64,000 nucleotides of DNA, taken from positions 224,001-288,000 of IMG/VR virus record IMGVR_UViG_3300031088_000008; one strand, 5' to 3'. Below are positions 1 to 64,000 of the stretch, one piece after another. Numbering within the stretch: position 1 is the stretch's first letter; the number at the start of each line of letters is the position of its first letter. Below the pieces are notes generated by a model. That model was not told the DNA's origin. It did no database searches and worked only from the letters and a program-made list of their open reading frames with translations. This stretch comes from a virus. Its lineage: Duplodnaviria; Caudoviricetes. The position numbers and the translations under genes were made by a program.

Positions 1-84
1 TGGAACACCGACAATGATCAGTCACTGGCATCCCCGGCCCCTGGTGAGCCGGTGAGCGTTTCCTTGGGAGCATCGAGCAGCTAA
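1..84 (+). CDS. 3' end of an upstream structural protein, ending in the N-terminal half of an Ig-like repeat (partial)
   Basis: Frame 1 reads WNTDNDQSLASPAPGEPVSVSLGASSS*; TAA 82-84 overlaps the ATG at 84; resembles the WxT..L....G..S..L.A segment of the repeats in the next gene. Confidence 0.7.
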   Translation, partial: WNTDNDQSLASPAPGEPVSVSLGASSS

Positions 85-1229
85 TGGCAAAGACACTGAA
101 GATCCGCTACACAGTTCAGTCGGGCCCTTTGCCCAATGGACTAACATTGAACCCCGATACAGGTCTTCTGGAAGGCAATGTGGGCTGGGACGCACTTGGG
201 CTAGGGCCTCGATGGACAGGCCCCAAGGCGGGCTCCATTGGCGCCTACAATGAGAACGATCCATTCGATGCCGCAACCTTCTCGGCCACAACTGATAAGA
301 CGCCGGTCAGATACAGTATCGTCGGTGGTGTGATCCCCTGGGGTCTGGTGTTTAACGCACAGAGTGGCATGTTGACTGGCACGATCTCCCCGCTAAAACA
401 GAGAACCAACGAGACGGCATCCAACTATGATGGCCCGGCTTGGAACACTTCCTTTGGTACCCTGGCAAACTTTGATGAAGGTTCGACCTCATCGCTGGTT
501 CTTTCCGCTACACCAATTGGCAACAGGACGATGCGTGGTTTCCAGATCGTTGATGGCTATCTTCCCTGGGGACTGAGGCTGGACTTGAACAGTGGTATTA
601 TCTCTGGTAATACCGCGCCACTGAAGAACCCCGGTGCCTATGTGGATGTTCCCAAACTGCCCGTTCCAGTCTGGACCACACCCGGCGGCACGATGGGAAC
701 TTTTGATGAGTTGGCAACCTTCAACCTAACTCTCGCGGCTACTCCAGCCTCTGGTCGTTCAATGGCAAAATACAACATCAACCGTGGTGCATTGCCATTT
801 GGTTTGAGGCTAAACCAGAGAACAGGTGCTATCACTGGTGACTTCGCCAACATGTTCGTTGAAGAAGCTAGTTTTGTTGATCCGGCTAACAATCCAACGA
901 TCTCCAACGCGATGGTAATTCAGAGTGGAAACGCTATCGTGGCAGATGGTGGGTCTCTGGGCTCCTATGCCAAAGGTACCGAGGTAAGTATTGGTTTGAT
1001 TGCAAGGGCGATCACAGGGCGCCAGATCAAGAGCTACCAGATAACCAGCGGTTATCTACCATTTGGTCTGAGGTTGAATCTTCAAAATGGTGTAATCTCT
1101 GGAACCGTTCTAAACAACATTAGAACACAGAGTGGAACCTATACTTTCACCGTTCAAGTTTACGACAAAGGCGATGCTCTGCTTCGTCAGAACTCGGTAA
1201 GCCGAACCTATTCTATCACTGTCCAGTAA
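84..1229 (+). CDS. Putative Ig (He_PIG-like) repeat virion/tail-fibre scaffold protein
   Basis: Five [LI]PxGLx[LF]xxxxGx[IL]xG repeats; C-terminal YTFTVQVYD...RTYSITVQ hairpin. Confidence 0.8.
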   Translation: MAKTLKIRYTVQSGPLPNGLTLNPDTGLLEGNVGWDALGLGPRWTGPKAGSIGAYNENDPFDAATFSATTDKTPVRYSIVGGVIPWGLVFNAQSGMLTGTISPLKQRTNETASNYDGPAWNTSFGTLANFDEGSTSSLVLSATPIGNRTMRGFQIVDGYLPWGLRLDLNSGIISGNTAPLKNPGAYVDVPKLPVPVWTTPGGTMGTFDELATFNLTLAATPASGRSMAKYNINRGALPFGLRLNQRTGAITGDFANMFVEEASFVDPANNPTISNAMVIQSGNAIVADGGSLGSYAKGTEVSIGLIARAITGRQIKSYQITSGYLPFGLRLNLQNGVISGTVLNNIRTQSGTYTFTVQVYDKGDALLRQNSVSRTYSITVQ

Positions 1230-1241
1230 GAGGTAAACCAA

Positions 1242-2468
1242 ATGGCAGTATTTCCTTTCACCGTCCGTGCAACTGATAGCGAAGGTTCCTATGCGGATCG
1301 TCAGTTCTCCATTACGGTTCGCAACAGTCGCGTTGAACGCTTTATGCTTCTAAATGCTACCGATGCCTACACCAGCCCAGATGCAACCTCTTGGACCAAG
1401 AGGACCGGTCAGGGTGGTACAATGTGTGCCTATGGTAATGGTTTCTGGCTCACAGTATTGACAAATCAGACCAATCAGTTTGGCTCGTTCAGTGGTATCT
1501 CCATCCGTAAATCAACTGATGGTATCAACTACCAGTTCTCTCCTGGTACTTCTCTGACCTTTCTAAAAAGTGATGGTACACCCTGGTCCACTAATCTTAA
1601 CCTATTCTTTGGCATGGGTACTCCAACCAGCGGCTACAAGTTGACGTTTTGGAACGGTAAGTTTTGGTTCCTGTCTCCGGGAAATACATTGACCTCTGCT
1701 GTCATCGCAAACACAATGCTCTTGTGGTCGTCGCCGGATGGCCTGACGTGGACCTCGACGGTTCTCAATACGTCCACCAGTGCCACCAATGCCATTAGCA
1801 TGAACTCTGTTGGAAACATCTTTTCTGTCAGCGTTTCCGATGGTGTAATGATGGTTCCAAACTATGCTCTAGGTGGCACCACCTTCTGCATGGGTTGGGT
1901 AACCAGCGATGGCGTAAACTTTACCCAGCTTAAGAACAGTGCAAGTTCCGCGGCAACTAATCAATACAGTCACAGCCTGACGCGAATCAATGGTCTATAC
2001 CTGTCCATGTACAATCAGGTTACCGGTACTGGTACATCTTCCTATAACATCTATCAGTTTTCTACTGATGGTCTTAACTGGACAACCGCACCATTGCCCA
2101 CCACCCCAAGTGGATCAAACTACTCAGGTCCGTTCTTTTATATGAATGGCTTGGTTTATAGTTTCTACTCGTCCACTGTCGCCAACCAGCCTGCTTCATT
2201 CCTTTACTCCAGTGATGCAATCAATTGGACCATTGGCCAGTTTCAGAGTTCTACCAATGCCACTGGTAGCTTTCCCTACTCGGTTGTTGCGAAGAATGGC
2301 TTGCTGGTTGCAGCTTGTCAGAAACAGATGGCTACTGACCTGCCAAACTCTTCCCCCGGCACTCCCACCAATGGTATTAGGGTGTCGGTTGATGGCTTGA
2401 CCTTTACCAGTGTGAGTCTTCCAGGATTGCCAACTGACTTGGTTTCGGACTTGGCTGCAATGAGCTAA
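1242..2468 (+). CDS. Asp-box/BNR beta-propeller protein, putative receptor-binding protein with an N-terminal Ig hairpin
   Basis: Repeated S/T-x-D-G/A-x-x-W/F/Y motifs (SPDATSW, STDGINY, SPDGLTW, TSDGVNF, STDGLNW, SSDAINW, SVDGLTF); S/T/N-rich; SD GAGGT. Confidence 0.75.
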   Translation: MAVFPFTVRATDSEGSYADRQFSITVRNSRVERFMLLNATDAYTSPDATSWTKRTGQGGTMCAYGNGFWLTVLTNQTNQFGSFSGISIRKSTDGINYQFSPGTSLTFLKSDGTPWSTNLNLFFGMGTPTSGYKLTFWNGKFWFLSPGNTLTSAVIANTMLLWSSPDGLTWTSTVLNTSTSATNAISMNSVGNIFSVSVSDGVMMVPNYALGGTTFCMGWVTSDGVNFTQLKNSASSAATNQYSHSLTRINGLYLSMYNQVTGTGTSSYNIYQFSTDGLNWTTAPLPTTPSGSNYSGPFFYMNGLVYSFYSSTVANQPASFLYSSDAINWTIGQFQSSTNATGSFPYSVVAKNGLLVAACQKQMATDLPNSSPGTPTNGIRVSVDGLTFTSVSLPGLPTDLVSDLAAMS

Positions 2469-2474
2469 GGGTGT

Positions 2475-2502
2475 GGCCCAGGGTTCCTTAAAACCCTGGG
2501 CC
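2475..2502 (+). terminator. Hairpin after the structural genes
   Basis: ggcccagggtt-ccttaa-aaccctgggcc, 11-bp stem; weak U-tract. Confidence 0.55.
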
Positions 2503-2622
2503 CATTAACTATACCTGTTAGGGTTAATAAAAAGAGTTGGAAAGTGGCTCTTATTCTGGTTGACTGGCTCTTTGTTGGTGCTAATTCTGGTACATCGGAA
2601 ACGCACACAGGAGTTTGGCAAA

Positions 2623-2919
2623 ATGAAGATCGGTAAAGTGTTCGAGACCCTGCAGGCAAACAAGAAGGTCGAGAAGATCGAGTTCGCTTTCGGCAAGTCC
2701 AAAGTAACGCTCAAGCAGGGCTTCAAGACTGGCGACGAACGTGTTGCCCTTTGTGCAAACGCCCGGGAAGCAAACGCTTTCGTCCGCGCTGCCAAGCCCG
2801 TCGCTGTGGTGCCGGAAATGAAGACCGTTACGAACATGATGAGCGGCAAGCCCATCCAGATCGCTGCTGATACTCCTCGTTGCTGCGATCCGTCGACCGA
2901 ACTTTACTGGAGCATGTAA
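2623..2919 (+). CDS. Hypothetical phage protein
   Basis: ATG after cassette RBS; ends TPRCCDPSTELYWSM. Confidence 0.75.
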   Translation: MKIGKVFETLQANKKVEKIEFAFGKSKVTLKQGFKTGDERVALCANAREANAFVRAAKPVAVVPEMKTVTNMMSGKPIQIAADTPRCCDPSTELYWSM

Positions 2920-2922
2920 AAC

Positions 2923-2940
2923 TGGGGGCTTCGGCCCCCA
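2923..2940 (+). terminator. GC hairpin with UUCG loop
   Basis: tgggggc-ttcg-gccccca right after the stop codon. Confidence 0.55.
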
Positions 2941-2968
2941 ACTCATTTCAATCACAGGGAGAAACCTC

Positions 2969-3445
2969 TTGAATAAGATCGTGAAGTATAGCCTGGTTGG
3001 CTTCGGTTCGTTCGTAGCACTTGGTACACTCGGGAATCTGCTACCTGATCAGCCAGTCCAGAATACCACAGTTGCTTCATCGACTGCCGCGCCGGAAAAG
3101 GTAACTGAAGTTACTGAAAAGAAAGAGGTCAAGGCCCCAATCGACAATACCAAACAAATCGCAAAGGTAGAGTCCGAACTCAAGCGTGAGGCCAAAATCA
3201 AAGACCTCTTCCACGATTCATCCCTTGCAGTTCAGTGGACCGTTGGAGTTCTGGATGACGGCTCACGCCGGTTCGGATATGCTGGATATGTTTGCCAAGT
3301 CATCACCGATGGAGGTGCGCTGGAAAACGACGGCAGCACCTATGTTCGAGTAGTCGACGTGGTAAAGGTTGCGAACGGCGAATCTCCTCGTTCTGCAAGT
3401 CTCGGACAGGTTCGTTGCAATGATCAGGAGGTTATCGAAAGATAA
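2969..3445 (+). CDS. Membrane-anchored or secreted hypothetical protein
   Basis: N-terminal hydrophobic segment, then a low-complexity linker and a globular domain; SD GGGAG. Confidence 0.7.
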   Translation: MNKIVKYSLVGFGSFVALGTLGNLLPDQPVQNTTVASSTAAPEKVTEVTEKKEVKAPIDNTKQIAKVESELKREAKIKDLFHDSSLAVQWTVGVLDDGSRRFGYAGYVCQVITDGGALENDGSTYVRVVDVVKVANGESPRSASLGQVRCNDQEVIER

Positions 3446-3593
3446 TGAGCAAAAGCAAATTCGGATCCTACCTGGGGCTGGCACTTGTGCTGGCCCTTCT
3501 CGTCCTCATGGTTTCTTTGATGTTTCTGTGAACTCTTTGGTTGCAAGCTGGTAACCAGGTTGTAAAAAGAGAACAACAGCAAGGAGATCAAAG

Positions 3594-3809
3594 ATGGCCG
3601 GCAAGCGCAGCTTGGAAGTAGTTCTCAAAAACTGGAACGCAGGTGATCGAGTAGCAGCCGTTGGCGCGCTCGAGGACGCGGGCATCCAGATCGCTGAAGC
3701 GCGTCAGAATTGGATCCAGGTTCGCAACACGACGCCAACCGAAATCCGCCGTCTCGTCAAGCCCACGGGCATCAAGATTCACAACATTGGCGAGGGCTTT
3801 CGTCGCTGA
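3594..3809 (+). CDS. Hypothetical protein
   Basis: Cassette promoter, AAGGAG RBS. Confidence 0.7.
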   Translation: MAGKRSLEVVLKNWNAGDRVAAVGALEDAGIQIAEARQNWIQVRNTTPTEIRRLVKPTGIKIHNIGEGFRR

Positions 3810-3866
3810 TCCTGGTTGACACCAGAAACCCAGAGTGCTAGGGCTGTGGCAACAAAGGAGCAAACG

Positions 3867-4154
3867 ATGATCGAACAAGCAAAGGCCCGCCTGCTGGAAA
3901 GCAACCTCTCGGCACAGGAACTGGCCGACATTGCGTCCTGCTCCTCAACGTCGGGCTCGTACAGCTGGGCAGAGATTGCGGCGGCCGCTGAGCTGTCCAT
4001 CAAGCCGGGTTCGATGGTTCGAATGGAGTTCGCAGAGGGGCTCTATGAGCTGGTTCACGTGGAGGCCATTGAAGATGGTGTCGTTTATGGAACTGGTGAA
4101 GATGGCGAGCCATTTTGCTCGCCGGTCAACAACTGTGAAGTGGAATCCACTTAA
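3867..4154 (+). CDS. Hypothetical protein
   Basis: Cassette promoter, AAGGAG RBS, start corrected to 3867. Confidence 0.7.
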   Translation: MIEQAKARLLESNLSAQELADIASCSSTSGSYSWAEIAAAAELSIKPGSMVRMEFAEGLYELVHVEAIEDGVVYGTGEDGEPFCSPVNNCEVEST

Positions 4155-4357
4155 TGGACTTGATCTTTCAAGTCATCGCCCTCGCCTATATTGCCACAGG
4201 TACCTGGCTTGCCTGTGATACCATGGATGCCTGCGCGAAGAACGATCCCAAGTACACCCTGTTCCAGAACTTCGTCGGCCAATACATCATCGTCATGCTG
4301 GTGGTCGTTGGCTGGGGGTTTGTCTTTTTGTGGGTTTTCTTCCGCGAGAAGCGATAA
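4154..4357 (+). CDS. Small two-TM membrane protein
   Basis: Two hydrophobic helices; TAATG coupling. Confidence 0.65.
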   Translation: MDLIFQVIALAYIATGTWLACDTMDACAKNDPKYTLFQNFVGQYIIVMLVVVGWGFVFLWVFFREKR

Positions 4358-4420
4358 ACTGGTTGCGCTCCTCACCAGTCCTGCTAGTGTCTGTTTATCG
4401 GAACAAACAGGAGTGAGCAA

Positions 4421-4708
4421 ATGCAGATCATCGCAACGCCAAACAGCCCGTATGGTAACGCCAGCGATCGCAGCTTCAAGACCGTTGGTAGCGCGCTGAC
4501 CTTTATCCTGCGCTCCTACTTTGTCAAAGGCGGTGTTGCCCGCCACGTCGCAGTCTACAACATGACTGCTCCTCTTGTGCGCTTCGACTTTACTGAAGAC
4601 ATGGAAATTATCCTGACGAGCGGGTCGGTTGACGATTGGAATGTTGGTGACGTCAAGACGCTCACGCAGGCTCTGAAGCTTGTGAAAACTTATCACCACG
4701 AGGGCTAA
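4421..4708 (+). CDS. Hypothetical protein
   Basis: Cassette promoter and RBS. Confidence 0.7.
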   Translation: MQIIATPNSPYGNASDRSFKTVGSALTFILRSYFVKGGVARHVAVYNMTAPLVRFDFTEDMEIILTSGSVDDWNVGDVKTLTQALKLVKTYHHEG

Positions 4709-4767
4709 AAAGCGGTTGATCCCCTGTCCAGTTCTGCTATTCAGGATTGGACAGCAGGGAGATCGAG

Positions 4768-5199
4768 ATGCTCATTTACAGGATCGAAAGCGACGAAGGC
4801 AAGGGCATTTACAGTGCTGGCTTTGGTCATCGCTTTACCCGCGCAGTCCTGGAGGGAAATGAGGATCGGCTCTGCCATCCCAGCCCCGAAGAGGAAGAGG
4901 AACTCCGCGTCTTTTGGCTGGGCCTGAAAATGAGCCGGGCCAAGCAACGCGACTGGGAGCTCAATGGCCGGCGTGAGTGGTTTTGCGGCTTTGACAGCAT
5001 GGAGCAGCTTCTCGCCTGGTGGTCACGCGATGGTCTAAAGCTGATGTGGATGACGATGCTCAAGCATGGTCGCACGGCGCGGATCGTCACTTACAAGATC
5101 AACGCCAATCAGACAAAGCGTGGCACCAAGCAAACGGTGTTCCGCAAGGCCAAAGCTGAACAGATTGCAAGCCAGCCCTTGGAGCGTTTTGTTCCATAA
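4768..5199 (+). CDS. Hypothetical protein
   Basis: Cassette promoter, GGGAGATCGAG-ATG. Confidence 0.7.
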   Translation: MLIYRIESDEGKGIYSAGFGHRFTRAVLEGNEDRLCHPSPEEEEELRVFWLGLKMSRAKQRDWELNGRREWFCGFDSMEQLLAWWSRDGLKLMWMTMLKHGRTARIVTYKINANQTKRGTKQTVFRKAKAEQIASQPLERFVP

Positions 5200-5237
5200 G
5201 ACGGTTGACAGTAGAGTTTTAGAAGCTAAGTTGGTTG

Positions 5238-5449
5238 AACAAGTTTGGTGCCCCCGATTTCAAAAAGTCCGAACGTCTTGGGCTTGGAGGCTCCAGCTGC
5301 CAAAGGTGACGATCTCGTTGTAGACAAAAATCATTGTCGTCCCGGGAGGTAAACGCGGTCGGGTAAGGGTGCTCAAGACGGGGTGTGCCGCGAAGCTGGA
5401 GAAAGACAAAGATCGTGGGGTGGATTGTTAGCGCAGTCCACCCCATTTT
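5238..5449 (+). ncRNA. Candidate structured ncRNA (about 210 nt)
   Basis: Promoter TTGACA 5205 / GCTA 5225; no RBS-led ORF; terminator 5416-5449; several long-range complementary segments. Confidence 0.55.
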
Positions 5450-5510
5450 CTTGGTTGACAAGGATTGTTCTGGGATTAATACCAGAACATAGGCAACGAG
5501 GAGACAGTGG

Positions 5511-5669
5511 ATGCAGATCGAACGGGCGTTTAAGGCAGAGGATGTAAAAGATCTTCCGCGCTTCAAACAAAGCCAGGGCGCTCTGAACGATCAGCTGGCC
5601 CGTCTTTACGATGTCGCCAACCAGCTTGGGCTGTATGATGCAGCCAGCTTTATCTCGCGGAGTTTCTGA
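5511..5669 (+). CDS. Small hypothetical protein (52 aa, not in ORF track)
   Basis: Cassette promoter + GAGGAG; MQIERAFKAEDVKDLP...FISRSF. Confidence 0.65.
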   Translation: MQIERAFKAEDVKDLPRFKQSQGALNDQLARLYDVANQLGLYDAASFISRSF

Positions 5670-5671
5670 AC

Positions 5672-6178
5672 ATGGACGACGAAATGAAGGCAGCCTATAA
5701 CGCTTGCTGCGACGCAATCATCGAATCGCAGATGAAGGATGCTGGGATGACCATTCCGCCTTCCGCTCCGCTTACCCTGTCGTCAGCGGCCTGGGATGGC
5801 GTCACTCTCCTGATGGGTCCCCACATCAGCGATTTTCCTGCTCTGCAGCACGATATGCGGGATGCTCCGCTGGTTCTGGCAATCGTTGGCGAGCCTGGCC
5901 TGGGCAAAAGCTACCACTTCAATCCCTTCACGCATGAGAGCGCAGCAGAGCGCGAGAGCCGCGAGGAAGGCCCAATGTGGCGCGAGCAACTGGTTGAGCG
6001 AAAGCTGACCATCAACTATCTGGGCTTCGATGAATATTTTCCCAACATCGACTATCAGAACTATCGACTGCTCGACGAGGACAAAAAGGCTCCTGAGTGG
6101 CAAAAGCGGCGCAACCGCAGCGCGTCGGCCAAACAGGATCTGATCGACAAGCTGAAGGCCAAGCGCAATGCTCGTTGA
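5672..6178 (+). CDS. Hypothetical protein with an isolated P-loop-like motif
   Basis: LAIVGEPGLGKS, but too short for a full AAA domain. Confidence 0.6.
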   Translation: MDDEMKAAYNACCDAIIESQMKDAGMTIPPSAPLTLSSAAWDGVTLLMGPHISDFPALQHDMRDAPLVLAIVGEPGLGKSYHFNPFTHESAAERESREEGPMWREQLVERKLTINYLGFDEYFPNIDYQNYRLLDEDKKAPEWQKRRNRSASAKQDLIDKLKAKRNAR

Positions 6179-6767
6179 TATCACGTTCCGCCCCTTTGCG
6201 GACGATCATCAGGCACGATACAGGGCGCTGGCCGAGGAGCACAACGCCAAGAATCCTGATGATCTCCTGCCCCTGGAGCTCAGCCATCCGCCCCGCATGG
6301 CCAAGGGCATGTACGTGGCAAATGGCAACTTCAACGTTCGTGACATCGTTCAGACAGTGGTCGAGGATGTTCCTCCCTATTATGAGCTGATGCGAAAGGA
6401 CAACTGGGAGGGCTATCACGAGGCCCGGAGCGCCTACAAGCGGAAGATGAACAAACTGTACTCGGAAAAGTACAAGAAGGGGCCGTACCGCGGCGTGGAA
6501 GGTCTGGGTGCATACGGGCTTTGCGATTCGCCTGAACAGTTCCTTGAATGCTTTCCGCACATCGCTGATGACGAGATTCCCCGCTTTCTAACCTTTTATG
6601 GCATCAAGCGAGAGCACCAGAGTCCGCAGGGTGGTTTCCGCTACCACAAGAACGGAACCTACTATGGCAAACAGAAGCCGCGTTGCGAGTATCTGTACGA
6701 TGACACCCACATCGACATGATCTGCGGCTTCCACATTTATAGGGTGGAGGATGTGATCAGCGCATGA
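6168..6767 (+). CDS. Hypothetical protein
   Basis: Operon-style overlap with neighbours. Confidence 0.7.
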   Translation: MLVDITFRPFADDHQARYRALAEEHNAKNPDDLLPLELSHPPRMAKGMYVANGNFNVRDIVQTVVEDVPPYYELMRKDNWEGYHEARSAYKRKMNKLYSEKYKKGPYRGVEGLGAYGLCDSPEQFLECFPHIADDEIPRFLTFYGIKREHQSPQGGFRYHKNGTYYGKQKPRCEYLYDDTHIDMICGFHIYRVEDVISA

Positions 6768-6976
6768 AACTATATCTGGCCAATGTAACGCTCCACGTCA
6801 GCCCCTACATGGAAAAGAGCTACCAGGAAAAGGTCCAGACGCTGGTCTGGGGCACCGACTACGAGGATGCGGAAAACAAGATTCGCGAACATTATACCAA
6901 CGACGACCAGTATGGTCTGGACAAAAGCGTCTGGGAGGTTGAACTAATTGCAGCCTTGGGTGATTTTCCCGGTTGA
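6764..6976 (+). CDS. Hypothetical protein
   Basis: ATGA overlap; GGAGG RBS. Confidence 0.65.
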   Translation: MKLYLANVTLHVSPYMEKSYQEKVQTLVWGTDYEDAENKIREHYTNDDQYGLDKSVWEVELIAALGDFPG

Positions 6977-7033
6977 CGCACCTGACTCTGGTGTTAAAAC
7001 CAGAACATAGGCAAGCAACACGGAGATCGGTCG

Positions 7034-7468
7034 ATGGCAAACTGGAACGAGATGAGCAAGGGCGCGCAGAAGGCAGCAAGCACGGCAGCGCACGTTCTCA
7101 ACGAGCTGGAAATCCAGGGCAAGGCGCGCTTTACGATGACCGAGGCCACGACGGCGATCTGGGGCACGTCGGGCACTGGCAACCCCAACGCGGTCCGGCT
7201 GATCGAGGCAACTGCGGCGCTAGGCTTTCTCAAGATCGTGCCCCACGGCAAGCGGACGCGCTACGTTGAAGCAGGTGCGAAGCCGGTCCCCAGCGAGGCG
7301 ATGTCGCAGGAGGACAAGGACTTTGCAAAGCGGATGCACCAGGAAACGATCCAGATCGAGGCAGACGCCATGGAGCGTCGGGTCAGGGACGCAATCCAGA
7401 ATGATCCCAAGAATGCCAGTAAGGTGTTTATGAGCGAGCTGGGCAACTTCCTCGGAGGTCGTCGCTGA
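7034..7468 (+). CDS. Hypothetical protein
   Basis: Cassette promoter and RBS. Confidence 0.7.
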   Translation: MANWNEMSKGAQKAASTAAHVLNELEIQGKARFTMTEATTAIWGTSGTGNPNAVRLIEATAALGFLKIVPHGKRTRYVEAGAKPVPSEAMSQEDKDFAKRMHQETIQIEADAMERRVRDAIQNDPKNASKVFMSELGNFLGGRR

Positions 7469-7805
7469 TGGCACAGGAAATCATGCCCAAGGCTCTCGAG
7501 GGAGAGATCGTGGCCGACCTCGCGCTCACTGGTCTGGAGACTCCAGAGGAGATCTACGATATGCTGGAGCGTCTGCATTCCGTTCTCCTCAAGCCGGTTG
7601 AGGCGGCGTGATGCGGCGCCTTCCCCTGATCCTCTTTTGGGTCCTGCTCGCTGGTGCGGTGCTCTTTGCGTTCGATCGCATGATGAAGCACGATGAACAG
7701 GTGCTTTGCAAGCGCGGCGTGGAAAGATTCTGCGACGTCTAAAAAGTGGTTGCAACTGTCTGTTCTGGTGTTAGATCCAGAACATCGGCAACGAGGAGAT
7801 CGAAA

Positions 7806-8255
7806 ATGAACGCAGAGCAGCAGGCACGTTTTGACGCAGTAGCGCCCATTGTGGCAGCACACGGCCGCGCACTCGTTGAGCTGGCCGCCGACAAGACGGT
7901 CGCAGTGGTGGGCAAGACGCGCAAGCGTTATGGTCAGGTCTATCCTGGTCAGGACAGCGGCCTCAAGGCAACTGTCGGCAAGCGCGAAGGTGTCAAGTTC
8001 ATCCGACTGTTTGGCACTTACAATAACAAGGCCGTGGATCGGACTTTCAAGGTCGGCGAAACTGTCGAGTACGACAGCTACAATCTTCGTTACTTGGGCG
8101 TGATCACCAACATCACCGACAAGCGCGTAACGGTCCAGCCACGTTATGGTGCAGGCGCCAAGTCGATGGATCTTTACGGATTCGCCTGGCGCAACTACAA
8201 TTTCAATCTTGAGCAGGCTGTCGAAGAAAATCACCAGACCAGCTATTATATCTGA
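7806..8255 (+). CDS. Hypothetical phage protein
   Basis: Cassette promoter, GAGGAGATCGAAA-ATG. Confidence 0.75.
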   Translation: MNAEQQARFDAVAPIVAAHGRALVELAADKTVAVVGKTRKRYGQVYPGQDSGLKATVGKREGVKFIRLFGTYNNKAVDRTFKVGETVEYDSYNLRYLGVITNITDKRVTVQPRYGAGAKSMDLYGFAWRNYNFNLEQAVEENHQTSYYI

Positions 8256-8436
8256 GGGAGTAAACCATGTTCATCGGTATCGCAATCGGGCTCATTCTCT
8301 GGACGATCTTTTTCGTCGCCAATCTCCTGACGCTGAAGAACTATGAGAACATCAACGTCAAGATGACCTTCTGCTGGTTCGTGGTCTTCGTGAGCTTCTT
8401 CGGCGCAGCGGGCTATCTGATCTCACTGTTCTTCTG

Positions 8437-8688
8437 ATGCAACTGGCGATCATCGAGGCAGTAATCGACAACTATGGTCGACTCAGCCGGGTCATCGAGG
8501 AGATCGCCAGAAAGCACGTGGAGGCCGAGAAGTCTGAAAAGGACTTTCAGGTCTTCAAGACCAACGCCCATATGGAGTCCTTCTACGTTGAGGAGGACTC
8601 CACCATCACAGTCTATTTTGATTACAGCCATCCCTACGAGGGCGACGAGACGATCTCCTTTGATGTCTCGGAGATTGAGCACTTTTAG
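8437..8688 (+). CDS. Acidic hypothetical protein
   Basis: TGATG coupling. Confidence 0.6.
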   Translation: MQLAIIEAVIDNYGRLSRVIEEIARKHVEAEKSEKDFQVFKTNAHMESFYVEEDSTITVYFDYSHPYEGDETISFDVSEIEHF

Positions 8689-8727
8689 TTTCTTGCGGCG
8701 AGGTGCTCCCTAGCGTAACATTCCGCT

Positions 8728-9162
8728 ATGAATGTTCTCATTGTAGGCGATCGGCCTGGACCCAACACGGATCCCAAAGATCCACTGTTCATCCACACGA
8801 CCACTGGCGCGGCTGCGCGGCTTGCCAAGATGATGGCTCTGGACAGTGATGCCTATCACGCAATCCGCCGCATCAACGCTCGTCACGATGGTGAAAAGCT
8901 TCTGGAACTCGATGAAGCGCGAACCCGCCTCCGCAAGACGCTGATGGATCTTGAGGGTCCCTGGCTAACGATCCTCGTGGGAGCCGAGGCAGCGCGCGTC
9001 TATGGCGGTTCCCTGATAGCAGGAAACCCCGTTAGCAGTGGCGATCTCCGTGCCCTCTACATTCCCCACACAAGTGGGATGAATCGTTTCTGGAACGTCC
9101 CCGAAAACGTCCAGTTCTATGAGATGCTCCTAAAAGCGGAACTGGCTAAGATAACTGGTTGA
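8728..9162 (+). CDS. Uracil-DNA glycosylase superfamily-like protein
   Basis: VLIVGDRPG (motif A-like), ILVGAEA, IPHTSGMN (HPS-like motif B). Confidence 0.6.
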   Translation: MNVLIVGDRPGPNTDPKDPLFIHTTTGAAARLAKMMALDSDAYHAIRRINARHDGEKLLELDEARTRLRKTLMDLEGPWLTILVGAEAARVYGGSLIAGNPVSSGDLRALYIPHTSGMNRFWNVPENVQFYEMLLKAELAKITG

Positions 9163-9220
9163 CGTGCTCAACTCTGGTGCTATTCCTGGTACATAGGAAA
9201 CGCACACAGGGAGACAGCAG

Positions 9221-9592
9221 ATGGCCGTTGTGATCAAGATCAAGGCGACGAAGATTTCGGCAAAGAGCAAGCAGGATATCATCCGCAAGCTCGAAGGTGA
9301 TTTCCGCACTGGTTTCCAGCGCCATTACGGCTACGGTCTGGTCGGTCGACGGGATGGCCGTTACGATGGCATCGTCCGCCTTTACAGCCTCGAGAAGCAC
9401 AATCGGAAGGTGCAGGTCACCAAGAAGCTGATCACTCGCGGCAAGGACAAGGGCAAGCTCGCAGAGACGCGGACGGTGCTTCGTGAGAGCGGCTGGATCG
9501 CCCACTACTACGATATCCCCGAGGATATGGTCGAGACGGCGGGTACTTCGCAGGGTACTCGGACGTTCAAGCTCAAGCTGAAGGGCGCGTAA
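9221..9592 (+). CDS. Basic hypothetical protein
   Basis: Cassette promoter and RBS. Confidence 0.7.
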   Translation: MAVVIKIKATKISAKSKQDIIRKLEGDFRTGFQRHYGYGLVGRRDGRYDGIVRLYSLEKHNRKVQVTKKLITRGKDKGKLAETRTVLRESGWIAHYYDIPEDMVETAGTSQGTRTFKLKLKGA

Positions 9593-9828
9593 TGGACTGT
9601 GGTCATCAGTGCCATGAGATCGGGGGTCCCTGGATAGCAGAGGACCCCAACTGCCCCATTCATGGCACCAACGGCGTTGGGGAAGATCTTGAGCGTATGG
9701 TTGACATGCGTGAGGTCATCCGTCTTCTGGTCGAGGCACTGGAACTTCATGAGCGGAACGCCCACTGCTCGCTTTCCCTGGATAGTGAGGACAAGGCGTT
9801 GATCGAGAGGGCCAACTCTTTTCTGTAA
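9592..9828 (+). CDS. Hypothetical protein
   Basis: TAATG coupling; CxxxC...CPIH. Confidence 0.6.
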   Translation: MDCGHQCHEIGGPWIAEDPNCPIHGTNGVGEDLERMVDMREVIRLLVEALELHERNAHCSLSLDSEDKALIERANSFL

Positions 9829-9892
9829 AACTGGTTGACAGCCCTGTCCAGTTTGCTAGGACAGGGGTGTAGGCAACGTAGGGAGAAACAAG

Positions 9893-10069
9893 ATGAGCAA
9901 CACGACGGGAAAGCGGGGCGTTCGCAACATGCAGCGCCGCCAGGTGCGACGTGTTCTCAACGGCTCCCCTGAGTTCTTCACCCGCGCTGGCTCGGCCATC
10001 ACCATCCGCAAGGGCTGGGGCGGCGGCATCGGAAAGAACAATCTCCTCGACCGCAGCGTGGAGGCATAA
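9893..10069 (+). CDS. Small basic protein (58 aa, not in ORF track)
   Basis: Cassette promoter + GGGAG; MSNTTGKRGVRNMQRR... Confidence 0.6.
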   Translation: MSNTTGKRGVRNMQRRQVRRVLNGSPEFFTRAGSAITIRKGWGGGIGKNNLLDRSVEA

Positions 10070-10070
10070 A

Positions 10071-10373
10071 ATGGGCTACGCGGATCTTCTGAGCGGCTCC
10101 AGTATTGCTGGCATGCTGGCACAGGCCATCGCCGAAATGAGCACCCAGACCGAGGACACTCCTCACTGGGAAGAGGGTCGGCAGATCGACATGGATGCGT
10201 TCGATCGTCTCCCACGTCAGGTTCGCGACCACATCAACGAGCATGGCAGCTTTTACCCCATCGAGGACGTCCTCTGGGAACATCAGAACGATCATCGCGG
10301 TGACTGGGAGCTCACGCTGGTCTGGCTGCTGGAATGTGAGGACTTGGAGCGCGAACTCGCGACCGTCCACTGA
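10071..10373 (+). CDS. Hypothetical protein
   Basis: GGAGG RBS; start corrected to 10071. Confidence 0.65.
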   Translation: MGYADLLSGSSIAGMLAQAIAEMSTQTEDTPHWEEGRQIDMDAFDRLPRQVRDHINEHGSFYPIEDVLWEHQNDHRGDWELTLVWLLECEDLERELATVH

Positions 10374-10822
10374 TGAGCAGCCGTCCCAAAGCCCCTGTTG
10401 GTCTCTTTATTGGCGGACCACGTTGCAAGCGGTGCGATGTTCCGTTTGCCTCTGGCATAATGAGCGATGGTATTGGCTACTGCCGAAACTGTCAATGGGA
10501 ACAAGGCTATGAGGGACCGCAGCGTGAGAGCCAGTGCCTTTCCTGTTTCAACAACATTGGGCTTGACAAAAAGGGTCACGTTCAATGCGCGGCGCTGATG
10601 TATCAGATGCGCGATGGCACCTGGAGGGATCGAACCAACCAAGCGGAACGTTGTCACTTCATTGAAATGGGCATGAAGAAGATCTGTCAGCCCATTGTTC
10701 CAGATACTCGCAAGAAGCCTGAGTTCATGTGCGAATGTTATGAGGACTTAAAGGGCAAGAGCCGGAACTGTGTTCAGGTAATGGATCCAGAAAACTTCTT
10801 CTCGCGCAAGAGATTCTGGTAG
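10373..10822 (+). CDS. Cys-rich (Zn-finger-like) protein
   Basis: CxxC x3; TGATG coupling. Confidence 0.6.
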   Translation: MSSRPKAPVGLFIGGPRCKRCDVPFASGIMSDGIGYCRNCQWEQGYEGPQRESQCLSCFNNIGLDKKGHVQCAALMYQMRDGTWRDRTNQAERCHFIEMGMKKICQPIVPDTRKKPEFMCECYEDLKGKSRNCVQVMDPENFFSRKRFW

Positions 10823-10873
10823 ACAACCAGGATGGGTCTGCTATCCAGAATGCAGACAACGAGGAGAAACGCG

Positions 10874-11530
10874 GTGGCGAAGACGATCGAACAACTGACG
10901 GCAGATCTTGATCGAGCCCGCAATGCTCTCAAGAGGGCCCAGGACAACTTCCACATCGCCCACAACGCTTTCACCACCGCCCAGCTGGCCGAAGAGGCCA
11001 AGGAAGCGATGACGCTGGAAAAGGCGCTGGAAACCAACGTGGCCAGCGGCTGGAACAAGCGCGGCGATGCGTATCTCTCGCAGCTTTCCTGGAAGGGCGC
11101 ATGGGCCGGCACTGGTCTGCGGAACGGTGGCGGTCACTGGTGCCGGACGGATCAGAACTGCCTCACGGTCGCGGTCAACCACAAGTGGGATGACGACAAG
11201 CTGGTGACCCTGAGCCAGCTGATCGAAAGCGTCCTGCCCGTGATCCGCCCCGGAATGTTCGAGGGAACGCTCAAGCTGACCAGCAAGGGAGCAGCGGTCA
11301 AGACTGACCTGATGCGCGGATTTAACATTGCGGAGCACACTCTTTCCCGCTATAGCGACTGGAAGTTGGCGTGGATCCAGGGTGACGAGTGGGCGATCTT
11401 TGATCACCGTGACATCGATCGCAGCTGGGGCAGGGCTCGGGTTACTGGTTCGCTTTTGGAATGCTTGAAGGAAATCAGGCAGTACCTCTGGAGCGAGGGT
11501 GGGACTTATTCGGAAGAGGATGACAACTGA
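10874..11530 (+). CDS. Hypothetical protein with N-terminal coiled coil
   Basis: Cassette-like promoter, GAGGAG, GTG start. Confidence 0.7.
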   Translation: MAKTIEQLTADLDRARNALKRAQDNFHIAHNAFTTAQLAEEAKEAMTLEKALETNVASGWNKRGDAYLSQLSWKGAWAGTGLRNGGGHWCRTDQNCLTVAVNHKWDDDKLVTLSQLIESVLPVIRPGMFEGTLKLTSKGAAVKTDLMRGFNIAEHTLSRYSDWKLAWIQGDEWAIFDHRDIDRSWGRARVTGSLLECLKEIRQYLWSEGGTYSEEDDN

Positions 11531-12399
11531 TGTCGTGGTACCATTTGCACAACAATCCTGACACGATGGTTGAGATAGGAAATCTCAAGGGCGACATCTA
11601 CCGGGGACGGTACGCTGACCAGTCCGACGAGACGATCGAGAATGTGATCGCCAATCGCCAGCTTCTCATCCAGGGCATGGCCAAGATGGTCGAGGACTTC
11701 AAGGCTGGTCGGCCCATCTATGCCAAGATCCACAGTGGTGCAAGGGCCGGCAGCATCGCAAAGATCGAGCGCGACTGTCTTCAACTCCGCAACATAAGTT
11801 CAGTTCCCAAGGGCCCCGCTTATAATATCATCCGCCAAGGAACGTTGCCAACGGATCCCAACATCTTCATCCGCGAAAGCAAGTCGGGTTTCATGGGTAT
11901 CAGGGAGCCCAACCTGCTGGAAATCTACATGATGGAGTGGATTGAGCAGGACGGCTCAAAGACGCTTCGTTACGAGTTCGATGGTCGAAAGCCCGTTGCT
12001 ACTAACTGGGGCGACCAAACCGGCCTGGAGATCCTTCCCAATCACGTGGGACCAACGGTTTATCTGTTTGCCAAAAAGCCTCCCAAGACCGAGGAGGAAA
12101 AGGCCAAGAAGGTTGATCTCCTGCCCTGCGTTCCCCTGGATATGTTCGGCAACGAGCTGGCAATCGGTGACATGTTCATCTATTCGCGCCGCGATGAGCT
12201 GGTGATCGCACGTCTGAAAAGAACCCACGCCAGCGGTTTCATCACCGCAGAGACCATCCTTGACAAAAAGGAAGTGCGGCTGCAGGGAGAAGTCAGCAGC
12301 CACGCGACCAAGACTGGTCAGCACAATCCGGCGCTGATGAAGTTTGACAAAAACGAGGTGCTCAGCACCAAACTGATGATGGAGAAATTGAAGCGGTGA
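11530..12399 (+). CDS. Hypothetical protein
   Basis: 289-aa ORF coupled to neighbours. Confidence 0.75.
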   Translation: MSWYHLHNNPDTMVEIGNLKGDIYRGRYADQSDETIENVIANRQLLIQGMAKMVEDFKAGRPIYAKIHSGARAGSIAKIERDCLQLRNISSVPKGPAYNIIRQGTLPTDPNIFIRESKSGFMGIREPNLLEIYMMEWIEQDGSKTLRYEFDGRKPVATNWGDQTGLEILPNHVGPTVYLFAKKPPKTEEEKAKKVDLLPCVPLDMFGNELAIGDMFIYSRRDELVIARLKRTHASGFITAETILDKKEVRLQGEVSSHATKTGQHNPALMKFDKNEVLSTKLMMEKLKR

Positions 12400-12725
12400 G
12401 TGACCTTTTAGCCAGAGCCCAAGCGGCGTTGAAGAAGGCTGAGCAGGACACACTCAACTGGCCCGGTCCCTGTCATCAGTGCAAATACTGGAAAAGCTGG
12501 CTGGGAGGTGTGTCCAATTTCGACTACTGCACCAACGAGCTGGCGCGTCTCGAGACATTCACTCCTCATGGTGGCTACGATGTCAAGCTGCCAGAGTGTG
12601 CCAACGTTCGCTCCCAAAAGGGAATGTGCGGCCCAGAGGGAAAACTCTTTGAGCCCAAGGCCACCGCGGTCATCGCCAAAAACATCGCCAAAAAGGGTTT
12701 CTGGGCCTGGCTTCGAGGCAAATAA
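12396..12725 (+). CDS. Cys-containing hypothetical protein
   Basis: CHQC...C...C...CGPEGKLFE. Confidence 0.65.
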   Translation: MSDLLARAQAALKKAEQDTLNWPGPCHQCKYWKSWLGGVSNFDYCTNELARLETFTPHGGYDVKLPECANVRSQKGMCGPEGKLFEPKATAVIAKNIAKKGFWAWLRGK

Positions 12726-12785
12726 CTGGTTGCATAGCCAAACTCTGGTGCTAGTGTCTGTTTATCGGACGCACAGGAGATAGAC

Positions 12786-13088
12786 ATGCTGCTCATTTAC
12801 ACCCACAATACGCGCATGAAGACCGGTTGGATCATCACCGAGGATCTGATCGCGCCGGGTGGCGGCAAGTATATCCCCGCAAAGCTCAAGCATCCGCAAG
12901 CGCAAAATGCCCAGCTGATGTGCGAGGCGCTCTCGCGTTACTTCCGCGAAGACACTAACATGCGTGTGCGGCCAACGCTCCGCGCTGCATACGAAGGTGC
13001 CCTCAAGTATCTCGCAAACGCAACCGACTACAAGTATTTGCCCGCAACTGCTCTCGCTGCAGAGCGTATTCTCGTAAAGGGGAACTGA
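12786..13088 (+). CDS. Hypothetical protein
   Basis: Cassette promoter and RBS. Confidence 0.7.
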   Translation: MLLIYTHNTRMKTGWIITEDLIAPGGGKYIPAKLKHPQAQNAQLMCEALSRYFREDTNMRVRPTLRAAYEGALKYLANATDYKYLPATALAAERILVKGN

Positions 13089-13089
13089 T

Positions 13090-13665
13090 ATGCCGTGGAA
13101 CAAGGTCGAGGACATTGCTCCTCCCACCGATCGCGTGGTCGAGGTAACAAGCGGCGGAGCGTGGACCTACGAGGACAGCTTTCTCGACTCCACGCATCGC
13201 CATCGTCCCAACACAACCGCTCGCCACTGGACATATCAGGGCGATGTTGCCCTTGTGCTCTGGTACAGCGCCGAGGCACTTGGTACCAAGCAAGGTTCCT
13301 TTCTGTCCACCAAGGGAGGCATGATGCCTCCGTTTACCTTCTGGCGGGAGTATGAGAATCCACTCGCCGGCCTTGAGGGCTACATCACGGACACCACGCC
13401 ACCTCGTCCAATCAACGAGCGGTTCGATGGCGATGCTCGCCTCCGACTGTATCCTGATATCGAGGCAGCAGCCAACAAAAACATCGCCTGGCTGCAGGAC
13501 GTGATCGGTCGCGATGTGGCCGCTGGTCGTCCACCCCTTCCATCGTCGGAGCGTGGTCTGCGACTGGGTATCGAGCATGCCAACAAGGTCACCGCCGACC
13601 GCGCAGCGGCGTATGACCCCTATGAGCTTCCAGAAAACGTCCGAGGAAAAGCAAAAAGCGGTTGA
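13090..13665 (+). CDS. Hypothetical protein
   Basis: Operonic ORF. Confidence 0.7.
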   Translation: MPWNKVEDIAPPTDRVVEVTSGGAWTYEDSFLDSTHRHRPNTTARHWTYQGDVALVLWYSAEALGTKQGSFLSTKGGMMPPFTFWREYENPLAGLEGYITDTTPPRPINERFDGDARLRLYPDIEAAANKNIAWLQDVIGRDVAAGRPPLPSSERGLRLGIEHANKVTADRAAAYDPYELPENVRGKAKSG

Positions 13666-13719
13666 TCACCAGGATCCTGGTGTTACCCCTCTTTTATAGA
13701 AAACACCAGGAGGTCAACT

Positions 13720-13890
13720 ATGGGTGGTAAAATTCGTACCGGTTGGTTCATCGAGATCCTCGCCAAGCTACACCGCAGCAACAAAAACGGTGGCATGGAC
13801 GGCGGCGACCATCGAAAGGACATGAGCTACCGTGCCACCAGCGCGCGGAAGCGTCGCCGTGAGGGCAAAAAGATCGACCTCGATGATTGA
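13720..13890 (+). CDS. Small basic protein (56 aa, not in ORF track)
   Basis: Cassette promoter + AGGAGGT. Confidence 0.6.
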   Translation: MGGKIRTGWFIEILAKLHRSNKNGGMDGGDHRKDMSYRATSARKRRREGKKIDLDD

Positions 13891-13986
13891 TCAAATTATC
13901 TGAACAAAACCAGAACAAAACTGGTTGACGTTCCATTTCCTGGTGTTAGAGCTTGTTTATCGGAAACGCAAACAAAGGAACACAAG

Positions 13987-14352
13987 ATGGGCAAGCTGGT
14001 AAACCTGAACAAGAACGCTTCGGCACTGATCGGCACTTCGGCTAAGGTTCGCGTCCGCGTCCTCGGCGGCATGTTGCAGATTCTCCCCACGAATCGTGTC
14101 AAGTCCATCAACTTGCCCAAGGGCGAAATGCTTGCTGAACTGAAGGTTCGCGCAGATCGCGGTACGGTTCGCTTCCAGATGCCCGACGTGGCCGGTCTCA
14201 ACGAACTCGACGGCGCAGAGGGCGCAAAGTTCAACATCGTCCAGGGCAAGCATGGCTGGCTCACGATGGTCAACGTGACCGAGGCCGCAGAGCTGCTGAA
14301 GACCCCGATCGGTCAGGCTGCCCCAGCTGGCGCAAGCATCACCGCAAAGTAA
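13987..14352 (+). CDS. Paralog family A protein 1
   Basis: VNLNK..SA.IG...KVR.R...G.LQ.LPTNRVKSINLPKGE shared with 14456 and, more loosely, 49869. Confidence 0.8.
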   Translation: MGKLVNLNKNASALIGTSAKVRVRVLGGMLQILPTNRVKSINLPKGEMLAELKVRADRGTVRFQMPDVAGLNELDGAEGAKFNIVQGKHGWLTMVNVTEAAELLKTPIGQAAPAGASITAK

Positions 14353-14455
14353 AAGACTTTGCAACTCTGGTGAGAAAGTGGTTGACGCCCTCTCACCAGA
14401 GTGTAGATCCAGAACATGGACGGGGCGATGGTCGCCCACAGCGAGGAGATCGAAA

Positions 14456-14812
14456 ATGGCTACTGTGAACCTGAACAAGCTGGCATCGGCAATGATCGGC
14501 GAAAACACCAAGGTCCGGATTCGACTGGTCGATGGTGCGCTCCAGATGCTGCCGACCAACCGGGTCAAGTCCATCAATCTCCCCAAGGGTGAGACGCTGG
14601 TCGATCTCCGAGTCAAGAAGGGCGCAGTCAACACGTTCCGCTTCACGCTTCCCAAGGAAATGGAACTGCAGGTCTCGATGATGCATCGTGCGGTTCGCGG
14701 AAAGCACGGCTGGATTGCCCTGGAAGCGATGTCGGCCGAGGAGCGCGCAGCGGCGCTGATCGTCAACGGCGCAGGCCCCAAGCCAGCCCACGCTTCGGTG
14801 TCGGAAAAGTAA
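14456..14812 (+). CDS. Paralog family A protein 2
   Basis: Tandem paralog of 13987-14352 with its own cassette promoter. Confidence 0.8.
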   Translation: MATVNLNKLASAMIGENTKVRIRLVDGALQMLPTNRVKSINLPKGETLVDLRVKKGAVNTFRFTLPKEMELQVSMMHRAVRGKHGWIALEAMSAEERAAALIVNGAGPKPAHASVSEK

Positions 14813-14854
14813 AATAACGGTTGACGCTCAGGATGTTGGCACTAACGTCCTGAG

Positions 14855-15120
14855 TGTTACTACGGACTTACAACGGATCAACGCTAACTGAAAGGAGGTA
14901 CGTATGCGCTAAGGAACATGGCGTCGCCCCATAGCGCCGAGGGGCTTTAGAGAAAAGATAGGATCGGGATTACTGCTGCCATGGAAGTTGGCGCGGAATC
15001 CAATGGACTCCAGCCCAACGGCGCCCTCAGGGGCGCTGTTGTCGTATCCGGCGTCCAGCGCGGCACCCAATTGGAAGACTTCTCCTTTAGCGGATGGTAA
15101 AGCGAGGAAGTCGCGCCTTT
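14855..15120 (+). ncRNA. Candidate GGA-rich small RNA
   Basis: Promoter TTGACG 14821; about 440-bp gap with no ORF; 9 GGA motifs in 14864-15007; hairpins 15016-15041 and 15077-15112. Confidence 0.5.
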
Positions 15121-15256
15121 GTGTTGCTTCTTAATTGAGATATTCTGAAATCCATGCTATTCCGGGTCAGCCCGCTGGAAGGGGCTGGGTCGTAATATCG
15201 TGTATCTCATATCTAATTTAGTTGCAAGCCAAAGTAGCTTATAATATGGGTCAAAG

Positions 15257-15733
15257 ATGATGAAGACACTCTGGCTATACCGACCCCTATTGAACACCAG
15301 CGATGTGGTGCAGTGGGCCTATGAGACTGGGATCAAGAAGATCATGCCAGTCCATGAGCTGCACTTGACACTGGCAACCTGTCGAGAACCCGTTGACTGG
15401 AGTGGCATCACCCTTCAGACCAATCAGCTGGTTATCCCCGAAGGTTACAAGACCATTCAGATCTTCGGCTACATCGCGAAAGCTATCAGCTTCGGCCATC
15501 CCGCAGTCAAGGAACGCCACGAGGCGCTCGCAGCACTCCTGCCCACGATGGATCATTCAAACATCCTACGGCCCCACGTCACGCTGATGCGTGGTGGAAA
15601 GATGCCCCGCGAGGGCTATCCCGGCAAGCTGGTCTTTGGTCCTGAGGTACTCGAGGAGTTCAACGAAACTGCGGTGAAGAATATCAAGCACGTTCTGGTC
15701 AAGGACTTGATGCCCGAGGAACCCACTGAATAA
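15257..15733 (+). CDS. 2H phosphoesterase, anti-CBASS Acb1-like
   Basis: Two HxT motifs (LHLTL, PHVTL); KTLWLYRPLLN...PVDW N-terminal pattern; about 158 aa. Confidence 0.7.
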   Translation: MMKTLWLYRPLLNTSDVVQWAYETGIKKIMPVHELHLTLATCREPVDWSGITLQTNQLVIPEGYKTIQIFGYIAKAISFGHPAVKERHEALAALLPTMDHSNILRPHVTLMRGGKMPREGYPGKLVFGPEVLEEFNETAVKNIKHVLVKDLMPEEPTE

Positions 15734-15793
15734 TCTGGTTGCCCTGTGAGTTCCTGGTGTTAATTCCAGGACAACAGATGCAGGAGACAGGCA

Positions 15794-16396
15794 GTGATTG
15801 ACCAGGAACAGATCGAACTAGTCCGCAAGATGTGCAAGCGTCCGGCAAGTGGTTCGCCCATCGTGATCGGCATCTGGGGCGATGATCGGACGTCCACCGT
15901 GGAGTCGATCATGGGCCCCGACATCAAGTATCGGATGCTGGGTGCCAAGGCCCTGGACGCGATCAACGACAAGGAGATCACCGTCCTGGTCGACTTCTGG
16001 CCCGAGCATGAAACGGAATGGACGCGCCACTTCGATCAGCTTCGCTTCCGCAACCAGATCATCATCATGCTCGACCCTGGTCAGCCCTATGGCGAGCGTT
16101 TTCTCTCGCGCATCGCGCTGGTCGGCGAGCGTGAGCCCAAGCCAACCCCGCCGGTCAACTTCCGCAAGTCGCTCAACGCCTATACGTCGATGCAGACCAA
16201 TCACCGTGATGCGCGGAACTTTGTCCTGGACATTGAGGCAAAGTACGACCTGGAACCTCGCAGCACTTTCAGCGGTGGTGGTCTGGAGAGCGTGACGTTT
16301 TACAAGGCCGATGGTGAAAAGGATAACCGCTTTATCGTTTGCTTTCTCTTCCAAGATGCTGCACAGGTCGATATCCTCTTTGGAGAGCTAGTGTGA
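15794..16396 (+). CDS. Hypothetical protein
   Basis: Cassette promoter and RBS. Confidence 0.7.
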   Translation: MIDQEQIELVRKMCKRPASGSPIVIGIWGDDRTSTVESIMGPDIKYRMLGAKALDAINDKEITVLVDFWPEHETEWTRHFDQLRFRNQIIIMLDPGQPYGERFLSRIALVGEREPKPTPPVNFRKSLNAYTSMQTNHRDARNFVLDIEAKYDLEPRSTFSGGGLESVTFYKADGEKDNRFIVCFLFQDAAQVDILFGELV

Positions 16397-16818
16397 TCGA
16401 GGCAACGGCCAGGGCAATATTCGACAAGCTCAGCGAGGGTACGCCCAAACGTACCCCTGACTGGGACAAACAGCCCGAGCATCTAAAGGATGTCTTCCGT
16501 CGAAAGGTCGTGGCCGGCAATCGGTGGTACCACTATGGCGCCAACCTCGCTTTCATTGTCCGTGGCGACCTGACACTGGCAACCTACACGCCCTTTACCG
16601 AGCGCCTGGCCATGAAGCAGTTCAATGGTCCGCCTCCCGCTCCTCGCTTTGGTGCCCAGATCCAACTCGACAAAGAGATCGCGGTCGCCCGCAAGGAAGC
16701 CCATGAGGCCGAGGAAAAGGTAAAGCTCAATCCTGGTTCGCTGGGTCATCAACAGATGGCGCAGGTGTCTCAGGACAAACTGGCAGAACTCCTGCATAGA
16801 AAGGAACTGATATCGTGA
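16393..16818 (+). CDS. Hypothetical protein
   Basis: GTGA overlap. Confidence 0.6.
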   Translation: MIEATARAIFDKLSEGTPKRTPDWDKQPEHLKDVFRRKVVAGNRWYHYGANLAFIVRGDLTLATYTPFTERLAMKQFNGPPPAPRFGAQIQLDKEIAVARKEAHEAEEKVKLNPGSLGHQQMAQVSQDKLAELLHRKELIS

Positions 16819-17059
16819 CCCGTGCAACCAAGCTGGACTTCAGTGCCAACGAGGAAGCGGAATTCCTAAAGGAAACTGGCTTTCAAAAGCTGGAGGGCAA
16901 GGGTGTCCTGGCAATCATCGACCTGATCCTGATCAAGCGGGTTGCCCGTATGCGTGAAGACGAGGAGCATCGTCGCTGGGAAGCACAGGGCGGCTATTAA
17001 ACTGGTTGACAGCTTCCACTCTTGGCTCCATAGTTGGACACACACAACGGGAGGTAGCA

Positions 17060-17410
17060 GTGGCATCAACGGCAACATATTCGTGCAAGCGGTGCCAGCA
17101 GCCTTTTACGGCTAGGACGGCAGATCGCGCACGTGGATGGGCACAGTTTTGCAGCAAGTCCTGCAAGGCCATCAAACAGGTTCAGAGCGGCGGCGCATCA
17201 GGCCCCGGTCACGTGGGTAACAGCAAGCCCAGCAAAAAGTATCCGCGCCACGATGGTCGTTCGCCCATGAAGTACAAGTTCTGCGATACGTGTGGCGAGC
17301 CCGCGATCAATGGCGCGATCGGGGCCGGTGGTATCGAATGGTATTGCCAGCGACATGAGCATGAGGCTCGTACTCATCCCTTCTCCAGTGAGGCACACGG
17401 GCAGTGGTAG
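17060..17410 (+). CDS. Zn-finger-like protein
   Basis: CKRC...FCSKSC and CDTC...CQRH; GGGAGGT RBS. Confidence 0.65.
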   Translation: MASTATYSCKRCQQPFTARTADRARGWAQFCSKSCKAIKQVQSGGASGPGHVGNSKPSKKYPRHDGRSPMKYKFCDTCGEPAINGAIGAGGIEWYCQRHEHEARTHPFSSEAHGQW

Positions 17411-17709
17411 ACAACCTGTTTCCCAAAACGCCCCACAAGTGGCGTGCTAGTCAGATGGGTTACGATCCATCGAGCTATTGCGACCACTGTGGTGCCAACA
17501 ATTACGCAAGTTTTGGCACTGAGTATTGCGAAGACTATGTTCAGGCCAAGCTGGAAGAAGAGCAGAAGAAAACTCACACTCATCCACCAACCGAGGCAGC
17601 TTTCGCCAAGGCCAGGACGCTTTTGACGGAAGAGGAGTGGAAGCTTCTTGGTCTCGACCGCTATCCAAACGGTCGTGAGTACCGTCCCAAGGATTATATT
17701 CGGGTATGA
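17404..17709 (+). CDS. Hypothetical protein
   Basis: Coupled ORF, CDHC motif. Confidence 0.6.
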   Translation: MVDNLFPKTPHKWRASQMGYDPSSYCDHCGANNYASFGTEYCEDYVQAKLEEEQKKTHTHPPTEAAFAKARTLLTEEEWKLLGLDRYPNGREYRPKDYIRV

Positions 17710-17826
17710 CACATGATCACTGGATTGGCGTCATAATAGGATTGGGAGGTTTTCTCTTGATCCTCGTCCTAATCGTGCTATTCACACCAAGTGGAAAAGC
17801 CCCAGGGGGCTGGTAGGAGATCGAAC

Positions 17827-18522
17827 GTGGCAAAACTATCGGAAGATGAACTCAACAAGATTCGGCAGGATGTCAAGAACATTGCCCTGGGCATCGCAGT
17901 GCAGATGACTCCCGAGGAAGAGGAAGCTGCCCATCAGAATCGGATGACTCCGGCGGGCGGTGAGGAGGCCGAATATGCGATGGATCGTTTTGCCATCGCA
18001 CAGGACAGCTTGTTCGCCAATCATCCCATGTTCAGCAATCCAGTCTCGATCTATCGACAGGCGCTGACCACCTATCCCATCGTGCCCACGTATGGTTCGG
18101 GATCAATCAGCTTCGACGGCGACAAGATCTACGTATCGCCCGAGTGGTATTCGGAACGTCCGCTCGAGGAACTCAAGTTCACGACCGCCTGGATGGCCTT
18201 TCTGATCGCACGTGGTCATCACAAGACCGGGCAGGATCGAAAGGACGAGGAGGGCTTTTCCTTTTATCACTGGAACACGGCCGCCAATCTCCTGATCAAT
18301 CGCGTGATGGTCGACGCCAAGACGGGAACTCTGCCGCAGGTCGGTGTCTTCCTCACCGGCATCGGCAACGAACTCAACGCCGAGACGACCATCGAGGAAG
18401 TCTACGAGCTGATTCGTGAAAAGTCGGAGCGTGAGCTGAACAAGCTGTTCTGGCCGCTGTTGGCTGGCAAGTGGATCGACTACGATGAACTCGACGTTCT
18501 GGATGTGGACTTTCCCGAATGA
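17827..18522 (+). CDS. DUF2201 N-terminal (metallopeptidase-like) homolog lacking HExxH
   Basis: DGDKIYVSPEW..ELKF...GHH..G.DR...WNTAANLLIN...TIEEVYELI pattern; TAWMAF at the usual HExxH position. Confidence 0.55.
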   Translation: MAKLSEDELNKIRQDVKNIALGIAVQMTPEEEEAAHQNRMTPAGGEEAEYAMDRFAIAQDSLFANHPMFSNPVSIYRQALTTYPIVPTYGSGSISFDGDKIYVSPEWYSERPLEELKFTTAWMAFLIARGHHKTGQDRKDEEGFSFYHWNTAANLLINRVMVDAKTGTLPQVGVFLTGIGNELNAETTIEEVYELIREKSERELNKLFWPLLAGKWIDYDELDVLDVDFPE

Positions 18523-19538
18523 GCACAATCGTTTCCGGAGTTCAGACCACCGGCTCACTGCATCTGGGAAACTACCTAGGTGCAGTGAAAAACTGGGTTG
18601 AACTTGCTCGGCAGGGTCATACCAGTTACCTGATGCTGGCCGACCTCCACGCCATCACGGTCTATCAGAAGCCCTCGGACCTCGCAGCCAGTGTGAAGAA
18701 CATCGCACGACTGCTGATGGCCTGTGGTCTGGCCGATGATGATCTGATGTGGCCCAACGGCTCCACGTATCTGTTCCGTCAGTCATCGGTTTCCCAGCAC
18801 ACCGAACTTCAGTGGCTTCTAATGGGCACAGCACGAATGGGCTGGCTCAACAGGATGACGCAGTTCAAGGACAAGGGTGGAGCAGGCACCAGCGTGAGCG
18901 CCGGGCTGTTCGCATACCCAGTGCTTCAGGCCGCTGATATTCTGCTCTACGGTGCTGATCTGGTGCCCGTTGGTGATGATCAGAGCCAGCACTTGCAACT
19001 GACACGGGACATTGCCGAAAAGTTCAACGCGGACTTTGGTCAGACGTTCAAGCTGCCTCAGGCTCTGGTTCCGCCGATCAACGCGCGGGTGATGAGCCTT
19101 CAGGATCCAATGAAGAAGATGAGCAAGAGCGAGCCCAATGATAGCTCGCGCATCAACCTTCTGGACACCGACGTGATGATCAGCAAAAAGTACCGAGCAG
19201 CGGTCGCCGACAGCGTCACAACTCTGCCCAGCGAACCTGAGGGGCTTGAGGGCCGGGTAGCGGTGGGCAATCTCGTGTCGCTTCTTGCGGGCATTCAAGA
19301 CCGGAAGGTCGAGGAAGTCCTGCGGGATCTGGGCGGAAAGGGCAACGGAGCTCTCAAGTCGGCACTGACTGACGCGACGATCTCGCTTCTGGAACCCATC
19401 AAGGAAGCATTCTCGCAGCTGAGCGATCGTCAGGTCGAGGATCATCTGGAGTTCTCGACCAGTTCCTTTGGTGGACCTAGACTGGTTGCCCTAGACACCA
19501 TGAACAATGTAAAAGCAGCAATGGGATTGTGGGACTGA
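18519..19538 (+). CDS. trpS: Tryptophanyl-tRNA synthetase
   Basis: SGVQTTGSLHLGNYLG (HIGH), ADLHAIT, YPVLQAADIL, VPVGDDQSQH, KMSKS. Confidence 0.96.
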   Translation: MSTIVSGVQTTGSLHLGNYLGAVKNWVELARQGHTSYLMLADLHAITVYQKPSDLAASVKNIARLLMACGLADDDLMWPNGSTYLFRQSSVSQHTELQWLLMGTARMGWLNRMTQFKDKGGAGTSVSAGLFAYPVLQAADILLYGADLVPVGDDQSQHLQLTRDIAEKFNADFGQTFKLPQALVPPINARVMSLQDPMKKMSKSEPNDSSRINLLDTDVMISKKYRAAVADSVTTLPSEPEGLEGRVAVGNLVSLLAGIQDRKVEEVLRDLGGKGNGALKSALTDATISLLEPIKEAFSQLSDRQVEDHLEFSTSSFGGPRLVALDTMNNVKAAMGLWD

Positions 19539-19539
19539 T

Positions 19540-19896
19540 ATGGCAGACGGATACACAGACGAAAACATCGCCTCCAAGGTGGAGATGACCCAGTTCCGCT
19601 GGGGCATGAGCGCACTGATCGTGGGCATCGTGACGGTCCTGGGCTGTCTCACATTCTCCTGTGCCGACAGTCGGATGAAGGATGCGGATCAGAAGCGAGC
19701 CGACACTCAGATCACCGCTGGTCAAAAGGTGGAGTGCGTGAAGGCCGGTGGCTCGTGGATTCCCGTTCAGGGTGTGAAGATGAGCAACGGTGCGCCCTAT
19801 CCTGACTACGATATGGGTTGCGTCAGCCAGAGCGCCCAGGGGGCGATCATCGCGCAGAACTCCAAAGTCATCGAAACATTCAAGCCCAAAGATTAA
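19540..19896 (+). CDS. Membrane-anchored hypothetical protein
   Basis: One TM helix; CVKAGGSW motif. Confidence 0.65.
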   Translation: MADGYTDENIASKVEMTQFRWGMSALIVGIVTVLGCLTFSCADSRMKDADQKRADTQITAGQKVECVKAGGSWIPVQGVKMSNGAPYPDYDMGCVSQSAQGAIIAQNSKVIETFKPKD

Positions 19897-19964
19897 CTCC
19901 TTTGTGGTTGCAACTCTGGACAACCCTGCTAGTGTCTCTTTATAGGAACTAGCAGGAGTTTGGC

Positions 19965-20189
19965 ATGCGGTACGTTGCATACACCACCGAGGGAATGTTC
20001 GAAGAGCGCGACAGCAAAGAGGGCGCTCTCAAGGTCTGCAAGCATGAGTTCGTCAATGAACCGGGCTGCATCATCTATCTTCTCGAAATCAACGCTCGCG
20101 ACCTGGTGGAAAACACCTGGATCCTGACCGACGTTGACACGCTGGTCATGGACAGCACGTTCAACGGTGACGACGTCGATTCGCTGTAA
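19965..20189 (+). CDS. Hypothetical protein
   Basis: Cassette promoter and RBS. Confidence 0.65.
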   Translation: MRYVAYTTEGMFEERDSKEGALKVCKHEFVNEPGCIIYLLEINARDLVENTWILTDVDTLVMDSTFNGDDVDSL

Positions 20190-20251
20190 AAAGTGGTTGC
20201 AGGCTCCTGTTCTGGTGTTAGGAACAGGAGCAACAACTAGGGAGATCGAGC

Positions 20252-20752
20252 ATGGCGTTGAAGCCGGAAACTATCGCGAGGATCCAAGGCATCCTTGATG
20301 GCACAATCAAGGTAGAACCCGCTCCGCCGCCCGATCTTTCCAAGCTGAGTGAAGGAACTCGAGCCCGCATTCAGGAGATACTCGACAGGCCACGTGAGCC
20401 TGCTGCCGCTCCCCTCACATCCATCGAGGAAACTGACGTGACAGACGAACAACCAGACGCAGGTTCGCTCCGCGATGCCGACAGTCTGATGGAAATGCTC
20501 GACGATCGCGGGTATGGCGACTACAGGGCGTTCCGAAATGAGATTGCCCTAGACATTTACGACAAGGGTCACTACTCGGGTCACGACACGGCGCACTTCA
20601 ACCCCGAAGAGTATGACGAAACGTCCACGCTACAGGGCTTCTACGTGATCCAGGAAGATCACTACGACCAGCACATGGACGACGATCCCGACAAGCCCTC
20701 CTGGGAAAGCATGGTAGCTGAAGTGCCCAACGGTTATCTCTGGATGAATTAA
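20252..20752 (+). CDS. Acidic hypothetical protein
   Basis: Cassette promoter; internal repeat T.ARIQ.ILD. Confidence 0.7.
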   Translation: MALKPETIARIQGILDGTIKVEPAPPPDLSKLSEGTRARIQEILDRPREPAAAPLTSIEETDVTDEQPDAGSLRDADSLMEMLDDRGYGDYRAFRNEIALDIYDKGHYSGHDTAHFNPEEYDETSTLQGFYVIQEDHYDQHMDDDPDKPSWESMVAEVPNGYLWMN

Positions 20753-20814
20753 CTGGTTGACGCGCACCTGTGTGGTGCTATTCCTGGTTTATCGGAACAA
20801 AAAGGAGATCGAGC

Positions 20815-21390
20815 GTGGGCTACAAGATGAAAGCACCCAAGTCCTTCAAGGCACTTCGCGAGCAGTCGGACACTCGGAAGGAAGCGCGTCGCCAGATGGG
20901 CGCGCTCTCGCGTCGGATGGATGGCCTTCGACAGAGCTTTGAGAGCGTTGAGGATCTTCGCGCAGCCAAGGCGGTCGCAGAGTCCACCCCAGCGCATTCC
21001 TATTACGATCTCCCCTCGCGGAGCGATCAGGCCGGCGACGCGATCGTCGAGGCGATGAATCGCGCAAGGGCTCGCGACAATGAGCGCCACAAGGTCAACG
21101 GCTACACGCTGCCCAAGTATATGAGCCAGGCATACGTGGACAACCTGGAGACCAACAAGGCCGAACTCGAGGGCAAGGGCGAAAAAGGCCAGCGTTGCAA
21201 TCGGACGGCCTGCCAGGCTCCTGGTGCGTACTGGTTCAACCACAGCACTCGGAAGTATTACTGCGGCACGTGCGCTGACATCATCAACGATGACAGCACC
21301 AAGTTCCGCGACACGTATCTGGAGTCCCTGGGGCATCCACTCCTCACGATCGACCCCGACTTCGCCGACAAAATAAACGAGCGGATGTGA
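20815..21390 (+). CDS. Hypothetical protein with Cys motif
   Basis: CNRTAC...YYCGTC; cassette promoter. Confidence 0.7.
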   Translation: MGYKMKAPKSFKALREQSDTRKEARRQMGALSRRMDGLRQSFESVEDLRAAKAVAESTPAHSYYDLPSRSDQAGDAIVEAMNRARARDNERHKVNGYTLPKYMSQAYVDNLETNKAELEGKGEKGQRCNRTACQAPGAYWFNHSTRKYYCGTCADIINDDSTKFRDTYLESLGHPLLTIDPDFADKINERM

Positions 21391-21671
21391 AAACTCTGGT
21401 TGCAAACACTCTGGATACTGCTATCCAGATGTGGTGCGCAGGCGTTGCGCTGGGTGGTCCGCTGATCACCCTCGCAGCGGCCCTTCTTTGTTTTGCACCG
21501 GGAGATTATCTGATGGGCATCGTTGTCGTGATCGCACTTGCGAGTTTCTTCTTTGGGCTTTACATTGCTCCAAAGATGGTCATGAAGCGGCTGCTCTCCA
21601 GGCTCCGTACGCGCACGTTCTACCACAAGCTGGATGACGGACGCTTTCTGATCGAGGAAGTCAGAGGGTAA
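21387..21671 (+). CDS. Membrane protein
   Basis: Two hydrophobic helices; start may be ATG 21429. Confidence 0.55.
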   Translation: MKTLVANTLDTAIQMWCAGVALGGPLITLAAALLCFAPGDYLMGIVVVIALASFFFGLYIAPKMVMKRLLSRLRTRTFYHKLDDGRFLIEEVRG

Positions 21672-21673
21672 TA

Positions 21674-22039
21674 GTGAGCGTAAGGTTTGGTCATCGGTGC
21701 AAGAACTTCTTCACTACCCTGAGTTTCGGGGCGGTGAGGGAGGACGTCATGCTGATTGTTCGCCTGCTGGAAATAAACAAGGATTGGCAAAAGACCCAAT
21801 ACGTCTGGTATCATCCCAGCGGCGTGTCGCTCTGGGTCGCAAATCTGAACATTGGTATCTCGGTCAAGTGGAATACCAATAGTCTGCAGGACTACCATGC
21901 CATCTATCAGGCAGGAAAGTGGCGCCTCAATCGGCCAGAGGTCCGGCTTGTCAAGCGGGCAATGACAGAGCATCATGTCAGCGAGGATGAGCAAAAGGTT
22001 CGCGACGTGGCGGCCAAGATCCTAAAAATGTACGGCTAG
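21674..22039 (+). CDS. Hypothetical protein
   Basis: Operonic ORF. Confidence 0.6.
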   Translation: MSVRFGHRCKNFFTTLSFGAVREDVMLIVRLLEINKDWQKTQYVWYHPSGVSLWVANLNIGISVKWNTNSLQDYHAIYQAGKWRLNRPEVRLVKRAMTEHHVSEDEQKVRDVAAKILKMYG

Positions 22040-22107
22040 ACATCCTGAGTGGTTGACTGCCAGGATTGGGCTGCTAAATCCTGGTGTAACGGTAACGGAG
22101 ACACTAG

Positions 22108-22620
22108 ATGAAACTTTTCCTCGCAGCAATGGCACTCTCGATGGCACCCCTGGTCGCAAGCGCGCAGGACATCACTGGCGTCAAAGAGGTCTCCGATGTT
22201 TCCATTCTTCGAGCCGGCCAGTTTTACTGGAGCGACGATGCAATGGTCGATGGCGCCGTTTACGTTCGGGTAAATCTCGCCACGCAGATGGCGCAAGTCT
22301 ATCGCGGCGATATGCTGATCGGACTGTCCACGATCTCGTCGGGAAAGCCGGGCAAGGAAACGCCCACTGGGGTGTTCAACATCCTGCAAAAGGCGGCCAC
22401 GCATCGGAGCAACAAATACGCCAACGCTCCCATGCCATTCATGCAGCGGCTGACCTGGGACGGCATCGCCCTTCACGCAGGACACCTTCCCGGCTATCCT
22501 GCAAGCCACGGCTGCATCCGCTTGCCCAAGGCGTTTGCGGCACTTCTCTTCGCTGCCACGCAAAAGGGTGATCGCGTGGAGGTGGTCGACGATGAGCCCT
22601 ACATCGAAGGCATCTACTAA
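22108..22620 (+). CDS. L,D-transpeptidase (YkuD family) with signal peptide
   Basis: TPTG.F...GIALHAG.LPGYPASHGCIRL catalytic motif; signal peptide ending ASA. Confidence 0.92.
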   Translation: MKLFLAAMALSMAPLVASAQDITGVKEVSDVSILRAGQFYWSDDAMVDGAVYVRVNLATQMAQVYRGDMLIGLSTISSGKPGKETPTGVFNILQKAATHRSNKYANAPMPFMQRLTWDGIALHAGHLPGYPASHGCIRLPKAFAALLFAATQKGDRVEVVDDEPYIEGIY

Positions 22621-22677
22621 ACTGGTTGACACTGGGGGCGTTGGTGCTAACTCTGGTGTAACAGCAGGAGACACTAA

Positions 22678-22953
22678 GTGATCATCAACGCAAACCTTCA
22701 TAGCAAGGTAGACGCAATCGTTTCTCGCGTTCGTCAGCTTGGTCAGCACTCGCGACCAGTGCTCAGCAGCACTGATACGTGGGAATACTGCGGGATCAGG
22801 GTTATGGTAAGCGATGGTGGCTACAGTCAAAAGCTGGTCACCGACAAGGTGAATGTTTGGGTCGAGCATGGCTCCGGCAACAGCGGCTGGTCACTTGGTG
22901 GTCCACAGCAGATCGATCGTCTCCTCTATGAACTGGGGATCGCAGCACAATGA
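22678..22953 (+). CDS. Hypothetical protein
   Basis: Cassette promoter and RBS. Confidence 0.65.
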   Translation: MIINANLHSKVDAIVSRVRQLGQHSRPVLSSTDTWEYCGIRVMVSDGGYSQKLVTDKVNVWVEHGSGNSGWSLGGPQQIDRLLYELGIAAQ

Positions 22954-23286
22954 GCGCGGACATAATCTATCGCAACTATGCGATCCGCTACATAAAGCGA
23001 TCGGATACCTGGGCGGTTCTGGAGCCACACAGCGATATCCTGATCAAGTGTGGCGGGTTCGCCCACTCCGAGGACGCGGCCAAGTTCATCGACGCGGATA
23101 TCGAGCGTATCCGCCTTGCCAATGAGGACGAAGGAGAATACGATTGATTCGCTCAGTTCGTTACCTGATCGGCCTCACCGCTATTCTAGCAGCCGAGACC
23201 TCGGCGGGCACGCCAACCATTCACACAGGGTCGGAAATCTGCATTGTGATCGGTGATCAATTCTCCTGCACGAAGGAACGTTTTTG

Positions 23287-23586
23287 ATGGCACATGCCAG
23301 CAACATTGTGCTCTGCACTGGTCCCGAGGACCCATACGCGCTGTTCAACATATCACTGGTACCACGCAATGGTGCCCTGGATGCTAGGTGCCCAGTGTGT
23401 CATGGCCACGGTCAATGGAACGCGGAAATCGACCTCGTGAGCATGAGAAGCAAGCGGGCAATCTGCGACAACTGCTATGGTGCAGGCTGGGTCGAGACGG
23501 GCAACGATGCCAGGGCAGTCCCCGACATTGTAATGACTCCCGAGGGCTACCCCAAGTGGATTATCCGCTACATTCCCTGCAGGTAG
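23287..23586 (+). CDS. DnaJ-type CxxCxGxG zinc-finger protein
   Basis: CPVCHGHG and CDNCYGAG. Confidence 0.65.
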   Translation: MAHASNIVLCTGPEDPYALFNISLVPRNGALDARCPVCHGHGQWNAEIDLVSMRSKRAICDNCYGAGWVETGNDARAVPDIVMTPEGYPKWIIRYIPCR

Positions 23587-23650
23587 ATATTGACGCACAG
23601 GAACTAGGCGCTATGGTGTCCAGTACCAATAGTTGGTCTAGGAGTTTTAT

Positions 23651-23812
23651 ATGAAGAAGATTGTTCTCGTCGCTGGTCTGGTTTCGGCTCTCGCACTCGC
23701 AGCTTGCGATGGTCGCGATGACGCGGTCACCAACAACTCGACCTCGACGACCCAGGTTCTGGACAACGGCACGGTCGCCACGACCAACACCACGACGACC
23801 GCCAAGCACTAA
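23651..23812 (+). CDS. Small Thr-rich lipoprotein (53 aa, not in ORF track)
   Basis: MKKIVLVAGLVSALALAAC lipobox; AGGAG RBS; own promoter; terminator 23820-23849. Confidence 0.75.
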   Translation: MKKIVLVAGLVSALALAACDGRDDAVTNNSTSTTQVLDNGTVATTNTTTTAKH

Positions 23813-23902
23813 GAGAAACTGGCGCGAGGGTAAAACTTCGCGCCATTTCTTTGGTTGATTTCCATGTCCAGAGTGCTAACTGGGGTGGGAAGGAGATCGA
23901 CC

Positions 23903-24232
23903 GTGGATAAGAACGTCATCAATATCAAGGGCGTCTCGTGGGCCAAACTGCCCGCCAAGGACAAACTGTTCATCATCAATCACGAGGTTCTCCATCGCGT
24001 CTGGTACAACACCAAGGCCGCAGAGATGGGCGAAGAACTCCAGCCGCTTCCAACCAACCATGTTCTCCTGATGGAGCCCGGCGAGCGGCAGATCGAACTT
24101 TCTCGCGCACTGGACAACTACCTGGCCCGCATGGCCGATCAGGAAGCGGTCTTTGAACTGATGGAGCGCGCCGACTGGTCCATGGAAGCAATGGTCGACA
24201 CCCTGGCCCGATATCAGTTGATGCGAGGCTAA
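23903..24232 (+). CDS. Small HExxH-containing protein
   Basis: LFIINHEVLH; cassette promoter. Confidence 0.65.
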   Translation: MDKNVINIKGVSWAKLPAKDKLFIINHEVLHRVWYNTKAAEMGEELQPLPTNHVLLMEPGERQIELSRALDNYLARMADQEAVFELMERADWSMEAMVDTLARYQLMRG

Positions 24233-24295
24233 AAAGCGGTTGATCTCCTCACCAGTTCTGCTAGGACTGGTACATCGGAAACGAGGAGATTGAAC

Positions 24296-24463
24296 GTGAA
24301 GAAGATGCTGCAGACTCGGTCGCGCAATTCCAGCAACGAAGCTGATTGGCGGAACGAAAAAGTCTTCAAGTTCAACAAGTTCAACGAGCTCAGCGACGGG
24401 GGCGAAAAGTTCCTGAGGTCGATTGATCGTGATCGCCACGAGATTCGGTGGGTGGCCGCATAA
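24296..24463 (+). CDS. Small protein ending in VAA (55 aa, not in ORF track)
   Basis: Cassette promoter + GAGGAG. Confidence 0.6.
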   Translation: MKKMLQTRSRNSSNEADWRNEKVFKFNKFNELSDGGEKFLRSIDRDRHEIRWVAA

Positions 24464-24524
24464 AGCGGTTGCCCTACCAAACTCTGGTGTTAGATCCAGA
24501 ACATCGGCAACGAGGAGATCTAGA

Positions 24525-24986
24525 ATGGCACACGGCGGAACGTTCAGCAACATGGCAGCTTTTCGTAAGTTCGCTCTGGCGGGCAACGCCGTGTTCACTG
24601 TGGTCAGCAAGCGGACGGGAACTCGCTTCACCTATCGGGTGCGAAAGCCCCGCGCAGAGGGCGCCAAGAACCCATATTTCGTCCAGCTTCTCAACGGCCC
24701 CGACAACACCAACAGCTACGCCTATTTTGGCATCATGTTCGGCAAGGGCGCTGATACGGACTTTGCCAGCTATCGTTACGGCGGGGCCAAGGCCAAAGTT
24801 TCCCAGACGGCTCCCAGTGTTCAGGGGCTCGAATGGCTGTTCAGCAACATCATGAACGAGAAGGTGCTGGAGCGCGTTGAGATCTGGCACCAGGGAAAGT
24901 GCGGAAAGTGCCGCAAGGCATTGACTGTGCCGGAAAGCATTGCTAGCGGGTTGGGACCAGTTTGTGCAAAGGGTGGTCGAGACTAA
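24525..24986 (+). CDS. DUF6011-like Zn-binding protein
   Basis: C-terminal CGKCRKALTVPESIASGLGPVC. Confidence 0.75.
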   Translation: MAHGGTFSNMAAFRKFALAGNAVFTVVSKRTGTRFTYRVRKPRAEGAKNPYFVQLLNGPDNTNSYAYFGIMFGKGADTDFASYRYGGAKAKVSQTAPSVQGLEWLFSNIMNEKVLERVEIWHQGKCGKCRKALTVPESIASGLGPVCAKGGRD

Positions 24987-25385
24987 TGGCAACGAGTACT
25001 GCGGCATTCATCGTCGGCCAGCTGGAGCCTGAGGGCGGCTGGTGGACTTCCGCCACGCAAGAGATCCTGCTGGAAATCTCCGATGACATGCTGGCTGGTG
25101 GCGCTGACCCCGAGGATATCAGGGACGTGCTGAGCCGCCTGATCTCGGCCATCCGTGCTGAGTATGGTGAGTGAATCGCTGGATTATTGAATACTACGAC
25201 AACCTGTGGTATCGTCGCGGCTCCAAGGTAAAGCGGGGATCCTGGACTGCCAAGGACTCGGTGGACCGTATGGAGGCCGCTGACACGTTTGAAACGCTCG
25301 CGGAAGCGCAAAAGGCCAAGGTTGCACGCCTGGTGCGCCGTTACGTTGAAGTAGTCGTGACCATGCAGGAAACCGGCAACGCCGT

Positions 25386-25751
25386 TTAGTCCATGACTCC
25401 GGACAGCTTGGCTGCCACGATGTTGCCACCCTTCAGAAATACTTCCTGAAGCTTTTTCAGCTCTTCGATCCGAGTGGCAGCAGTGTCGGCCTTTTCCCTG
25501 ATCTTGGATCCATCGTCACAGATATAGGGGATAACCTTTAGCCAGCCCTCCATTTCCGCTGTGAATACATGGTTGTGGTCGACATCAGCCAAGTTGGTCT
25601 TGGTCCACTGATCCATTCGAGTAACGGTCTTTTTCAGGACTTCCATTACCACGAGGCTATTTTCCAGCCGTCGGAGTTCATCCGAGATTGTGATAAAGGC
25701 TCGTTCATTGGGAGTCATCTCTGCCATCCTTCTCTTATAGCAGGTTTCCAC
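25386..25751 (-). CDS. Hypothetical protein (inverted orientation)
   Basis: 121-aa minus-strand ORF filling a gap in the + strand array. Confidence 0.6.
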   Translation of the reverse strand: METCYKRRMAEMTPNERAFITISDELRRLENSLVVMEVLKKTVTRMDQWTKTNLADVDHNHVFTAEMEGWLKVIPYICDDGSKIREKADTAATRIEELKKLQEVFLKGGNIVAAKLSGVMD

Positions 25752-25977
25752 TACGTTTCAATAACTGGTTGCCCTGGCGCCCAGTCCTGCTATTGTGGAG
25801 ATCAGAGGAGATCACGATGGCACTTGGACCCCGGCACCCTGCAGACACGATGACCTACGAGGACTGGGTTGAGCGCTGCGCCGACTATCGGACCCGAGAG
25901 CTGTGGGAAATGCTCAAGTATGCCGAGGGCAAGCGTGATGCAGCCCTCAAGGCCAAACGATTCAGAAAGGTTGCCTA

Positions 25978-26304
25978 ATGGACACCAACAATCCCATTGA
26001 TATCGTGCGGCATTTTGCCCGCGAGATCAACAACGGCCGGACTCTCTTCGACATTCATGCCCACGGCGAGCGTGAGATGGTTGAGCTCAAGGATGAGCTG
26101 ATCGCAGACGTGGACCAGAGTGATCATGGTTCCGATGGTGTGGTCGGCGAAGCCATCGACGTAATCGCTTGTATGCTGGACGCTATCTTTGTATATCGTC
26201 CGGAGACAACCGACGAGGAAATCACAACTATCCTGCTTGCCAAGTGCCAGAAGTGGTCACGACGTTACCGGGATAGTGTGGAAGGAGACCGATCCATTGA
26301 CTGA
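25978..26304 (+). CDS. MazG-like nucleotide pyrophosphohydrolase
   Basis: EMVEL...GEAIDV (ExxE...ExxD) in an about 108-aa helical protein. Confidence 0.6.
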   Translation: MDTNNPIDIVRHFAREINNGRTLFDIHAHGEREMVELKDELIADVDQSDHGSDGVVGEAIDVIACMLDAIFVYRPETTDEEITTILLAKCQKWSRRYRDSVEGDRSID

Positions 26305-26553
26305 GAAGCTTCCACCCTTTTGGGCAGTCCGTCAGGCACTTGGGCTCAGCAGCAACGATGTTCGCATCATCAGCCACGATACCGGCGTTGATACGGATGC
26401 CATCGACCATGAGCCCATCGAGGCCTTGGGTGTTCTGGCCGACACCATGAACAACTATCATGGTCAGATGCGGTTGACAATCCTCAATCCAGACAACAGT
26501 GTGTTCAAGCAGTGGAATGTTACCACTGATGGATACTTGCAGGAGATCGAATA

Positions 26554-26871
26554 ATGGCCGTTGACATGGCTACCCTGAAGGCAGTCACGTTCGGCGATCC
26601 CGAATCGAGCCTGACCGTCAAGCGAAAGTGGCTGGGAGAAGTCTACAAACTTCTGGTCGAAGGCGCGCAAGCCAAAGCTGATCTGGCCCATCTGAAGGCC
26701 AAGGTCGCTGAGCACAACAAGATGCTGGAAGCCCACAACGCTGGTCTTCGTCGTCCCAGTGATCGCGACATGGACGAGGGCTTCGCGCAGATGGACGAGG
26801 GAATGGGCAAGATCTTCGGCGAGGGCGGTGCCTTTGACACGATCTTTGGCAAGGGTCGGAAGCGACGCTGA
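26554..26871 (+). CDS. Hypothetical protein
   Basis: AGGAG RBS, coupled ORF. Confidence 0.65.
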   Translation: MAVDMATLKAVTFGDPESSLTVKRKWLGEVYKLLVEGAQAKADLAHLKAKVAEHNKMLEAHNAGLRRPSDRDMDEGFAQMDEGMGKIFGEGGAFDTIFGKGRKRR

Positions 26872-27421
26872 TGTCAAGGCAATCCGACATCATAGATCGG
26901 ATGACAGAGAAGATGCGAGAGGAGGCCGAGACTGGTCTTCCTGATCGCATCTTCCGTCACATCAATTTCAGAGCCCTTGCCCTCTCGGCATACCTGGCAA
27001 TACGAACAGACTTAAAGGAGATCGATGATGGCGATCAATCTGTGGCACCATGAAGAAGAGCCGGGCTACGACAAGAACAAAAGCACAACCGCTTTTACCA
27101 AGTGGCGCGTTCTCGTAATGGAACGTCTGGGTCAGCTCAACCAGCAGGGTAACGATGCGGCGGTTCAGACCATGCACGCCTATGGTCTGGAAGCTCTGGG
27201 CACCTCGTATGAGGATGGCACCACGGCCGAGGAACTGGCTCAGAAGCTGAACAGCAAGTGATCGGCTGGATCAAAGGCCTATTCAGGAGGTCGCGGAGCA
27301 TTCCACTTCGTGTGGGCGATGTTGCTCCCGACAGCTTGCTGAATCGCGAACCAGGTACAAATATCGGGGCCTTTGTTTCCATCGACCCCGACACCAAAAT
27401 CATCACCGCGATCTTTATACC

Positions 27422-27805
27422 TTAGTAGGTCAGTTCCTCCTGCCCCTCAAGCTGCCCATACTGCATTACCAGCAACGTTAGCTCGATGACCAGCATCGCG
27501 CGCTCCTCGATCTCGACCGGGCCCCAAACGTCCCCAAAGTCCTTCCGATCCAAATACCAGCCGTTGTCGCCAGTTTTCTTAATTGCCATCGTGCCATCTT
27601 TTAGCACGTTTACCAGCTGCTCGCCGTATGCAAGACCAACAGCGTACCAGCTGCCCGGCTTCGCACCATAGCTGTTCGTGATCATGCGCTTTCGCTGTAT
27701 CATGTAGCGCGTCGTCGAACCCTGCCCCAAAGTGATCCGCAGACCAAAAGCCTTCAAAGTCTTGTTAATTGCCTTCTTTGCTTTTGCGTCGATCTCTAAG
27801 TGCAT
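27422..27805 (-). CDS. Hypothetical protein, left gene of a divergent pair
   Basis: Minus-strand cassette promoter at 27872 and GGAG RBS; start 27805. Confidence 0.75.
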   Translation of the reverse strand: MHLEIDAKAKKAINKTLKAFGLRITLGQGSTTRYMIQRKRMITNSYGAKPGSWYAVGLAYGEQLVNVLKDGTMAIKKTGDNGWYLDRKDFGDVWGPVEIEERAMLVIELTLLVMQYGQLEGQEELTY

Positions 27806-27827
27806 TTTGTTACTCCGCTTTGTGCGT

Positions 27828-27984
27828 TTCCGATAAACAGACATTAGCATAAACCAGAGTTACTGCAACCAGTTTTACGCAAAAAGGGCAATTTTGCGCG
27901 CATTTTTTAGTTCAATTATTTTTGAAACTGAGTACTTTTTTGCTTGCGCGTTTCCAGTTTTATGCTAATGTCTGTTTATCGGAA
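27828..27984. repeat. 26-bp perfect inverted repeat forming back-to-back promoters around an AT-rich spacer
   Basis: ttccgataaacagacattagcataaa (27828-27853) / tttatgctaatgtctgtttatcggaa (27959-27984). Confidence 0.85.
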
Positions 27985-28007
27985 GCAAACAAACAAAGGA
28001 CTACAAA

Positions 28008-28355
28008 ATGAGCAAGATCGAAAACACGCTTGTTGTGCGCGCTGCAATCCAGACTGCAAACACTTTCAATGACGACACGCTGTACAACTGGGCATCAGAC
28101 TTGACGCTGCACAACAACAATGAGCACGCAAGCGTTGACGTAACAAACGATGAGCTTGACGACACGTTTGAAGCAGACATGAAAGCACTGGGACATGATA
28201 CTGACGCAGTGTACAACATGACTGACAATGAGTTGCAGTTGACTGGGCGCGCTTTTGTTTATGAAGCGATGGAACTTAAGGGCAACAACAGCAAAGTTAT
28301 TGCAGCTTACAAAAAAGCAATTAAGCAGCGCACAAAGTGGCTTAAGACGCGTTAA
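28008..28355 (+). CDS. Acidic D/N/T-rich protein with a basic tail, right gene of the divergent pair
   Basis: AAGGA RBS; no Pro; own terminator. Confidence 0.8.
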   Translation: MSKIENTLVVRAAIQTANTFNDDTLYNWASDLTLHNNNEHASVDVTNDELDDTFEADMKALGHDTDAVYNMTDNELQLTGRAFVYEAMELKGNNSKVIAAYKKAIKQRTKWLKTR

Positions 28356-28362
28356 GCAAAAG

Positions 28363-28393
28363 AGAGCGCGCTGGGAAACTAGCGCGCTTTTTT
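28363..28393 (+). terminator. Intrinsic terminator
   Basis: agagcgcgctgg-gaaa-ctagcgcgct-tttttt. Confidence 0.8.
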
Positions 28394-28458
28394 GTGACTA
28401 AACTGGTTGACGCGTTCCAGTCTGGCACTATGTTGAATGGAACAACAGGAGATCGAAA

Positions 28459-29487
28459 TTGGAAATTCGTAACGAAAAGACCAACATGGTCATGGAGCCC
28501 GCGCTCAAGAGGGCACTGGAAATTGTCCGCGAGGCACGGAACTTCGTGGTCGAGGACTACATCGAACGAAAGACCATTCTCCTCAACGACTACTATCGTC
28601 AGGCAGGGCTCAAGTCCGCCGTTGTCGCAGTGTCGGGCGGCATCGACAGCGCAGTCGTCCTCGGCCTCGTGGAAATGGCTGCTCGGGCCGACAACAGCCC
28701 CATCGAGCGCATCGTGGCAATCACAATGCCCGACAACGTCAACCCAGGGGTCACGGGCCAGAAGCAGGCCACGCGGCTCGCACAGGAAGTCTGCGAGGCT
28801 TTTGGTGTCAAGGCCGCAGTGATCAATATGAGCCGAATCACTGGTCCACTGATCGCAGAGGTCGAGAGCGCAGTCGGGTATCCCAGCGACGAAAAGGAAC
28901 TGTGGTGCGCTGGTCAGGCAACCAGCTACGCACGGACGCCCGCTTACTATTACGTGACCAGCATCCTGGCAGCACAGGGTCAGCCTGGCCTGATGATCGG
29001 CACGACCAATCTTTCGGAGGGCGGCTATCTGGGATACTTCGGCAAGGCCAGCGATGGCATGGTCGACGTTCAGCTGATCAGCGATGCGTACAAGAGTGAG
29101 ATCTACGATCTGGGTCGTTTCCTGGGTGTGCCCGAGGAGGTCCTGAATCGCGCCCCAACTGGCGATATGTATGACGCGACGACCGACGAGGTTGTGTTCG
29201 GCGCTCCATATGATTTCGTGGAGCTCTACATGGAGTTCAAGCGCGCTGGTGCTCGACAGCTTGCCTATGGTGGCGTCGACAGTGTGGTCTATGATGTCAC
29301 GCGCTGCCTGAGCATCGGCAACAATCTCCCAGCAGCCCAGGCACAGTGGGAGGAATATTCGGAAAACCTGGAGCGTATGCACAAGTACAACTCCCACAAA
29401 TATCTGGGTAGGTCGCCTGCTGTCCACCTTGACATCCTGGATTGTGGTGTTACTGGTGGCTGGAACAACACTCCCTGGAGGGCATGA
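28459..29487 (+). CDS. nadE: NH3-dependent NAD+ synthetase
   Basis: VVAVSGGIDSAV PP-loop; GTTNLSE..LGYFGK..DG..D.QLISD.YKSE; APTGD. Confidence 0.9.
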   Translation: MEIRNEKTNMVMEPALKRALEIVREARNFVVEDYIERKTILLNDYYRQAGLKSAVVAVSGGIDSAVVLGLVEMAARADNSPIERIVAITMPDNVNPGVTGQKQATRLAQEVCEAFGVKAAVINMSRITGPLIAEVESAVGYPSDEKELWCAGQATSYARTPAYYYVTSILAAQGQPGLMIGTTNLSEGGYLGYFGKASDGMVDVQLISDAYKSEIYDLGRFLGVPEEVLNRAPTGDMYDATTDEVVFGAPYDFVELYMEFKRAGARQLAYGGVDSVVYDVTRCLSIGNNLPAAQAQWEEYSENLERMHKYNSHKYLGRSPAVHLDILDCGVTGGWNNTPWRA

Positions 29488-29646
29488 TGAGCCATTACGG
29501 ACAGGTTATCGCAGAGATCGAAATGCGCGAAGCGGCACGAAAGGTAGAGGCCCAGAAGGCCGCTGATGCCGCGGCTGCCAAGAACCATCGCGCATGGCTT
29601 CGGCTTTGCGGTATGATGGATCCAATCGGTCGTCTCCAGGACTGAT

Positions 29647-30417
29647 GTGATGGTTGACAAGTCCAACTTTGTAAACCACTTCGAACTCGATGATGCTGCA
29701 CAGGCTTCCATCGACGATAGCTGGGGCGTTCTGCCCGGTCGGACCTTCGAGAATGTTCCCGGCACCCCACACAGCGTGGAAGTGATCGACAATCTGTTGG
29801 GCTGGCAGATCACCGCGACGCTCCGGGAGCAGCTGGACAAGAACAAGTGGCTGGCAGTGGGACTGGATGGCAAAGCCGACCATACCTACAATGAGATCGG
29901 AAACTACAGGCTTTCCAACTGGAACCCCGCGCTGGCGGAACGCATCTGGGAACGCCTGCGGCCCTTCTATGGTGACCGGATGCTCTGTGAAGCAACCTCG
30001 CCCACCGATCACGACGGCTACCCCGTATGGCGCCCCATTGGCGTATCTCCGCTATTCCGTTACATTCGGTACGCAGAAGGCGGAAAGCTGGTTGCCCACT
30101 ATGACGAGACGTTTCGTCAAAGCCGTGAGATCAGGACCCTGGAAACGCTGGTCATTTACTTGACCACTAACGAGCATGGCGCGACACGATTCATCCACGA
30201 CGAGCAAGTAGGAAAGCCCATGTGGGAATACAACTTCTCGGACTGGGATCGCAGTGCTCGAGAGGATGAGGTAGCCCTTCGCGTGGCACCACAGGAAGGT
30301 TCCGCGCTATTGTTCCCGCATCGTATGCTCCACGACAGCGAGCCACTGGCAGTCGGTGATCCTGAGAAGATCATCATCCGCACCGACATTTTGTTTGAAA
30401 GGGTTCCCCTTGCCTGA
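29647..30417 (+). CDS. 2-oxoglutarate/Fe(II)-dependent oxygenase
   Basis: RY..GG.L..HYD, LVIYL...G.TRF, GSALLF.H...H, K.IIRTD. Confidence 0.85.
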   Translation: MMVDKSNFVNHFELDDAAQASIDDSWGVLPGRTFENVPGTPHSVEVIDNLLGWQITATLREQLDKNKWLAVGLDGKADHTYNEIGNYRLSNWNPALAERIWERLRPFYGDRMLCEATSPTDHDGYPVWRPIGVSPLFRYIRYAEGGKLVAHYDETFRQSREIRTLETLVIYLTTNEHGATRFIHDEQVGKPMWEYNFSDWDRSAREDEVALRVAPQEGSALLFPHRMLHDSEPLAVGDPEKIIIRTDILFERVPLA

Positions 30418-30734
30418 GATGTTTCTCATCTTCCTCGGCGTCATTGCCAGCATCGTCGTAACAGCAATCAAGGCGCTTTTCGCCATCACGGCCTTTGGTT
30501 GGCTCGCCTGTTGGATTCCGCTTCTCATCGCAGTGGTGATCGTTCTGCTCATGAACGGCATCGACTTTTGGGATTAACCAAGGCGTAGGTTGTAATTAAC
30601 CTGCACTCCAGTTTAACATCCTTAATATATCGCAACACTTTTTAATCAAAAACGTTGCGATTTTTGTTTGACAGCCCTGCAGAATTGTCGCAGCTTAACT
30701 ACAGCTTAACGCTTTGTTAGGCCTTAGGAGATCG

Positions 30735-31385
30735 ATGATGAAGCACATCTTTATGGGCGCCGTTGCGGCGCTGGCACTGACGGTTGCGGGCGCGGCTTCG
30801 GCACAGTCCAACACACAGTCGAACAGCAACAGCGCATCGCAGAGCGGTTCGCAGGCCTCGACGACGACCATCAACAATGGTCAGAACGCCTTCAGCACGA
30901 TGGGCTTCTCCAATCAGGGCGGCACCAACAACGCCGGCCAGTCGGCCAACATCAACGGCACGTTCAACGGCAACGGCAACACGATCGGTTCGTCCGCATC
31001 AGGTTTCAACACCACGTTGGGCGGTTCGGCCAATGATGCGTTCGCGCGCTTCGAGAGCAATGGCACGGCATACAGCCAGACCAGCGTGACGCCGTTCGAG
31101 ACCACAACGACCAGCAACCACTCGGGCTTCGCAACGGGCACCGTTGACAATGGCGGCGCGTTCCAGGCTTCGGTCCAGACGTTCGGTCAGAGCAATGGCG
31201 GTTCGGCCTTCTCGGTTCGCGTCGACGGTGGCTACACTGCCTACGAAAACACCACGGGGTATGCCAACCAGGCTTCCAACTACTCCAACTACCAGGCCGC
31301 CCAGTCGTCCTTCCAGGACTTCTCGGCCAGCAACAGCAACTCCAACAGCGCCAGCAACTCGCATAGCGACGAGTCGAACAACTGA
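30735..31385 (+). CDS. Secreted S/N/G/Q-rich low-complexity protein
   Basis: Signal peptide ending ASA-Q; repetitive polar sequence; hairpin 31396-31420. Confidence 0.75.
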   Translation: MMKHIFMGAVAALALTVAGAASAQSNTQSNSNSASQSGSQASTTTINNGQNAFSTMGFSNQGGTNNAGQSANINGTFNGNGNTIGSSASGFNTTLGGSANDAFARFESNGTAYSQTSVTPFETTTTSNHSGFATGTVDNGGAFQASVQTFGQSNGGSAFSVRVDGGYTAYENTTGYANQASNYSNYQAAQSSFQDFSASNSNSNSASNSHSDESNN

Positions 31386-31451
31386 GCCAACTCCCTGGGA
31401 GGGGCCTAAAACCCCTCCCAACTTTTAATCCGTGAAACTAAGGGGAGAGAG

Positions 31452-32114
31452 ATGCGTAAACTCATTCTATTGTTGAGCATGTTGCTCAGCGGTCCGGCTC
31501 TGGCACAGACCACAGACGGAAACGCCAATGGTTCCACACCGGGTACCAACAGCACAACTGGTACCAGTCAAGCAACGAACGTAGTGAACGTTCAAGCAAT
31601 CACAGGTCCCCAGACCAATGTCCCGCAAAAGCAGGATGTCAACTATAGCGGCCACACCTACACGACTCCGAGTGTTAGTGGCAGTTACTTTGCTGGTGCT
31701 AACCCATGCTTGGTTGGTACTGGTGTGGGGGGCGCAGGTGGTCCCATCGGCTTCAACATCAACATCGGCAAGAATGACCAGGACTGTACGCGGAGAAGTG
31801 ACGCAGCAGCGTGGTTTGCGCTTGGACTCTCGGGCGTCGCAGTCACACGCCTCTGCCAAGATCGAGACAGCCGCAACCCAATGAACGCCGACGCCTTCTA
31901 CAGCGCAACTGGCTTCGCATGTCCGGGCAGCAACACCAAGGGCCGGTACAAGCTGGCAGATGGTACGCTGGCTCCCTATGCCATGCTGGGCAATGCGATG
32001 AAGATTCGCAACACCCCGGAGTTCAAAGATCCGGCCCTTACTCCGCTGGATCCAGCGATCCCCAACCCTCGCCAGGGCGCAGTGAGCCCAACAATCCCCT
32101 CAGCCAACCGCTAA
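31452..32114 (+). CDS. Secreted Cys-containing protein
   Basis: Signal peptide ending ALA-Q; four Cys; DQDCTRR...AVTRLCQD. Confidence 0.75.
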   Translation: MRKLILLLSMLLSGPALAQTTDGNANGSTPGTNSTTGTSQATNVVNVQAITGPQTNVPQKQDVNYSGHTYTTPSVSGSYFAGANPCLVGTGVGGAGGPIGFNINIGKNDQDCTRRSDAAAWFALGLSGVAVTRLCQDRDSRNPMNADAFYSATGFACPGSNTKGRYKLADGTLAPYAMLGNAMKIRNTPEFKDPALTPLDPAIPNPRQGAVSPTIPSANR

Positions 32115-32162
32115 AACTGCCCCCGGCCAATCCATAAGTAATGGGTTGGTTTGGAGGGCAGA

Positions 32163-32516
32163 ATGGCGCTGATTACATTTGGAACATTGACCACCGCCGG
32201 GTGGGCAGCATGGAAATATTGGCGCATTCCTTATCGCTTGTACCTCTGGCGCAAGGCTGAGGAAACAGAACCCGCAACTGGCCAGGTATGGCTGGAGGCG
32301 GGCTTCTCGCCCAAGGACAGCAAGTGGAAGATCAAGGAAGTCGAGGAGCTCAGTATCCTTCTCGAGAGCGTTCCGCCCAAAGATGGCGATGACACGGTTG
32401 AGCTAGACTTGGTCTGGGATGATTGGTCCGCCATGGTCAAGAAGACCCGCTTGTTCTGTCACGATAAGAATGACAGCATCCATGACCAATACTGGGGCGC
32501 AGGGGTGGACGACTGA
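32163..32516 (+). CDS. Membrane-anchored hypothetical protein
   Basis: GGAGG RBS; N-terminal hydrophobic segment. Confidence 0.6.
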   Translation: MALITFGTLTTAGWAAWKYWRIPYRLYLWRKAEETEPATGQVWLEAGFSPKDSKWKIKEVEELSILLESVPPKDGDDTVELDLVWDDWSAMVKKTRLFCHDKNDSIHDQYWGAGVDD

Positions 32517-32682
32517 TGGTTGTCTACAAGGGCTGGACCCTGACCACCGAGGGAATCCACTACTTTGCCCGGCAAGGAAATCTAAGCCGTCGTTTTGCCA
32601 CACGTGGAGCGCGTGAAGCTTGGATAAATCAACAACCCTAAATCTCTGGTTGACGTGCCCAACCAGAGTGCTAAACAGCTGG

Positions 32683-32843
32683 TAACAAGACGCTCGGTAT
32701 TGTTTACAGCCCGGCATAAAGAGCCCGATTCCAGAAAAAGGGCAGCGTGGTTTTGTTAGCGGTCCTCAGGCCCCGGATATGGCTTCCGGGAGATAATCCT
32801 GAGATCAACTGCGGTTATCGGGAGGGCTTGTCCCTCCCGTTTC
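32683..32843 (+). ncRNA. Candidate structured ncRNA (about 160 nt)
   Basis: Cassette promoter (TTGACG 32650, GCTA 32670) with no RBS or ORF; two stem domains; terminator 32819-32843. Confidence 0.55.
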
Positions 32844-32918
32844 TGCCTGTGACTGAATAAAACTGGTTGACAGTGTTCCAGTTTCTGCTAACTCTGGTGT
32901 ATAGGCAGCGGAGAACAG

Positions 32919-33164
32919 GTGATGACGATGCGGACTTTTAAGAGCCAGGACTTTAAGTGGAAGTCCAATGAGGGCGTTAGCTTTCTGGACGATCTTAAGA
33001 TTCACGGCTTTCCCCTCTCGGGCTTTTACATCAAGAGCGCGCTGACGGGTCGCATGAAGCTTTTTCTCCCCAACAACGCAACTGCTGAAAACCTCGATGG
33101 CCAGGCATACGATTATTTCTCGCCTGGCGGTAACGTAACGGTGCGTCTTTATGCAGAAGTCTGA
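32919..33164 (+). CDS. Hypothetical protein
   Basis: Cassette promoter and RBS. Confidence 0.65.
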   Translation: MMTMRTFKSQDFKWKSNEGVSFLDDLKIHGFPLSGFYIKSALTGRMKLFLPNNATAENLDGQAYDYFSPGGNVTVRLYAEV

Positions 33165-33495
33165 CGCACTTCCCCCAGAGGGTCCATATGATTGCCAGGC
33201 TTGCGGCGCATGTTGCGTCGTGGCCGGCAAAGTTTCTGTGACGCCCGAGGACTCCACCCCCAAGCGTATGGTCACTGGTGGCTTTCTCAAACGGCACCTC
33301 GGTGGACGCTGCCAAGCACTCGAGGGAACCATTGGCGCTTGTGTGGGCTGCACGATATACCGGAAGCGACCCAGCGTCTGCGTGAGCTTTGCCGCCGGCA
33401 GCGAGGGCTGCAGGTATGCCCGGGAGGTTGCCAGCTACGCCATAAAGAGTGGCGGTCGTCGCGGCTTTGGTGACAACTGGCGCGAGACTGTCTAG
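33151..33495 (+). CDS. YkgJ-family Cys-cluster (Zn/Fe-chelating) protein
   Basis: CQACGACC...RCQAL...CTIYRKRPSVC. Confidence 0.8.
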   Translation: MQKSDALPPEGPYDCQACGACCVVAGKVSVTPEDSTPKRMVTGGFLKRHLGGRCQALEGTIGACVGCTIYRKRPSVCVSFAAGSEGCRYAREVASYAIKSGGRRGFGDNWRETV

Positions 33496-33572
33496 GATTT
33501 GACAACTCGCTAACGCTTCTTTAAGGATATTGTTGCATAGACGTAGAACAATGTTCTTGGAGATCGAATAGA

Positions 33573-34505
33573 ATGTCAGTTAATCAGACCATTGCCTTTA
33601 CGTCCGACCTGATGTCGGAAGACGATTGGTCAACCCAAATCCCCGGTGCGCGTGAGACAATGCGTCACAAGTTCCATCGTGCTCAGCCCAGCGAGATTCT
33701 CGCAGAAGAGATCGTCAGCCGCGGCACCAAGCCCATGATCGCCGGTATCCTCGCCGCAGGGTTGATTGCCAGCGCGCCAGCAGCGCAGCATCGTCCCTCC
33801 ACTCACAGCAAGGCCCACACCGCGCACGTCAAGGCCAAGCCCAAGGTTCACCGGAAGCGAACCAAGATCCGCATCCGTCGTCACCGCATTCCTCGCGACA
33901 CCTACAGTGGTCCCATCAACGAGACGCCACTGGCGGTCACGACCTGGATGGAAGCGCGGAATCAAAAGCGTCCCGGTCGCCTCGCAGTCATGCACGTTAT
34001 CAAGAATCGTGTCCTGGCCAACAAGCGGATGTTTGGCATCGGTCTCCGGGGAGTGTGTCACAAGCCCTGGCAGTACAGCGCATGGAACCGGAACGACGAC
34101 AGCCAGCGGGTTGCGTTCTTCAACATGCTCCAGCTTCCCGAAGACCATCCCGAGAAGATCCTCTGGCGCAGCATTCAAAAGGATGCCAAGCTGGTGTGGA
34201 ACGGCGACAACACGGATAACACTGGTGGGGCAACCTACTACCACACACCGGCAGTCAAGCCCAAATGGCGCTATGATATGACGGTCGTGGGGCAGATCGG
34301 TGACCACATCTTTTACCGTGAGATGACCACACGTGAGCGAAAGCTGAAGGCGCGTGACGATGCGGCGAATCGTCGGCTGAAGAAGGCTCGGAAGATTGCC
34401 CGTCGTGCCAACACCCGACAGGTGACCATGACGATCAGCATCCGCTACAAGACGCGGACCAGTCAGGCAGTTCCAATGCGGGTTGCAGCAACGCATCGTC
34501 GATAA
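33573..34505 (+). CDS. Cell-wall hydrolase, SleB/Hydrolase_2 family
   Basis: EARNQ...AV.HVI.NRV...QYS.WN...TGGATYYH...P.W...IGDHIFY; hydrophobic segment and basic linker N-terminal. Confidence 0.85.
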   Translation: MSVNQTIAFTSDLMSEDDWSTQIPGARETMRHKFHRAQPSEILAEEIVSRGTKPMIAGILAAGLIASAPAAQHRPSTHSKAHTAHVKAKPKVHRKRTKIRIRRHRIPRDTYSGPINETPLAVTTWMEARNQKRPGRLAVMHVIKNRVLANKRMFGIGLRGVCHKPWQYSAWNRNDDSQRVAFFNMLQLPEDHPEKILWRSIQKDAKLVWNGDNTDNTGGATYYHTPAVKPKWRYDMTVVGQIGDHIFYREMTTRERKLKARDDAANRRLKKARKIARRANTRQVTMTISIRYKTRTSQAVPMRVAATHRR

Positions 34506-34596
34506 AAAAGTTCAAACTCTGGTTAAAAAGCGGTTGCGCGGCCAAACTCTGGTGCTATTGTCTGTTTATCGGAAACGCACACAGCAGGAGCAGAAA

Positions 34597-34929
34597 ATGG
34601 CCGCACAGATCGAAATCATCGCAGCAGCGCACTTTTACAACGAGGGCAAGCGCGGCATTCGCGGCGGCGCAGCGCAGAACGACAAGGTCTGGGGCCTGGC
34701 GAAGATCGGCAACACGCTGGTTCGCTTCTGGGGTCGTCGCAACGGCGCGCTGAAGTTCAAGACCGAGATCAACGGCGTCCCTGCTGATCTCCTGCGTAGC
34801 AAGCTGGCAAAGGGCTACGAGACGATGGGCGGCAACTACATGGCGATGCTGACGCCCCGCCTGAAGGCCGACATGCCCTCGCAGTATTACAGCGCGATGG
34901 CACGTGGTGCGCTTAACACGCGGCACTAA
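34597..34929 (+). CDS. WGR-like domain protein
   Basis: DKVWG...FWGRR...KL.KGY; paralog of 63402-63764. Confidence 0.6.
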   Translation: MAAQIEIIAAAHFYNEGKRGIRGGAAQNDKVWGLAKIGNTLVRFWGRRNGALKFKTEINGVPADLLRSKLAKGYETMGGNYMAMLTPRLKADMPSQYYSAMARGALNTRH

Positions 34930-35221
34930 AAAGCGGTTGACCCAGAGTTAGAATGTGCTAACTCTGGGTTGTAGGCAAACAACTAGGAGATCGAAGATGA
35001 GCGTACTGACCCCGCGGATGCTGAAGGCAATCATCGACAACATGGATGAGATCCAGCTGGACATGGCGATCACCATCGCAGGTGAAGATGATCGTCTCAC
35101 CCAGGCCGAAGATGCAACGCTCACGCAGGATGGCGCGCTGATCATCGGCGAATAAGGCGGTTGACTCTGGTGTGGAATCCGCTACACCAAAGTTATAGGA
35201 AACGAAGACAGGAGATCGAAG

Positions 35222-35386
35222 ATGAAGACGGAAACGAAGCTGGTCGGGCAGGGCGTGGCAATTGGTTCGCTGGTTACCTCGATGGCGCTTACCTTCCCCA
35301 AGATCACGCTGGTCATCGCGCTGGCATTCATCGCCTGGCTGATCATTCCGGCCGCGATCGGCGCCTACAAGGACACGCGGGGCTGA
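35222..35386 (+). CDS. Small membrane protein (54 aa)
   Basis: Cassette promoter and RBS; hydrophobic. Confidence 0.6.
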   Translation: MKTETKLVGQGVAIGSLVTSMALTFPKITLVIALAFIAWLIIPAAIGAYKDTRG

Positions 35387-35580
35387 TGAACTTTCCATTC
35401 TATCTCGATACGTCGGGCAGCATGAGCGACGAGATGATCCGCGATTTTAAGCGGGAAGTCGATGCCATCATGTTGCTGGAGCGGGCACGTCGTGCCAAGT
35501 TCCTCTTGTGGCAGCGTCGTGCCAAGCCGGAACGGGCAAGGAATCGCATCCGCCGCGCAAGCCGTCGCGCAAATCGCTAG
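35386..35580 (+). CDS. Small protein with a vWA/DUF2201-like MIDAS fragment
   Basis: FYLDTSGSMSDE then a basic tail; TGATG coupling. Confidence 0.55.
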   Translation: MNFPFYLDTSGSMSDEMIRDFKREVDAIMLLERARRAKFLLWQRRAKPERARNRIRRASRRANR

Positions 35581-35850
35581 GAGAGAAGACCATGATGATC
35601 GAAGTCCCGGACGAGTTCATTGCTCGTATGAAGAAGCTGGCCGCCAAGGCAATGGACTATGAGGACGATGATTTCGATCTGAATAGCTACGTGGGCGGCA
35701 ACATCGACGACGCCTATTCGCGTGGCGAGGATCAGGGCGAGATCCAGGCTGCTCGCGAGATCGTGAGTTTTCTGCCCAAAGAGGACTAAAACTGGTTGCC
35801 CTGCTGTCCAGTTCTGCTAAAACCAGAACATAGGCAAGCAGGAGCAAGCA

Positions 35851-36117
35851 ATGTTCGAGAACGGTCAGAAAGTCAAGTTCACCAAGCATGGCGTGGAAGT
35901 CGAAGGCCGCATTGATGGTCGTCGGACGTGGTGCCAGGTTGGTGGACATTGCCACACCAAGCATCAGACGGCGGCTGTAAACACGGCCGTGATGGCATGG
36001 GGCTTCAAGGTCCACGCTCCCATCGTTCAGCCGGACGGCACTTTCTATAAGGATCGCCACGATCGCCCCCTGATGGGTCTGGGCTACATGGATGAAAAGC
36101 TGCTCACCGCTGCATAA
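35851..36117 (+). CDS. Hypothetical protein ending in TAA
   Basis: Cassette promoter and RBS. Confidence 0.7.
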   Translation: MFENGQKVKFTKHGVEVEGRIDGRRTWCQVGGHCHTKHQTAAVNTAVMAWGFKVHAPIVQPDGTFYKDRHDRPLMGLGYMDEKLLTAA

Positions 36118-36195
36118 AGCGGTTGACGCACAGCGTCCAGGTTGTAAAACCAGAACATAGGCAAACAGCGCAAACGCGCAGCAGGAGATCGAAAC

Positions 36196-36468
36196 ATGGC
36201 ACAGGTAACGACGGATCGCGATGGCATGGAATTCACCGGCGAGGCCGTTGAGTTCACGCTGGGCACTGGTGGCAAGACGATCGAAGACGCCAAGGAATTC
36301 TGCGAAGATATGTGGGGCGGCGCCCAGAAGGGCGATATCGCAGTTCTCCACGAGGGGATCTACTACGTTTGCGATGGCGTGGACCCCAACGCTGGCAAGC
36401 CATTCACTGATGCGCAGGTCGGTGAAATCGTCCTCCACTTTGGTCCGGAGAATGTGACTTTCTTCTGA
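36196..36468 (+). CDS. Acidic hypothetical protein
   Basis: Cassette promoter and RBS. Confidence 0.7.
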   Translation: MAQVTTDRDGMEFTGEAVEFTLGTGGKTIEDAKEFCEDMWGGAQKGDIAVLHEGIYYVCDGVDPNAGKPFTDAQVGEIVLHFGPENVTFF

Positions 36469-36535
36469 AAACTGGTTGACCCTGGGTGTTCTGGTGTTAC
36501 AACCAGAACATAGGCAGACAACGTGGAGATCGGCA

Positions 36536-36799
36536 ATGCGCGGACTGGTAAAGAAGACGACCATCAAGGCAACGTTCACCGCTGACCAGTGGGACCTGTA
36601 CGGAAACAAGGGTCGCGATACGGCGGCCAAGCATCTGAATCAGGCCCTGGAAGCGGCTGTCAATATGGAGGGTTCCAGTCCCAGCAGTGTGTGGCGTGCA
36701 ATGAACACCGCGATGAACGAGTTCATCCACTTGGGCGCCTGCGACAGCGAGCCCAACCGGATGGTCGACGATATCCTGGCCGAGATTTACACCTCGTAA
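36536..36799 (+). CDS. Hypothetical protein
   Basis: Cassette promoter and RBS. Confidence 0.7.
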   Translation: MRGLVKKTTIKATFTADQWDLYGNKGRDTAAKHLNQALEAAVNMEGSSPSSVWRAMNTAMNEFIHLGACDSEPNRMVDDILAEIYTS

Positions 36800-36862
36800 A
36801 AGCGGTTGCATCCGCCTGTCCTGGTGTTAGGACAGTTTTATCGGAAACAAAAGGAGGGCCCA

Positions 36863-37063
36863 ATGGACGGTCGTGAAGCAAATCTGGCCAAGGACAAGAT
36901 GGTCGCGGACCTGTATGCGCGAACCTACGCCGCAGCAATCTCGGCCAACGATAACGGGGTGATCCCCGCCGTGGAGGCCAAACAGGCCGTGAAGAAGTTC
37001 ATCGAGATGATGAAGGTTCTGAGCGCTCCCGAGTGGATGTGGTACAAGGAAAACGAGCTTTGA
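36863..37063 (+). CDS. Hypothetical protein
   Basis: Cassette promoter, AAGGAGG. Confidence 0.65.
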   Translation: MDGREANLAKDKMVADLYARTYAAAISANDNGVIPAVEAKQAVKKFIEMMKVLSAPEWMWYKENEL

Positions 37064-37380
37064 TCCGCCAGTGGATGAGTCGCCCCCTGACGATGAACGT
37101 CTGGGTCAATGCCCTCTTTTACGGCTTCGTCGCTGTAACGACCAACAACCTGATCAACCGTTTTTGGGTCACGCCTCAGAATCCCGAGGGCCTGACTGGC
37201 TTCTTCGGCTACGTGGTCCTGTTCTTCTCCGTGGGCTTTTGCACCTGGCTGAGCAATCGTGAGAACGAGTGGGTGTCGGAGATCAAAAAGGCCGAGAAAG
37301 CCTCGCAGAAGCGATAACCTGGTTGACACTGCCCAGCGCGGTGTTACATCCAGAACATCGGAAATGCAGAGGAGAGTGGA

Positions 37381-37569
37381 ATGTTCGTCGTTGAAGTAAT
37401 GGGGAAGTTCTCCAAGAAAAACGAAGAGTTCTACCTTGATGCGCAGGGCAAGAAGAACCGCTTCTTCAGCAAGGCTGCGTCCTTTCCCACTGCAGAGTCC
37501 GCCGAGGCCGCGGGTCGGCTGTTTGTTGAATCTGGCAAGGGCTACGGCTTCCAGGTCAACGCCGCTTAG
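37381..37569 (+). CDS. Small protein ending in QVNAA
   Basis: Cassette promoter, GAGGAG. Confidence 0.7.
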   Translation: MFVVEVMGKFSKKNEEFYLDAQGKKNRFFSKAASFPTAESAEAAGRLFVESGKGYGFQVNAA

Positions 37570-37579
37570 GAGATCGAAT

Positions 37580-38341
37580 ATGACGAGTCAGCTGTTTAAG
37601 ATCGTGGAGCGCGAGCGTGATCCCCAGACGGTTCTGGAAACGATTGCTGTTCTGATCGCCGGCGCAGAGCGCAACTATCCCGTTGAAGAGGCGGTCAAGA
37701 CCCACTTCAACAAGAGCATCGAGAGCGATGGTCGTCGCTGGGGCGAGCATCAGGGAACCATCGAGGACATTCGGCTCCAGCGCGAGGCACTTGATCGTGG
37801 CTTCCGCGTAACGTTCTCCTATGATGAGTATGCGCGCGGCTGCCATATGGGTTCCACCCGCTACGTTACGTTCATCCCCGACAATCTCGTCACCCTCTGG
37901 GAAGTATGGCAGGACGAGGACCAGGGCTTCGCGATCCAGGACGAGGGTTCGGCCGTCGACACCTACGAGGCGTTCCAGAGCGCCCTGATGGAGCACACCA
38001 AGGAGCGGATCGAGAGCATCCGCCGCGACATCAAGGAGACCGCCCGTCAGGAAGAAGCCGATCGTGTCGCGCAGGCCAACGCAACCTACGAGCTGCTGGG
38101 AAGCTGGCACAGTGGCGAGACGGAAGCGCGCTACCAGGAACTGGCCAACTCCAGCAAAGCCGGAACGGCAACCGACGAGGAGATCGACAACTTTCTGGTC
38201 AAGCTGCTCGACGAAGCGCCCACTGACGTGACGATCGGCTATGCGCGTCGCATCCTGGTCGTGGATAAGATGCGCTTCAACCCCAGCAAGTCGGTGGCCT
38301 GGGCCCGGATCCAGAAGATGATGGTAAATCTCCTGGTCTAA
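37580..38341 (+). CDS. Hypothetical protein
   Basis: AGGAGATCGA RBS; start corrected to 37580. Confidence 0.75.
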   Translation: MTSQLFKIVERERDPQTVLETIAVLIAGAERNYPVEEAVKTHFNKSIESDGRRWGEHQGTIEDIRLQREALDRGFRVTFSYDEYARGCHMGSTRYVTFIPDNLVTLWEVWQDEDQGFAIQDEGSAVDTYEAFQSALMEHTKERIESIRRDIKETARQEEADRVAQANATYELLGSWHSGETEARYQELANSSKAGTATDEEIDNFLVKLLDEAPTDVTIGYARRILVVDKMRFNPSKSVAWARIQKMMVNLLV

Positions 38342-38399
38342 ACTGGTTGACTGTCCCAGCTCTGGTGTTAGGGCTGGGACAACGGCTAGGGAGAACATC

Positions 38400-38807
38400 G
38401 TGGCACTCACTTACAATCAGGCTTTGGAAGTTGAACCCGAGGTTCTCCGGCAGATGTTTCTCGTGGCATTCGGCCACTATCCAGTCTTAGAGTGGCACGA
38501 GAACTGGACCATGTATGATGATGGCGATGGTTTCGAATACGATGAGCCCATGGTCATGCGGGACTTTCACCTCCTGATCGACACGGAACTTCTGCATAAG
38601 GTCGACGAGTTTTCCTACAGCTACATTCGGCACCTCTTGGTTGAGGTCGTGGAGGACAAGCTGCGAAAGCCCGAGATCTTCCACACCAACCTCAGGGCAA
38701 GCCGAAAGTACAGCTTCAGCGACACCGAGGACTGGTGGGACAGCATCACGTTCAAAGGCGACATTGGCGAGCGCACTCGCTTCGACGTATCGGTGACAAT
38801 CGGATGA
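38400..38807 (+). CDS. Hypothetical protein
   Basis: Cassette promoter and RBS. Confidence 0.7.
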   Translation: MALTYNQALEVEPEVLRQMFLVAFGHYPVLEWHENWTMYDDGDGFEYDEPMVMRDFHLLIDTELLHKVDEFSYSYIRHLLVEVVEDKLRKPEIFHTNLRASRKYSFSDTEDWWDSITFKGDIGERTRFDVSVTIG

Positions 38808-39169
38808 CCTACGGACTCAGACGCTTCGAGGAATACGCCCTGGAGCCCGCAGAGGGCATGGCCCGCCTACACTGCGAGTGGACATCAGAGGCAAGCGGGT
38901 TGGAGATCTACGTTCGGCGGTCGATCCGCTGGAAGGGTGTGATCACACTAGCAAACATCACGCTTCCTCGCCACCTTCAGCAGCAGGGAATATTCACGCG
39001 CTTTTGTGAAGACTGGAAGCCCCGTCTTCCACTGTTCATTGAGCACGTGGGCAATCCTGATCTGGATCGTTGGCTCAATCGAACGGGCTGGTACCTCTAC
39101 GATCTGGATGGCCACAACGGCTATTACAATGATCTAGCCAGCGCAATCATTGATCGGCGTTTCAAATAA
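38804..39169 (+). CDS. GNAT-like acetyltransferase
   Basis: LANITLPRHLQQQGIF (acetyl-CoA motif A-like); VGNP.L..WL.R.GW. Confidence 0.45.
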   Translation: MTYGLRRFEEYALEPAEGMARLHCEWTSEASGLEIYVRRSIRWKGVITLANITLPRHLQQQGIFTRFCEDWKPRLPLFIEHVGNPDLDRWLNRTGWYLYDLDGHNGYYNDLASAIIDRRFK

Positions 39170-39227
39170 AAGGTTGAACTCTCACCAGTGTTCGCTATTT
39201 AGAAGTGATACTGGTTGGAGATTGAAC

Positions 39228-39410
39228 ATGAAGCGTACCCCAATATGGCTGCTACCGATTGGCTTTAATGCCAACGAGGTCGAGGGGCGTGAAGCGTTCG
39301 AAGCTGGTGAGGACGTTGACTTTCACCCATATGGTGACAGTGCAGCGGCCAAGGATTTTCAGAGGGGTTGGCGTCAGGCCGAACTCCGGAGCAAGGAGGC
39401 AAAGAAGTGA
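39228..39410 (+). CDS. Ribosome modulation factor (Rmf)-like small protein
   Basis: GREAFEAG.....HPY........FQRGWRQA matches the G..A...G.....PY...W..GW..A pattern. Confidence 0.55.
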   Translation: MKRTPIWLLPIGFNANEVEGREAFEAGEDVDFHPYGDSAAAKDFQRGWRQAELRSKEAKK

Positions 39411-40377
39411 TTCAGACCTACAATCCGTGCGAGCAGAATGATCCACGGTTCCAGGACGTTCGCGACAAGCATCTGGGCGTTGACATCATGTTCGTCAGCG
39501 GTATCTCTGGCTGGTCGTGGTCGGCCAAGCTGCCCAACGGCGATCAGCTCAGCGATGACTGCTTTCTGAGCCCCGAGGGTGCGATCGACAACTGCATCCT
39601 GGTTCTCTCCAACGATCCCCAGTGGCGTCCCGATCCGTTCGCCAGCAAGCCGGTGACCAGCCGGACCGACCTCGACGACTACTTGAAGCGGTGGACCGAA
39701 GAACACGGTTGACACTGGGCCAGTTCCTGTTAGGAGATCGAGCATGACGTTAAAGATCGCAAACTCGGCAATCAGCGAGACCCATCGGTTCACGGTGGGT
39801 ACCAGCAACCACGATGGCTATATGTACCTCCAGGTCGAGGACATGACCACACGGGAAGTGAGCTCCATAAAGCTGGACGATGAAAGTCGTTCCTGTCTTC
39901 GGAAGGTGCTCGGCCCCACGGAAAACTGGACTGGTATTTTCTGATGGGCAAGGCCATTCTTCTCCTCTTTGCGATCATGCAGGGCATCGCTATCGCACTG
40001 GGAATGATCAACGCCGGTGATTGGAACATCGGTCACTGGGACGAGGGAACCCGCAACGCGGTCGCTACCTTCCCAGCGACGATCATCATCTTCCTCATCC
40101 TCCTGTATTTTTCGGGAACCAAAGACGAGAAGGGAAAGTAAATGGCCTTGACTGCTGATGAGCGCGAGGAACTCACCAACCTGTACGCGCAGATGAAGGC
40201 AGGCGGAAAGGAGTGGAACCCCACCCCGGAAGCCAAGATCGAAAGCAACCAGCGCCTCGATGAAGCACTGTGGGCGGCGATGTGTCATCGGACTGGTCGC
40301 TGCGGTCTTGGTGTCGACCAGGCCTATCCGGAAACGCCACAGGCTCGCGTCTATCAACTCATGATGAAGGCACTGGG

Positions 40378-40794
40378 ATGAATATTGGAAAGTCGATCGG
40401 CATCGGCATAATGGTCGGCTGCGTGGCCGCTTGGGGTTATATCATTACCCCCGAGTACGTTCTGTTTCCCGACCGCGAAGCGCCCATGCGTTATTACTAT
40501 GACGCCAAGCGGGTCTTCAACGAAACGGAAACCAAGGAGTATGGTGACGGCGAGTCCTATACCCAGACCTACACGGGCGCTTGCCCCGACCTGAGCCTGA
40601 TGACGGCCAAGGCGCTGGGCGACAAAAAGCTCACGATCCGGGAAGTCCACGACCTGGGCAAGGAATCGCTCCGGCTGTTCAACACCGCCGAGGAAGTCAG
40701 TCGCCGCAACGAGGCTCTCAAGGCTGCTGGCCAGAAGATCACGGATAGCAATATCCAGTGTGAGCATGGTGATGAGCTCTTCCAAAACCTATAA
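40378..40794 (+). CDS. Membrane-anchored hypothetical protein
   Basis: N-terminal TM; ATGA overlap. Confidence 0.65.
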   Translation: MNIGKSIGIGIMVGCVAAWGYIITPEYVLFPDREAPMRYYYDAKRVFNETETKEYGDGESYTQTYTGACPDLSLMTAKALGDKKLTIREVHDLGKESLRLFNTAEEVSRRNEALKAAGQKITDSNIQCEHGDELFQNL

Positions 40795-40835
40795 AGCTGG
40801 TTGACTGGTCTCCAGACTGGTGCAAAGTGGGTGGC

Positions 40836-42551
40836 ATGACGGACACTTATTCATGCGGCATAACAGCCCACCGACCGGAAGCGGATCTTTATAATCTGCT
40901 GGGACTTCATCGCGTAGCAACGCGGGAAGAGATCGAAGAAGCTGGTTCAGGCAAGGTGCTAACAGACGATCAGCGGTACGCTTGGAAAGCACTCAGCGAT
41001 CCCACGTACCGTGAGGTCTATGACTTCCGCCACAATACCAAGGACCTGTTCAACGCAGGGTTCTTTGACGACGGGCTCCCCAAGTTGGTTGAGCAATATG
41101 GAACCTACAATCCAACGTTTCAGACCACGTCGCTTCAGAAGGTTCGCAACAACCTGATCAAGCTGATCGGCGGAAACAACGGTGGTCGTCGAGCAGTCCT
41201 GATCACAACTGGCGGAATGGCTCCCATCCACAACGGGCACATCGCAATGATGGAGCGCGCTCGTGAGATCGTTGAGGGCCAGGGCTTTCAAGTAATGGGT
41301 GGCTTCTTTGCCCCAGGACATGACAGCTACGTTAGCCAAAAGTACAACGGAACGGCTGGTATTTCGGCCGTCCATCGTATTGCAATGGTGGAGCTCGCAA
41401 CACAGGACAGTGATTGGCTTGAGGTCGATCCCTGGGCAGCCCGCTACATGCCGGCCGAGGTCAACTTCACGGCGATCGCTCGCCGGATGGAAGCATACTT
41501 GTCCCAGAACTTGGGACAGATCTTTGATGTCTTTTACGTCTACGGCTCCGACAACAGCGGCTTCCAGGAAACTGGCATTCCAAGCGTACAGGTAACGCGA
41601 AGCGAAGTGTCGAGCAAGCTGGTACGCGAGGGTGAGCATCACCACTTGAACCCCCGGGTTGCCAAGTATTTCCAGGAGTATAAGAACCGGGACACGGGAA
41701 ATCTTCCTTACTTGATCCGCAACGAGGAAGACGAGGCAATCGTTGGCTGGGCAAATAGGATGCCGGGCGGTCGTGAGGAGCTCACAAAGCGTCGGGTGCA
41801 GCTTCAGAGCGCGATTCGACTTGCAATCGCACACTTGTTCAAGGGTGCAGGTGGCAATCACAAAGTCCATCTCCTGCCGGTAAGTGAGCAGAAGGAAAAG
41901 GCCACCTGGCTGATCGGTGATCGGAAGGTGATCAGCCTAGATCCATTCTTCCATTACCATGGCGTACACCACCTGGACAGCACTCGCTACTTCAGTCAGA
42001 GCAGCTCACAGTTCTCGGCATTGTTCCGCGATACGCGCTTTGGCTTCGACAGCTTGCAGGAACAGGCAGACAGCATCCCGGACGGCGATTACGTGCTGGT
42101 CGAAGATGACAGCGTGACTGGCGAGACCATCAACAGCGCACGGATGAGACTGGGCGATCGCATCAACATCACGGATGTGATCCTTCTCTCGGACTTTGCA
42201 GACTACAAGGACGACGCCTACTATGATGTGGTGGACCTGAGGGACTTTATCGTTGGAAGTCACATGGGTGGGCTTTCCGTTGTGCTCAATGGTGGTCAAC
42301 GAGGCCGCGCACCATATGCGCTTCCCTACGTGAGCCTTCGCAGTCGGGCAAAGATTCCGCCCTCGGCCGAAATGGAACTCAGCCGTGTGATCTGGCAGGC
42401 CAACGTCCGCTTCTTCACCGACAGCGGGATCCTGATCCGAGATGCCTCGCTGGACTTGCAGGAACTGGCCAACAGCATTGGCTGGGGCAAAGATGGTACC
42501 ATGGAGGACTTTTGCCGCTGGCACGTCGACGCTTTGTTGGACGTGGTGTAA
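40836..42551 (+). CDS. Fusion: J-domain-like + nicotinate/nicotinamide-nucleotide adenylyltransferase + type I PRTase-like domain
   Basis: DLYNLLGL...AT.EEI...AW..LSDP..R..YD (J-like, no HPD); TGGMAPIHNGH...RIAMVELA...WL.VD.W...YVYGSD (NadD/NMNAT); YVLVEDDSVTGET (PRPP loop). Confidence 0.75.
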   Translation: MTDTYSCGITAHRPEADLYNLLGLHRVATREEIEEAGSGKVLTDDQRYAWKALSDPTYREVYDFRHNTKDLFNAGFFDDGLPKLVEQYGTYNPTFQTTSLQKVRNNLIKLIGGNNGGRRAVLITTGGMAPIHNGHIAMMERAREIVEGQGFQVMGGFFAPGHDSYVSQKYNGTAGISAVHRIAMVELATQDSDWLEVDPWAARYMPAEVNFTAIARRMEAYLSQNLGQIFDVFYVYGSDNSGFQETGIPSVQVTRSEVSSKLVREGEHHHLNPRVAKYFQEYKNRDTGNLPYLIRNEEDEAIVGWANRMPGGREELTKRRVQLQSAIRLAIAHLFKGAGGNHKVHLLPVSEQKEKATWLIGDRKVISLDPFFHYHGVHHLDSTRYFSQSSSQFSALFRDTRFGFDSLQEQADSIPDGDYVLVEDDSVTGETINSARMRLGDRINITDVILLSDFADYKDDAYYDVVDLRDFIVGSHMGGLSVVLNGGQRGRAPYALPYVSLRSRAKIPPSAEMELSRVIWQANVRFFTDSGILIRDASLDLQELANSIGWGKDGTMEDFCRWHVDALLDVV

Positions 42552-42621
42552 AAACCTGGTTGACGTGTTCCTGTTTGGTGCTAAATCTGGTACATAGGAA
42601 ACGCACACAGGAGTTGGTCAC

Positions 42622-43020
42622 ATGGCGCTGGTTCGGATCAAGGAAGACAAAACGCAGGCTCGCCACTATCCACGCAACGAGCGCGGTGGTCGCGGTTCGT
42701 ATGCAATGCGTCGCTATCACAGCAACAGCAAGGTGTACGTTTTCGAAGACGGTGAGTCGATCATCGAGAACCTGATGGAGCGCCGCCAGCGTCCCAGCGC
42801 ACGTTACAAGGCCATCGTCCTCGAGCAGCATCCGGAGCTCGAAGGCAAGATCCGGTGGTCGCAGAAGGCCGGCTGCTCGTGCGGTTGCAGCCCCGGCTTC
42901 CTGGTCGATCACACTGTCCGCAAGGATGGTTCGCCGGCCGACATTTTCATCACGATCACGACGAAGCCGCCCGAGCCCATCGTTGATATGAGCTACGTGG
43001 AAATGGCACTGGCCGCCTAA
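42622..43020 (+). CDS. Hypothetical protein ending in ALAA
   Basis: Cassette promoter; WSQKAGCSCGCSPGF motif. Confidence 0.75.
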   Translation: MALVRIKEDKTQARHYPRNERGGRGSYAMRRYHSNSKVYVFEDGESIIENLMERRQRPSARYKAIVLEQHPELEGKIRWSQKAGCSCGCSPGFLVDHTVRKDGSPADIFITITTKPPEPIVDMSYVEMALAA

Positions 43021-43088
43021 AAAGAGGTTGCGGTGTACCAGAGTGGTGCTAACTCTGGTACATCGGAAACGCAGATCGGAGATTGAAC

Positions 43089-43430
43089 ATGGACGCACAG
43101 GCACTCCACACGGAAGCAACCACGGCAGCCCAGAAGGCAGTCGACGACCTGATCGCCAAGTATGGCGAGTCCAGCAATATGTTCGGATGCTGCGGCTTTG
43201 CATGGGTGAAGATTCGCCCGGCGCGTGGCCCGTTCGTCAAGTTCCTGAAGGCCAACAACCTGGGCGACAAGAGCTACAACGGTGGCTACGAGGTTCGCCC
43301 CGAGGTAACGTATCCAGCGGGTTGCGTGGCCTGGCAGTCGATCGAGGTTCGCGAGGCAGGGTGTCGCGCATACGCGAAGGTCCTGAAGGACGCGGGCATC
43401 AACGCTTTCCTGCAGAGCATGGTTGACTAA
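43089..43430 (+). CDS. Hypothetical phage protein
   Basis: CGFAWV...QS...EA...AYA.VL...GI pattern; cassette promoter. Confidence 0.75.
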   Translation: MDAQALHTEATTAAQKAVDDLIAKYGESSNMFGCCGFAWVKIRPARGPFVKFLKANNLGDKSYNGGYEVRPEVTYPAGCVAWQSIEVREAGCRAYAKVLKDAGINAFLQSMVD

Positions 43431-43479
43431 CAGGAAAAGCCTGCTAGTCCTGGTTTATCGGAACAAAAGGAGATCGAGT

Positions 43480-44046
43480 GTGAAGATTCGTTACAATGGC
43501 CAAGACCTCGATCTCCACTACAATGAGAACGGTGGCATGTTCTATGTCACGGACCAGGATGGTGAGGTGGTCGATTGGCTTTGCGGCCGCCACGAAAAGA
43601 TCAGCTTCAACCAGTGCTGGCTCGATCGTCGATGCCTCGCGCAGTTTTCCGTTCGAGGCATCGTCCGGATGCGGGAACCCATGCAGGTTGCCGACGACCC
43701 CACGATGATGCAGGGTGTCGTGCTTTGCGATATCATCCACGACGAGTTCCACGATGACGGCTACAGCCCATTCGGGGACTTCTCGCGCAGCGTTCTCGGC
43801 CAACAGTGCCAGTATGGTTCGCGCTACATCGACGGACGCCTTGAGGGCTATCCTGCACTCGGCGAGGGACTCCGCTTCAACAATGGAAAGCCCTGGGGCA
43901 AAGTCCGTCCCCTGGACGCGTCGGACTATCATGCAGTTCGAATCCATCGCGAGGACATGGGCGAGTTCAAGCGTCGCTATGATGAGCACCGGGATCGGGT
44001 CGTCAACGACGTCAAGACCATTTTCGCCAAACCCAACTTTGATTAA
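43480..44046 (+). CDS. Hypothetical protein
   Basis: Cassette promoter and RBS. Confidence 0.7.
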   Translation: MKIRYNGQDLDLHYNENGGMFYVTDQDGEVVDWLCGRHEKISFNQCWLDRRCLAQFSVRGIVRMREPMQVADDPTMMQGVVLCDIIHDEFHDDGYSPFGDFSRSVLGQQCQYGSRYIDGRLEGYPALGEGLRFNNGKPWGKVRPLDASDYHAVRIHREDMGEFKRRYDEHRDRVVNDVKTIFAKPNFD

Positions 44047-44057
44047 GGAGAGATCGA

Positions 44058-44570
44058 ATGGCAAAGCAACGCCTCTGGCAGATGACCCTGGCCCAGTATG
44101 AAAAGCATCGCGAGAAGCAGTGGCAGCGATCGCTCCGCAAGTCGGGCATGACCTCGTCCAGCTATCGTGACAAGCGTCCTCGTCGCACGGCCAGTCTCTG
44201 GGGTCGGCCCGATCTGGTCCGGAATCCCACGTCGGCCTTCTTTTATCTGCTCGACAACGTGGCCGGCGCCAACGGCGGAAAGCTGCTCAGCGACTTCGGT
44301 GCGCGTGGCAAGTATTTCTGGCATGAGCGCAACCGTGACCGCGATCAGGCCTACTATCTGGTGCGAAAGCGCGGCGACTACATCGTCGTTACGCGGACTC
44401 GCTGGGTCGTGGAGGGCCAGGGCGTCAACACGTTCCTCGGCAGCATAGCGGGCTTCAAAGAGGAGCCCAAGCCGGTCCGTGAAGTGATCCTGAAGCATCC
44501 CATCATGCAGGTCAAGACGTTCCGGGATGCCTACAAGGCCGTGGCCCCTGATTTAGACTGGGACGATTAA
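44058..44570 (+). CDS. Basic hypothetical protein
   Basis: AAGGAG RBS. Confidence 0.7.
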   Translation: MAKQRLWQMTLAQYEKHREKQWQRSLRKSGMTSSSYRDKRPRRTASLWGRPDLVRNPTSAFFYLLDNVAGANGGKLLSDFGARGKYFWHERNRDRDQAYYLVRKRGDYIVVTRTRWVVEGQGVNTFLGSIAGFKEEPKPVREVILKHPIMQVKTFRDAYKAVAPDLDWDD

Positions 44571-44644
44571 ACCTGGTTGACAACTGGGTTCCTGGTGTTA
44601 AATCCAGAACATCGGCGCTGTTGCCGGGCAGAGGAGTGAATCAA

Positions 44645-45061
44645 ATGGGTCTTCAGTTCAACGACAACGGCGTCACCCGCACCCTCACCCTGGCCGACAT
44701 GGCCACGATGACCTTTCAGGAGGCCTACAGCGATCTCTACAAGGGGATCAACGGCTTCCGCCCCCGCGGCCACAGTGTGGAGTCCATGCTCCACTTCTTC
44801 GACACCTACGAGGAGCAGTTCGCGCAGTCCGAGAAGGAAGAGGCAGCAGCCCGCGCCAATCGCCTCGCTTACTTGAACCAGAAGCATGGTCAGGTCTTTG
44901 AAACCCTGACGATCGCCGAGCGCTTCAACGAGCAGGCGGCGTACAACCGCTTCATGGCCAAGATGGAGGCCGAGAGCGAGGCCGAGGCCGTCAAGGCGGA
45001 GTTCAAGCGCCGCTTTAGCCCGGCGCCCGTCATTGACGCATGGGAGCATGGAGCGATTTGA
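44645..45061 (+). CDS. Hypothetical protein
   Basis: YSDLYK.INGFRPR motif; cassette promoter. Confidence 0.7.
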   Translation: MGLQFNDNGVTRTLTLADMATMTFQEAYSDLYKGINGFRPRGHSVESMLHFFDTYEEQFAQSEKEEAAARANRLAYLNQKHGQVFETLTIAERFNEQAAYNRFMAKMEAESEAEAVKAEFKRRFSPAPVIDAWEHGAI

Positions 45062-45336
45062 GCCAGCCCAAAAACTTTGGTCCCCTTCACGAGCTCCTGG
45101 GAGGAAAGCCGGAGAACAACCCAGCTCAAAAGATGGGCTGGCATCGGGTCGTCATTCACCACACGGCTGGTGGAAAGGCAGGACGTTGGGCAACCGACGT
45201 CTTGACCTGCGAGTGGACGTTCTATACGGCCTGGCATGTTGGGTTCTTTATTGAGGATCGTGAGCAAGCCATGCTATTCAGGATGGCGTTCCTAGAGCAT
45301 GTTGTGGAAAAAGATGAGTCAGCCAAGTCCATTTAG
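45040..45336 (+). CDS. Paralog family B protein (A..F[KR]L-type C-terminal motif)
   Basis: FFIEDREQAMLFRMAF. Confidence 0.6.
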   Translation: MGAWSDLSQPKNFGPLHELLGGKPENNPAQKMGWHRVVIHHTAGGKAGRWATDVLTCEWTFYTAWHVGFFIEDREQAMLFRMAFLEHVVEKDESAKSI

Positions 45337-45595
45337 TCTAAAGTGCTTGGAGTGGCATGTCTTCCACGTACCGATCCCCACACAATACAGACGAAAGCGG
45401 GATGGTCGGGTTGTCAGAGTCTCGGACGAGAAGCATGACATCTTGGAGTGGTGCGACGATACGCTCCAGGGCAACTGGACATGGGGTGCAAACCAGGGAG
45501 GCAGTGTCCGGCCCTTTTATATACAGGACGCCAGTGATGCCATGCTGTTCAAGCTGACTTGGTTTGATCGGACTCAAAAGCCAGTCTTCCGTTGA
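45314..45595 (+). CDS. Paralog family B protein
   Basis: EWC...FYIQDASDAMLFKLTW. Confidence 0.7.
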   Translation: MSQPSPFSLKCLEWHVFHVPIPTQYRRKRDGRVVRVSDEKHDILEWCDDTLQGNWTWGANQGGSVRPFYIQDASDAMLFKLTWFDRTQKPVFR

Positions 45596-45845
45596 TTGGT
45601 TGACATGCTGCGAACTGGTGTTACTCAGAACATATGAGCATTACAATCACTTTGATGAACCTCGTCCACGGCATCACCGGTGTTCTACTGACTGGACTCA
45701 CGGCTATTGTGTTCGTGCTGTTTATCTGGTGGTCCGATGGTGTTCCCAAAAATATGCGTTGGAAGCCCCGACAGTTTATCCCAGTGTGGTCGCTGGGCCT
45801 TTTGGTCGTGGTGTTGTGGCCCCTCTGGATCATGTGGAGTCTCTG

Positions 45846-46508
45846 ATGGGAAGTCATCTTCCAGGTCTGCGGAACTTGCCAGTACCCGACATGTTCGTGG
45901 AGTTCGCGCACATCTATGCCGACGAGGTGTTTGGCGATGAGCAGCACCAAAGCCTGGATGTCATGAAGGACTATCTGGACAAGAACAGTGATCCCTCGGG
46001 TCTGGTCGTCAGTGCCATCCTGATCGACGAGCTGCATGTCAAAGCCAATACGCTGGACGTCACGGAGTTTATCCGCTGCATTCTGCGGCGTGGCCTTGCT
46101 CCTGACTTCGTGGTCTTTGAGGGCAAGATGGCGCCCGTGGCCGACCTGATCATAAGTCAGCTTCCACAGAAGTATCTTAGCTGGCAGACCATTCGAAAGG
46201 AAAACAAAAAGGTCCTGATGTTTGAGACGCCGATGGGTGATCGTATTGGGCTCAAGAACGTGTGGGATGATCGGGAGGAGCATACCTGCGCGCTGCTCAG
46301 TGCCGCGTGGTCTCTATGTCGTGCTGGCGTTGTACCGTTCCCCGATGATGCAATCGTGCGCTTGACTGAGGCTCCCACTACAGGTCTAAAGGTTGTGAGC
46401 GTCCTTCATAGCAAGTACAAGGGCGTTGAAGAAAAGGTCATCAAGCTGATTCGTGCTGCTGGCCATGAAGACCTCGTTCGTCGCTTTGAACTGGTATTTT
46501 TCGGTTGA
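45846..46508 (+). CDS. Hypothetical protein
   Basis: TGATG coupling to the 2-TM ORF 45634-45846. Confidence 0.7.
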   Translation: MGSHLPGLRNLPVPDMFVEFAHIYADEVFGDEQHQSLDVMKDYLDKNSDPSGLVVSAILIDELHVKANTLDVTEFIRCILRRGLAPDFVVFEGKMAPVADLIISQLPQKYLSWQTIRKENKKVLMFETPMGDRIGLKNVWDDREEHTCALLSAAWSLCRAGVVPFPDDAIVRLTEAPTTGLKVVSVLHSKYKGVEEKVIKLIRAAGHEDLVRRFELVFFG

Positions 46509-46562
46509 ACACTGGAAACCAGGTTATAAAGTGGGTGAATAGAGGGCAGTAGGAGTTCAACG

Positions 46563-47810
46563 GTGTCGCATATTGATGCAGGAGAAACGGTCAGGGCAGT
46601 GCGCTACCAGAACACCTGGTTGCAGATGGCCGATCTTGGCCTCTCGGACTATCAGATCGACCTGATCCAAAATGCAGAAGGCGTCGCAGGAGCCTGGCCC
46701 GACAACGTTCGAAGCTACGTGATCCGCGCACATCTCTATGATCCTCGTGGCGAAGTTGAGTCCATGAAGAACATGAAGCGCCTCAACATCGTGAGCGTTC
46801 GTGAGGACGGTCGCTACTGGCTTACTGGCAAGGGTGAGCTGTACCGCAAGGCGCTGGTTGAGAATCTCCCAGAGGTCAAGGCCCCCAAGATCAACCTCCC
46901 CGTTGTGGTCGAGGATCAAATGGACATCAACCTGGGCCGCGATGGTCTGATGGTAACGGCCAGCAAGTTCTGGTACGTTTGGACGCATCGTGACGAGATC
47001 AGGGCCGCACGGGACAAGAAGTGGCTTGAGGGCTTTCAGAATGGTCAAAAGGAGATCGATGAAGCGATCACCAAGATCCTGGAGCCCCGCGAACCAATCG
47101 TCCTAAAGCCGGAGCCCAAAGTCAACCCCTACTGGAGTGAAGCCCAGCAGCGTAAGAATAACGATCTGTATTGGATGACCCCGGATGCCTTCTGGCTTAA
47201 TCCTCGTGGCATCCTCGCTGAGCCCACGCCGGCTCCCGACTGGTGGACTGTTCCTGAGAACTATCAGCCCAAGGTCTATATTCCCCTCTCGACTGATGAG
47301 CTGGTCGATCAGAGCCTTCTGCCTCCGCCGACTGTTGGTCCTCAGGGTGTCACCGGCTTCCCAGGAATTCGGCAGGCAACAGCCGAGGAGATCGCGGCCA
47401 AGCATCGTCAGAAGAGTGCCGATATGGTCATTGACGAGATCCTCGCAGAGCTTGATCGTCTTGATGCCGAGCAGGTCCAGGAATATGCGGAGTACGAGTA
47501 CTCCATTGCAAAGAACTTTGATCACCACGATCTGGTCATGGTACAATATGGTGACGAGGTCGCTGGCTTCCCAACTGCACAGGAGGCCAACTTGTGGCTT
47601 GCGGCAAAGAAGCAAGCTGCTCGAATGGCTGAACAGCAGGCATACGTTGACGAAAATCGTCGCCAGCAAAAATTGGCGCAGGACCGCTTGCTCCAAGCTG
47701 CCAAGGCCAAGGTTCGCGGACAGAACAACTTCACGGACAATCGCGGCTACGAATATAGCAGCTACAGCGGGAGCAGCTATGACAGCGGTGGTTCGAGCAG
47801 CGACTGGTAA
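46563..47810 (+). CDS. Hypothetical protein with S/G/Y-rich tail
   Basis: 415 aa; ends YSGSSYDSGGSSSDW. Confidence 0.75.
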   Translation: MSHIDAGETVRAVRYQNTWLQMADLGLSDYQIDLIQNAEGVAGAWPDNVRSYVIRAHLYDPRGEVESMKNMKRLNIVSVREDGRYWLTGKGELYRKALVENLPEVKAPKINLPVVVEDQMDINLGRDGLMVTASKFWYVWTHRDEIRAARDKKWLEGFQNGQKEIDEAITKILEPREPIVLKPEPKVNPYWSEAQQRKNNDLYWMTPDAFWLNPRGILAEPTPAPDWWTVPENYQPKVYIPLSTDELVDQSLLPPPTVGPQGVTGFPGIRQATAEEIAAKHRQKSADMVIDEILAELDRLDAEQVQEYAEYEYSIAKNFDHHDLVMVQYGDEVAGFPTAQEANLWLAAKKQAARMAEQQAYVDENRRQQKLAQDRLLQAAKAKVRGQNNFTDNRGYEYSSYSGSSYDSGGSSSDW

Positions 47811-47873
47811 AAAGCGGTTGACGCGCTGCCTATTGGTGCTAACTCTGGTTTATAGGCAAACAGGAGATAGACG

Positions 47874-48233
47874 ATGGACATCGACGAAATGAAGGTTTAT
47901 GCTGCTGAGCACGTTCTCAACGAGCTTTGCGCGCCCAGCCAGGGCAGCATCTATCCCGGACTGGGCGGCATCGGTCGCTATCTCGTTCGCGCAACGGCCC
48001 AGAGCGCGCATGAGAACGCATCCCATCTGGGCAAGGTCGAGACTCCCGCTGGCGGTTTCGAAGCCATGCAGACCGCCGCTGTTCAGGACTTTGTTCTCGG
48101 CATCCTGGGAATGGGTGAGTTCATCGACGAGCGTGGGCTGACGGTTCATCATCGTACGCCAACACAGGCCGCTCAGGAACTGGTCAGCGCGGTCTGGCAC
48201 GCCTACATTGGATGGGCGCAGGCGGCCAAATAA
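47874..48233 (+). CDS. Hypothetical protein
   Basis: Cassette promoter and RBS. Confidence 0.7.
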   Translation: MDIDEMKVYAAEHVLNELCAPSQGSIYPGLGGIGRYLVRATAQSAHENASHLGKVETPAGGFEAMQTAAVQDFVLGILGMGEFIDERGLTVHHRTPTQAAQELVSAVWHAYIGWAQAAK

Positions 48234-48321
48234 CCGCAACATTCTCAATCCGCTAAGTACAACAGTTATTGATTGTTGAGCGGAGTTGTACCATAATGGG
48301 TTAACTCCTAGGGGATTGAGA

Positions 48322-48768
48322 ATGGACGACCTAACCAGTATTGCGGCTGGGCTCCAGCAGCTTGCCGCCAAAGCAGAAACAAAGAAGCCCAACACGGGCA
48401 CCGAAAACGTCATGATCGTTGATGACGAGCCCATGATCCTTGAGTTCGCAATGGACGTTCTCGAGGATTATGGCTATACGGTCAAGGGCGCCCTAAACGC
48501 CAATGAGGCTATCCAAAAGCTGGTCGGCGGTTTCAAGCCTGCTATCATGTGCTGCGACATTGTGTTGCCGGGTGGTATGAATGGCGTGGAACTTGCGCGG
48601 AAAGTCATGGAAGTGATGCCGGACGTCAAGATCCTGCTTTGCAGCGGATACGGAGCAGGCATGCTCGACGGCAGCAAAAACCAGGATGGCTTCAGCATGT
48701 TGGCTAAGCCCTATCAGGTTGAAGAGCTGGCACAGAGGGTGCGGAATATTCTCGACGGAAAAGAGTAA
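48322..48768 (+). CDS. Single-domain response regulator (receiver)
   Basis: VMIVDDE, phospho-Asp in CCDIVLPGGMNGVELA, SGY, KPY. Confidence 0.9.
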   Translation: MDDLTSIAAGLQQLAAKAETKKPNTGTENVMIVDDEPMILEFAMDVLEDYGYTVKGALNANEAIQKLVGGFKPAIMCCDIVLPGGMNGVELARKVMEVMPDVKILLCSGYGAGMLDGSKNQDGFSMLAKPYQVEELAQRVRNILDGKE

Positions 48769-48835
48769 ATCCTGGTTGACGTGCCAATCTCTCCTCTTTA
48801 TAGGAAGTATTGGAAACGCAGACAGGAGACACCAA

Positions 48836-49204
48836 ATGTCCATCGCAGCAGACGACTACCAGAACACGCAGAACGAAATCGCACGCCGCAATTACGCGCT
48901 GACGACCGAAACGCACGACTGCGAGAACATGCTCCAGATCAAGTGCGGTGGCGAGATTCTCGTTACGGTCTGCCAGCCGGCTGGTCCGACTGTTCCCACG
49001 GAGTTCCTGGTTTTCAACGGTGATGGCCTCGATGCCGAGGACAACGACCTGACGGCCGCCGACGCGGTCAAGGTGTTTCCGGTTCGTCTGGATGTCAATG
49101 ATGCGTGGCGCCAGGCTGCGCGCTTTGGCTATCTTCACGCACTGGCCCGCATGATGACTTCGGATATTCGTCAGGAGACCGAAGAACTGCTGATGATGGC
49201 TTAA
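48836..49204 (+). CDS. Hypothetical protein
   Basis: Cassette promoter and RBS. Confidence 0.7.
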   Translation: MSIAADDYQNTQNEIARRNYALTTETHDCENMLQIKCGGEILVTVCQPAGPTVPTEFLVFNGDGLDAEDNDLTAADAVKVFPVRLDVNDAWRQAARFGYLHALARMMTSDIRQETEELLMMA

Positions 49205-49731
49205 ACGCCCATCAGCTTTAGCGTTAGGTCACGAAGCCGATACAACGCGGCTTCCTGATCTTTTCGCAACCTACGAGGGATACGGTCGGCAACGCAAATG
49301 GTGCCCACACTGTATCCCTCGCTCGTCGTCAGCGACAATCCAGAATAAAATCTCAGATAATCGTAGGTTCCATTGACGAATGGAAGCCCGCAGACCTGTG
49401 AGTCCGCTTGTGCATCATAGATGATCACGGGCTGGTCGGGGCTTCTCGTCAACAGGTTGCAGAACGTTTCCTCGCGACAATAGCGAAGATCGGGGTTGGG
49501 ACTGCCCGTTAGAAGTGCTTTGTAGATGGTACGTTCGTCATCAATCAAGCTGACGGCCGCGACGGGCGTTTCGCAGATCTGTGATGCCAGGGCTGCGATA
49601 TGTAGGAAGTGCTCGTCTGGGAGTTCTCCGATACGGTCCAAGATTTTGGTTACCGCACAGGCGCGGATCGTCTCGGCCAGTTCTTCGCTCAAGCCTGTAA
49701 CGGCCTTTGCGGTGTTCTCGAGATTGTCCAT
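49201..49731 (-). CDS. Stand-alone GAF domain protein
   Basis: A.QIC.TPVA.VSLID..R...REETFC...DAQAD...PFV...LRFYSG..L...G...GTICVAD..PR.L; GAGGAG RBS. Confidence 0.85.
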   Translation of the reverse strand: MDNLENTAKAVTGLSEELAETIRACAVTKILDRIGELPDEHFLHIAALASQICETPVAAVSLIDDERTIYKALLTGSPNPDLRYCREETFCNLLTRSPDQPVIIYDAQADSQVCGLPFVNGTYDYLRFYSGLSLTTSEGYSVGTICVADRIPRRLRKDQEAALYRLRDLTLKLMGV

Positions 49732-49868
49732 CGTTTTCTCCTCTTGCTCTATTTAGTGAACAAAAAATGTCCTGGTGTGAAAAAAGCGGTTGACGTAAAC
49801 CAGGACGGCATTAGGTGTGTTGAGGACAGGGCAGCAGTTGTCCTGGGCATAACGAGGAGATCGAAATC

Positions 49869-50186
49869 GTGTCTTACAAGAATCTGAACATCAATGCAGC
49901 AGCAACCCTGGCACTCGTCGGTTCGGCCACCAAGGCTCGGATTCGGATGCGCGGTGAGACTCTGCAGATTCGCTTCACCGATCGCACCTCGCTGGTGAAT
50001 CTCCCCAAGGACGAGCAGGTCGCCAATCTCTCGGTCAAGGGCAACGGTCGTCGGCTCGGTCTGCGGTCGGCATTCGCTGGTCACCTGGAAGCCGGCAGCA
50101 AGGTCGCACTGGCGAACCCCAAGTATGGCTGGTACGATGTCGTGCCGAGCACCGAGAACATCGCAGCTTCGGTCACCGCAAACTGA
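49869..50186 (+). CDS. Paralog family A protein 3
   Basis: NLNINAAATLALVG...KARIR..G..LQI..T.R.S.VNLPKDE; KYGW. Confidence 0.7.
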   Translation: MSYKNLNINAAATLALVGSATKARIRMRGETLQIRFTDRTSLVNLPKDEQVANLSVKGNGRRLGLRSAFAGHLEAGSKVALANPKYGWYDVVPSTENIAASVTAN

Positions 50187-50406
50187 TCGGCGGGGGAGGG
50201 GATGATCTCCTCTCCCCTCCCCCTGCATAGGAGAAACGTGATGGCAAAGCTGATCATGGTGACCAAAAAGGGTCGTCATCGGAAAGAACATACTTTCCCC
50301 ATCGAGTTCGATGCCACGCAGGATCCCATCGCACGGGCGGCGGCAATCAGCACTGCAACGGCCAGTCTCCTGGACCCCGTTGTCAACTGGCGGATCGAGG
50401 AATAAA

Positions 50407-50841
50407 ATGGTGTGGGCTGTATTCCAAGACCATCGCGGTGTTCTACATTGCGAGCGCGTCAATGAGGGAATCCAGTGCTGGACCAAAGTTATTCCGGTGC
50501 GGCCCGAGATTCGTAGCTTTCTGGGTCGTGTAATTCAAAAGGGCCGCCAGGAAGAGACGCTTCTCCACACGGTGTTCCTGGAAAAGTTCTACGATCGGAA
50601 GGACTACACCGACAACGCTTTTGAACCCGCTGGTGAAGGCTACACGCTGGATCCTATGATGCGCTACATGAAGACCAACAAGTGGGGTCCCGTGAAGATT
50701 ATGGCGTTCATAAAATGTGACACCACAGGCCAGATACTGCATAGTAAGTTCAAAGCCTTTGAGCCGTTCTCTGAAAGCCAGGGACCCCGGCCGGGCAATG
50801 ATCGACTGGTAGCAATGGTGCATCAGTTGTCGGAGATTTGA
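50407..50841 (+). CDS. Hypothetical protein
   Basis: GAGGA RBS. Confidence 0.6.
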   Translation: MVWAVFQDHRGVLHCERVNEGIQCWTKVIPVRPEIRSFLGRVIQKGRQEETLLHTVFLEKFYDRKDYTDNAFEPAGEGYTLDPMMRYMKTNKWGPVKIMAFIKCDTTGQILHSKFKAFEPFSESQGPRPGNDRLVAMVHQLSEI

Positions 50842-51027
50842 TGTGGACGCTTTCGTGGGACTTGCTTTCTTATTCGTCGCAGTTTGCATCGTGTGTACCT
50901 TTGTAGTCGTAGGCCTCGCCCTCCTCATTGGTCTCCTGATGCTCATCGGAAAGCTGATTGTCTGGATGGCCTACCTTGGTGTGGTGTTCATTGCCCTGGC
51001 ATTAGTCAGCTGGATCGCGGTTAGTTC

Positions 51028-51738
51028 ATGGCAAGTATTTCGCGACTACTTTTCATAACCGGCACGTTCCTTGCAAGCCCAGTGGCTGCACAGGAACTCA
51101 AGCCACTTTGTCCCGATCGTGGGGCGTTTCAACCCTGCACCGTTGATCCCGGACACATTCAAGTTGAGATTGGTCTCCTTGACTGGTTCCAGGATGCCGA
51201 TGATACCCGTATGATCGCCGATGCGGTTGTCCGGCTGGGACTGGATGACACATCGGAAGTTCAGCTGGCCATGAGCCCCATGGTGCGTAAGAGCTTTGCT
51301 CAGGGTCGTGGTGATCTCCGCCTAAGCTACCGGAAGCGTCTTGTAGAAGGCGACTTCAGCCTAGCAGTCCAGCCCAGTCTCCAGTTGCCAACGGGTTCTC
51401 AGGGGCTCTCTGGTGATCGGTTGATCCCCGGAATTGCCATTGGGAGCACCTACGATCTAACTCCCAGCACTCAATTCTATCTCACGCCCTATGCGGTCAA
51501 GGGTCAGAATCTGCTCGGAGGCACATTTCTAGGTGTCAATCAGATCGTCCATGGTCCACTGGGTGCTTCGGCCGAGGTGATGTTTCAGCATCAAAAGGGC
51601 GAAACGCAGAGCAGTGCGGACTTCACTCTCACTTATACAGTAGGTAGTAGGATGGAGTTCGACACTTCAGCGAACTTCGGTCTAACTAGGCAAACTCCCG
51701 CTGTTGAACTTGTAGTTGGAGTAACGCGTCGCTTCTAG
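51028..51738 (+). CDS. Outer-membrane beta-barrel 'transporter' (MetA-pathway-like)
   Basis: Signal peptide; LCPDR...PCTVDPGH.QVE; amphipathic strands; C-terminal Phe. Confidence 0.7.
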   Translation: MASISRLLFITGTFLASPVAAQELKPLCPDRGAFQPCTVDPGHIQVEIGLLDWFQDADDTRMIADAVVRLGLDDTSEVQLAMSPMVRKSFAQGRGDLRLSYRKRLVEGDFSLAVQPSLQLPTGSQGLSGDRLIPGIAIGSTYDLTPSTQFYLTPYAVKGQNLLGGTFLGVNQIVHGPLGASAEVMFQHQKGETQSSADFTLTYTVGSRMEFDTSANFGLTRQTPAVELVVGVTRRF

Positions 51739-51784
51739 TGTGAAGTGTGGGGAATCGCAGAATTCTGCGGCTCTGAGGAGTAGA

Positions 51785-51909
51785 CACTTACAAGGGCACT
51801 TACAAGGGCACTTACAAGGGCACTTACAAGGGCACTTACAAGGGCACTTACAAGGGCACTTACAAGGGCACTTACAAGGGCACTTACAAGGGCACTTACA
51901 AGGGCACTT
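51785..51909. repeat. Perfect 12-bp tandem repeat (CACTTACAAGGG)x10 + CACTT
   Basis: Directly visible; intergenic. Confidence 0.97.
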
Positions 51910-51954
51910 CAACATAGTTGTTGACAAGTTGCTAATTTCAGTTAGTTGATGTGC

Positions 51955-52025
51955 AGTTGATGTTGACCTTGGTTGGCCACTGACATCAGTATTCAAAGGC
52001 GGTTGCTTCGGCGGCCGCCTTTTTT
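51955..52025 (+). ncRNA. Candidate about 70-nt antisense sRNA
   Basis: Promoter TTGACA 51921 / GTTA 51941; hairpin 51957-51989; terminator 51998-52025; loop complementary to 52091-52102. Confidence 0.55.
51998..52025 (+). terminator. Intrinsic terminator
   Basis: ggcggttgc-ttcg-gcggccgcc-tttttt. Confidence 0.85.
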
Positions 52026-52158
52026 CTTGCCTGAGCACTCTTTTTCTGCTTGACGCGAGTAGAACACGGTTACATTAAGGACAGCGCAAGGTGGCCAACC
52101 AAAACACTTTGTAAAAAGTAAAGCAAGCAACGTGCTTGCTACAGAAAAGGTTAACGTT

Positions 52159-52761
52159 ATGAAGAACACTCGCTTTGAAACCGGCTGCAATCTCCCGGGT
52201 CTGGAATCGCTCGTCATTGGGCAGTATGGCGCCTCGCTGTCGAAGAACAACAACCAGACGCCGGCCATGATGGTGCTGCTCTTCACGTTCGATACTGCGG
52301 AGGAGCGCAACAAATATCGGTATGTTCGCATCGAACAGGCCGGTGAGGGATATCTGGCCCGCCTGATGCAGAATCGTGCTCCAGGCTATCTGAGCAAGGG
52401 AGAAACTGCCGCAGTAAAACTCGGCGACTACAATAACTCCACTCGCCAGGCGTCTGCAGGTCGCGCGCAGAGCTGGCTGGGCCTCGATGATGTGATGTCC
52501 GAAATGGGCAAGAACACTGCGGTCATCAGCTGCATCAGCGAAGCGTATGATGACTACCAGGGCAACGGTCCGGAGATGCACGTCTACTTTACCGTTGAAG
52601 CAGTTCGCAACGTTTCGGAAACCACGACCACTGAGCCGCTTCTGGATTCGCTCCCGGCTGCTGAAAAGTTCATCATTGACATGAGCCTCCCAGCCGACGT
52701 GATCGCAAAGCTTCTGGATGTTGCCAAGATCAAGGGACAGGTTCCCGAATACCAGTTCTAA
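52159..52761 (+). CDS. Hypothetical protein with a structured 5' leader
   Basis: Promoter TTGACG 52050; leader hairpin 52122-52140; AAAGG RBS. Confidence 0.75.
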   Translation: MKNTRFETGCNLPGLESLVIGQYGASLSKNNNQTPAMMVLLFTFDTAEERNKYRYVRIEQAGEGYLARLMQNRAPGYLSKGETAAVKLGDYNNSTRQASAGRAQSWLGLDDVMSEMGKNTAVISCISEAYDDYQGNGPEMHVYFTVEAVRNVSETTTTEPLLDSLPAAEKFIIDMSLPADVIAKLLDVAKIKGQVPEYQF

Positions 52762-52827
52762 AATCCTGGTTGACACCGGCCACCAGTCTGCTAGGACTGG
52801 TGGCGTAGGTGCAACAGGAGATCGAAA

Positions 52828-53076
52828 ATGGCAGCGCGTCTTATTAGCATGGAAGAGATGAAGTCGATGGTGGATCGCATGTGCGACCCCACGCTCGATG
52901 GTGAGGGTCTCATCCGCGTAATGAACGAAGCTGCCCGCGCAGTTGGTGTCGACAATCGCCGCCGAGTTTCCATCAAGGAAAACTCCCACCGGGTTGCGGT
53001 ACGCAACGCATCCGCAACCGGCGATCTCGCGGAACTCCGCCGACTGGCAAACAAAAATCTCACGGGCCGCCGCTAA
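52828..53076 (+). CDS. Hypothetical protein
   Basis: Cassette promoter and RBS. Confidence 0.65.
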   Translation: MAARLISMEEMKSMVDRMCDPTLDGEGLIRVMNEAARAVGVDNRRRVSIKENSHRVAVRNASATGDLAELRRLANKNLTGRR

Positions 53077-53449
53077 TGGAGGAGCAGATCAAAGCTCTGA
53101 TCACCAAGTGGCGTGAGCAGTCCGATTATAGCTGGAGCATTGGTGACGATGGTGCAGGTCGTGCATGGTCTGAAGCCGCTGACCAGTTGGAAGAGGAGTT
53201 GAACGCATGAAGGTGTTCGTACTCATGCGCCACTATCTGGAAGACTACAGTCATCCATTCAATGAACCCGAGCGCATCACGGAGTTCAAGGGCGTCTATG
53301 CAAGCCGCAAGGATGCCGACACGGCCAAGGATCGTGCCGATGAACGTGCCAAGCTGCCCAAGTATGCAAGGCTGCAAGAGCGCTACGTGGTTATCGAGAC
53401 GGACGTCCTCGGGCTGTTTCCCGAGGACACCGTGATCATGAGGCGTATG

Positions 53450-54079
53450 TCAGGCCTCTGAAACCTTCGCTGCTTCAAGTTCCGCAACAGTGATAACTCG
53501 TTCGGTCTTGACATCCTGCCCACCCCAAGTCAGCTTGAACAATAGGGCGTCCTTGGGGTCCTTGAAGTAAAAGTTACCGCGCGACCAGCCGCTCATCATG
53601 CAGCGTTCCTGGTCGTCGCCAAACTGTTCCTTGCACCAAGCCTGCATCTCACGAACGTTCTCGCTGCTGGTCTGCCAGTAGCTTAGTCGAGTGTGACTTA
53701 CCCGTAGGCACATCCTATACTTGCTGTAGAACAGTTGCTTTCGAGTGATCAGCTTGTCGTTGCTTTCCAGCATCTGAGTGTGCTCTTCACTCAGTGGCTT
53801 TTCCAGCACACTGATAAAGTCCTCACCAACTTGTTCCTTCAAGTATTCAAAGACCACTGGATCCTTGAAGAACACTGAGCATTGCTGGCTTTTGTGAACA
53901 TAGCTGTAGGTGCTTACCGTGCGCCAACCGCCGTCAGGAAAACGCTTGTTCAGCAGCCACTCCACTGTTTCAGCGGTTGGCTTGATTACTGGTTCCCGGT
54001 AGCCACTAGTCCTTGCATTGATGACCAGGCGGTGGTCATACTTCTTGTAATAGATCTTCTTTGTAAACTGAGTTTCCAT
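53450..54079 (-). CDS. Paralog family B protein (two-unit version)
   Basis: VFFKDP and WC...FYFKDPKDALLFKLTW. Confidence 0.75.
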   Translation of the reverse strand: METQFTKKIYYKKYDHRLVINARTSGYREPVIKPTAETVEWLLNKRFPDGGWRTVSTYSYVHKSQQCSVFFKDPVVFEYLKEQVGEDFISVLEKPLSEEHTQMLESNDKLITRKQLFYSKYRMCLRVSHTRLSYWQTSSENVREMQAWCKEQFGDDQERCMMSGWSRGNFYFKDPKDALLFKLTWGGQDVKTERVITVAELEAAKVSEA

Positions 54080-54087
54080 CGAGCCTC

Positions 54088-54348
54088 CTACAGCGACAAA
54101 CGTAAAAGCGTCGCGTCTCGATCGTCGTAGGCTATGATGTGGGCTTCCAGATCAGTCTTCCCATAGACATCACTGGGAAAGAACTTGGGATACCAAGCTA
54201 CTGGTTTGTTCCACTTGGTGTCTTTGAGCCTCGTTATCAGCTCTACATATTCCTCGCCGTCCACGTCAATAATCCAGTGGTGGGCGGTCTCGTTGCCATA
54301 TGCAAACGCAAGGGTGCTACCAGGTTCGGCATAGGTCTTGATCTTCAT
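54088..54348 (-). CDS. Paralog family B protein
   Basis: Ends AYDDRDATLLRLSL. Confidence 0.65.
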   Translation of the reverse strand: MKIKTYAEPGSTLAFAYGNETAHHWIIDVDGEEYVELITRLKDTKWNKPVAWYPKFFPSDVYGKTDLEAHIIAYDDRDATLLRLSL

Positions 54349-54387
54349 GCAGTGACATTACGCGGGCATAACCCTGCGCGTCACTAT

Positions 54388-54699
54388 TCACATGGACAGT
54401 TTGAACCGGAGCGCGTCACCGGGATCTTTGAAGCAGAACTTCTTCTCGTGGATGATCGTCATGTTGCTGACAACCGAGGACTTCTTGCCTTGCTTGATCA
54501 TGGACAAGATAAAGGAAGTCATGTTGCCACTAGCGGGAGAACCATCGGGCAGGAATGCCTTGGTGACCACTGGATAGTCCATTACCCACATGGTCGCACT
54601 GGTCTTGACCCATTGCTCAGCTTTAGCGATCTCTTCCGCGGATCCTTCGATGTGGATCCACGTGAGCTCGTCCACCTTTTGCATCCGGGTAAAGCGCAT
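54388..54699 (-). CDS. Paralog family B protein
   Basis: Ends FCFKDPGDALRFKLSM. Confidence 0.7.
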   Translation of the reverse strand: MRFTRMQKVDELTWIHIEGSAEEIAKAEQWVKTSATMWVMDYPVVTKAFLPDGSPASGNMTSFILSMIKQGKKSSVVSNMTIIHEKKFCFKDPGDALRFKLSM

Positions 54700-54959
54700 C
54701 AGTAACTCAACTTGAAGAGAGTGGCGTCCTGTTTGCAGTAAAAGACGAATGCCATGTAGTGAGGACGATCAGCAAACGGTCCCGAGTAGTCGTGGCGACC
54801 ACTGCTGGGCTCGGCTAGACCCACTTCCACCTTTTCGGACCACTGGCGCCCAAGGACTTGTTCCTTTACGGATTCCAGATCGCGCATCGTGCCCTCGCAC
54901 CATACCCAAGTGGATCCGTCGTTGGACCAGTTGCTCATCGTGCTTTTGAAAGTGACCAC
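54699..54959 (-). CDS. Paralog family B protein
   Basis: Ends FYCKQDATLFKLSY. Confidence 0.7.
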   Translation of the reverse strand: MVTFKSTMSNWSNDGSTWVWCEGTMRDLESVKEQVLGRQWSEKVEVGLAEPSSGRHDYSGPFADRPHYMAFVFYCKQDATLFKLSY

Positions 54960-55036
54960 AGATGCTTCTTCCGTTACTCAAATGGGTGGGGAGCAACCCT
55001 CGCTGCTCCCCTTGGTCTTGACGTTTCCTTGACTGC

Positions 55037-56305
55037 TTACCAGTCGGAGCCACCACCGCCACCGCCCGAAGAGCCACCGCTGTCGTAGCTGGGTGAAGGG
55101 CTGGAGTAGTCGCTGCTGGACGACGAGCTGCTACCACCCCAGCTGGAACTGCTCGAACTTGCTGCTGCGGCAGCCGCTGCATCACGCGACCGGCGATCAT
55201 CGTCATCGCGCTGGCGCTGGCGGCGATCCTCGTCATCACGATCCTGCTGGCGCTTTCGGTCGCGTCGCCGCTGTTCCTCGGCCGCCGCTGCCAGTGCTGC
55301 CGCTGATGGCCCAGTATCGCGCTTGGGAGGAGCGGGTGGCGGGCTGTAGTTGCGCGCTGCCGTTGGCGTCCTGCCGACCGACGGCGAGGGCTTGGTGAAC
55401 GTTTCCCGAACTCGCTCCACGACCGTTGGCTTGGGCTTTGCTGCCTCGGCTGCACGAGCGGCCGCTGCGATTGCCTCATCCTTTTTGCGCTGAATGTCCC
55501 GCGCTACGGATGCCAGCTTGTACTGGACTGTTTCATTGCTGGGATCGAGTTCCAGCGCCTGCTGGTACTTGAGTTGTGCGTTGATCAGGTCGTCCCTGTA
55601 TTCATAAGTCTTGCCATCGCTGATCAGACCGTTGATGCGGAGCAGAAGCGCCTTGGCCTTTAGATGCTTGGGACGCTGGATGAACAAGTAGAATGCCAGC
55701 CAGGCCAGACCGAGGACCAGGAAGATCGCCAGAATGGTAAGCCACGTGTCGCTGCTCTCGGCCTTTTCCACCGCCGTCTGCGTACCAGGAGCCGTTGCTG
55801 CCAGCTGCTGGGGCGTGACCACTTCCTTGGTGATCGTCGTGCCGATTTGATCGACGCCTTGGCTGATTGCTGCCCCGTAGTCGCCGGCCTTCATCACCGG
55901 CTTCATCGCCTCTGTGATCTCCACCGACCTAGCATCCGTGAGCTCGCCTTCCAGACCATAGCCGGGAACGATCTGGAGCCGCCGTGGATTGCTCATGCTG
56001 ACCAGAAGCAGGACGCCATCGTTTCGCGTCCGGTTGCCGATCTTATAGTAGCGGAAGGCGTTGTTGCCGTACTCGACGCCACTGTAACCCTCCATCGTGG
56101 GAGTGGTCAGAACGACGATGTGGTGATGAGTCGCGTCATAGATCTGCCGCGTCTGCGCCTCGAGAGCAGCTTCCTGCGCGTCATCGAGGATGTTGGCTCC
56201 ATCGACCACACTTTTGGTGGGATCAAGGGGCGGGGGATTGGGGATTTCAGCAAAGGCCGGCGTCGTCAGCGCGAGCGCGGCCATTGCAAGTAGAATCCGC
56301 TTCAT
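55037..56305 (-). CDS. TPM-domain membrane protein with TPR-like helix and Gly/Ser tail
   Basis: Signal peptide; VVDGANIL...IG...NDGVLLLVS...GYGLEGELTD; TM; YQQALELDPSN; ends GGGGGGSDW. Confidence 0.85.
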   Translation of the reverse strand: MKRILLAMAALALTTPAFAEIPNPPPLDPTKSVVDGANILDDAQEAALEAQTRQIYDATHHHIVVLTTPTMEGYSGVEYGNNAFRYYKIGNRTRNDGVLLLVSMSNPRRLQIVPGYGLEGELTDARSVEITEAMKPVMKAGDYGAAISQGVDQIGTTITKEVVTPQQLAATAPGTQTAVEKAESSDTWLTILAIFLVLGLAWLAFYLFIQRPKHLKAKALLLRINGLISDGKTYEYRDDLINAQLKYQQALELDPSNETVQYKLASVARDIQRKKDEAIAAAARAAEAAKPKPTVVERVRETFTKPSPSVGRTPTAARNYSPPPAPPKRDTGPSAAALAAAAEEQRRRDRKRQQDRDDEDRRQRQRDDDDRRSRDAAAAAAASSSSSSWGGSSSSSSSDYSSPSPSYDSGGSSGGGGGGSDW

Positions 56306-56367
56306 AGTGGTCTCCTGGTTGCCTAACTGTAACCAGCATTAGCACCAGGGTTCCACAAATCAACCGC

Positions 56368-56595
56368 TTATATGATAGCCAGACGAAACATCATCGCTTC
56401 CTTGGGATCCGTGAAGCTGTAGCTGGTCTGGAAGGTTTGCACACCATCTTTGAGTATGGCTAACAATGGATTGCCCGCTATCATGCTCATTGAGATCTTC
56501 CAGAAGCGTTGTTCCAACTCCTCTAGTTCCTCCCGCGAGCCACGTACTTTGAAAACGTGGTCGGGTGGATTCTCAAAATAGTGGGCAAGTTCCAT
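56368..56595 (-). CDS. Paralog family B protein
   Basis: Ends YSFTDPKEAMMFRLAII. Confidence 0.65.
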   Translation of the reverse strand: MELAHYFENPPDHVFKVRGSREELEELEQRFWKISMSMIAGNPLLAILKDGVQTFQTSYSFTDPKEAMMFRLAII

Positions 56596-56860
56596 TAGTC
56601 CCTGGGCTCCATGTATTCGGGACGGAGAACGATGATTTCCACACCATGCTTGTGGTTGTTCATATGGTGATGGTCCCACTTTTCCAGAATCTTTGCAGAT
56701 TCCTTCAAGTGCTTGGCAATCTTGCGGAGCATCTTGGGGTCAGCGAGAAAGCAAACCTCCTCCAGTTCAACTGGCTTGATGCCCTCTTCGCTGTCGCTGG
56801 TCCCAACGACATTGCCCCAGGCTTTCAGCGGTAGTCGTTCGGCCTTTTTCTTCTTGCCCA

Positions 56861-57454
56861 TTATGCTTCCTTCGTAAGTGGGGCCAACGTGTCGCGCATC
56901 AGAGCTGAAAGGGTATCCAGTTCCAAGACCGTTTGTATTGCGGACATGAGTTGACTCTTCAGGTCAACTATCTCCTGTGCCTTAAGCTGGGAGTTGGTTT
57001 TTTCCTCCTCCCACCATTTTTTATATCGCGCGACCAGAGCTGTCTGCTCATTTGTGTCAGCCTTATGAAGGGCTCGAAGTTCCTCGAGTGTGTGGGGAAC
57101 TTCTACATCGAGGCCTCCGATGCGAACCTGAGGAATGCCATCTTTATTCCTACCATTTTCGATAATATGATAGGCATCGAAAACGTAATGATCTAGCTTC
57201 TGGTTGGCCATATCAACGATTTTCCATTCGTTGATACACCATCTGCGATTTACTTCTCGGACGTAGACATTGCTACTGTACTGACCTGGCCACCTAATAC
57301 CCAGACCTGGCCGACCTGGCCAACCACCAACCTTCCGAATAAATCCGGCAAAGTGAAATTCATCTAAGGCAGCTTCTGGAGTAATCGCAAAATATAATCT
57401 GCGATCTCCCTTGGTGTTGGTGCACTCATATAGCTTGAACTCTTTGTCAGCCAT
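56861..57454 (-). CDS. Hypothetical protein
   Basis: Coupled ORF; lower GC than neighbours. Confidence 0.65.
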   Translation of the reverse strand: MADKEFKLYECTNTKGDRRLYFAITPEAALDEFHFAGFIRKVGGWPGRPGLGIRWPGQYSSNVYVREVNRRWCINEWKIVDMANQKLDHYVFDAYHIIENGRNKDGIPQVRIGGLDVEVPHTLEELRALHKADTNEQTALVARYKKWWEEEKTNSQLKAQEIVDLKSQLMSAIQTVLELDTLSALMRDTLAPLTKEA

Positions 57455-59274
57455 TATGCTTCCTTCCAACCCTCACCATCGAGGTAAGCCTTGACCTCGT
57501 CGAACAAGCCCTCGCTGCTGTAGCTGAAGCCCGTCTCGGGGTTCTCACCCTTCCGCTTGTGGATCATCTGCGTGATGTCGTCGATGTTCCAGTCGCCGCC
57601 CCACTCCTTGAGCACCTCGCTCAAGACATCACCGGGGAGGTCGATGGTCTCCAGCAAGTTGCCTTCACGATCCAGATAGCCCATCTGCATCACGATGCCC
57701 GTGAACTCCCGGCGGACGAACTTGTAGCCCAGTCCGGTGATCTGTGCATCGCGGGGACGATAGCGATCCGACCACGTGAGATCGAGGGGAAGGTTGGCCT
57801 TGTTGGCACTGAAGGTGTTCCAGACCTCGCCGCAGAACTCCGCCCACTTGTCGCCACTGTCGCTGTTGATGTAGGCACTGGCTGCACCCACCGGAGGAGC
57901 CGGTGGAACAACGGCCGGCGGTGCTGCTGGGAGTGGAGCAAAGCTGCCCGCCCTTGCATTCATGGACGCTGGGCCGACCATTGGACCGGGCGAGCCACCG
58001 CCCATGTGACCGCCACCAAAGCCCGGCGACATCGGAGGAGCAACGTAGGGCGGCGGTGCAGGAGCCACGATATCGTAGGGCGCGGGATATGCCTGATCAT
58101 CATCACGGATGCTGACGTACTGGTCATCCTCGTCCATGTCCAGCACCGCTGCCAGATAATCGCTGAGATCCTCGTCCTGTGCGGCGAAGAAGTCGATCAG
58201 GGGATTGCTCGATCCATCGTCGTAGATCTCATAGAGCAGCCAGATTGCGTGACTGCGCTCGATTTCGATTTCGTCGACGCCGGACTGGAACTGCCTGTTG
58301 ATCGCCGCGTCATCGTCCCACGTGGAGTTGGCCTGATCCAAGCCCTGAAGGCCCATGATCCGCTGACTGATGAACGCTGCCTGTGCTGCCGGCTGAAGAT
58401 TGACCAGTTCTGGATAGCCACCGCTCATGATGGGCATCGCGGCCTGCATTCCAGGGCTGTTGAAGAGACCAGAGGGCGGAAGCGGAGGGACACCGCCCAG
58501 CGGCTGCATGGCCGGAATATGGGTGCTGCCGATAGTCACGCCACCGGTTGCACCCAGGGAACCAGCCATCTGACCGATAGCCGCCATCATCGCGGCCTGC
58601 TGTGCCTGATGCGTCGCGGCCTGCGCGGCTGCAACCTGTCCGGGATTCTTGTTGGCAAACCGGGTGATCGTGCTCGCCGGAGTGCTGCTCGAAGCCGGCT
58701 GAAGCGGTGCGCTGTAGTTGGGGTCGAGGACCGCAGGAACGATCGAGAGATCAGGACCGGGAGCCGGCGTGGTTGGCGCCTTGTGTGCCATCAGCCAGTC
58801 GGTCAGCTCACGCGAGAACTTGAAGCCGGCCTTCTTCAGCGTCATGTGGATCGTGAGTTCATTGTAGTCGTTCTTGCTGGCGATGAACTGATTCTCGCAT
58901 ACCTCATCGAGGTTCGCTGGAAGCCCCATCAGGGCGACCAGACCATCCTGCTGATGCTGGTCATACAGTTGAGCCGTCCGGAGAAAGCGATCGAGTGGTT
59001 CGAACGAAAGCACGAAGCTGCCGTCTTCGCCCAGATCTGCTGCGTCGCTGAACCCATAGATCCACTGATCCTTTTCCAGGATCTGGCAGTCTTCGTCGTC
59101 GCCCAGCGTATATACGGTGCGATTCAGCTTGGAGTTGTGGAACTCCCGGAAGTCATGCCCGCTTGCGAGAGTCCGCTTGTCGCGGCGCTTCCAGTCGGCG
59201 GCCTTGCTTCCCTTGACGTCCGTGCAATCGAAATAGTTGACGATTGCATCCTTGATATCGTCGCTTGCACTCAT
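57454..59274 (-). CDS. Multidomain hypothetical protein with Pro/Ala/Gly-rich linkers
   Basis: Cassette promoter + AGGAGATCG put the start at 59274 (MSASDD). Confidence 0.8.
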   Translation of the reverse strand: MSASDDIKDAIVNYFDCTDVKGSKAADWKRRDKRTLASGHDFREFHNSKLNRTVYTLGDDEDCQILEKDQWIYGFSDAADLGEDGSFVLSFEPLDRFLRTAQLYDQHQQDGLVALMGLPANLDEVCENQFIASKNDYNELTIHMTLKKAGFKFSRELTDWLMAHKAPTTPAPGPDLSIVPAVLDPNYSAPLQPASSSTPASTITRFANKNPGQVAAAQAATHQAQQAAMMAAIGQMAGSLGATGGVTIGSTHIPAMQPLGGVPPLPPSGLFNSPGMQAAMPIMSGGYPELVNLQPAAQAAFISQRIMGLQGLDQANSTWDDDAAINRQFQSGVDEIEIERSHAIWLLYEIYDDGSSNPLIDFFAAQDEDLSDYLAAVLDMDEDDQYVSIRDDDQAYPAPYDIVAPAPPPYVAPPMSPGFGGGHMGGGSPGPMVGPASMNARAGSFAPLPAAPPAVVPPAPPVGAASAYINSDSGDKWAEFCGEVWNTFSANKANLPLDLTWSDRYRPRDAQITGLGYKFVRREFTGIVMQMGYLDREGNLLETIDLPGDVLSEVLKEWGGDWNIDDITQMIHKRKGENPETGFSYSSEGLFDEVKAYLDGEGWKEA

Positions 59275-59326
59275 AGTGCCGATCTCCTGTTGATTCCCAG
59301 CTGGTGTAGCGCCAGGATCCTGTGTG

Positions 59327-59686
59327 TCAACCAAACATCGTTGATTCGCCGGGATCGGCTTGCTTGGTCTTGAGGTCCACGTAATCGATCACTGGGATCA
59401 TACGCTTTCGCTTGAACACCTGCTGGATCTCGATGCCGCCCTGATCAGCAAAGCCTTGAAGGAAGAGACTGCCTCGGCCAACCAGCTTTAAGACCACGTA
59501 AACGGATTCGGCGGGAATCCACTTGTACTCGATCACTTCCCAGGCAACCGGTTGCCCGTCGCTGTCCGCGGTCGTGACATTCATGCCAATTGGCTCAGGC
59601 TGCAGGCTCAGGAATACCCCGATGCGGCGGAGTTCCTCCGAGGGCATCTTTGCCGCAAGCTGTTCCTTGCTCCACAGTTCAATCAT
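59327..59686 (-). CDS. Hypothetical protein
   Basis: Operonic ORF. Confidence 0.65.
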   Translation of the reverse strand: MIELWSKEQLAAKMPSEELRRIGVFLSLQPEPIGMNVTTADSDGQPVAWEVIEYKWIPAESVYVVLKLVGRGSLFLQGFADQGGIEIQQVFKRKRMIPVIDYVDLKTKQADPGESTMFG

Positions 59687-60201
59687 TGGTGTTCTCCGAT
59701 AACACGATAGCTACCACTTCATTGCACCATTTTGCATGTCCTGCAAGGGCGTCATCCCAAGTCGCATACCGCTCCACAACGTCTCTGTACAAGACTTCGG
59801 TTCGCTCACTGGTGATCATGGTTTCAAAATACTTGGGACTTTCATCGTATATTCCAACATTTGATCCCAGGAAAACCGTTGACACATGGACGCCTAGAAT
59901 GGCTTCCGTGCGACCAACTATCCGGGAGTTGTTACCATTCTCAATGATGTGCGTTAGAAAGTTTCCCTTGACTTGCTGGACTTTCTTGTCCTTGTCTAGA
60001 TAGTAGAACACGATTATTTGTCCAGCTTGATTGTTGTGTGGACCATTCCCCAGATGCCCAGCACGAACAAAACGCCCAAGATGGGCATCAGCGTACTGGT
60101 AGCCCACAGGGGATGCTGCGCGGCATACCACGCAAGACCACAGACACAAGCCGTCAACGCTAGGATGACCAGCGTTACCAAAAAGCTCTTGACCAGGTCT
60201 T

Positions 60202-60774
60202 TCACAGTCCCTCAATCAGTTCATGGTAGCGGTCTTCACTGACGCCCAGTCGCTTGAGCCAATGCTCAAAGTAGAACGTGAGTTCCCGGCTGCGCGGATG
60301 GGACACCTGATGGTAGATGATGAAGTCTTTTCGGTTCTGCACCTTGTCGGCGATCAGCATGTTGTTGACTGCTGGGATGGGCGATAGACGAAGAGGCTTC
60401 AGAGGATAGACTTCCTCACGTCCCCAGGAGTTGGGACCAATGCCAATCTGATCACTCAGGAAGTCATTGGCAACATTGCGGTATTCCATCGCATAGGCGG
60501 CGACCATGTTGTCCAGGCGATCAATCTTGGTGAAGTTGGCCCGCAGGTCATCGTCGGCCTGAAACAGTGGATGGACCGCGTAGGCTTCCTTGGTTGTCAG
60601 GTCGGCCTCTAGCCGGTCTAGGATCTCCAGCCCCTCGTGGATGTGATTGATCAGTGGAACCAGGGACCGCCGGGTAGTCCGGTCACCATAGTGTTCCACG
60701 ATCATCTGATAGCCCGAAGTTGTCTCAATCAAAACCCAGTTCCTTTCGACGAGCAGCAGCTTTTTCTTCTTCAC
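60202..60774 (-). CDS. Hypothetical protein, possibly a diverged HD-fold hydrolase
   Basis: PLINHIHEG...AVHPL...LIADKVQN spacing resembles HD_4 hydrolases but lacks HD. Confidence 0.4.
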   Translation of the reverse strand: MKKKKLLLVERNWVLIETTSGYQMIVEHYGDRTTRRSLVPLINHIHEGLEILDRLEADLTTKEAYAVHPLFQADDDLRANFTKIDRLDNMVAAYAMEYRNVANDFLSDQIGIGPNSWGREEVYPLKPLRLSPIPAVNNMLIADKVQNRKDFIIYHQVSHPRSRELTFYFEHWLKRLGVSEDRYHELIEGL

Positions 60775-61068
60775 GTTCCGCCCAGGGCTTCAAGCCCATT
60801 CGCTCCTGGAATGCTGTCAAGCAAGCGATGCGACGGTCGGGCGTTTTGTCATAGATGTATCGGCGCATGTCAGCTTCCAGGCGCTCCACCGGATTCTCTT
60901 CCACGATGGTGACTTCATCGGGGAGAAGTTCCAGCAAGTTCTCATCACAGTAGAGACGACCATCCATCGTGATGTCGGTGACGGTGGCAAATCGGATCTT
61001 GTCCCCATACTTGTAGGAAACCTCAAGACCAACTGTGATCCACTTTTTGTTTGTATCAAAGACGTCCA

Positions 61069-62349
61069 TTACTTGGCATCCCTTATGCGACCCAGAGTCT
61101 GCTCCATTCCTAGGAGGACCATTACATCAAAGATCGGCGGACTGATTGTGCTGCCGGTCAGTGCTGCGCGAAGAACACCGGCGACCACGCCCAGCTTCAA
61201 ACCCATTACGTCTGCGTAGGCCTTGACACGGTGCTCCAGGTGCTCCTTGTCCCAAGGTGTTCCAACCAGCAGCTCATCCAGTTCCTCGAGGATCTTGCCG
61301 TCTAGCTTTTCGCCAGCCTTTTCCTCGATGAAGATGGGTCGCAGGTCCCAGAGAAACTGGGTTCCCTTCGCGAGAGCGTTGAGGTCCGTGGAACGCTCAC
61401 GGAGCGCCGTCATTGCCCCAACAAGTGTGGCATCGTCCCAGTCAATGCCCTGCTCATGCAGAAGCGGTCCAACCCAGTTCCTTGCAAGGATTTCCGGCTC
61501 GGTGTTCCTGATGTAGTGGCCGTTGATGCTGGCCAGCTTTTTCCTGTCCAGACGAGCTGCACCCTTGCCCACGTCCTTGATGTCAAACCACTCAATGGCT
61601 TGCTCCATCGTGAACAGCTCATCGTTGCCATGTCCCCAGCCCAGTCGTGCCAGGTAGTTGACCATTGCGGGTGCCAGGATGCCCATGTCCATCCGGTACT
61701 CGTCAACCGATGCCGCGCCGGTTCGCTTGCTGAGCTTTTTGCCATCCTCGCCGTGAATCAGGGGAATGTGACCATACCGGGGAATGGGCCAGTTCATTGC
61801 CTTGTAGATGCTCAGCTGACGGAAGGCATTGTTCAGATGGTCGTCACCGCGAATCACATGAGTAACACCCATGTCGTGATCATCCACAACCACTGCCAGC
61901 ATGTAGGTTGGCGTGCCATCGCTTCGGAGAATCACAAAGTCATCGATATCCTGGCGCCACGTTACCGTGCCTTGTACCAAGTCCTCGATGGTCTGCTCGC
62001 CCTTGATGCCACGGATTCGGACAGCCCGCTGGCCATCTTCATTGACGTTGTTGGGATCATAATAGGCCATGCCCTGGTCGATCAGCTGATTGGCTACCTC
62101 GACGTGACGGGCGGCATTCCTGCTCTGCAGCACGATATCCTCGTCGGGATCCAGCCCCAGCCAGGCCAGCCCGGTGAAGATTGCCTCGATGGCATCGGGA
62201 GTGTTTCGTTCCTTGTCGGTGTCCTCGATGCGGATCAGGAACTTTCCACCCATATGCCGAGCATAGAGCCAGTTGAAGAGTGCCGTACGGGCTCCTCCAA
62301 TATGAAGGTAGCCCGTTGGACTTGGCGCAAAGCGTGTCACTACTGTCAT
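61069..62349 (-). CDS. gltX: Glutamyl-tRNA synthetase
   Basis: TRFAPSPTGYLHIGGAR, RIEDTD, VVDDH.MG.THVIRGDDH, KLSKR, anticodon domain LRAALTG...SPP. Confidence 0.96.
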   Translation of the reverse strand: MTVVTRFAPSPTGYLHIGGARTALFNWLYARHMGGKFLIRIEDTDKERNTPDAIEAIFTGLAWLGLDPDEDIVLQSRNAARHVEVANQLIDQGMAYYDPNNVNEDGQRAVRIRGIKGEQTIEDLVQGTVTWRQDIDDFVILRSDGTPTYMLAVVVDDHDMGVTHVIRGDDHLNNAFRQLSIYKAMNWPIPRYGHIPLIHGEDGKKLSKRTGAASVDEYRMDMGILAPAMVNYLARLGWGHGNDELFTMEQAIEWFDIKDVGKGAARLDRKKLASINGHYIRNTEPEILARNWVGPLLHEQGIDWDDATLVGAMTALRERSTDLNALAKGTQFLWDLRPIFIEEKAGEKLDGKILEELDELLVGTPWDKEHLEHRVKAYADVMGLKLGVVAGVLRAALTGSTISPPIFDVMVLLGMEQTLGRIRDAK

Positions 62350-62618
62350 AGTCCAGTAGTTGCACCAAAGTGCCTGCCTGTCTAGCCTTTAGTTGGGTGC
62401 TGCCGTGTAGAGAAAGATGATCACCAGCAGCAGGTAGCCAACAACAAAGATCAGGAACTCACGGTTCTCAATCTTCTTGTACTCCTCGGGATGAAGGGCA
62501 CTTCGACCACCCAACGCCCATGCTTTGTAAATCTGACTGACGATTGCTGGCAAGAGGGTGACGAAGAGAACAAAGGCTCCAAAGAGAAGATGCTCCAGTA
62601 CCCAGATGGTCTTGTTGA

Positions 62619-63008
62619 TCATTCCTCGGGAAGCCTCTTGCTCTTGCCGTTCTCGTCGATGTGGACGAAAACGTACATGGCTTCGCAGACCTTGGTGGCC
62701 ACTCCGGTGCAGCCCGCAAGTGCATAGGTGCAGACCATGCAGTGCATCGAGGAACGACCAGTTTGTTTGATGTCCGCGTAGATGACAACCTCGTCGCCAA
62801 CCTTCACGGGAGCCATGAATTTGAATCCCTCAACGGCTACCGTTACAGTCCGGCCACCAGCGCGACGCTTGGTAACCGCTGCGGCCGCGAGATCCATCTG
62901 GCTCATCAACCATCCACCAAAGATGTCACCATCGGGATTGGTGTCGCCGGGCATGGCCGTCAGGATACGGACTGGTCGCCGCTCTGCGTTGTTGATTGGA
63001 TCGCTCAC
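62619..63008 (-). CDS. Acyl-CoA thioesterase (YciA-type hotdog fold)
   Basis: AMPGDTNPDGDIFGGWLMSQMDLAA...VTVAV...PVKVGD...GRSSM. Confidence 0.92.
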   Translation of the reverse strand: MSDPINNAERRPVRILTAMPGDTNPDGDIFGGWLMSQMDLAAAAVTKRRAGGRTVTVAVEGFKFMAPVKVGDEVVIYADIKQTGRSSMHCMVCTYALAGCTGVATKVCEAMYVFVHIDENGKSKRLPEE

Positions 63009-63401
63009 TGGGTTACCTCGTGTTGTTTCGATCTTCCAACAGGTGCTTGATATCCATCAAGTAGCCCAGGATGATCATTAGAAACCCCATGATCATCCGC
63101 CCCTGGACATAGTTGGGCTGAACATCATCTGTCAGTAACCAAATAGCCATGAGGGCAACCACTATGGTACCCACGACCTTGAGGCTCTGACTGATTGTTT
63201 CTGATGTGGAGCGCTTCATGGAACCATCCTGTACTTGCGGCTACCGGTCATGAACACCGGAAGGTTGGCCTCATAATCCCAGCCGCAACACCAGTGACCA
63301 TCATCGCCGCGCTCTGGGCAATTACTGCGGGACAGGTCATCATTCTCTGGCTCGCGACCAACCGCAGCGCGAAATCGCGCCGCAGTGATCTCCTCGGCCA
63401 T

Positions 63402-63764
63402 TTAGACTTCCTCGCCGAAGACCGTGCCGGCCAGACGCGCGAACGTCAGCTGGTTCTTGAAGCTCTTCGTGAAGCCCGCATAGCAAGCCTCGATGCCCGG
63501 ATAGTCGCCATCGTCGGTCTTCTGCAGATCGACTTCCTTGTAGCCCTTCCGCTTCTTCTCACTGGCCTTGGAGCTCGCATCATAGGCGCCCCAGACACCC
63601 GGCCACCGCTTGAAGGTCAGCTTCTTCTTGCCATCGAGATCGGCGCGACGACCCCAGAAGTTGTAGATCTTGCCGGCCACTTCCACGTAGCCCCAGATCT
63701 TGTCCGAGTTCTTGGCCTCGTCCTTGAACCACAGAAACTGTTTGATATCGAACTCAGTGCTCAT
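63402..63764 (-). CDS. WGR-like domain protein
   Basis: SDKIWG...FWGRR...KKRKGY; cassette promoter at 63814. Confidence 0.65.
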   Translation of the reverse strand: MSTEFDIKQFLWFKDEAKNSDKIWGYVEVAGKIYNFWGRRADLDGKKKLTFKRWPGVWGAYDASSKASEKKRKGYKEVDLQKTDDGDYPGIEACYAGFTKSFKNQLTFARLAGTVFGEEV

Positions 63765-64000
63765 GTCGATCTCCTTTGTTTCAACGTAGTGCCAGGATCC
63801 GGCCAGTCAACCAATTATTCGGCGATCGCAGCCTGACGAGCTGCCTCGAAAATATCGTGCTCAATCACACGACCAAACTCCGCGTAACGCTTGGCAGCCC
63901 AGTAGACACGGCAACGCATCCACCAGGAGAGATCCAAGTAGGTGCCATTGTACTTGAGACCCTCGTCCTCTCGATAAACCAGTTCGTCATAGGATGCCGT

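What the first reader, a model, noticed from the sequence alone, without database searches (positions are those of the whole stretch)
51921..52761. Small RNA whose hairpin loop is antisense to the leader of the next gene
Seen in sequence: promoter 1 (TTGACA 51921) would give an about 70-nt RNA with stem 51957-51965/51981-51989 and a loop containing TTGGTTGGCCAC (51969-51980), then a strong terminator. Promoter 2 (TTGACG 52050) would give a leader containing GTGGCCAACCAA (52091-52102), the exact 12-nt reverse complement, then an 8-bp hairpin (52122-52140) just before the RBS of a 200-aa unknown gene. Established analogues: P1 C4 and P4 CI antisense RNAs, antisense-controlled plasmid rep genes, type I toxin-antitoxin systems. 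Inference: repeat array, sRNA and target gene form one regulatory module.
Basis: partly seen in the sequence, partly recalled or inferred. Interest (0 to 1): 0.75.

Follow-up and report, generated by a model that had tools for sequence, protein, structure and literature searches.

The report
Phage small RNA locking neighbouring gene
An uncultivated giant phage appears to encode a roughly 74-base RNA that base-pairs with the leader and ribosome-binding site of the gene next to it, and the matching bases change together in related phages, which points to RNA-level control of a fast-evolving gene of unknown function.

Summary
The window lies in a 416,714-bp IMG/VR phage record.

A 12-nt inverted repeat alone is weak evidence: simulated genomes give 3-13 of them. 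Comparison makes it strong.
- A strain variant (run X2) changes two adjacent bases in the upstream arm. It carries the exact complementary changes in the downstream arm.
- A distant syntenic locus (L003; protein 35% identical) keeps the whole layout: 12-nt-period repeats, promoter, antisense segment, terminator, second promoter, target in a leader hairpin, gene. Its arm sequences differ, and 19 of 22 positions pair.

New here: bases 51958-51970 of the predicted RNA also pair with the Shine-Dalgarno/AUG region 52147-52159 (13 pairs; 3 of 5000 shuffles reach this). All four X2 changes there keep pairing.

Predicted binding is specific to the cognate partner. P1 ranks 88th of 833,330 positions under a promoter matrix built from this phage.

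Best reading, at about 0.65: a C4-like but non-homologous antisense RNA that represses translation.

No RNA data exist. The protein and the repeat array remain unexplained.

The parts
51785..51909 (.). Perfect tandem array, 10.4 copies of the 12-bp unit CACTTACAAGGG. Copy number varies between strains. The core CAAG-N1-2-GCACT is shared with a degenerate 12-nt-period array in L003.
   Evidence: TRF; the X2 contig skips 84 nt, which is 7 units. L003 array at 1958-2038, with 4 copies of the core motif.
51921..51948 (+). Promoter P1: -35 TTGACA at 51921-26, a 16-nt spacer, then TAGTTG at 51943-48.
   Evidence: Phage-specific matrix built from 50 sites: 12.6 bits, rank 88 of 833,330 positions; training minimum 9.4, median 27.1. 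Unchanged in X2. L003 has TTGACA, 17 nt, then TAGTAA at a similar distance from the antisense segment. Not called by the generic scan.
51955..52028 (+). Predicted sRNA of about 74 nt. The start is inferred from the A that lies 12 nt after the TA of the -10, as in the phage consensus. The end is the terminator T-run.
   Evidence: Inference. One of only 2 intergenic promoter-to-terminator units of 60-170 nt found in the genome.
51958..51970 (+). Segment A of the sRNA, complementary to the Shine-Dalgarno/AUG region.
   Evidence: 13 consecutive pairs (3 G-U) with 52147-52159. 3 of 5000 shuffles reach this.
51969..51981 (+). Segment B of the sRNA, in the hairpin loop, complementary to the loop of the 5' leader hairpin.
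   Evidence: 12 Watson-Crick pairs plus 1 G-U with 52090-52102. 5 of 5000 shuffles reach this. Two compensatory double changes in X2 and two in L003.
51995..52028 (+). Intrinsic terminator: a 12-bp stem, a TTCG loop and a T-run.
   Evidence: L003 has a hairpin of different sequence plus a T-run in the same place (-17.9 kcal/mol, z -2.99).
52050..52078 (+). Promoter P2: TTGACG, then TACATT after 15 nt or CATTAA after 17 nt.
   Evidence: The block TTTTCTG(C/T)TTGACGCG is conserved with L003, where TTGACG, 17 nt and TATTTA follow. It scores poorly (-7.3 bits) in the 16-nt-spacer matrix and is not called by the generic scan.
52086..52112 (+). Leader hairpin 1. Its 11-nt loop and upper stem carry target B' (52090-52102).
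   Evidence: -8.7 kcal/mol, 0.92 of the ensemble. In X2 two G-U pairs become A-U, at 52086/52112 and 52090/52108. L003 has a hairpin of different stem sequence at the same place (z -3.11).
52122..52140 (+). Leader hairpin 2, 8 bp, containing the conserved CAAGCAACG. It lies between the two target segments.
   Evidence: z -2.89. The CAAGCAACG block is shared with L003.
52147..52159 (+). Target A': the AAGG Shine-Dalgarno-like element through the A of the start codon.
   Evidence: 4 of 4 X2 substitutions in it keep pairing, one of them with a compensating change at 51966.
52159..52761 (+). Target gene, 200 aa. A beta-rich N-terminal domain, a disordered linker and a small C-terminal strand-helix-strand unit. 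No known family.
   Evidence: Coding score. Three distant relatives, aligned, and the start is supported by the N-terminus of P0003. AF2 model with pLDDT 76.3. No family or fold match.

Best explanation
Proposed mechanism: a trans-acting antisense small RNA encoded just upstream of its target, on the same strand.

1. Promoter P1 drives an RNA of about 74 nt (about 51955-52028) that ends at a strong intrinsic terminator.
2. Promoter P2 starts the mRNA of the 200-aa gene near 52084.
3. The RNA's hairpin loop (51969-51981) meets the loop of the first leader hairpin (52090-52102).
4. In this phage lineage the adjoining bases 51958-51970 then pair with the Shine-Dalgarno/AUG region (52147-52159). 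The 44 nt between the two target segments, including hairpin 2, loop out.
5. Ribosome binding is blocked and the gene is repressed.

In the distant relative L003 only a longer pairing at the 5' end of the leader is present. The conserved core of the system is therefore the contact between the RNA and the 5' leader.

Shown: the sequences, their complementarity, its conservation through compensatory changes, and the conserved layout.

Inferred: that P1 and P2 fire, where the transcripts start, that the RNA acts in trans, and that the effect is repression.
For: (1) Strain variant X2 is fully reconstructable over 51867-52420: 25 of 25 substitutions and 7 of 7 indel letters are listed.
- 51973 T>A is matched by 52098 A>T, and 51974 T>C by 52097 A>G. 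These are exactly the paired positions, so all 12 pairs are kept.
- 52090 G>A turns the flanking G-U into A-U.

(2) L003 is a syntenic locus. Its flanking genes are homologous to window 48857-50410 and its protein is 35% identical.
- Arms 2224-2245 and 2347-2368 are 19 of 22 complementary, 13 of them contiguous.
- Within the shared 12 positions 3 differ from the window. Two are compensated on both sides and one (A-A) is not.
- Centre-to-centre distance is 122 nt in the window and 123 nt in L003.

(3) RNA-specific signals.
- A second complementary block, 51958-51970 with 52147-52159, has 13 pairs, 3 of them G-U. 3 of 5000 shuffles reach this.
- All 4 X2 changes in it keep pairing: 52151 T>A with 51966 A>T, and 52147, 52153 and 52156 through G-U/A-U interchange.
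- Leader hairpin 1 is kept with a different stem sequence in L003. In X2 it gains two A-U pairs in place of G-U.

(4) Cofold energy gain over the monomers.
- Cognate pairs: -20.6 (window), -23.5 (X2), -11.6 (L003) kcal/mol.
- The 6 non-cognate pairs: -2.0 to -11.2 kcal/mol.

(5) P1 scores 12.6 bits in the phage's own promoter matrix, rank 88 of 833,330. L003 has TTGACA, 17 nt and TAGTAA 51 nt before its arm, against 48 nt in the window.

(6) Terminator hairpins stand at the same place in both loci with unrelated sequences.

(7) Uneven divergence in X2.
- 22 of 25 substitutions, and all indels, fall in 51954-52156 (203 nt).
- 13 fall in 783 nt upstream.
- 2 fall in the 262 coding nt covered.
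Against: - No expression data: no listed sequencing run is RNA.
- Only three sequences carry both arms (window, X2, L003).
- Compensatory change in an inverted repeat is also what paired DNA sites would show.
- The generic sigma-70 scan finds no promoter here. P2 scores -7.3 bits in the phage matrix.
- The sRNA's 5' hairpin is not unusually stable: z -0.30 in the window and +0.50 in L003.
- The pairing with the ribosome-binding site is absent in L003, where the longest run is 7 pairs.
- In an unconstrained duplex-energy ranking of the sRNA against 570 upstream regions, the cognate leader (-32.2) was not the best. The best was -45.1; mean -28.3, sd 4.5.
- Position 51966 also covaries with 51973 inside the sRNA, so its change has more than one reading.
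- RNAalifold on two-sequence alignments gave almost no consensus structure.
Confidence: 0.65

Rival explanations
1. One long transcript, no separate trans-acting RNA. Transcription from the upstream gene or from P1 reads through the terminator, and the two arms pair in cis. This long-range structure hides the ribosome-binding site or creates a processing site.
For: - Folding 51739-52175 as one strand pairs 51958-51981 with both leader segments (-142.2 kcal/mol, z -3.45).
- The upstream gene (stop at 51738) has no T-run terminator of its own before 51995.
- In phage P1, c4, icd and ant lie in one operon, with C4 acting as the antisense RNA (passages of PMC8198154).
Against: - A strong terminator (12-bp stem, T-run) stands between the arms in both loci.
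- A conserved promoter block, TTGACGCG plus a -10, follows it.
- Read-through transcripts would therefore be a minority, and P2 transcripts lack the upstream arm.
Confidence: 0.13
2. The two arms are DNA sites, not RNA partners. They could be paired operators for a looping repressor that brackets P2. Or they could be the inverted repeats of an invertible promoter segment (51981-52090 carries the terminator and P2).
For: - The inverted repeats flank a promoter, and the downstream arm lies at about +6 to +17 of P2.
- Spacing is conserved, 122 against 123 nt.
- Two copies of one site would also change together.
Against: - No serine or tyrosine recombinase is found in the 90%-complete phage record: PF00239 and PF00589, 0 matches each.
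- The segment has the same orientation in all 3 assemblies that span both arms (window, X2 contig, L003). Table 5 lists no strand-changing joint for the four runs laid.
- The sites change between strains that are about 98% identical in the upstream gene. A protein-based model would need the protein to change too.
- The second complementarity to the SD/AUG, with G-U pairs, and the covarying leader hairpin have no role in a DNA model.
Confidence: 0.1
3. Chance complementarity in a repeat-rich spacer. The hairpin and terminator simply end the upstream operon.
For: - 12-nt inverted repeats within 200 nt arise 3-13 times per simulated genome.
- The L003 spacer has 9 inverted repeats of 9 nt or more.
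Against: - Exact compensation at two adjacent positions in X2. By my count about 1 in 594 if two random substitutions hit the second arm (data).
- A longer match at the homologous place in L003. 13 of 5000 shuffles reach its 13-pair run.
Confidence: 0.04

Closest known systems
C4 antisense RNA of phages P1 and P7 (immI region: c4-icd-ant)
   Same: - An antisense RNA encoded on the same strand, directly upstream of the gene block it represses. Full repression of ant requires C4 (passages of PMC8198154).
- Small nucleotide differences in ImmI make P1 and P7 heteroimmune (passage of PMC6906374). That parallels the strain-specific compensated changes here.
- From recall of Citron and Schuster 1990, not read here: two loop segments of C4 pair with two target segments, one covering the icd ribosome-binding site.
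   Different: - No sequence or structure similarity: no Rfam family reaches its threshold in the window, and C4 is not among the 9 sub-threshold rows for 51700-52200.
- Here the RNA has its own terminator and the target has its own promoter. In P1, C4 is cut from the same operon transcript (processing by RNase P is recalled).
- The phage record has no integrase, so lysogenic immunity is not the obvious role.
- The target protein is unrelated to Icd or Ant (no family).
CI RNA of satellite phage P4 (recalled, not read here)
   Same: A short phage RNA from the leader region that pairs with downstream sites on the same strand.
   Different: P4 CI acts by premature transcription termination within one transcript. 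Here a terminator and a promoter separate the RNA from its target. No homology was detected.
Cis-encoded antisense control of plasmid replication genes (CopA/CopT, RNA I/RNA II; recalled)
   Same: Loop-loop first contact followed by extended pairing. Specificity is set by a few loop bases.
   Different: Those RNAs are transcribed from the strand opposite to their target, so complementarity is automatic. Here both lie on the + strand at separate places, so complementarity has to be kept by selection.
Invertible promoter switches such as fimS (recalled)
   Same: Short inverted repeats flanking a segment of about 110 bp that holds a promoter.
   Different: No recombinase in the phage. No inverted form was seen. 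The extra RNA-type complementarity is not explained by this model.

Membership tests
C4 antisense RNA family (P1/P7; Rfam C4) | Match to the family's covariance model (sequence plus structure) | tested here: not met
   0 Rfam families at gathering score in the whole window. In 51700-52200 at E up to 10 there are 9 weak rows, none of them C4, and all far below their gathering scores.
C4 antisense RNA family (P1/P7; Rfam C4) | Encoded on the same strand upstream of the repressed gene, pairing with its leader or ribosome-binding site | tested here: met
   This is a resemblance in layout, not homology.
C4 antisense RNA family (P1/P7; Rfam C4) | Released from an operon transcript by processing (RNase P; recalled) | not testable with these tools
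   No RNA data. Here a promoter-like site (P1) and a terminator bound the RNA.
Type I toxin-antitoxin system | The toxin is a small (usually under 60 aa) hydrophobic, membrane-active peptide | tested here: not met
   The target is 200 aa, modelled as a beta-rich soluble domain plus a small C-terminal unit. No PADLOC or Pfam match.
Type I toxin-antitoxin system | An antisense RNA blocks translation of the adjacent gene | tested here: inconclusive
   Complementarity to the SD/AUG is present, but no functional data exist.
Cis-antisense plasmid copy-control RNAs | Antisense RNA transcribed from the strand opposite to the target | tested here: not met
   Both arms lie on the + strand, 110 nt apart. 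The terminator reads on the + strand.
Invertible promoter (inverton) | Inverted repeats flanking a promoter-bearing segment | tested here: met
   Arms 51969-51980 and 52091-52102 flank P2.
Invertible promoter (inverton) | A site-specific recombinase encoded by the element | tested here: not met
   PF00239 and PF00589 give 0 matches each in the 416,714-bp record, estimated 90% complete. A host enzyme is not excluded.
Invertible promoter (inverton) | Both orientations present in populations | tested here: inconclusive
   Only contigs were laid. Table 5 lists skips only, no strand-changing joint. The 3 assemblies that span both arms share one orientation.
Iteron-type origin or partition site (for the 12-bp array) | Repeats bound by an adjacent initiator or centromere-binding protein of a known family | tested here: inconclusive
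   No Rep, ParB, ParR or other family match in the 7 neighbouring proteins tested. Copy number differs between strains, 10.4 against 3.4. Binding cannot be tested with these tools.

The most novel reading that the evidence does not exclude
The RNA and its leader form a strain-specific lock. It evolves quickly by paired changes, together with a hypervariable gene that is swapped as a cassette between otherwise near-identical phages.

In a giant phage record in which no integrase was found, this would act as a heteroimmunity-like or incompatibility-like determinant between co-infecting relatives. Each strain's RNA would silence only its own allele type. The neighbouring variable-number 12-bp array would tune the output of the RNA promoter.
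Probability: 0.15. Interest if true: 0.8.

Novelty: new variant of a known kind. Interest (0 to 1): 0.6.

Why it matters
Regulatory RNAs of giant phages are almost unknown. One search listed 12 of 168 papers, and I saw only titles and the starts of abstracts. The listed items were transcriptome maps and synthetic antisense tools, and none described a natural antisense RNA of this layout. That is a listing, not proof that nothing is in print.

The two partners lie at separate places on one strand, so their complementarity must be kept by selection. The natural variants already supply the compensatory mutations that a bench test would otherwise have to make.

If confirmed, the finding would give three things:
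- a compact, portable and re-programmable repressor module from an uncultivated phage;
- a case of rapid co-evolution between an RNA and its target among close strains;
- a handle on a fast-evolving orphan gene that the phage evidently needs to keep in check.

Tried and rejected
Searches that found nothing
- Similar DNA in GenBank phages and PLSDB plasmids: none. tblastn of P0002 against phages: none.
- Relatives of the protein in viral contigs: only a 29-residue match, L002, which I judged spurious from its sequence. In genome contigs: none.
- Two DNA patterns taken from blocks conserved between the window and L003 gave 115 or more and 38 stretches in viral contigs. Of the 156 loci then held, only L003 encodes the protein, and none shows the spacer by tblastn or blastn. 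The pattern hits are chance.
- Neighbouring-gene queries in viral contigs: none.
- Paralogues of the gene in the phage: none.
- Other long-spacer non-coding inverted repeats in the genome. Inspected, none shows this promoter-terminator-promoter layout. By eye, two lie among tRNA-like sequences.

Protein function
- Pfam, PHROGs, PADLOC and NCBIfam: 0 families.
- Foldseek against PDB: nothing at E of 0.001 or better.
- VIA-align wide: best Z 4.2, generic beta-sandwiches.
- ESM Atlas: no usable hit.

RNA evidence
- No RNA holder listed.
- Contigs of X4 and X9 leave parts of the stretch uncovered. This says nothing either way.

Analyses that did not discriminate
- The duplex-energy ranking was non-discriminating.
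- RNAalifold on two sequences was uninformative because the hairpins do not fall in the same alignment columns.

Ideas rejected
- The array as a sponge or partner of the RNA: the longest run is 8 pairs with the leader and none of 6 or more with the sRNA.
- The 69-aa ORF 51740-51949 across the array: L003 has no corresponding ORF.
- The second inverted pair of TGGTTGGCCA at 57201/57317: it lies inside a coding region, so I take it as chance.

Supplementary files of papers were not consulted.
Full report
**Where this is.** The window is bases 224001-288000 of a 416,714-bp IMG/VR virus record, estimated 90% complete. It is a giant phage. DNA of the stretch turns up in phyllosphere, plant and straw metagenomes. 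My rough gene call puts the finding near the end of a block of + strand genes. The 393-420-nt spacer at 51739-52158 is among the longer ones in the genome.

- TTGACA at 51921.
- The stem 51957-65/51981-89, with 9 pairs of which 3 are G-U.
- TTGGTTGGCCAC at 51969-80.
- A strong + strand terminator at 51995-52022 followed by a T-run.
- TTGACG at 52050.
- The exact reverse complement GTGGCCAACCAA at 52091-52102.
- The 8-bp hairpin at 52122-52140.
- The 200-aa ORF from 52159 to 52761.

The array is 10.4 perfect copies of a 12-bp unit. Each 12-mer is unique in the genome.

A 12-nt inverted repeat within 200 nt is not rare by itself. The genome has 27, and five simulated genomes had 3-13. The generic promoter scan calls nothing in the region. 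Read alone, the finding is suggestive only.

**Promoters.** The phage has a very clear promoter consensus of its own: aaaCTGGTTGAC, 16 nt, then TA preceded by tGGTGC. It is often followed by ATAGGCAAAC or ATCGGAAAC and then AGGAGATCGAA-ATG.
- A matrix built from 50 such sites scores P1 (TTGACA, 16 nt, TAGTTG) at 12.6 bits. That is rank 88 of 833,330 positions, inside the training range of 9.4-27 and above.
- P2 does not fit this 16-nt-spacer matrix (-7.3 bits). Its block is nevertheless the best-conserved piece of the spacer between the window and L003. In L003 it reads TTGACG, 17 nt, TATTTA.
- Placing the start at the A that lies 12 nt after the TA, as in the consensus, gives an RNA of about 74 nt. 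This is an inference.

**Relatives.**
- The protein has no family. Only itself was found in the indexed search.
- The exhaustive search found three relatives at 50, 50 and 36% identity (aligned).
- Two of them exist only on Logan contigs.
- The third lies on a 3,122-bp metagenome contig, L003. L003 is syntenic: its first 1,600 bases are homologous to window 48857-50410.

Upstream of its gene, L003 has the same order of parts:
- A degenerate 12-nt-period array sharing the core CAAG-N1-2-GCACT.
- TTGACA, 17 nt, TAGTAA.
- An arm, TGTCTTTGGTCGGACATACACT.
- A terminator hairpin of unrelated sequence with a T-run.
- The P2 block.
- The second arm, AGGGCATGACCGACCAAAGACA, in a leader hairpin.
- CAAGCAACG.
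- The gene.

The arms are 19 of 22 complementary, with 13 contiguous pairs (13 of 5000 shuffles reach this). Across the 12 positions shared with the window, three differ. Two are compensated on both sides and one is not. Arm spacing is 122 nt against 123 nt.

**Strain variants.** Laying contigs of four DNA runs gave the most telling result.
- The X2 contig (1,625 nt, depth 16) covers 51000-51782 and 51867-52420. It lacks 7 repeat units.
- All 25 substitutions of its second piece are listed.
- 51973 T>A pairs with 52098 A>T, and 51974 T>C pairs with 52097 A>G. The 12-nt match is therefore intact with a new sequence.
- 52090 G>A improves both the intermolecular pair with 51981 and the leader hairpin pair with 52108.
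- 22 of the 25 substitutions and all indels fall in 51954-52156. There are 13 in 783 nt upstream and 2 in 262 coding nt.
- A separate X2 contig downstream (52728-53497) differs at 49 of 770 positions, so divergence is uneven.
- The X6 contig (14.6 kb) is about 97% identical on both sides, but it replaces 52032-52759 (leader plus gene) with 713 unlike letters. It has 51974 T>C in the upstream arm. Only 3 of its 7 differences in 51956-52032 are listed. Its target could not be read.

**A second pairing.** Cofolding the predicted RNA with the leader pairs bases 51958-51981 without interruption.
- Bases 51969-51981 pair with 52090-52102.
- Bases 51958-51970 pair with 52147-52159, which is the AAGG Shine-Dalgarno-like element through the A of the ATG. 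This block has 13 pairs, 3 of them G-U, and 3 of 5000 shuffles reach it.
- In X2 all four substitutions in this target keep pairing. One is a transversion compensated at 51966. Three are A/G changes opposite U.
- G-U/A-U interchange is a signature of RNA pairing. It argues against a pure DNA-site model.
- The energy gain is -20.6, -23.5 and -11.6 kcal/mol for the three cognate pairs. It is -2.0 to -11.2 kcal/mol for the six mixed pairs.
- L003 lacks the pairing with the ribosome-binding site.

**Mechanism proposed.** A short terminated RNA from P1 contacts the loop of the 5' leader hairpin of the P2 transcript. It then zips onto the ribosome-binding site, and hairpin 2 is left at the junction. 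Translation is blocked. The steps from "is transcribed" onward are inferred.

**Rivals.**
- Cis pairing in a read-through transcript. It is supported by the fold of the whole spacer. It is disfavoured by the conserved terminator and P2.
- Paired DNA sites or an inverton. No recombinase is found, no inverted form is seen, and the RNA-type signals are left unexplained.
- Chance.

**Against my reading.**
- There is no RNA evidence.
- Only three sequences carry both arms.
- The 5' hairpin is weak.
- The naive duplex ranking does not single out the cognate leader.
- RNAalifold on pairs of sequences is uninformative.

**Comparison with known systems.** The closest analogue is C4 of P1/P7.
- It lies on the same strand, upstream of its target. 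According to the passages I read, full repression of ant requires it, and small immI differences give heteroimmunity (PMC8198154; PMC6906374).
- The finer details of C4 pairing and its RNase P processing are recalled, not read.
- This RNA is not a member of that family. No Rfam model matches.
- Here the RNA and its target are separate transcription units, and the phage has no integrase.
- Type I toxin-antitoxin and cis-antisense plasmid systems each fail a defining feature (see Membership tests).

**What remains open.**
- The function of the protein. The AF2 model (pLDDT 76.3) shows a beta-rich domain, a disordered linker and a small C-terminal unit. No fold match exceeds Z 4.2.
- The role of the variable 12-bp array. 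It is conserved as a motif in L003 but shows no complementarity to either RNA.

**Verdict.** This is a well-supported candidate antisense RNA module, a new variant of a known kind. Interest 0.6.

Noticed in passing
whole genome; in the window e.g. 52768-52826 upstream of the next gene: A phage-wide promoter and leader consensus: aaaCTGGTTGAC, 16 nt, TA (preceded by tGGTGC), often with an inverted repeat around the -10, then ATAGGCAAAC or ATCGGAAAC and AGGAGATCGAA-ATG. 103 positions score 10 bits or more. It resembles the Caulobacter housekeeping consensus TTGACGS-N10-14-GCTANAWC (recalled), which hints at an alphaproteobacterial host.
   Followed up: partly
upstream regions genome-wide: TAAATA occurs 48 times in 284 upstream regions against 3.3 expected, often as GGTAAATA or TAAATAGG. 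This may be a second promoter class. None lies in 51739-52158.
   Followed up: no
51785-51909: The 12-bp array varies in copy number. The X2 contig lacks exactly 7 units. The X6 contig has 99 other letters in place of 51797-51955.
   Followed up: partly
52032-52759: In run X6 the leader and the whole 200-aa gene are replaced by 713 letters less than 80% alike, while both flanks are about 97% identical. This looks like a cassette-like allele swap.
   Followed up: partly
51028-51738: A 236-aa protein with a signal-peptide-like N-terminus and a C-terminal Phe, as in outer-membrane beta-barrels. It has no family match. This gene and about 600 nt before it are absent from the syntenic L003.
   Followed up: partly
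57201-57210 and 57317-57326: A second inverted pair of TGGTTGGCCA, 116 nt apart, inside the minus-strand ORF 56861-57469. The 10-mer occurs 8 times in the genome. I take this as chance or codon-driven.
   Followed up: partly
51740-51949: A GTG-started 69-aa ORF reads the array as (HLQG)n. No counterpart ORF exists in L003, so it is probably not a gene.
   Followed up: partly
genome 352,400-358,300 (outside the window): Sequences that look like a minus-strand tRNA gene cluster, seen by eye while checking other inverted repeats. Not run through ARAGORN.
   Followed up: no
genome 164,639-164,800 (outside the window): The only other intergenic unit in the genome with a consensus promoter followed by a terminator within 170 nt. 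It may hold a very small ORF.
   Followed up: no
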